From Candidatus Heimdallarchaeota archaeon (GTDB taxonomy: Archaea > Asgardarchaeota > Heimdallarchaeia > Heimdallarchaeales > Heimdallarchaeaceae), in the NCBI GenBank assembly GCA_019057375.1, contig DXJF01000140.1, positions 1-25,438 of the forward strand: a DNA stretch of 25,438 nt, read 5' to 3'. A program made the position numbers and the translations under genes. This document shows positions 1-25,438 of the stretch, one piece after another (the first letter of the stretch is position 1; each line of letters begins with the position of its first letter). The notes beneath the pieces were generated by a model that made no database searches, was not told the origin of the DNA, and worked only from the letters and a program-made list of their open reading frames with translations.

Positions 1-1102
1 CTGAACAAAACAATCCTCGGCTCATCCTCTTTCCGACATACCCTGGTCGGGATTGGGAAAATTCGTTGTCGAGAAAACTGCATTTAGAAGTATAGTCTTC
101 GGGGATGAGCTCAACCTTTATTCCCCGTTCTGCTGCTTTATACTTTAGCATGTTAATGATGCGCATATAGGGGATGGTGACAAACATTTGGGTGGCCTTC
201 TTCCAGAAATGCACCCCTTGTTTCCAGTTCTGATTGTAACCTATTATCACCTCATGAATATCTCGCTCCACCCACAATTCAACTAGATAATGGGTGAGTT
301 GGTGGATGGCATCTTTGAGTTTCTTCCTCCACTTCTCACGTAGTTGGTAGAAGGTTGTTCCATACCGTAGTTTGTTCTTTGTTTTCAGCTGCTGTTTTTG
401 CTGCAGGACATATTGTAATCTTAGTTTGGTTTGTTGTTTCAGATAATATTGCGTTATTGATTTTATTCCTTTCCCGTGATCCTTGACAACAATCGGTTGA
501 TTCCCAAGGTTATCCACAAAGGTCACAAGATTGGTCATCCCTAGATCGATTGCTCCTTTACGTTTGGGTCGCTTTTGCAATTTTGGAATGGTCTTGAGAT
601 AGACCAATTCTATCGTATACCCTACTTGTCGGGGGATGATGCGCACCTCTCGCAATTTGGTACTAGCTGTTAGTCTTGTCTTATAGTAATACCCTACTTT
701 CTTGGGTAAGACTAACCAGCTATTAACAATCCGTGCTTGTTGGTTGCTGAAGATAGCCACCACCTCCCCATCTTTAGGTTTGTAACCAGGAGGACGAGGT
801 AGAGCAAAGAACAAGTCAGGATCCTTCTTCCATTCCTTGATTGCTTGAAAGAACGCTTTCCAGTTCCTACTTAGGAGTTTCAAAGTTTGTTGAGCAGTTT
901 GAGCTGGAAGAATTTTGTAACACTCTTCTGGTTGGAGAAGGGTGTTGAGGTCATAATAGTACAGGAGCTTGTTCTGTTGGTTGAGGGAGGTTTTGAAAAG
1001 GAAATTAGCTCGATTATAGAGATTCTTAACTTGATGACAAAGCTTGCTTAAGGCTGGATGATAGGCCACTTCTATACACTCCACTCGTAAGACCTGTGCC
1101 AT
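1..1102 (-). CDS. tnpB: RNA-guided endonuclease TnpB (IS200/IS605 family, IS1341-type); 3' end truncated by the window edge
   Basis: Manual translation from ATG at 1102 gives an open frame to the window edge: MAQVLRVECIEVAYHPALSKLCHQVKNLYNRANF...RNWKAFF...PRPPGYK...KLREVRIIP...GAIDLGMTNLVT (RuvC-I Asp)...VIIGYNQNWKQ...LKYKAAERGIKVELIPEDYTSKCSFLD...GKRMSRGLF. Absent from the ORF track because there is no stop in the window. Confidence 0.93.
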   Translation of the reverse strand, partial: MAQVLRVECIEVAYHPALSKLCHQVKNLYNRANFLFKTSLNQQNKLLYYYDLNTLLQPEECYKILPAQTAQQTLKLLSRNWKAFFQAIKEWKKDPDLFFALPRPPGYKPKDGEVVAIFSNQQARIVNSWLVLPKKVGYYYKTRLTASTKLREVRIIPRQVGYTIELVYLKTIPKLQKRPKRKGAIDLGMTNLVTFVDNLGNQPIVVKDHGKGIKSITQYYLKQQTKLRLQYVLQQKQQLKTKNKLRYGTTFYQLREKWRKKLKDAIHQLTHYLVELWVERDIHEVIIGYNQNWKQGVHFWKKATQMFVTIPYMRIINMLKYKAAERGIKVELIPEDYTSKCSFLDNEFSQSRPGYVGKRMSRGLFCS

Positions 1103-1169
1103 CACTCATTCAGTTGTATTTCCCTATAAAAGCTCCAGTAATATCTAGTCTAACACATATGTTCAAGGT

Positions 1170-1208
1170 GATTTTTTGTTCATTTAACATGACTGCATGA
1201 CAAAAATC
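1170..1208. other. Imperfect inverted repeat; candidate IS left-end hairpin or terminator of the MBL gene
   Basis: GATTTTTTGTTCAT-N13-ATGACAAAAATC, lying between the MBL stop codon and the tnpB start. Confidence 0.35.
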
Positions 1209-1242
1209 TTTCATAAAAATCTTAGGTAGAAACTTATCAAAA

Positions 1243-2112
1243 TCAGTCTAAATCCGCAATGATTTTTTCCATTTCTTTAATTCCTGCTTCAATTTCAGTG
1301 CTCGCTTCAGCTTCCTTTAGAATTTCTAAAGCCTCCCTATAATATCTTTGAGCAGTGTTTTTGTCTCCTTTATCTTTGAGCAATACAGCTAGTCTAGAAA
1401 TATTTTGAAAATGTATTCCACGATGTTGTTTAGTGAAGTTCTTTCTATCGATCTTTTTGTTTTGAATAGTTTCCAAATATAGTAGATTATTTAGAATAAG
1501 AGCTTCATCAAACATAACTTCATCATGACCAGAGATGATAACTTTGGCATTTCGTGTAAGATATTCTCTCAGAGAATCGCAGTAATTTTCCAGGTTGAGG
1601 AAATTAATGTAAGGGAAGGGGGATTCAATGTTGTCAACCACAAATAATATCTTCTCCTTATGATCAAAACAAGAGGATGATTCAAGAGTATGCCCAGGAG
1701 AGTGATAGAATTCAACTCCTTCAACTTCAAAAACAATCTTCTCTTTGAACAATCTGTTCGGGGGAGTAAGTATCACTTCGCCCCTTTTATGTTCCCCATA
1801 TTTTGCTAGTAATTCTTCTCCTTCCTTTTGAAAAATCTCAGGAGACAATTCATGTGCAATAATTTCTGATTCTTTGAAAACATGATTACCCCAAACATGG
1901 TCATAATCAGCATGAGAGTTAAACACAATAAAAGGTTTGGAATGAATATCTAGGGTTCTCAAGTAATCCAATATCGCATTTACAGAGTCTGAACCAAATC
2001 CCGTATCACAAATGAAGATGTGTTCTTCGCCATTGATAACATATATGTTGAGTTTGTAAGGATCCTCGAAAGTAAAAACATAACCTCTCGAACCAACTTT
2101 TTGAACTTTCAT
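1243..2112 (-). CDS. MBL-fold metallo-hydrolase with a C-terminal TPR-like helical extension
   Basis: Motifs DTG, NSHADYDHVWGN (HxHxDH variant), SPGHT and ISGH. ATG at 2112 is preferred over the TTG at 2121. Confidence 0.85.
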   Translation of the reverse strand: MKVQKVGSRGYVFTFEDPYKLNIYVINGEEHIFICDTGFGSDSVNAILDYLRTLDIHSKPFIVFNSHADYDHVWGNHVFKESEIIAHELSPEIFQKEGEELLAKYGEHKRGEVILTPPNRLFKEKIVFEVEGVEFYHSPGHTLESSSCFDHKEKILFVVDNIESPFPYINFLNLENYCDSLREYLTRNAKVIISGHDEVMFDEALILNNLLYLETIQNKKIDRKNFTKQHRGIHFQNISRLAVLLKDKGDKNTAQRYYREALEILKEAEASTEIEAGIKEMEKIIADLD

Positions 2113-2140
2113 CTTTCTCAAAGAAGAACTATATTGAACA

Positions 2141-2163
2141 TTAATAAAAGTTAACGCACGTTA
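2141..2163 (-). promoter_or_regulatory. Putative TATA box (TTTTATTAA) of the MBL gene with an adjacent palindrome TAACG-CA-CGTTA
   Basis: TATA-like element at 2141-2149, about 30 nt upstream of ATG 2112; palindrome at 2152-2163 immediately upstream of it. Confidence 0.45.
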
Positions 2164-2164
2164 T

Positions 2165-2300
2165 GAAACTTGGTTAAACTTGCCAGAAGGCGTCTAACCG
2201 TCGTTTAAGTGGGACCCCTACACGTGCGGTGAGGGGAAGGAATCAGGAGGAAGGAGGATACCAGAAAGGGATGCAATATTTTTAGCAGCATTATCATGAG
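2165..2300 (-). ncRNA. Putative omegaRNA (reRNA) scaffold / IS right end of the large TnpB-like gene; boundaries approximate
   Basis: GC-rich hairpin CCCCTCAC-CGCAC-GTG(T)AGGGG (2215-2236) straddles the stop codon. It is followed by TTAAAC...GCC-TTCT-GGC...GTTTAA pairing ending near 2173, after which the sequence returns to AT-rich host DNA. This position is typical of TnpB guide RNAs. Confidence 0.55.
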
Positions 2301-4296
2301 TATTGACATGCTGACCACACTTCTTACAAGGAGCAACATCATACTGACCTTTTTGTCGAGCAAGAGAACCTCCACATCCATTATGAATGGCACTGGTATG
2401 ATAGGGGGTGACTGCTTCTAACTGTACGTCATACCCTAACTCTAGGGAAGCTAACCACACAGCCTTTTTGTAAATAAATAAACTATCGGGCATTGTGTAA
2501 AATGCTTTAGCTAAGGCGCTTCTGGTACCAGTGGGGTCAACAGTTAAATGCTCAATTTTGAGTATTTTTGTCTTCTTTTTCACCATCACTGCGGCAAGAA
2601 AGTGTGGAAGAAGACGAGTGATCTCACGAAGGATTCTATGACGTCGAGTATAAACGCGATTGAGTTCTCCCTTAAGTTTACAACACCCATGAGCATCATA
2701 CTCTTTTCGTTTACGGAGAAATCCTCGGTTCAGCTCATCCAGCACTTTTGTACTGAGATGCTCATAGTGTGCAGCTAAGTCCAGTAAATCTGAAGAGAGA
2801 GGGACAGGGGTGTTAAACACGACCATATATTGGCCTAAGCGGTTGATATCTAGTCCAAGGATAGAGGTTTTTTTTCCAGGAATTTGAGTAAGATACTGGT
2901 GGAGAAGTTTAGATGAATGGAAACAAGTATGACCTCCTTCTAGAACTACATCCACCCGAGGTTTGTAACTAGGTGCCTGTCCACTACATATCTGAAAAAC
3001 TTTGATGTGTGCACCATTTTGGATATACTCTATTACTTTCTTTGGAAAGAGAACTTGAGCTATTAGTCGCTGTTTTCCCTTTTGCGGAAAACAGAATTCT
3101 GTCCATCCTTGTTTTTTTACCTGATCAGTTAATTCTTGAGCATTCCCTTGACGGGTGATAACATGGTTTTTCTTCATTAATAGTTTGATTGGTAATCTTC
3201 CTTTCTTTTTACGTTTAAATGGTGGGGGAACAACATTTGCTATAGGGAGAGCCTTGACTAACTGAGGGACACTCTGCATGTACTGATCAAAGAGTGTGAA
3301 AACTACTATCAGCCTAACCACTGAAAAGAGTTTTCGGGAAGGTTTGCTTATGAAAGTAGCTAGTTGTTCTGCGACTTCTTTGAGACTTTTCCATCGAGAA
3401 GGTTGAGAACTATTGATCCATGAAGTGAGAAAAGGGACAACTGTTGATTGTTCTTTTTTCAACAGTTGGAGTTTTTTCAGAAATGCTTTCTGATTCTTAG
3501 TCAGTTGTGGTATGAGAGAAAATTCGTGCTGTTGGTAGACCAAGGCATCATCTAGAGCTTGGAGGACTTCACGCTGAGTAGAAGGTGGAAGAAGGGAGTT
3601 CACTTGTAAGTAATCGGAAGTATAAACCAGCTTATGCTCTTTCCTCCAATAAGAATCAGTTTGGAATCTAGAACTGGTAAGAAGATTGATGATATATCTC
3701 CTTTTCAGTCGCCAAAAGTTTTCTAAACTGCGTTCGGCATAGGGAGAACGACCGAAAATCAGCCATTCTATCAACTGTTGAGGATTTTTTAGCAGAAAGC
3801 TGAGTAAGCCTTGTACTTTCTTCTCCTTGTCTATTTTGCCTTTGATAGCGATGTACAACCAATGAAAAGCACTTTTTGCAATGTTAGGGCTCTTTCCCAC
3901 TTTTTTGCAGAGTTGACTGGTGAAGAATCTTTCTTTGGGATTGGTTTTGTATAGTTTCACAGCTTGTTTAATCACTTGAGGAGTGAGTAGCTGCTTCTGT
4001 TGTTCTTCTAGTGTTCTTATCCTCTGATTAATCTCTTCTCGTTGGGTTTGGTCTGCACATTTGAGCACTACTTGATAGCTTCTCATCACTCCCTTTGAAG
4101 TAGTGGGAATGAGTGTTTGTAGTTTGTTTGCTGTTTGTGTGACCACTTTGTCTCAGTATCTAATCCGCAAAATGCTATTTAAACTCGATAAAATCCCTCT
4201 TCTCAGGTGGTGCTTTTCCTCTTCGTTGTCTATGTAATCTTCTCTTCTTTGGTAAGATTGGACAAGTTTTCACCCCTCAGTAGTCTACGGTCTAAC
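2173..4296 (-). mobile_element. Non-autonomous IS200/IS605-like element carrying the large TnpB-like gene; ends inferred
   Basis: GC shift relative to flanks, structured 3' end, candidate left end just after the ferritin-like stop (TAG-TTAG|ACCG...), and no tnpA. Confidence 0.55.
2218..4146 (-). CDS. tnpB: Large TnpB/Cas12f-like RuvC protein (642 aa from GTG 4146, or 622 aa from ATG 4086)
   Basis: C-terminal ILGLDIN (RuvC-I D), KIEHL (RuvC-II E), PYHTSAIHNGC...CKKCG (Zn finger) and VNTHDNAAKNIA (RuvC-III-like). ATG 4086 is preceded by GGGAGTG and gives a TnpB-like N-terminus MRSYQVVL. Confidence 0.88.
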   Translation of the reverse strand: MVTQTANKLQTLIPTTSKGVMRSYQVVLKCADQTQREEINQRIRTLEEQQKQLLTPQVIKQAVKLYKTNPKERFFTSQLCKKVGKSPNIAKSAFHWLYIAIKGKIDKEKKVQGLLSFLLKNPQQLIEWLIFGRSPYAERSLENFWRLKRRYIINLLTSSRFQTDSYWRKEHKLVYTSDYLQVNSLLPPSTQREVLQALDDALVYQQHEFSLIPQLTKNQKAFLKKLQLLKKEQSTVVPFLTSWINSSQPSRWKSLKEVAEQLATFISKPSRKLFSVVRLIVVFTLFDQYMQSVPQLVKALPIANVVPPPFKRKKKGRLPIKLLMKKNHVITRQGNAQELTDQVKKQGWTEFCFPQKGKQRLIAQVLFPKKVIEYIQNGAHIKVFQICSGQAPSYKPRVDVVLEGGHTCFHSSKLLHQYLTQIPGKKTSILGLDINRLGQYMVVFNTPVPLSSDLLDLAAHYEHLSTKVLDELNRGFLRKRKEYDAHGCCKLKGELNRVYTRRHRILREITRLLPHFLAAVMVKKKTKILKIEHLTVDPTGTRSALAKAFYTMPDSLFIYKKAVWLASLELGYDVQLEAVTPYHTSAIHNGCGGSLARQKGQYDVAPCKKCGQHVNTHDNAAKNIASLSGILLPPDSFPSPHV

Positions 4297-4307
4297 TAGT
4301 ACTGAGG
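4275..4307. other. Inverted repeat overlapping the ferritin-like gene stop codon
   Basis: Perfect 8-bp arms CCTCAGTA (4275-4282) and TACTGAGG (4300-4307). Confidence 0.5.
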
Positions 4308-4766
4308 TATAAAATCATCCTTAATAAATTCCCAGATTTCCCCTTCATCTAATGTTTCTTTTTCAATTATCACGTTGTAAATCTTCTTTAGTAGTGCATG
4401 ATGCCTTAGTTCATCATGATAAATTGCTTGAATTACTATTTTCACTTGTTCATTTTCAACTTGTTCTAAAAGCTCTTTATATGTCTGAATTGCTTCTTGT
4501 TCAAGTTCAATATGATTTTGAATATTCTGGTGAAGTTCCTTAGAAACTGTCTCAGAGATGAAAGGTTGAGTAGATTTTTGCATTGCTAACAGAGCAGTTA
4601 GCATACTTGCATGCTTTTTTGAATCAAGTGAAATTGAGTTTATCATTTCCTTAACAAGAATATTCTTCATATCTTTAACAGAATTATCAGCTGTATTTAC
4701 AATTCTTTTTTCTAATTCAATTTGTTTCTTTAAAAATTCAGATATATCCTTAACCATTAATTTCAC
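4296..4766 (-). CDS. Ferritin-like (rubrerythrin-type four-helix) domain protein
   Basis: Two internal repeats with diiron-type motifs: IELEKR...DSKKH and IELEQE...DELRHH. Confidence 0.8.
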   Translation of the reverse strand: MKLMVKDISEFLKKQIELEKRIVNTADNSVKDMKNILVKEMINSISLDSKKHASMLTALLAMQKSTQPFISETVSKELHQNIQNHIELEQEAIQTYKELLEQVENEQVKIVIQAIYHDELRHHALLKKIYNVIIEKETLDEGEIWEFIKDDFIPQY

Positions 4767-4860
4767 CTTAGTGATACAAGTAAAAACATGATTGGTGATA
4801 TTTAATTTTTTGGAAGAGTAAGTAAAGCAAAAAAAGAGGTGTAGCTAAGAAGCTACTATC

Positions 4861-5385
4861 TTACTTGCTTAATTCTTTTTCAAAACCAAACCAATCGACT
4901 AACCAACGCTTGAGTTTCGGCCATTTGTAAACGATTAGACTATCAACGCTAAGATGTTTTGACCCTACACTTAATAGAAAAATGAATCCGATAGCAATCA
5001 TGATCCAATTAACTGAAAATGTAGATGCACTACTATGTCCGGCTGCAAAGAAGAAGATAAAATTCATAAAAATACTCCCAATTGCAGAAAAATTAACAAA
5101 AATGCCTAATATTAGAAAAGCTCCAAGAACTATTTCTCCTATCATTACAAAATATCCCAGAAGTTCTGCATTAGGAATAAATGCATTGTTAATTAAGTTT
5201 ACAAACCAAGTATGTGGATTATCTACAGTAAATCCAGGAAGAATAAATTGCATAGCTTGGGGGAAACCAGGTACTTTGTGGATTCCAGCAAAGAGCCATT
5301 CAAAACCGATTATTAATCTCAAAGCTACTAGCCAAATGGCGAGGTCTTTCCTATTCCATAATTTCTTAAAAATTTCCGTATCCAT
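4861..5385 (-). CDS. DoxX family membrane protein (DoxD/TQO-like)
   Basis: LRLIIGFEWLFAGIHK and GEIVLGAFLILGIF motifs; four hydrophobic segments. Confidence 0.8.
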   Translation of the reverse strand: MDTEIFKKLWNRKDLAIWLVALRLIIGFEWLFAGIHKVPGFPQAMQFILPGFTVDNPHTWFVNLINNAFIPNAELLGYFVMIGEIVLGAFLILGIFVNFSAIGSIFMNFIFFFAAGHSSASTFSVNWIMIAIGFIFLLSVGSKHLSVDSLIVYKWPKLKRWLVDWFGFEKELSK

Positions 5386-5512
5386 AATGACACCTAATAG
5401 CTCCCCAGAACATTGAACATTTAAGTTTCAGCGTGTTACAAAACTACACATAGGTAAAGAAATTTTTGTTAATAAAGCGAATTTATATAACTGCCCGAAT
5501 ATTTTTCATGTC

Positions 5513-6394
5513 ATGACAGATTATATAATCAAAACTTATCAAGAAGATTTTATTGAAGATCAAGTTAGAATAGGAACTGAAGTCAGTAAGAACTGGCAAT
5601 TATTTGGTCAAACTCCTGTTGATAGGCTAAAGGAAGCTTATTCTCAACCAGACTTCGATCCAGAAACAAGATTATATTGCTTCAAGGGAGAAGAAATGGT
5701 AGGTTTTCTTACAACCAGAATAGTACCTGAACAAGAAGAAGGTAAAACAATTGCTACTATTAGCCCTCCAATGGTTTTAGAAGGACATGAAGAAGCCTTT
5801 GATCTATTATTATCAGAAGGAGCTCAAACGCTAAAGAATAAAGGCGCTAAGGTTCTTAGGTTTTTTTCAAATGATACATGGGGAGAAAGTGCTAAAGTCC
5901 CTGATAAGCATGGATTCGAATTTAAGCGAGATACTGCTTATCTAGTATCTCAAAAAATGAGCGAAATAAAAACTACAGAGGTCAAGGAAGAAGTTTTACT
6001 TTATAATAAAGAACGAGATCTAGATGAACTTGTGGAAATTTTTGTAAAAGAACTTGGAATGACTGAAGAACAAGCCACCCAGAACTTTGAAGTCATTGAT
6101 ACAACAGATACAATTCTTGGTCATTTCATTATCAGAAAAGACGATAAAATCGTTGCTCGAACTTATGCACAAATCAATCCAGAACAGAATGAAGCTTATG
6201 TGGGATATATCTATGCGATTGATGATAAATATAGACAAGAACTTGTTTCCAAGATTGTTAATCAGTGTAAAGAGAAAGATATTGCAGAGCTTAAATCATT
6301 CCTATTTGGTGGAATGATGGAAAAACTAGATGACTACAAAGCCATGGGATTCAAGCAAGAAAGCAAATCAGCAATGTATGAAAAAGAGCTCTAA
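5513..6394 (+). CDS. Tandem GNAT-fold N-acetyltransferase
   Basis: Two GNAT-like halves (GEEMVGFL...; DDKIVART...KAMGFK). Confidence 0.7.
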   Translation: MTDYIIKTYQEDFIEDQVRIGTEVSKNWQLFGQTPVDRLKEAYSQPDFDPETRLYCFKGEEMVGFLTTRIVPEQEEGKTIATISPPMVLEGHEEAFDLLLSEGAQTLKNKGAKVLRFFSNDTWGESAKVPDKHGFEFKRDTAYLVSQKMSEIKTTEVKEEVLLYNKERDLDELVEIFVKELGMTEEQATQNFEVIDTTDTILGHFIIRKDDKIVARTYAQINPEQNEAYVGYIYAIDDKYRQELVSKIVNQCKEKDIAELKSFLFGGMMEKLDDYKAMGFKQESKSAMYEKEL

Positions 6395-6420
6395 TTTCTC
6401 TCCTTTCTTTTTATTCTTGT
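6395..6420 (+). terminator. Pyrimidine/oligo-T archaeal terminator after the GNAT gene
   Basis: tttctctcctttctttttattctt immediately after the stop codon. Confidence 0.45.
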
Positions 6421-6461
6421 TCCAAAAAATATTTTTAAGCTAATGTTATTCATGTATATTT

Positions 6462-7109
6462 ATGCGTAAAATTGTCAAGATACTCTTAATCATATTTTTT
6501 CTAGTAATTCTTGCTGTGGGTTCAGTGTTTCTAGCATTTTTCTGGAACAATCTCACCTTTAATCCTGGGGAGCGTTATGTTTCAGATAATCTTAATTACA
6601 TGGATGTGATTTATGAAAATCGTTCAGACAACTATGCCTTTAACGAAGGGTACAGTGAGTCTACCAGTTGCCCTTGGGGTTTTATTCATAATGGTTTAGA
6701 TTACTTCTTCTTGAATAATTCTAAAGTAATTTCAGCTTCTCCTGGTCAAGTAGAGGAGATTAGTTGGAGAGACAATGGAGAGGGAATCGAAAACAGATTT
6801 TATGTAAGCATTAGAATACGTTTCAATAAGAGCATAACTCTAGGATATAATTTTGAACCTTGGACTCAAAATCTTGCTGATAAAGATAAACAACTTGCAA
6901 TGGTATTAGTGCAAGAAGGTGATTGGGTAGAATTAGGTCAAGAAATAGCAAGATTTCTCTATGTTCAGGAAAGTGCTCATATTCATTTTGATATCGGTTT
7001 CAATAATCAACAGACTTGTCCCAAACCTTTCTTCTCAACTGAAGGATATAATGAAATAATGACTATGGTTCATATTTTCCAACCCAGTTGGGAACTTTGT
7101 TATCCCTAG
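6462..7109 (+). CDS. M23 family Zn-metallopeptidase with an N-terminal signal/TM anchor
   Basis: HNGLD (HxxxD) and HIH (HxH) Zn ligands, SASPGQV, VQEGDWVELGQEI; hydrophobic residues ~5-28. Confidence 0.75.
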   Translation: MRKIVKILLIIFFLVILAVGSVFLAFFWNNLTFNPGERYVSDNLNYMDVIYENRSDNYAFNEGYSESTSCPWGFIHNGLDYFFLNNSKVISASPGQVEEISWRDNGEGIENRFYVSIRIRFNKSITLGYNFEPWTQNLADKDKQLAMVLVQEGDWVELGQEIARFLYVQESAHIHFDIGFNNQQTCPKPFFSTEGYNEIMTMVHIFQPSWELCYP

Positions 7110-16800: not shown

Positions 16801-16865
16801 CAGGATACCCTAAAAAAGAGCTTTTAGAACAACTGGAAATGAATAATTTTATCAGAGATAATTAA
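13863..16865 (+). CDS. Fusion of an iron-containing alcohol dehydrogenase (N-terminal ~380 aa) and a W/Mo aldehyde:ferredoxin oxidoreductase (C-terminal ~620 aa)
   Basis: ADH: GGGSVID, IPTTSGTGS, DVLAHAIE, HALAH, IPHG. AOR: GYREVILRVNLT, SPLTG, GRTGLGAVMGSKKLKAI, CYRCPIGC, PEYET, DTIS, HDPR, RGACH. Single open frame; ATG at 13863. Confidence 0.9.
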   Translation: MWFYCAPRKIVFGEDSIEELNEIQGQSALIVTDKVLLDLKIPQKAIEILENNGFKTTIFDQVSYEPSIPMAKAGAEIATQEQVDWIVAIGGGSVIDCAKAIWVYYENPDMSIDSVFPEDPLPLREKARLITIPTTSGTGSDANWAIVITDPETKQKLSVGHRDLIPDIDIVDPSLTLKLPPKLTASTGIDVLAHAIEAYTIEWKNDFADAMALQAIKLVFEYLPKAVEDGQNIEYREKMHNAATMAGIAIGNSQIGGTHALAHSAGAVLKIPHGEIIAVSLPHMMKYCSEKEKTEKHYSEIAHAIGIKFDSEQEGSEKLIHKVEELIDEIGLKTNLRGFGVTKKILEENMQLLSDFALNDTGSIVNPREITSEALKSMFYDMLGELTGGYREVILRVNLTTKQVSQEPLDLEGAKMFIGGSGLGAHYYFKFLNTKNVDALSPENILIFMTGPLTGLPTSCAGRFSVCSRSPLTGFWGEANSGGQFGPELKFAGYDGIIIEGVSEKPVYILIEDDKIEIRDASELWGMGTYAAHEKILNELGDKSFKIACIGKGGENLVKYASIMNDEGRAAGRTGLGAVMGSKKLKAIAVKGTNKEFPLPKEFDEKSKEAYETIKEDFFVELTGELGTAAYVDVAMDMYGDMPIRNWSESKFEESSKISGAAMKETILVGRYSCYRCPIGCGRIIEIPEGKYKLPRTKGPEYETIAAFGTNLKIGDLEALSFANYKANDYGLDTISAGTTIGVLLDLVSKNFIPKEALPEGIDLSFGNIETLFALLDLIVERKGIGKLLAEGSKVLAENFLYSALAPQVAGLEVPFHDPRAFSGWAIQYLTSPRGACHNNGDAYMVQQGLTFPELEIDDLPDSRFEDSGIAKQMARLQSYRQLYNAMTICVFYNPPAPIVADLLGMAVNRRYTSEDLILLGDRIYALKRLVNLRLGWKPELQVLPNVMRQRLDGPTEGNIPNFTIQLKEWYEYRNYDIETGYPKKELLEQLEMNNFIRDN

Positions 16866-16923
16866 GCATTTGGTATTTGAAAACATCTAAATAATATGAA
16901 CGCAAAATGGATGTTGATTAAAA

Positions 16924-17763
16924 ATGTCTGTGGATTCTAAAGAAGATGTTATTGATTTCAAAGCTTTATCGAATCCGACCAGACGTAGTATTCTTGAATA
17001 CATTGCTGATATGGAATGGGTTACCTACACACAGCTTACAGAAAAATTTGAGCTTAAGTCGGGTCCTCTTTACTACCATTTGAGACAAATCAAACTATTT
17101 GTTTACCAAGATGAACATAAGAAATATTATCTAACTGAAGAAGGAAAAAAAGCTATTGAAATTATTCAAGGAAGTAATGATCAAAAAGTAGAGATCGTAT
17201 ATCGAGAAAAAGAAGAAGAACACAAAGTCTTCAGTATAGGTAAATTTTCTCTTGCCAAATTCATTAGATTCTTTGCAAAAAATCCAATTCACACCTTGAT
17301 AGAGTTTATTATTTTAGCTGGTGTGAGTGTATTTATCGGTTCAGGAAACAAAATTCTGATAGTAGGTAATTTTGTCGTTCCTCTAGAAGTACCCATTTGG
17401 CTAGCTTATGTAAGTCTAATTGGAAGTTGGTTATTTATTGGAGGTTTCGCTGAACTTCTGAGTAGATTTGGATACAAGAAAAAGCAAAAACCCTTCACCT
17501 TACTGAATGTTAGTAATCTGGTTTTTCTACCATCATTTCTTTTTATTCTTATAGTGGCATTAGTGGGAGCAGCTAGTGGAGCAACAGTCTTAGTTCCTTC
17601 AATAGTTTTGTTAATTCTTCACGGAGTATTTCAGATTTGGAGCTTTCTAGTACTAATTACAGCTTTGGGTGAAATCAAAGAACTCTCAATTAATAAATCT
17701 GCATTAATTGCAATGTTTGTTAGCTACGCCCAGATTATCGCATTAATTTTTATCCTTTTGTAG
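16924..17763 (+). CDS. ArsR-like winged-helix regulator fused to a multi-pass membrane domain
   Basis: ALSNPTRRSILEYI...GPLYYHLRQI...YYLTEEG followed by about 5 TM segments. Confidence 0.78.
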   Translation: MSVDSKEDVIDFKALSNPTRRSILEYIADMEWVTYTQLTEKFELKSGPLYYHLRQIKLFVYQDEHKKYYLTEEGKKAIEIIQGSNDQKVEIVYREKEEEHKVFSIGKFSLAKFIRFFAKNPIHTLIEFIILAGVSVFIGSGNKILIVGNFVVPLEVPIWLAYVSLIGSWLFIGGFAELLSRFGYKKKQKPFTLLNVSNLVFLPSFLFILIVALVGAASGATVLVPSIVLLILHGVFQIWSFLVLITALGEIKELSINKSALIAMFVSYAQIIALIFILL

Positions 17764-17803
17764 AAGACCTTAGAAGTTAGCTAGGGATAGTAAAAACAAA
17801 TTC

Positions 17804-17856
17804 CTACATAAAACTATAGGAAAAAACTACAATTTGGTATAAACTCACTTATTTAA
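17804..17856 (+). promoter_or_regulatory. Tandem operator CTACA-N6-TATAG / CTACA-N6-TATAA (23-bp period) followed by a TATA-like box
   Basis: Sites at 17804-17819 and 17827-17842; TTATTTAA at 17849-17856; same geometry at 18985-19037. Confidence 0.65.
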
Positions 17857-17901
17857 CAAACAATCATCATAAAAAGTTTAACCAAAAAACGGTGTTCAAA
17901 A

Positions 17902-18942
17902 ATGAAGGCACAAATTAAAACACAAAAACTGGTTCTGGGTGGCTTTTTAGCCTTGCTAGTCATTTCATCTTTTATCTATATGCCTATTTATGCAGATAGT
18001 CATGAAGATGATGAAGATGAAGATGGCATAGATGATGAATACGAAAATGAGAATGAGAGAGAAGTCAAAATTGAGATTTCTGCTAATGAAGTAAAAATAG
18101 AATCATCTCTGGAAAGAGATGGAGGCTTCGAGAATGAATTTGAAGTAACAGTTAAAACTGGTCCTGAAGGCTTGGAATTAGAGTTGGAATTTGAAGAAGA
18201 GAATGACACTCTTGAAACAGAGATTGAATTCGAAGTAAAGTTCACAGAAATAGTAGAATACAGAGACACAGTGGTTGATGGATTATATTATGGTTCTGAC
18301 GATGAAACAATTCAAGTTTTAAAGCTAGATGATTTTAAACCAATTAATTATACAGTTGAAATTACTGGAACTGATACAGTACATGTATTTTATGTGGAAA
18401 CAGTCGATGAAGTATTCTCTGCTACTTTATATGTTTCAGGCGAATTCGCAAATATCAGCGATGTAATAGTTGCCCCTACTCAAGTAAAAATAGATGTCGG
18501 TATTCACAATTTCAATTACACTGAGGATGATTCTGTCTTAGCCCTAAAAGTCAAACTAGAATCTGAACTAGAAGTTGATTATGAAGAAGATGATGACACA
18601 GAAGATGAAGAACAAGGTCGTTCAAATGACTTCGAAGAATCTGAAGTTGATATAAGTTTAGGAGATTATGCAGGTTTCTTCTCATGGATTGAAACAGCAA
18701 TGGTCGATGGTGTTGAACAAGAAGTGAAAGCAACTCCTCTTGACATAAGTACTGAAGAAACTAAATTATATCTTAATTACCCACGAGGATCTGAAATTAT
18801 TCATGATCCTAAAATTGGACTGTCTGATTTATTACCAACAACTGGATTTTTAGGAAGCAACAATATGGCTTTCATTGCTCTAGCTGCATTGTTAGCCATA
18901 CCTGGATTAGCTTTACTTTTCAGAAAGAAAAATAGGAGATAA
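17902..18942 (+). CDS. Acidic secreted/surface protein with signal peptide and C-terminal TM anchor (paralog 1)
   Basis: N-terminal hydrophobic signal, D/E-rich segments (DEDEDGIDD), conserved YPRGxxIxHDPKxG, C-terminal TM plus RKKNRR. Confidence 0.75.
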   Translation: MKAQIKTQKLVLGGFLALLVISSFIYMPIYADSHEDDEDEDGIDDEYENENEREVKIEISANEVKIESSLERDGGFENEFEVTVKTGPEGLELELEFEEENDTLETEIEFEVKFTEIVEYRDTVVDGLYYGSDDETIQVLKLDDFKPINYTVEITGTDTVHVFYVETVDEVFSATLYVSGEFANISDVIVAPTQVKIDVGIHNFNYTEDDSVLALKVKLESELEVDYEEDDDTEDEEQGRSNDFEESEVDISLGDYAGFFSWIETAMVDGVEQEVKATPLDISTEETKLYLNYPRGSEIIHDPKIGLSDLLPTTGFLGSNNMAFIALAALLAIPGLALLFRKKNRR

Positions 18943-18984
18943 TACTCCTTCATTATTTTTTTTATAAAGTTTAAGGGAAGGGAG

Positions 18985-19037
18985 CTACACAAGTTTATAG
19001 CTGAAAACTACAAAAAAATGTAAGTGAAAGTATAAAT
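18985..19037 (+). promoter_or_regulatory. Tandem operator CTACA-N6-TATAG / CTACA-N6-TGTAA (23-bp period) followed by a TATA-like box
   Basis: Sites at 18985-19000 and 19008-19023; GTATAAAT at 19030-19037. Confidence 0.65.
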
Positions 19038-19077
19038 CAAAAAAAAACAAGTTAAGTATAGAAAAAAAGGTTACAAA

Positions 19078-20229
19078 ATGAGATCTAATCTAATACATAA
19101 AAGAAAACTGCTTCTGGGAGGACTTTTCGTTATGCTAGTTTTCTCAACATTTCTTTATTTACCAATTCAAGCAAGTGATGACGACGAAACTGATGATGAC
19201 GACGACGACGATGATGGTATACACGACGATGAAGAATTAATCAATGAACGAGAACTTCAGATAGATGTTGATGATTACGAAGCACAAATTCGATCTCGGT
19301 TGAAAACTGGTGAAGTTAAGAACGAAATTGAAATAGATATTGAAACTGAACATGAAGATGAAGATGATGAGGATTATGGACTTGAAATCAAATTCAAATT
19401 CAAACATGATAGTGATGATCTTGATGCTAAGCTCAAGTTCAAAATCATAATACAAGATATTATTGAATTCATTGATCAAGATGCTGATGGCATCTATACT
19501 GAATCAGAGGATCTATTAGTTCAACTTTATAAGTTAGATTCTTTTAAGCCATTTGAATATCAACTTCTCAATGATGCTGGAACAGATATCCATATGCTTG
19601 TTGCTGAAACAACTGATGGTGTTTTCAACGCAAGTATCTATATGGTAGGTGAATTTGCCCTAGTTGATGGAAATTTAATTTCACCAACACAAGTAAAATT
19701 TGATCTGGGAATCTATAATTTCGGTTATCTTGAACCTACTTCCCAATTAGCTATGAAAATCATGTTAAAAGATAAAATAGAAGATGAAGACGAAGACGAA
19801 GATGATGATGATACTGATTTGGAAGAAGAAGAAGAAGTTGAAGAAGATGTTGAAACTGAAGACGAAGAACTTGGACGATCTTTAGATGAGATTGGTGTTC
19901 AATTTCTGGATACAGATATAACTGGTTTCTTCACATGGTTCCAATATGCTAACATTGATGGTGTTAACACAGCAATAGAAGCTTCTCCTGTAAGACATGA
20001 TGATGACGATAAATGGATGTTCCTGAATTACCCCAGAGGAGATATAATCGTTCACGACCCCAAAGTAGGTGTAGAAGGAGTACTCGAAACTACAGGTTGG
20101 CTCTTAGGCTCAAGATTTTGGGTAGATTTACCCAGTCTGTCTAGAAATGAGCTCCTTATTGTTTCAGCAATCACTCTGTTTGCCTTAACAGGTTTAGTTT
20201 TGGTCTTTAGAAGAAAAAGAACTGCTTAA
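19078..20229 (+). CDS. Acidic secreted/surface protein with signal peptide and C-terminal TM anchor (paralog 2)
   Basis: Collinear with 17902-18942 (KLLLGG signal, NERE, PTQVKxDxGIxNF, GFFxW, YPRG..HDPK); poly-Asp/Glu tracts; C-terminal TM plus RRKR. Confidence 0.75.
   Translation: MRSNLIHKRKLLLGGLFVMLVFSTFLYLPIQASDDDETDDDDDDDDGIHDDEELINERELQIDVDDYEAQIRSRLKTGEVKNEIEIDIETEHEDEDDEDYGLEIKFKFKHDSDDLDAKLKFKIIIQDIIEFIDQDADGIYTESEDLLVQLYKLDSFKPFEYQLLNDAGTDIHMLVAETTDGVFNASIYMVGEFALVDGNLISPTQVKFDLGIYNFGYLEPTSQLAMKIMLKDKIEDEDEDEDDDDTDLEEEEEVEEDVETEDEELGRSLDEIGVQFLDTDITGFFTWFQYANIDGVNTAIEASPVRHDDDDKWMFLNYPRGDIIVHDPKVGVEGVLETTGWLLGSRFWVDLPSLSRNELLIVSAITLFALTGLVLVFRRKRTA
19177..19233 (+). repeat. Coding GAY/GAA trinucleotide run (poly-Asp)
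   Basis: gatgacgacgaaactgatgatgacgacgacgacgatgat...; a second acidic run lies at about 19780-19870. Confidence 0.6.
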
Positions 20230-20268
20230 TTGTATGAGAGTTAGCCATTCTCTCATACCCTCCTTTAC

Positions 20269-21084
20269 TTATTCTTTTTTACAACATACATTCAAAATTG
20301 TGTGGGAGTGACCACCTTTTACTGGATATTCTTCCCATTGATGTGTAGATTTTTTATCTATGACTAAACCAGCAGATTTGATATGGTCTTCTATGGAATT
20401 TAACCAAAATAATGATTTTTTACACGCCTCCCCTTCAGGTAAACGTTCAATTGGTGTAGAGATTATCAATTGCCCATTTTTATTGAGCATTTGTCGTAGA
20501 ACTTGAATAGAAATTCCAGCAGCTTCATCATTCAACTTTTGCATTAGCTCAAAGAATGAATCATACTGTTTATTGAATCTAGGACAGTATTTAGTGAAAA
20601 TTGGCATCAAATAATAGTCCATTATTCCTAAATGGGTGACGAGATCATATCTTTCACCTTGATATGTGATATCAGGCAGTTCAAAATTAGTAAATGAATC
20701 AAGTATCTTCTTCTCTGGTATTTCCCCTTGTTCAAATTTTTCAAAAATTTCACATATTGAAGTTACGAACCCCATAGTATTATCAAATCTATGAACTTCT
20801 ACAGTTTTGAAATCATATACTGAAGCGAGGTGAATCCTAGCTCTTTTTAAAGCTTCACGATTGATATCTAGAAGAGAGATATTCGCAACACGATTAAGAA
20901 TTTTATCATCTATTTCAGGAACTCTGTTTGTAACTCCAATAAATCCCCAATGATTAGTCTTCATTGGTAAACAAGATAAAATAAACTCTTTTACTTGATT
21001 GTAGTGAAAATCCCATTCTTTCTTGTAGAGAGAATAGTTCTTTTCGAACTCATCCATCCATTCTTTATTCATTTTTTCTTGCAT
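20269..21084 (-). CDS. Hypothetical protein with a possible degenerate class I SAM-methyltransferase fold
   Basis: SLLDINREALKRA, YDLVTHLG and LNKNGQLIISTP resemble later MTase motifs; the glycine-rich motif I is poor. Confidence 0.5.
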   Translation of the reverse strand: MQEKMNKEWMDEFEKNYSLYKKEWDFHYNQVKEFILSCLPMKTNHWGFIGVTNRVPEIDDKILNRVANISLLDINREALKRARIHLASVYDFKTVEVHRFDNTMGFVTSICEIFEKFEQGEIPEKKILDSFTNFELPDITYQGERYDLVTHLGIMDYYLMPIFTKYCPRFNKQYDSFFELMQKLNDEAAGISIQVLRQMLNKNGQLIISTPIERLPEGEACKKSLFWLNSIEDHIKSAGLVIDKKSTHQWEEYPVKGGHSHTILNVCCKKE

Positions 21085-21193
21085 TAATTCCTCATAAAAT
21101 TGGTATATTAAGAGTTTTATGGATGAAAGTTACCTTGAGAAAAATTCAATAAGTCTAATACTTTTCCTCAAAATATAAAGAAGAAGTGACACA

Positions 21194-21799
21194 ATGGACA
21201 TTTACATCATTCGACATGGAGAAACTGCATTTAATGTGGGTGAAGAAAGGATAAGAGGGAGAAAAGATATCCCCTTGTCTGATTTTGGAATACAACATGC
21301 TGAGGAAGTAGGCAAAAAACTTACGAAAATTCCTATAGAAAAAATATATCACAGTAAACTATCCAGAACAAAGGTTACAGCTGAAAAAATACTTCAAAAC
21401 CAAAATAATGCGGAAATCGTAGAAGAACCATTATTACTAGATATCTCATTTGGAGAGTGGGAAGGAAAAAAAGGTAAAGATGTTTTTACTGAAGAACTAC
21501 AAAAGCAGTGGAAAACCAATCCAAATGATGTTTTAATACCAGGAGGAGAAACATTTTATCAAGTACTAGACAGACTCCACAGATTATTTTTGAGATTAAG
21601 AAAACAAACAGAAAAAACTATAGCATTAGTTACTCATGGAGCAGTCATCAATTTAATTTTTGTTTATTTAACTGAAACACATCCTTCACATTATTGGGAT
21701 TTTTATGTTAAACCATGTTCCATTAGTCACATAAAACTATATGAAAATGGAAAAATCTCTATAGTCAAATTCAATGATACTCAGCATTTAACTGAATAA
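21194..21799 (+). CDS. Histidine phosphatase family protein (phosphoglycerate mutase-like)
   Basis: RHGET, SFGEWEG, PGGET and VTHG motifs. Confidence 0.92.
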   Translation: MDIYIIRHGETAFNVGEERIRGRKDIPLSDFGIQHAEEVGKKLTKIPIEKIYHSKLSRTKVTAEKILQNQNNAEIVEEPLLLDISFGEWEGKKGKDVFTEELQKQWKTNPNDVLIPGGETFYQVLDRLHRLFLRLRKQTEKTIALVTHGAVINLIFVYLTETHPSHYWDFYVKPCSISHIKLYENGKISIVKFNDTQHLTE

Positions 21800-21882
21800 T
21801 AGCATTACAAAAAATCGATTGACCATTCTTCAAATTGTTCAATAGAAATTCTTATAGATAAAATTAGAAAAACTTGCATGAC

Positions 21883-22314
21883 ATGTCGGATATTGTAAAT
21901 GAAACAAAGAAATATTGGGAAAACGATTTTAATTGCTCAATTGCAGCTGCTTGTGGAATTCTCAATTACTATGGATACAAGAATCATTCAAAAACTATGA
22001 AGAAAGCACTACTTCCATTTGGTGGAGGTATAGGTGAAAGATCTGTTTGTGGGGCAGTAACTGGTGCTTTAGCTGGTTTAAGTTCAGTATTACATGAGAA
22101 AGTGCTAGATAAAGATTCAATTTATGATTTGTCTAAAAGGTTTAAAGAAAGATTCAAGGAAGAAATAGGAACTCTCTACTGTAGAGAAATAATACATGAT
22201 TTCATTTCACAAGATGGTTCAGTTGACATGGAAGATCCTAAAAGAAGAAACTCTTGTGATAAGTCCGTATATAAAGCAGTTACTATTATAAAAGAAATAA
22301 TAGATGCTTTGTAG
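21883..22314 (+). CDS. C-GCAxxG-C-C family putative redox protein
   Basis: FNCS, GGG..SVCGAVTGA, CREI and terminal C; ATG at 21883. Confidence 0.85.
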   Translation: MSDIVNETKKYWENDFNCSIAAACGILNYYGYKNHSKTMKKALLPFGGGIGERSVCGAVTGALAGLSSVLHEKVLDKDSIYDLSKRFKERFKEEIGTLYCREIIHDFISQDGSVDMEDPKRRNSCDKSVYKAVTIIKEIIDAL

Positions 22315-22338
22315 CATCTAAAATAATTTCTAAATTTC

Positions 22339-23511
22339 TTAAATTGCTGTTACGATTACATTTCCGGTATCAGTAGTTAGTGTGAATCTGTATATGTTTT
22401 CAGCAGTAGAATAAGCGGAATTTTCATAGTAGTCTCCAGAACCAGGTAGGTCAATATTTCCAGTTGCTGTATCTGCATTGATATTATAACCTATAGTTGA
22501 ATTGAAATTGAAAACACCACTAATACTACCTGTATCAGTATCTACATTAAACACTGCTGCATATTCATAAGGAAGAATAAGATTCTGGGTAATTGATAAT
22601 GTTATACTTCCAGTTTCTGTCTGAATGTCCCAAACAATGTCACCAGGAACAATTAAATCCTCATAAGTTAAGGAGATACCGCCTGTATCAGTTTCAACTA
22701 TAACTTCATTTGTATTTAGATAGGTTTGTTCGCCTAAGTTTAAATCTACTCTTCCAGTATCTGTATGTAACTCCAAATCCTGAATGGATGTATTGGCGGA
22801 ACCTACAAGGTTCATGAAAATTTTACCGGTATTAGTTATCATATTAATATTCGAGAAGTTTAACATATCAATTCCATTTGTGGAAACTGTAATAGTTCCT
22901 GTATCTGTATCTATTGTATAATTTGCATATACTGAGGGATGTAATCTTATATTTATATCATAATCAAACACTTTTTTATCCCAAAACCAAAAACTACGCT
23001 GTCCTGAGTTAAAACTTACAGTAATATGATCTGAACCATCCGCCGTACTAACAAAATTCTTCGCATCTGCTAAATCTGCTCCAGGTCGTCCTCTCACTTC
23101 TAATGTAGCTACCATCAATTTAGTCAATGTAGCATCATAGGTTATATCAAGAGAACCTACATCATTATCAATTTCTAAATCCATATTAGGAAAAGCTAAT
23201 GAGTTAACTTCAAAGTCTAAAGTTCCTATATCTGCAAAATTAATTACACCAAAAATACCCATGATGATAATTGGAACTACCATTAATGCAATCATTCCAA
23301 ACACAAATCCTAGTAGTTTAGGTCTTTGTCTGATAGGCCTGTAAGGGCGAGCTGGGCCGTATTTCTTAACTGATCCAGGATGAGGATCTGTCTTAACGGG
23401 CATAGCTGTAGGAACTCCTTGAACATCTTGTATACTTGCTCCACACATATGGCAAAAAACAGCCTCATCTGTTAAGTTAGTGCCACAATTAGTACAAAAT
23501 CTTTCACTCAT
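22339..23511 (-). CDS. Zinc-ribbon + TM + DUF4097-like beta-strand-repeat (putative adhesin) protein
   Basis: N-terminal CTNC...CHMC, one TM segment, and repeated TDTG/TNTG/TETG units. Confidence 0.75.
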   Translation of the reverse strand: MSERFCTNCGTNLTDEAVFCHMCGASIQDVQGVPTAMPVKTDPHPGSVKKYGPARPYRPIRQRPKLLGFVFGMIALMVVPIIIMGIFGVINFADIGTLDFEVNSLAFPNMDLEIDNDVGSLDITYDATLTKLMVATLEVRGRPGADLADAKNFVSTADGSDHITVSFNSGQRSFWFWDKKVFDYDINIRLHPSVYANYTIDTDTGTITVSTNGIDMLNFSNINMITNTGKIFMNLVGSANTSIQDLELHTDTGRVDLNLGEQTYLNTNEVIVETDTGGISLTYEDLIVPGDIVWDIQTETGSITLSITQNLILPYEYAAVFNVDTDTGSISGVFNFNSTIGYNINADTATGNIDLPGSGDYYENSAYSTAENIYRFTLTTDTGNVIVTAI

Positions 23512-23585
23512 AATTTATCACTTGTACGATAATTCTAAAATCAATTCAATCAAAGAAGATAATAAACATATCCAATTATCAAAAA

Positions 23586-23882
23586 TCATGAATCTTGAAG
23601 TTTTAGAACTATTTCCCTAAGTTCAAATATTCTTTCCATACACTTAGCTCTTTTTCTATTAACTTCATTGACAGCTGTTACTTGCCCTTCTCTCAACAGT
23701 TTCTCTGCTAGTCTTTGGTATTCTCTAGATTGAACTTCTAATTCCCTAAGTTCAAGAGAATGTCTTGTAAAATGTCCTTTGACGTTAAGATTCAAATCAT
23801 CATCGTAAGACATGTCGCGTCTGTAGTCAGTCTTATCATTCTTTTTGAACAGCATATCCGACACTAAATAAACAACGAACAT
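23586..23882 (-). CDS. Small hypothetical protein with a C-terminal coiled coil
   Basis: 98-aa ORF on the same strand as its neighbours; charged helical C-terminus; no recognised motif. Confidence 0.5.
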   Translation of the reverse strand: MFVVYLVSDMLFKKNDKTDYRRDMSYDDDLNLNVKGHFTRHSLELRELEVQSREYQRLAEKLLREGQVTAVNEVNRKRAKCMERIFELREIVLKLQDS

Positions 23883-23950
23883 TTAATTATCTTTCTAATA
23901 CCCAGAAATTTCATATCTAGACTTACTTCATTAGTATTTTCAAATTATTC

Positions 23951-24334
23951 TTATTTGTTTTCTTTAATTTTCATTGAAAACCAAGGAATAAATCTGCTTG
24001 TTTGTTTCTTATACGCAGCATATTCCAGATTATCTGACCACTTTTTCTCTAACATCGTTACACCAAAAACTCTTAACAAAAGATAAGTAATCATTATGGG
24101 ACTAATAATTGCAAACAAGGTATATGGATGAACAAGCGCAACTGGTATGAACATTATGAAAATACCTAACCAGAGTGTCATTTCTCCAAAATAATTAGGA
24201 TGACGAGTATATTTCCATAATCCTGTATTCATAATTTTACCTTTATTCTTAGGATTTTTCTTGAATAGAGACATTTGTAAATCTCCAATAGATTCAAATA
24301 AGAAACCTACAATCCAAATTCCAATGATAGATAG
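23951..24334 (-). pseudogene. 5'-truncated DUF1295 (steroid 5-alpha-reductase/ICMT-like) gene remnant
   Basis: GLWKYTRHPNYFGE signature. Homology continues in frame upstream of ATG 24274 (IIGIWIVGFLFESIGDLQ), but an in-frame TAA occurs near 24372 and the N-terminal half of the family is absent. Confidence 0.7.
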
Positions 24335-24388
24335 GGATTTAATAGCTTTAAAATAACTCTTTTGGAAGGGTTAAAAGATTGATGAGTA

Positions 24389-25048
24389 TTATGGGCGAAG
24401 TTGTTTTATCATTCTTTCCAAAGTATCTTCCTGCAAACCACAACTTACAAGATATTTCTTTATTCCACCTTCTTCTTCCACTTTGTCAAAAATATATTCC
24501 ATATCTTCACTTAAAGTGTATTCATCAGTTTCGAGATAATCTTGAATAATATTTGGTTCAGGAGCATTAAGTAATAATAATATCAAGCATGAAGTTATAC
24601 CAGTCCTGTCTCTTCCTGCAAAACAATGAATGATAGTCGAATAATTTTCTTCTTGGGATAAAATATTGAAAATTCTTCGAATTTGTGCTTTGTTGTAGTA
24701 CAGAGTATACCAACAGAATTGCTTGTAGAATGATAATTCAGTTTTTTCTTCCCTTAGAAGTACATCTGGGGGCATAGATATATCGATATGAACCCAATAA
24801 TAATTGAAGCTATTAACAAAGTCATCATTATATGAAGAATACCCAATCTCAACAGCAGATCTTAAATCAATTATGCTTCTAATTCCCAAATCTTTGAAAT
24901 CTTGAAGTAGTTCTGGTGATTGATGATCAATCGGTGAAGCAGATCTGTAGATAACGTGAGGTTTGATGTAACTCTGGTTAAAAATAACTAAATCTCGAAA
25001 ATTCTTTATTTGACTTTGAATTTTAGCTAATAGTTCAGCTTTCTCCAA
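24389..25048 (-). CDS. Tyrosine/lipid phosphatase (PtpB-like, CX5R)
   Basis: NFRDL, YRSA, IIDLRS, HCFAGRDRTG and DYLET motifs; TTG start. Confidence 0.9.
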   Translation of the reverse strand: MEKAELLAKIQSQIKNFRDLVIFNQSYIKPHVIYRSASPIDHQSPELLQDFKDLGIRSIIDLRSAVEIGYSSYNDDFVNSFNYYWVHIDISMPPDVLLREEKTELSFYKQFCWYTLYYNKAQIRRIFNILSQEENYSTIIHCFAGRDRTGITSCLILLLLNAPEPNIIQDYLETDEYTLSEDMEYIFDKVEEEGGIKKYLVSCGLQEDTLERMIKQLRP

Positions 25049-25127
25049 ATGAGGTTCCTCATCAATTCTGTATTATACTTATTATATTTATCAAAAAAAC
25101 ATCATATAAATTATTTGATAGAATTTT

Positions 25128-25155
25128 TAAAAAAAACGAAAAAAAAGAATTAATT
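25128..25155 (-). terminator. Oligo-T terminator after the DUF3160 gene
   Basis: Minus strand reads AATTAATTCTTTTTTTTCGTTTTTTTT after the TAA. Confidence 0.5.
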
Positions 25156-25438
25156 TTATATTTCTTCTTTTTTAGCTAAAGGTTGAGTACTTATTGACAA
25201 CAAAGGCATTGATAGTAGCATCCATTCAGGCAAAGAAGGAGGGTCAGCATCCAGCATACTTTGCCACTCCTCATCAGTTAGTCTACTAGTCATAGGATGC
25301 TCAAATTCATAGTAGGAAAAGGTTCCTCCTCTTGCCAGTCTAAGATTTCCTCGATGATCTTGAACGATTACATAGATAACAAAAGGATTTCCAGTACCGC
25401 GTGGAGGTGCGATCGGAGGCTCATCGGACAGTCGTAGC
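25156..25438 (-). CDS. C-terminal fragment of a DUF3160 domain protein (5' end outside the window)
   Basis: Manual translation: ...GTGNPFVIYVIVQDHRGNLRLARGGTFSYYEFEHPMTSRLTDEEWQSMLDADPPSLPEW...EEI*. The SYYEF/RLTDEEW/PxW pattern is characteristic of DUF3160. Confidence 0.75.
   Translation of the reverse strand, partial: LRLSDEPPIAPPRGTGNPFVIYVIVQDHRGNLRLARGGTFSYYEFEHPMTSRLTDEEWQSMLDADPPSLPEWMLLSMPLLSISTQPLAKKEEI

Follow-up and report, generated by a model that had tools for sequence, protein, structure and literature searches.

The window analyzed here is a stretch of 25,438 nucleotides from a Heimdallarchaeota archaeon. It contains a gene whose product resembles the TnpB and Cas12f RNA-guided nucleases, with a histidine at the position of the third catalytic aspartate of their RuvC site. 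The question is whether a protein with such a site is likely to cut DNA, and what sort of element the gene belongs to. The features of the coding sequence are as follows.

2218..4146, minus strand: tnpB-like coding sequence, 642 residues from a GTG start (P0001), 622 from an internal ATG
3232..4050, minus strand: REC-like all-helical insert, residues 33-305, modeled by AF2 both in the whole protein and as the domain alone
2848..2850, minus strand: RuvC-I Asp433 codon GAT, invariant in homologue alignments A1 and A2
2551..2553, minus strand: RuvC-II Glu532 codon GAG, invariant in the same two alignments
2296..2298, minus strand: RuvC-III His617 codon CAT, at the canonical catalytic Asp position
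2317..2385, minus strand: zinc-ribbon (TNB) ligands H588, C591, C607, and C610, with R597 and D603 conserved between them

Fold and catalytic residues of the protein

The oversized reading frame of 622 to 642 residues claimed by a first-pass annotation is present, on the minus strand, with GTG, TTG, or ATG as the start codon across homologues. The motifs that annotation had read from it, an intact RuvC-I GLDIN and RuvC-II IEHL, a RuvC-III NTHDNAA, and an HxxC/CxxC zinc finger, are all there, supplying D433, E532, H617, and the pairs H588-x2-C591 and C607-x2-C610. The long helical stretch it noted ahead of LPIKLLM is found in the AF2 model as about 285 residues (33 to 305) after the first strand at 20 to 29. 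This insert makes the protein about 200 residues bigger than 400-residue TnpBs, and accounts for a length of 642 residues versus 387 for ISFba1 TnpB. AF2 gives a pLDDT of 84.6 for the whole protein and 92.2 for the insert folded alone. The best match of the insert among 48,161 PDB representatives scores Z = 6.1 (rmsd 6.1, 105 aligned), which is noise level for helical domains, so no fold is assigned to it.

The modeled product has the WED-REC-split RuvC-zinc ribbon (TNB) fold of TnpB and Cas12f. AsCas12f (PDB ID: 8dzj) is matched with a VIA Z of 13.3 and rmsd 5.8 over 362 aligned residues, covering model residues 19-630, followed by ISFba1 TnpB at VIA Z = 11.3 (360 residues aligned), ISDra2 TnpB at Z = 11.1, and Fanzor2 at Z = 10.8. 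Foldseek aligns the model to CnCas12f1 with E = 6.8e-10. Among sequence models, Pfam PF07282 (TNB) passes at 29.9 bits against a cutoff of 26.3, and a search with PF01385 (OrfB_IS605) gave no match. The curated models NF040570 (guided_TnpB; 18.5 bits, cutoff 100) and NF038280 (IS607_TnpB; 12.4 bits, cutoff 350) score far below threshold.

The main point of interest is H617, which gives the protein D433-E532-H617 in place of the canonical Asp-Glu-Asp triad. It aligns with the catalytic Asp of CnCas12f1 (8hr5, 'VNADYNAA') and of a solved TnpB (9nzp), in the motif NADxNAA. The residue is His in 197 of 199 motif-matched homologues, reaching down to about 21% identity, and Gln in the other 2. Hence the proposal that His replaces the RuvC-III Asp is borne out family-wide, and since none of the homologues has Asp at this position, H617 is no private inactivating mutation. 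A companion claim, that an Asp shifted by one residue is a meaningful feature, does not survive: position 618 is fully variable, with D in 17/199 and otherwise F, T, E, I, A, S, V, H, L, K, and others, and for this reason a compensating catalytic role of the shifted Asp is rejected. In the zinc ribbon, C591, C607, and C610 are invariant in alignment A2, and H588, R597, and D603 are each at 90% or above. What is conserved is HxxC...CxxC, with CxxC...CxxC absent, and a scan for the C4 motif would score the protein as having no finger.

The novelty of the D-E-H site is weakened by an existing description. A conserved RuvC-III Asp-to-His defines a trait of the TnpB major clade RIIIr-4, predicted by computation to stay active, and conserved catalytic rearrangements, Asp-to-His included, have been argued to retain activity (Altae-Tran et al. 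2023, PNAS; PMC10691335). RIIIr-4 is described as without a zinc finger, well represented in viruses, and including RHH/MazE-linked archaeal TnpBs (PMC10691335). This was the only relevant source we found on TnpBs with a rearranged histidine site, and a literature search found no demonstrated DNA cleavage for any D-E-H TnpB or Cas12. Compared by description, the present family is like RIIIr-4 in its lineage-wide His in probably active enzymes, and in having no canonical C4 finger, here because the first ligand is His. It is unlike RIIIr-4 in its conserved H-C-C-C zinc ribbon and in having IS607 tnpA as its partner gene. Eight long distant relatives (798-1784 residues) gave, with Pfam, only sub-threshold TNB matches and one weak 22-residue MazE match (22.7 vs 24.7 bits), on which we place no weight.

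Element boundaries, empty sites, and the loss of tnpA

The first-pass annotation had missed that the gene is carried as cargo by an IS607-type element, which has precise boundaries and, at its 3' side, a structured RNA-like end. Features outside the coding sequence and right end, flanks included, are these.

2154..4286, minus strand: whole inserted element, 2,133 bp, with left end, tnpA remnant, putative promoter, tnpB, and right end with omega-RNA-like scaffold
4287..4291, minus strand: left-flank motif ACCGT, family consensus AC[CT]GT from 21 left-end junctions
4248..4286, minus strand: left end AGACTACTGAGGGGTGAAAACTTGTCCAATCTTACCAAA, with the motif common to full elements
4205..4240, minus strand: tnpA remnant RLHRQRRGKAPP, the last 12 codons of IS607 tnpA, 36 nt kept
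4176..4183, minus strand: TATA-box-like motif TTTAAATA of archaeal type, 29 nt upstream of the GTG start
2134..2153, minus strand: guide-position flank TAACTTTTATTAATGTTCAA, host DNA adjoining the right end

Three sister genomes, at about 94% nucleotide identity, have position 2153 contiguous with 4290/4294 and so display a precise empty site, and in contigs from two metagenome runs 2153 is followed directly by 4294, with 2140 bases passed over. These comparisons place the boundaries to within about 2-3 nt. The discrete ends and the presence/absence polymorphism are those of an insertion sequence, and the copy sits in an ordinary intergenic spacer. A serine recombinase would cross over at a short core dinucleotide shared by both junctions and the target. 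GT is found at both junctions (ACC-GT/AGAC and GTGC-GT/TAAC), where the sister-strain empty sites read GC. At the place of the left-flank motif the empty sites have ACTGC or TCTGC, and we take ACCGT as a candidate TAM plus a putative shared GT core. The guide-position flank is identical to the right half of the L092 empty site, and L093 and L094 match its first 17 nt. In the empty site it adjoins the ACTG motif, and the sequence occurs once in the archaeon's own genome.

In relatives of the element, tnpB is directly preceded by an intact tnpA of the serine-recombinase type, in the same orientation. The upstream genes at loci L024, L045, and L016 match Pfam Resolvase and MerR, and those of L024 and L045 reach 167.5 bits with NF033518, for which the cutoff is 110. 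Complete elements have the left-end motif immediately ahead of tnpA, at a distance of about 700 nt from tnpB; where tnpA is deleted, the motif is 90-300 nt upstream of tnpB. The window copy has no such gene; since its remnant, which aligns to the 3' end of the relatives' full tnpA, retains only 12 codons, the copy is a non-autonomous derivative. Between the remnant and tnpB, the TATA-like motif is the most conserved upstream block over 67 loci, and it probably serves as the promoter.

The own genome has 10 intact, diverged paralogues, all without tnpA, and with dN/dS of 0.12-0.20, values by which the TnpB is judged to be under purifying selection. A protein search and NF033518 found no IS607 transposase at or above cutoff in this genome, an absence that is not proof in an assembly 89% complete. 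Together with the 10 tnpA-less copies, this counts against claiming present-day mobility in the own genome, and a TnpB kept under selection where no transposase is found would suit a function for the host as well. The deletion of tnpA could be read as the start of decay, making the gene a pseudogene or H617 a private inactivating mutation, but this reading is refuted by the residue counts and the dN/dS, the 642-codon frame is intact with a confident AF2 model, and we give it almost no credence.

Family representatives number 156 among 1.84 billion clusters, and the family turned up in every one of the 22 genomes sampled from the own genus but in only 38/301 of a sample of the phylum. The idea of a distinct OMEGA lineage in the Cas12f/Fanzor size range gains support from these counts, with the lineage centered on Asgard archaea. 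Nothing was found in the literature on IS607 in Heimdallarchaeota.

The right end as a putative guide RNA scaffold

The TnpB of IS607 elements is a reRNA-guided nuclease, with a TAM that adjoins the left end and a reRNA containing pseudoknots (PMC11061315). The right end of the window element appears to follow this arrangement.

2154..2238, minus strand: right end, 85-nt omega-RNA-like scaffold, overlapping the tnpB stop codon and conserved in 77 loci
2232-2236 with 2215-2219, minus strand: hairpin CCCCT/AGGGG
2222-2228 with 2155-2161, minus strand: pseudoknot CGCACGT/ACGTGCG
2192-2199 with 2172-2179, minus strand: stem GGTTAGAC/GTTTAACC

An invariant TTCAT is also carried by the scaffold. Over the 77 loci, similarity falls off abruptly at 2154, where a guide should start, and in metagenome contigs depth at the right end is about 10-fold, with loose ends breaking at 2151-2154. 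Covariation favors the drawn pairing: 91.6% of cells are paired overall, versus 27-52% when the structure is slid, and compensatory cells number 75 versus 19.9 in shuffles. The pseudoknot has double changes in 6/7 pairs, with 96% of its cells pairing. An Rfam scan of 1900-4500 with E up to 1 found no relevant family, returning one chance 17-bit match. The 3' end of tnpB accordingly looks, from its sequence, like a putative structured RNA that stops at the transposon boundary before the guide position, and by analogy it would be transcribed.

ISFba1 TnpB (PDB ID: 8iaz), of 387 residues, has the catalytic residues D194/E290/D371, C4 zinc ligands, an RNA of 184-207 nt that lies entirely beyond the 3' end of the gene, and the motif AGGAG (PMC11061315). 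Likeness to ISFba1 and IS607 extends to tnpA upstream on the same strand in relatives, an RNA-like right end with a pseudoknot ending at the guide, a motif by the left end, and the fold. The differences are D-E-H and H-C-C-C in place of the ISFba1 residues, a scaffold of about 85 nt lying over the stop codon, and AC(Y)GT as the flank motif.

Cas12f proteins match the model best in structure, and the gene might on that ground encode a Cas12f-like CRISPR effector of type V that acts alone, with its array elsewhere. It does resemble AsCas12f (8dzj) and CnCas12f1 (8hr5), which are the best matches in sequence as well, in its WED-REC-RuvC-TNB order and zinc-ribbon Arg. Unlike Cas12f, it has a RuvC-III His and a larger REC, and it lies between transposon ends, accompanied by an omega-RNA-like scaffold and, in relatives, by tnpA. 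As the first-pass annotation had said of its surroundings, no cas genes or array adjoin it: the 25-kb window contains no CRISPR array, and the sole Cas1 match of the genome is on contig C8, which holds no copy of the gene. We regard a CRISPR effector as extremely improbable.

An association with aCas1 is known for other Asgard TnpBs. None lies beside the window copy, and on inspection no GTTCACTCA-type motif is found downstream of its right end; such a link was set aside for this element.

What the histidine-bearing site may do

The reading we prefer, and consider likely, is that 2154-4286 on the minus strand is a non-autonomous IS607/OMEGA element of the Heimdall group that has lost tnpA and encodes a D-E-H TnpB that is probably an active RNA-guided nuclease. 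It keeps both ends, a putative promoter of its own, the intact TnpB, and the structured right end, with the serine-recombinase gene gone. To judge from characterized TnpBs of IS607 and IS605, transcription would run through the right end into the adjoining host flank and yield an omega/reRNA, in which TnpB would be held by the hairpin-pseudoknot scaffold and guided by the flank TAACTTTTATTAATGTTC.... The RNP would recognize the empty donor or sister site by the left-flank AC(Y)G(T) and then by the guide match. There the site of D433, E532, and H617, aided by R597 of the zinc ribbon, would cut, favoring retention and spread of the element. The context favors an active nuclease, in that a mobile IS607 element is joined to invariant D, E, and H, invariant or nearly invariant zinc ligands, and a nearly invariant Arg. 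Counting against it are the literature search, which turned up no D-E-H TnpB or Cas12 with demonstrated cleavage, the failure to find tnpA in the own genome, the scaffold, far shorter than the ISFba1 reRNA, and the low scores on the curated TnpB models.

The protein may instead be a nuclease-dead RNA-guided DNA binder, like TldR or Cas12k, in which Asp-to-His kills cleavage and the host retains the many copies lacking tnpA as guided regulators or site markers. A His in place of a metal-binding Asp speaks for this, as do the 10 intact copies under purifying selection in a genome with no detectable IS607 transposase, and the tRNA-gene pieces that some sister copies adjoin at the guide position. 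Many intact tnpA-less copies in one genome are also a feature shared with TldR and other exapted nuclease-dead TnpBs. Against it, the pocket is not decaying in the way of dead TnpB derivatives, in which, according to the literature, each of the three catalytic residues is mutated (PMC10691335); D and E are kept here, His is (nearly) invariant along with three zinc-ribbon Cys, R597 is at 90% or above, and the protein has its full C-terminus. Among relatives there are complete IS607 elements, and the window copy, an intergenic insertion polymorphism, shows neither the degenerate catalytic residues nor the fixed, immobile host context of a TldR, having no conserved host-gene partner or target and a guide that merely copies its own insertion flank. 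We think a dead binder rather unlikely.

We also entertain, as a fairly improbable variant, that the invariant D-E-H pocket is a working RuvC with other metal or cleavage chemistry and that in this Heimdall genus the family has in part shifted from selfish insertion sequences to host-resident solo TnpB-guide modules acting on own or incoming DNA. This reading cites the 10 diverged, intact, transposase-less copies per genome, their purifying selection, and several guides that copy tRNA genes.

Should the His-bearing site cut DNA, the TnpB/Cas12 family would gain its first tested D-E-H RuvC, together with a scaffold compact at about 85 nt and clear TAM and guide positions, which would be of use in enzymology and perhaps in the making of editing tools. 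For annotation, 'hypothetical proteins' of this type can now be given a name. The family is a clean natural data set of full, decayed, and solo copies with empty sites and a covarying RNA, in which the loss of the transposase from IS607 elements of Asgard archaea, and the survival of TnpB after it, can be followed.

The D-E-H protein and its fold

Translation of the minus-strand open reading frame at window 2218-4146 gives 642 aa, and the RuvC GLDIN and IEHL motifs, the His in RuvC-III, and the HxxC/CxxC finger that the first-pass annotation had described are present in it as follows.

2218-4146, minus strand: RuvC-I, GLDIN, with the Asp at D433
2218-4146, minus strand: RuvC-II, IEHL, with the Glu at E532
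2218-4146, minus strand: RuvC-III, VNTHDNAAKNIA, with the His at H617
2218-4146, minus strand: zinc ligands, H588-x2-C591 and C607-x2-C610

The fold matches agree. Sequence searches see only the C-terminal zinc-ribbon and RuvC-III part, scoring 29.9 bits against PF07282 (cut-off 26.3), 18.5 bits against the guided_TnpB model NF040570 (cut-off 100), and E = 1e-5 against CnCas12f1 (8hr5), and in their alignments H617 coincides with the catalytic Asp of NADxNAA. The AlphaFold2 model, with 34 homologues as input, is confident (pLDDT 84.6); its parts are one N-terminal strand, an all-helical block at 33-305, a WED region rich in beta structure, and the split RuvC together with the zinc ribbon. The Foldseek check proposed in the annotation and VIA-align put Cas12f and TnpB structures on top across residues 19-630, with VIA-align giving AsCas12f at Z = 13.3 (rmsd 5.8, 362 aligned), ISFba1 TnpB at Z = 11.3, ISDra2 TnpB at Z = 11.1, and Fanzor2 at Z = 10.8. 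For the helical insert of ~285 aa, the best solved match is only Z = 6.1, with no relative standing out.

Function and layout make this an IS607/OMEGA element, of which ISFba1 TnpB is the closest characterized example, with 387 aa, a triad of D194/E290/D371, and a TAM, AGGAG, next to the left end (LE) (PMC11061315). The window protein differs from it in having the ~285-aa helical insert, a D-E-H triad, and zinc ligands H-C-C-C, and the window scaffold is much shorter than the ISFba1 reRNA and overlaps the stop codon. A conserved RuvC-III Asp-to-His together with the lack of a C4 finger has already been reported for RIIIr-4, a major TnpB clade (Altae-Tran et al., PMC10691335). As compared by clade description, the window family has the conserved His; its finger lacks the CxxC...CxxC pattern but conserves HxxC...CxxC.

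Extent of the family and conservation of His617

A word-indexed search finds 141 relatives, mostly in Heimdallarchaeota MAGs with a few in Thorarchaeota, and an exhaustive HMMER search returns only 156 matches among 1.84 billion cluster representatives. The family is small and distant from mainstream TnpB. Of the genomes sampled from the source genus, 22/22 were found to contain it, compared with only 38 of the 301 in a phylum sample. Six distant relatives (P0151, P0159, P0188, P0190, P0192, and P0199) are 1000-1800 aa long with the D-E-H module C-terminal; the long N-terminal regions ahead of it have no Pfam family.

Invariant in the 34-sequence alignment are D433, E532, H617, H588, C591, and C607. 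Among 40 distant representatives at 21-45% identity, 800-1800-aa forms included, D433, E532, C591, C607, and C610 are invariant, while H588, R597, D603, N615, and H617 are each at 90% or more. The residue at 617 over all fetched homologues is His in 197, Gln in 2, and Asp in 0, so the His is a fixed feature of the lineage and not a private change. The annotation had also treated an Asp shifted by one residue as a feature, but the residue following H617, Asp in the window copy, has 16 different identities among these homologues, and the idea is dropped for want of support.

Insertion polymorphism and loss of tnpA

The downstream MBL-fold gene (1243-2121) has orthologues 93-94% identical in 3 genomes of the same genus, and in those genomes 2153 abuts 4290/4294 with 3-7 nt between. 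In 2 further metagenomes, from marine sediment and a cold seep, contigs run straight from 2153 to 4294 and omit the 2140 bases between. Hence the element occupies window 2154-4286 (2,133 bp), with precise ends and presence/absence polymorphism, and the window copy provides a clean case of such a polymorphism within an ordinary spacer between genes.

Occupied left junction: ...TAGTTAGACCGT|AGACTACTGAG...
Occupied right junction: ...CATAACGTGCGT|TAACTTTTATTAATG...
Empty site: ...TAGTTGGACTGC|TAACTTTTATTAATG...

GT stands at both junctions and AC[CT]GT is common to 21 left junctions, which may represent a target or TAM preference plus a recombinase core. Over 2116-2219, contig depth is ~ten-fold higher than on either side, and 2151-2154 is where many contigs are broken; a multi-copy right end (RE) should give both. 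The G+C of element DNA in window 2001-4000 is 0.39-0.41, versus ~0.33 in the surroundings. A second, canonical TnpB at 2-1105, minus strand, cut by the contig end (Pfam OrfB_IS605 3.9e-12, TNB 1.2e-6), is separated by only ~140 nt from the MBL-fold gene, which puts two unrelated TnpB lineages within 3 kb.

Besides one fragment, the same genome (3.47 Mb, 89% complete) carries 10 paralogues, all intact over their full length and sharing 40-84% identity. Flanks were aligned among these paralogues and then among 79 loci of other Heimdall MAGs. At the RE, strong conservation covers ~85 nt, beginning with the last seven codons and running to '...AGTTTCATAACGTGCGT', past which similarity vanishes. 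Upstream of a conserved TTTAAATA box, many loci retain the 3' end of a gene, which in at least 8 loci is complete, with an ORF of some 190-250 codons. All 3 of the ORFs scanned combine a resolvase domain with a MerR-type HTH, and NF033518, the IS607 family transposase model, gives 167.5 bits (cut-off 110) for those of loci L024 and L045. In other loci tnpA is truncated or reduced to its last 12-35 codons. Decay of tnpA is far commoner than that of tnpB in the 79 loci (L012-L090), many of which hold frameshifted tnpA pieces or such codon remnants beside an intact tnpB. The LE motif (...ACTGAgGaGTGAAAACTTatCCAATCTTaCCAAA) lies ~700 nt upstream of tnpB, directly before tnpA, in complete elements, and 90-300 nt upstream in tnpA-deleted ones, at -116 in the window copy. 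Given the shared RE, tnpA 3' remnant, and LE motif, the window copy reads as LE, 36-nt tnpA remnant, candidate promoter, tnpB, and RE. The feature is real and well-defined.

All 10 copies in this genome lack tnpA, and no IS607 transposase was found in the 89% complete assembly, which would also fit a host-side protein that binds under RNA guidance and does not cut. We consider that role unlikely. In favour of activity, down to ~21% identity D, E, H, and three Cys show little or no variation, with H588 and R597 at 90% or more; an intact transposase accompanies the family in several genomes; and dN/dS among paralogues is 0.12-0.20. His can be a metal ligand in RNase-H-fold nucleases, as it is in DEDH Argonautes and, within RuvC sites, in Cas9 and Thermus RuvC. 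No assay of a D-E-H enzyme was found in the literature, which we count against activity; conserved rearrangements, with the Asp-to-His of RIIIr-4 explicitly named, have been argued to retain it (Altae-Tran et al., PMC10691335). On balance, the protein is probably an active guided nuclease.

The right end as a probable RNA and its proposed guide

The RE structure was tested on 77 distinct sequences and has these elements.

RE: hairpin CCCCT/AGGGG, with the stop codon inside
RE: pseudoknot of the hairpin loop CGCACGT with the final bases before the boundary, ACGTGCG
RE: stem GGTTAGAC/GTTTAACC

Pairing holds in 91.6% of cells, versus 27-52% with the partners slid. Compensatory cells number 75 against 19.9 in shuffles, and 0/500 shuffles reach 75, a figure that is not a probability because the sequences are related, although the slide control and pair types are clear. 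The pseudoknot has double changes in 6 of 7 pairs, with 96% of cells paired. Since IS607 transposition works on double-stranded DNA, the conserved structure is best read as RNA. No such family is in Rfam; pseudoknots occur in the solved ISFba1 reRNA (PMC11061315).

A single T present or absent in the hairpin (window 2218-2221; column 19 of alignment A3) sets whether the TnpB frame stops at TAG (…PHV*) or four codons further (…HVRGxx*). Copies of either form are common, and the C-terminus of TnpB is therefore constrained by the RNA structure.

Imperfect direct repeats of tRNA-gene sequence flank 3 copies of the same genome (L002, L006, and L008, on C65, C145, and C47). At L002, the guide position, directly after the RE, is antisense to the 5' part of tRNA-Val(GAC), and upstream of the element stands a complete tRNA-Val with an intron; at L006, tRNA-Val(CAC) lies on the upstream side, and a 5' fragment on the downstream side.

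In the window copy, the 20 nt past the boundary (2153-2134) are unique in the genome and are the empty-site sequence of the sister genome at L092, the first 17 nt being common to the empty sites L093 and L094. The guide would copy the flank, and its target would be the empty site beside the left-flank motif, the geometry of TnpB homing.
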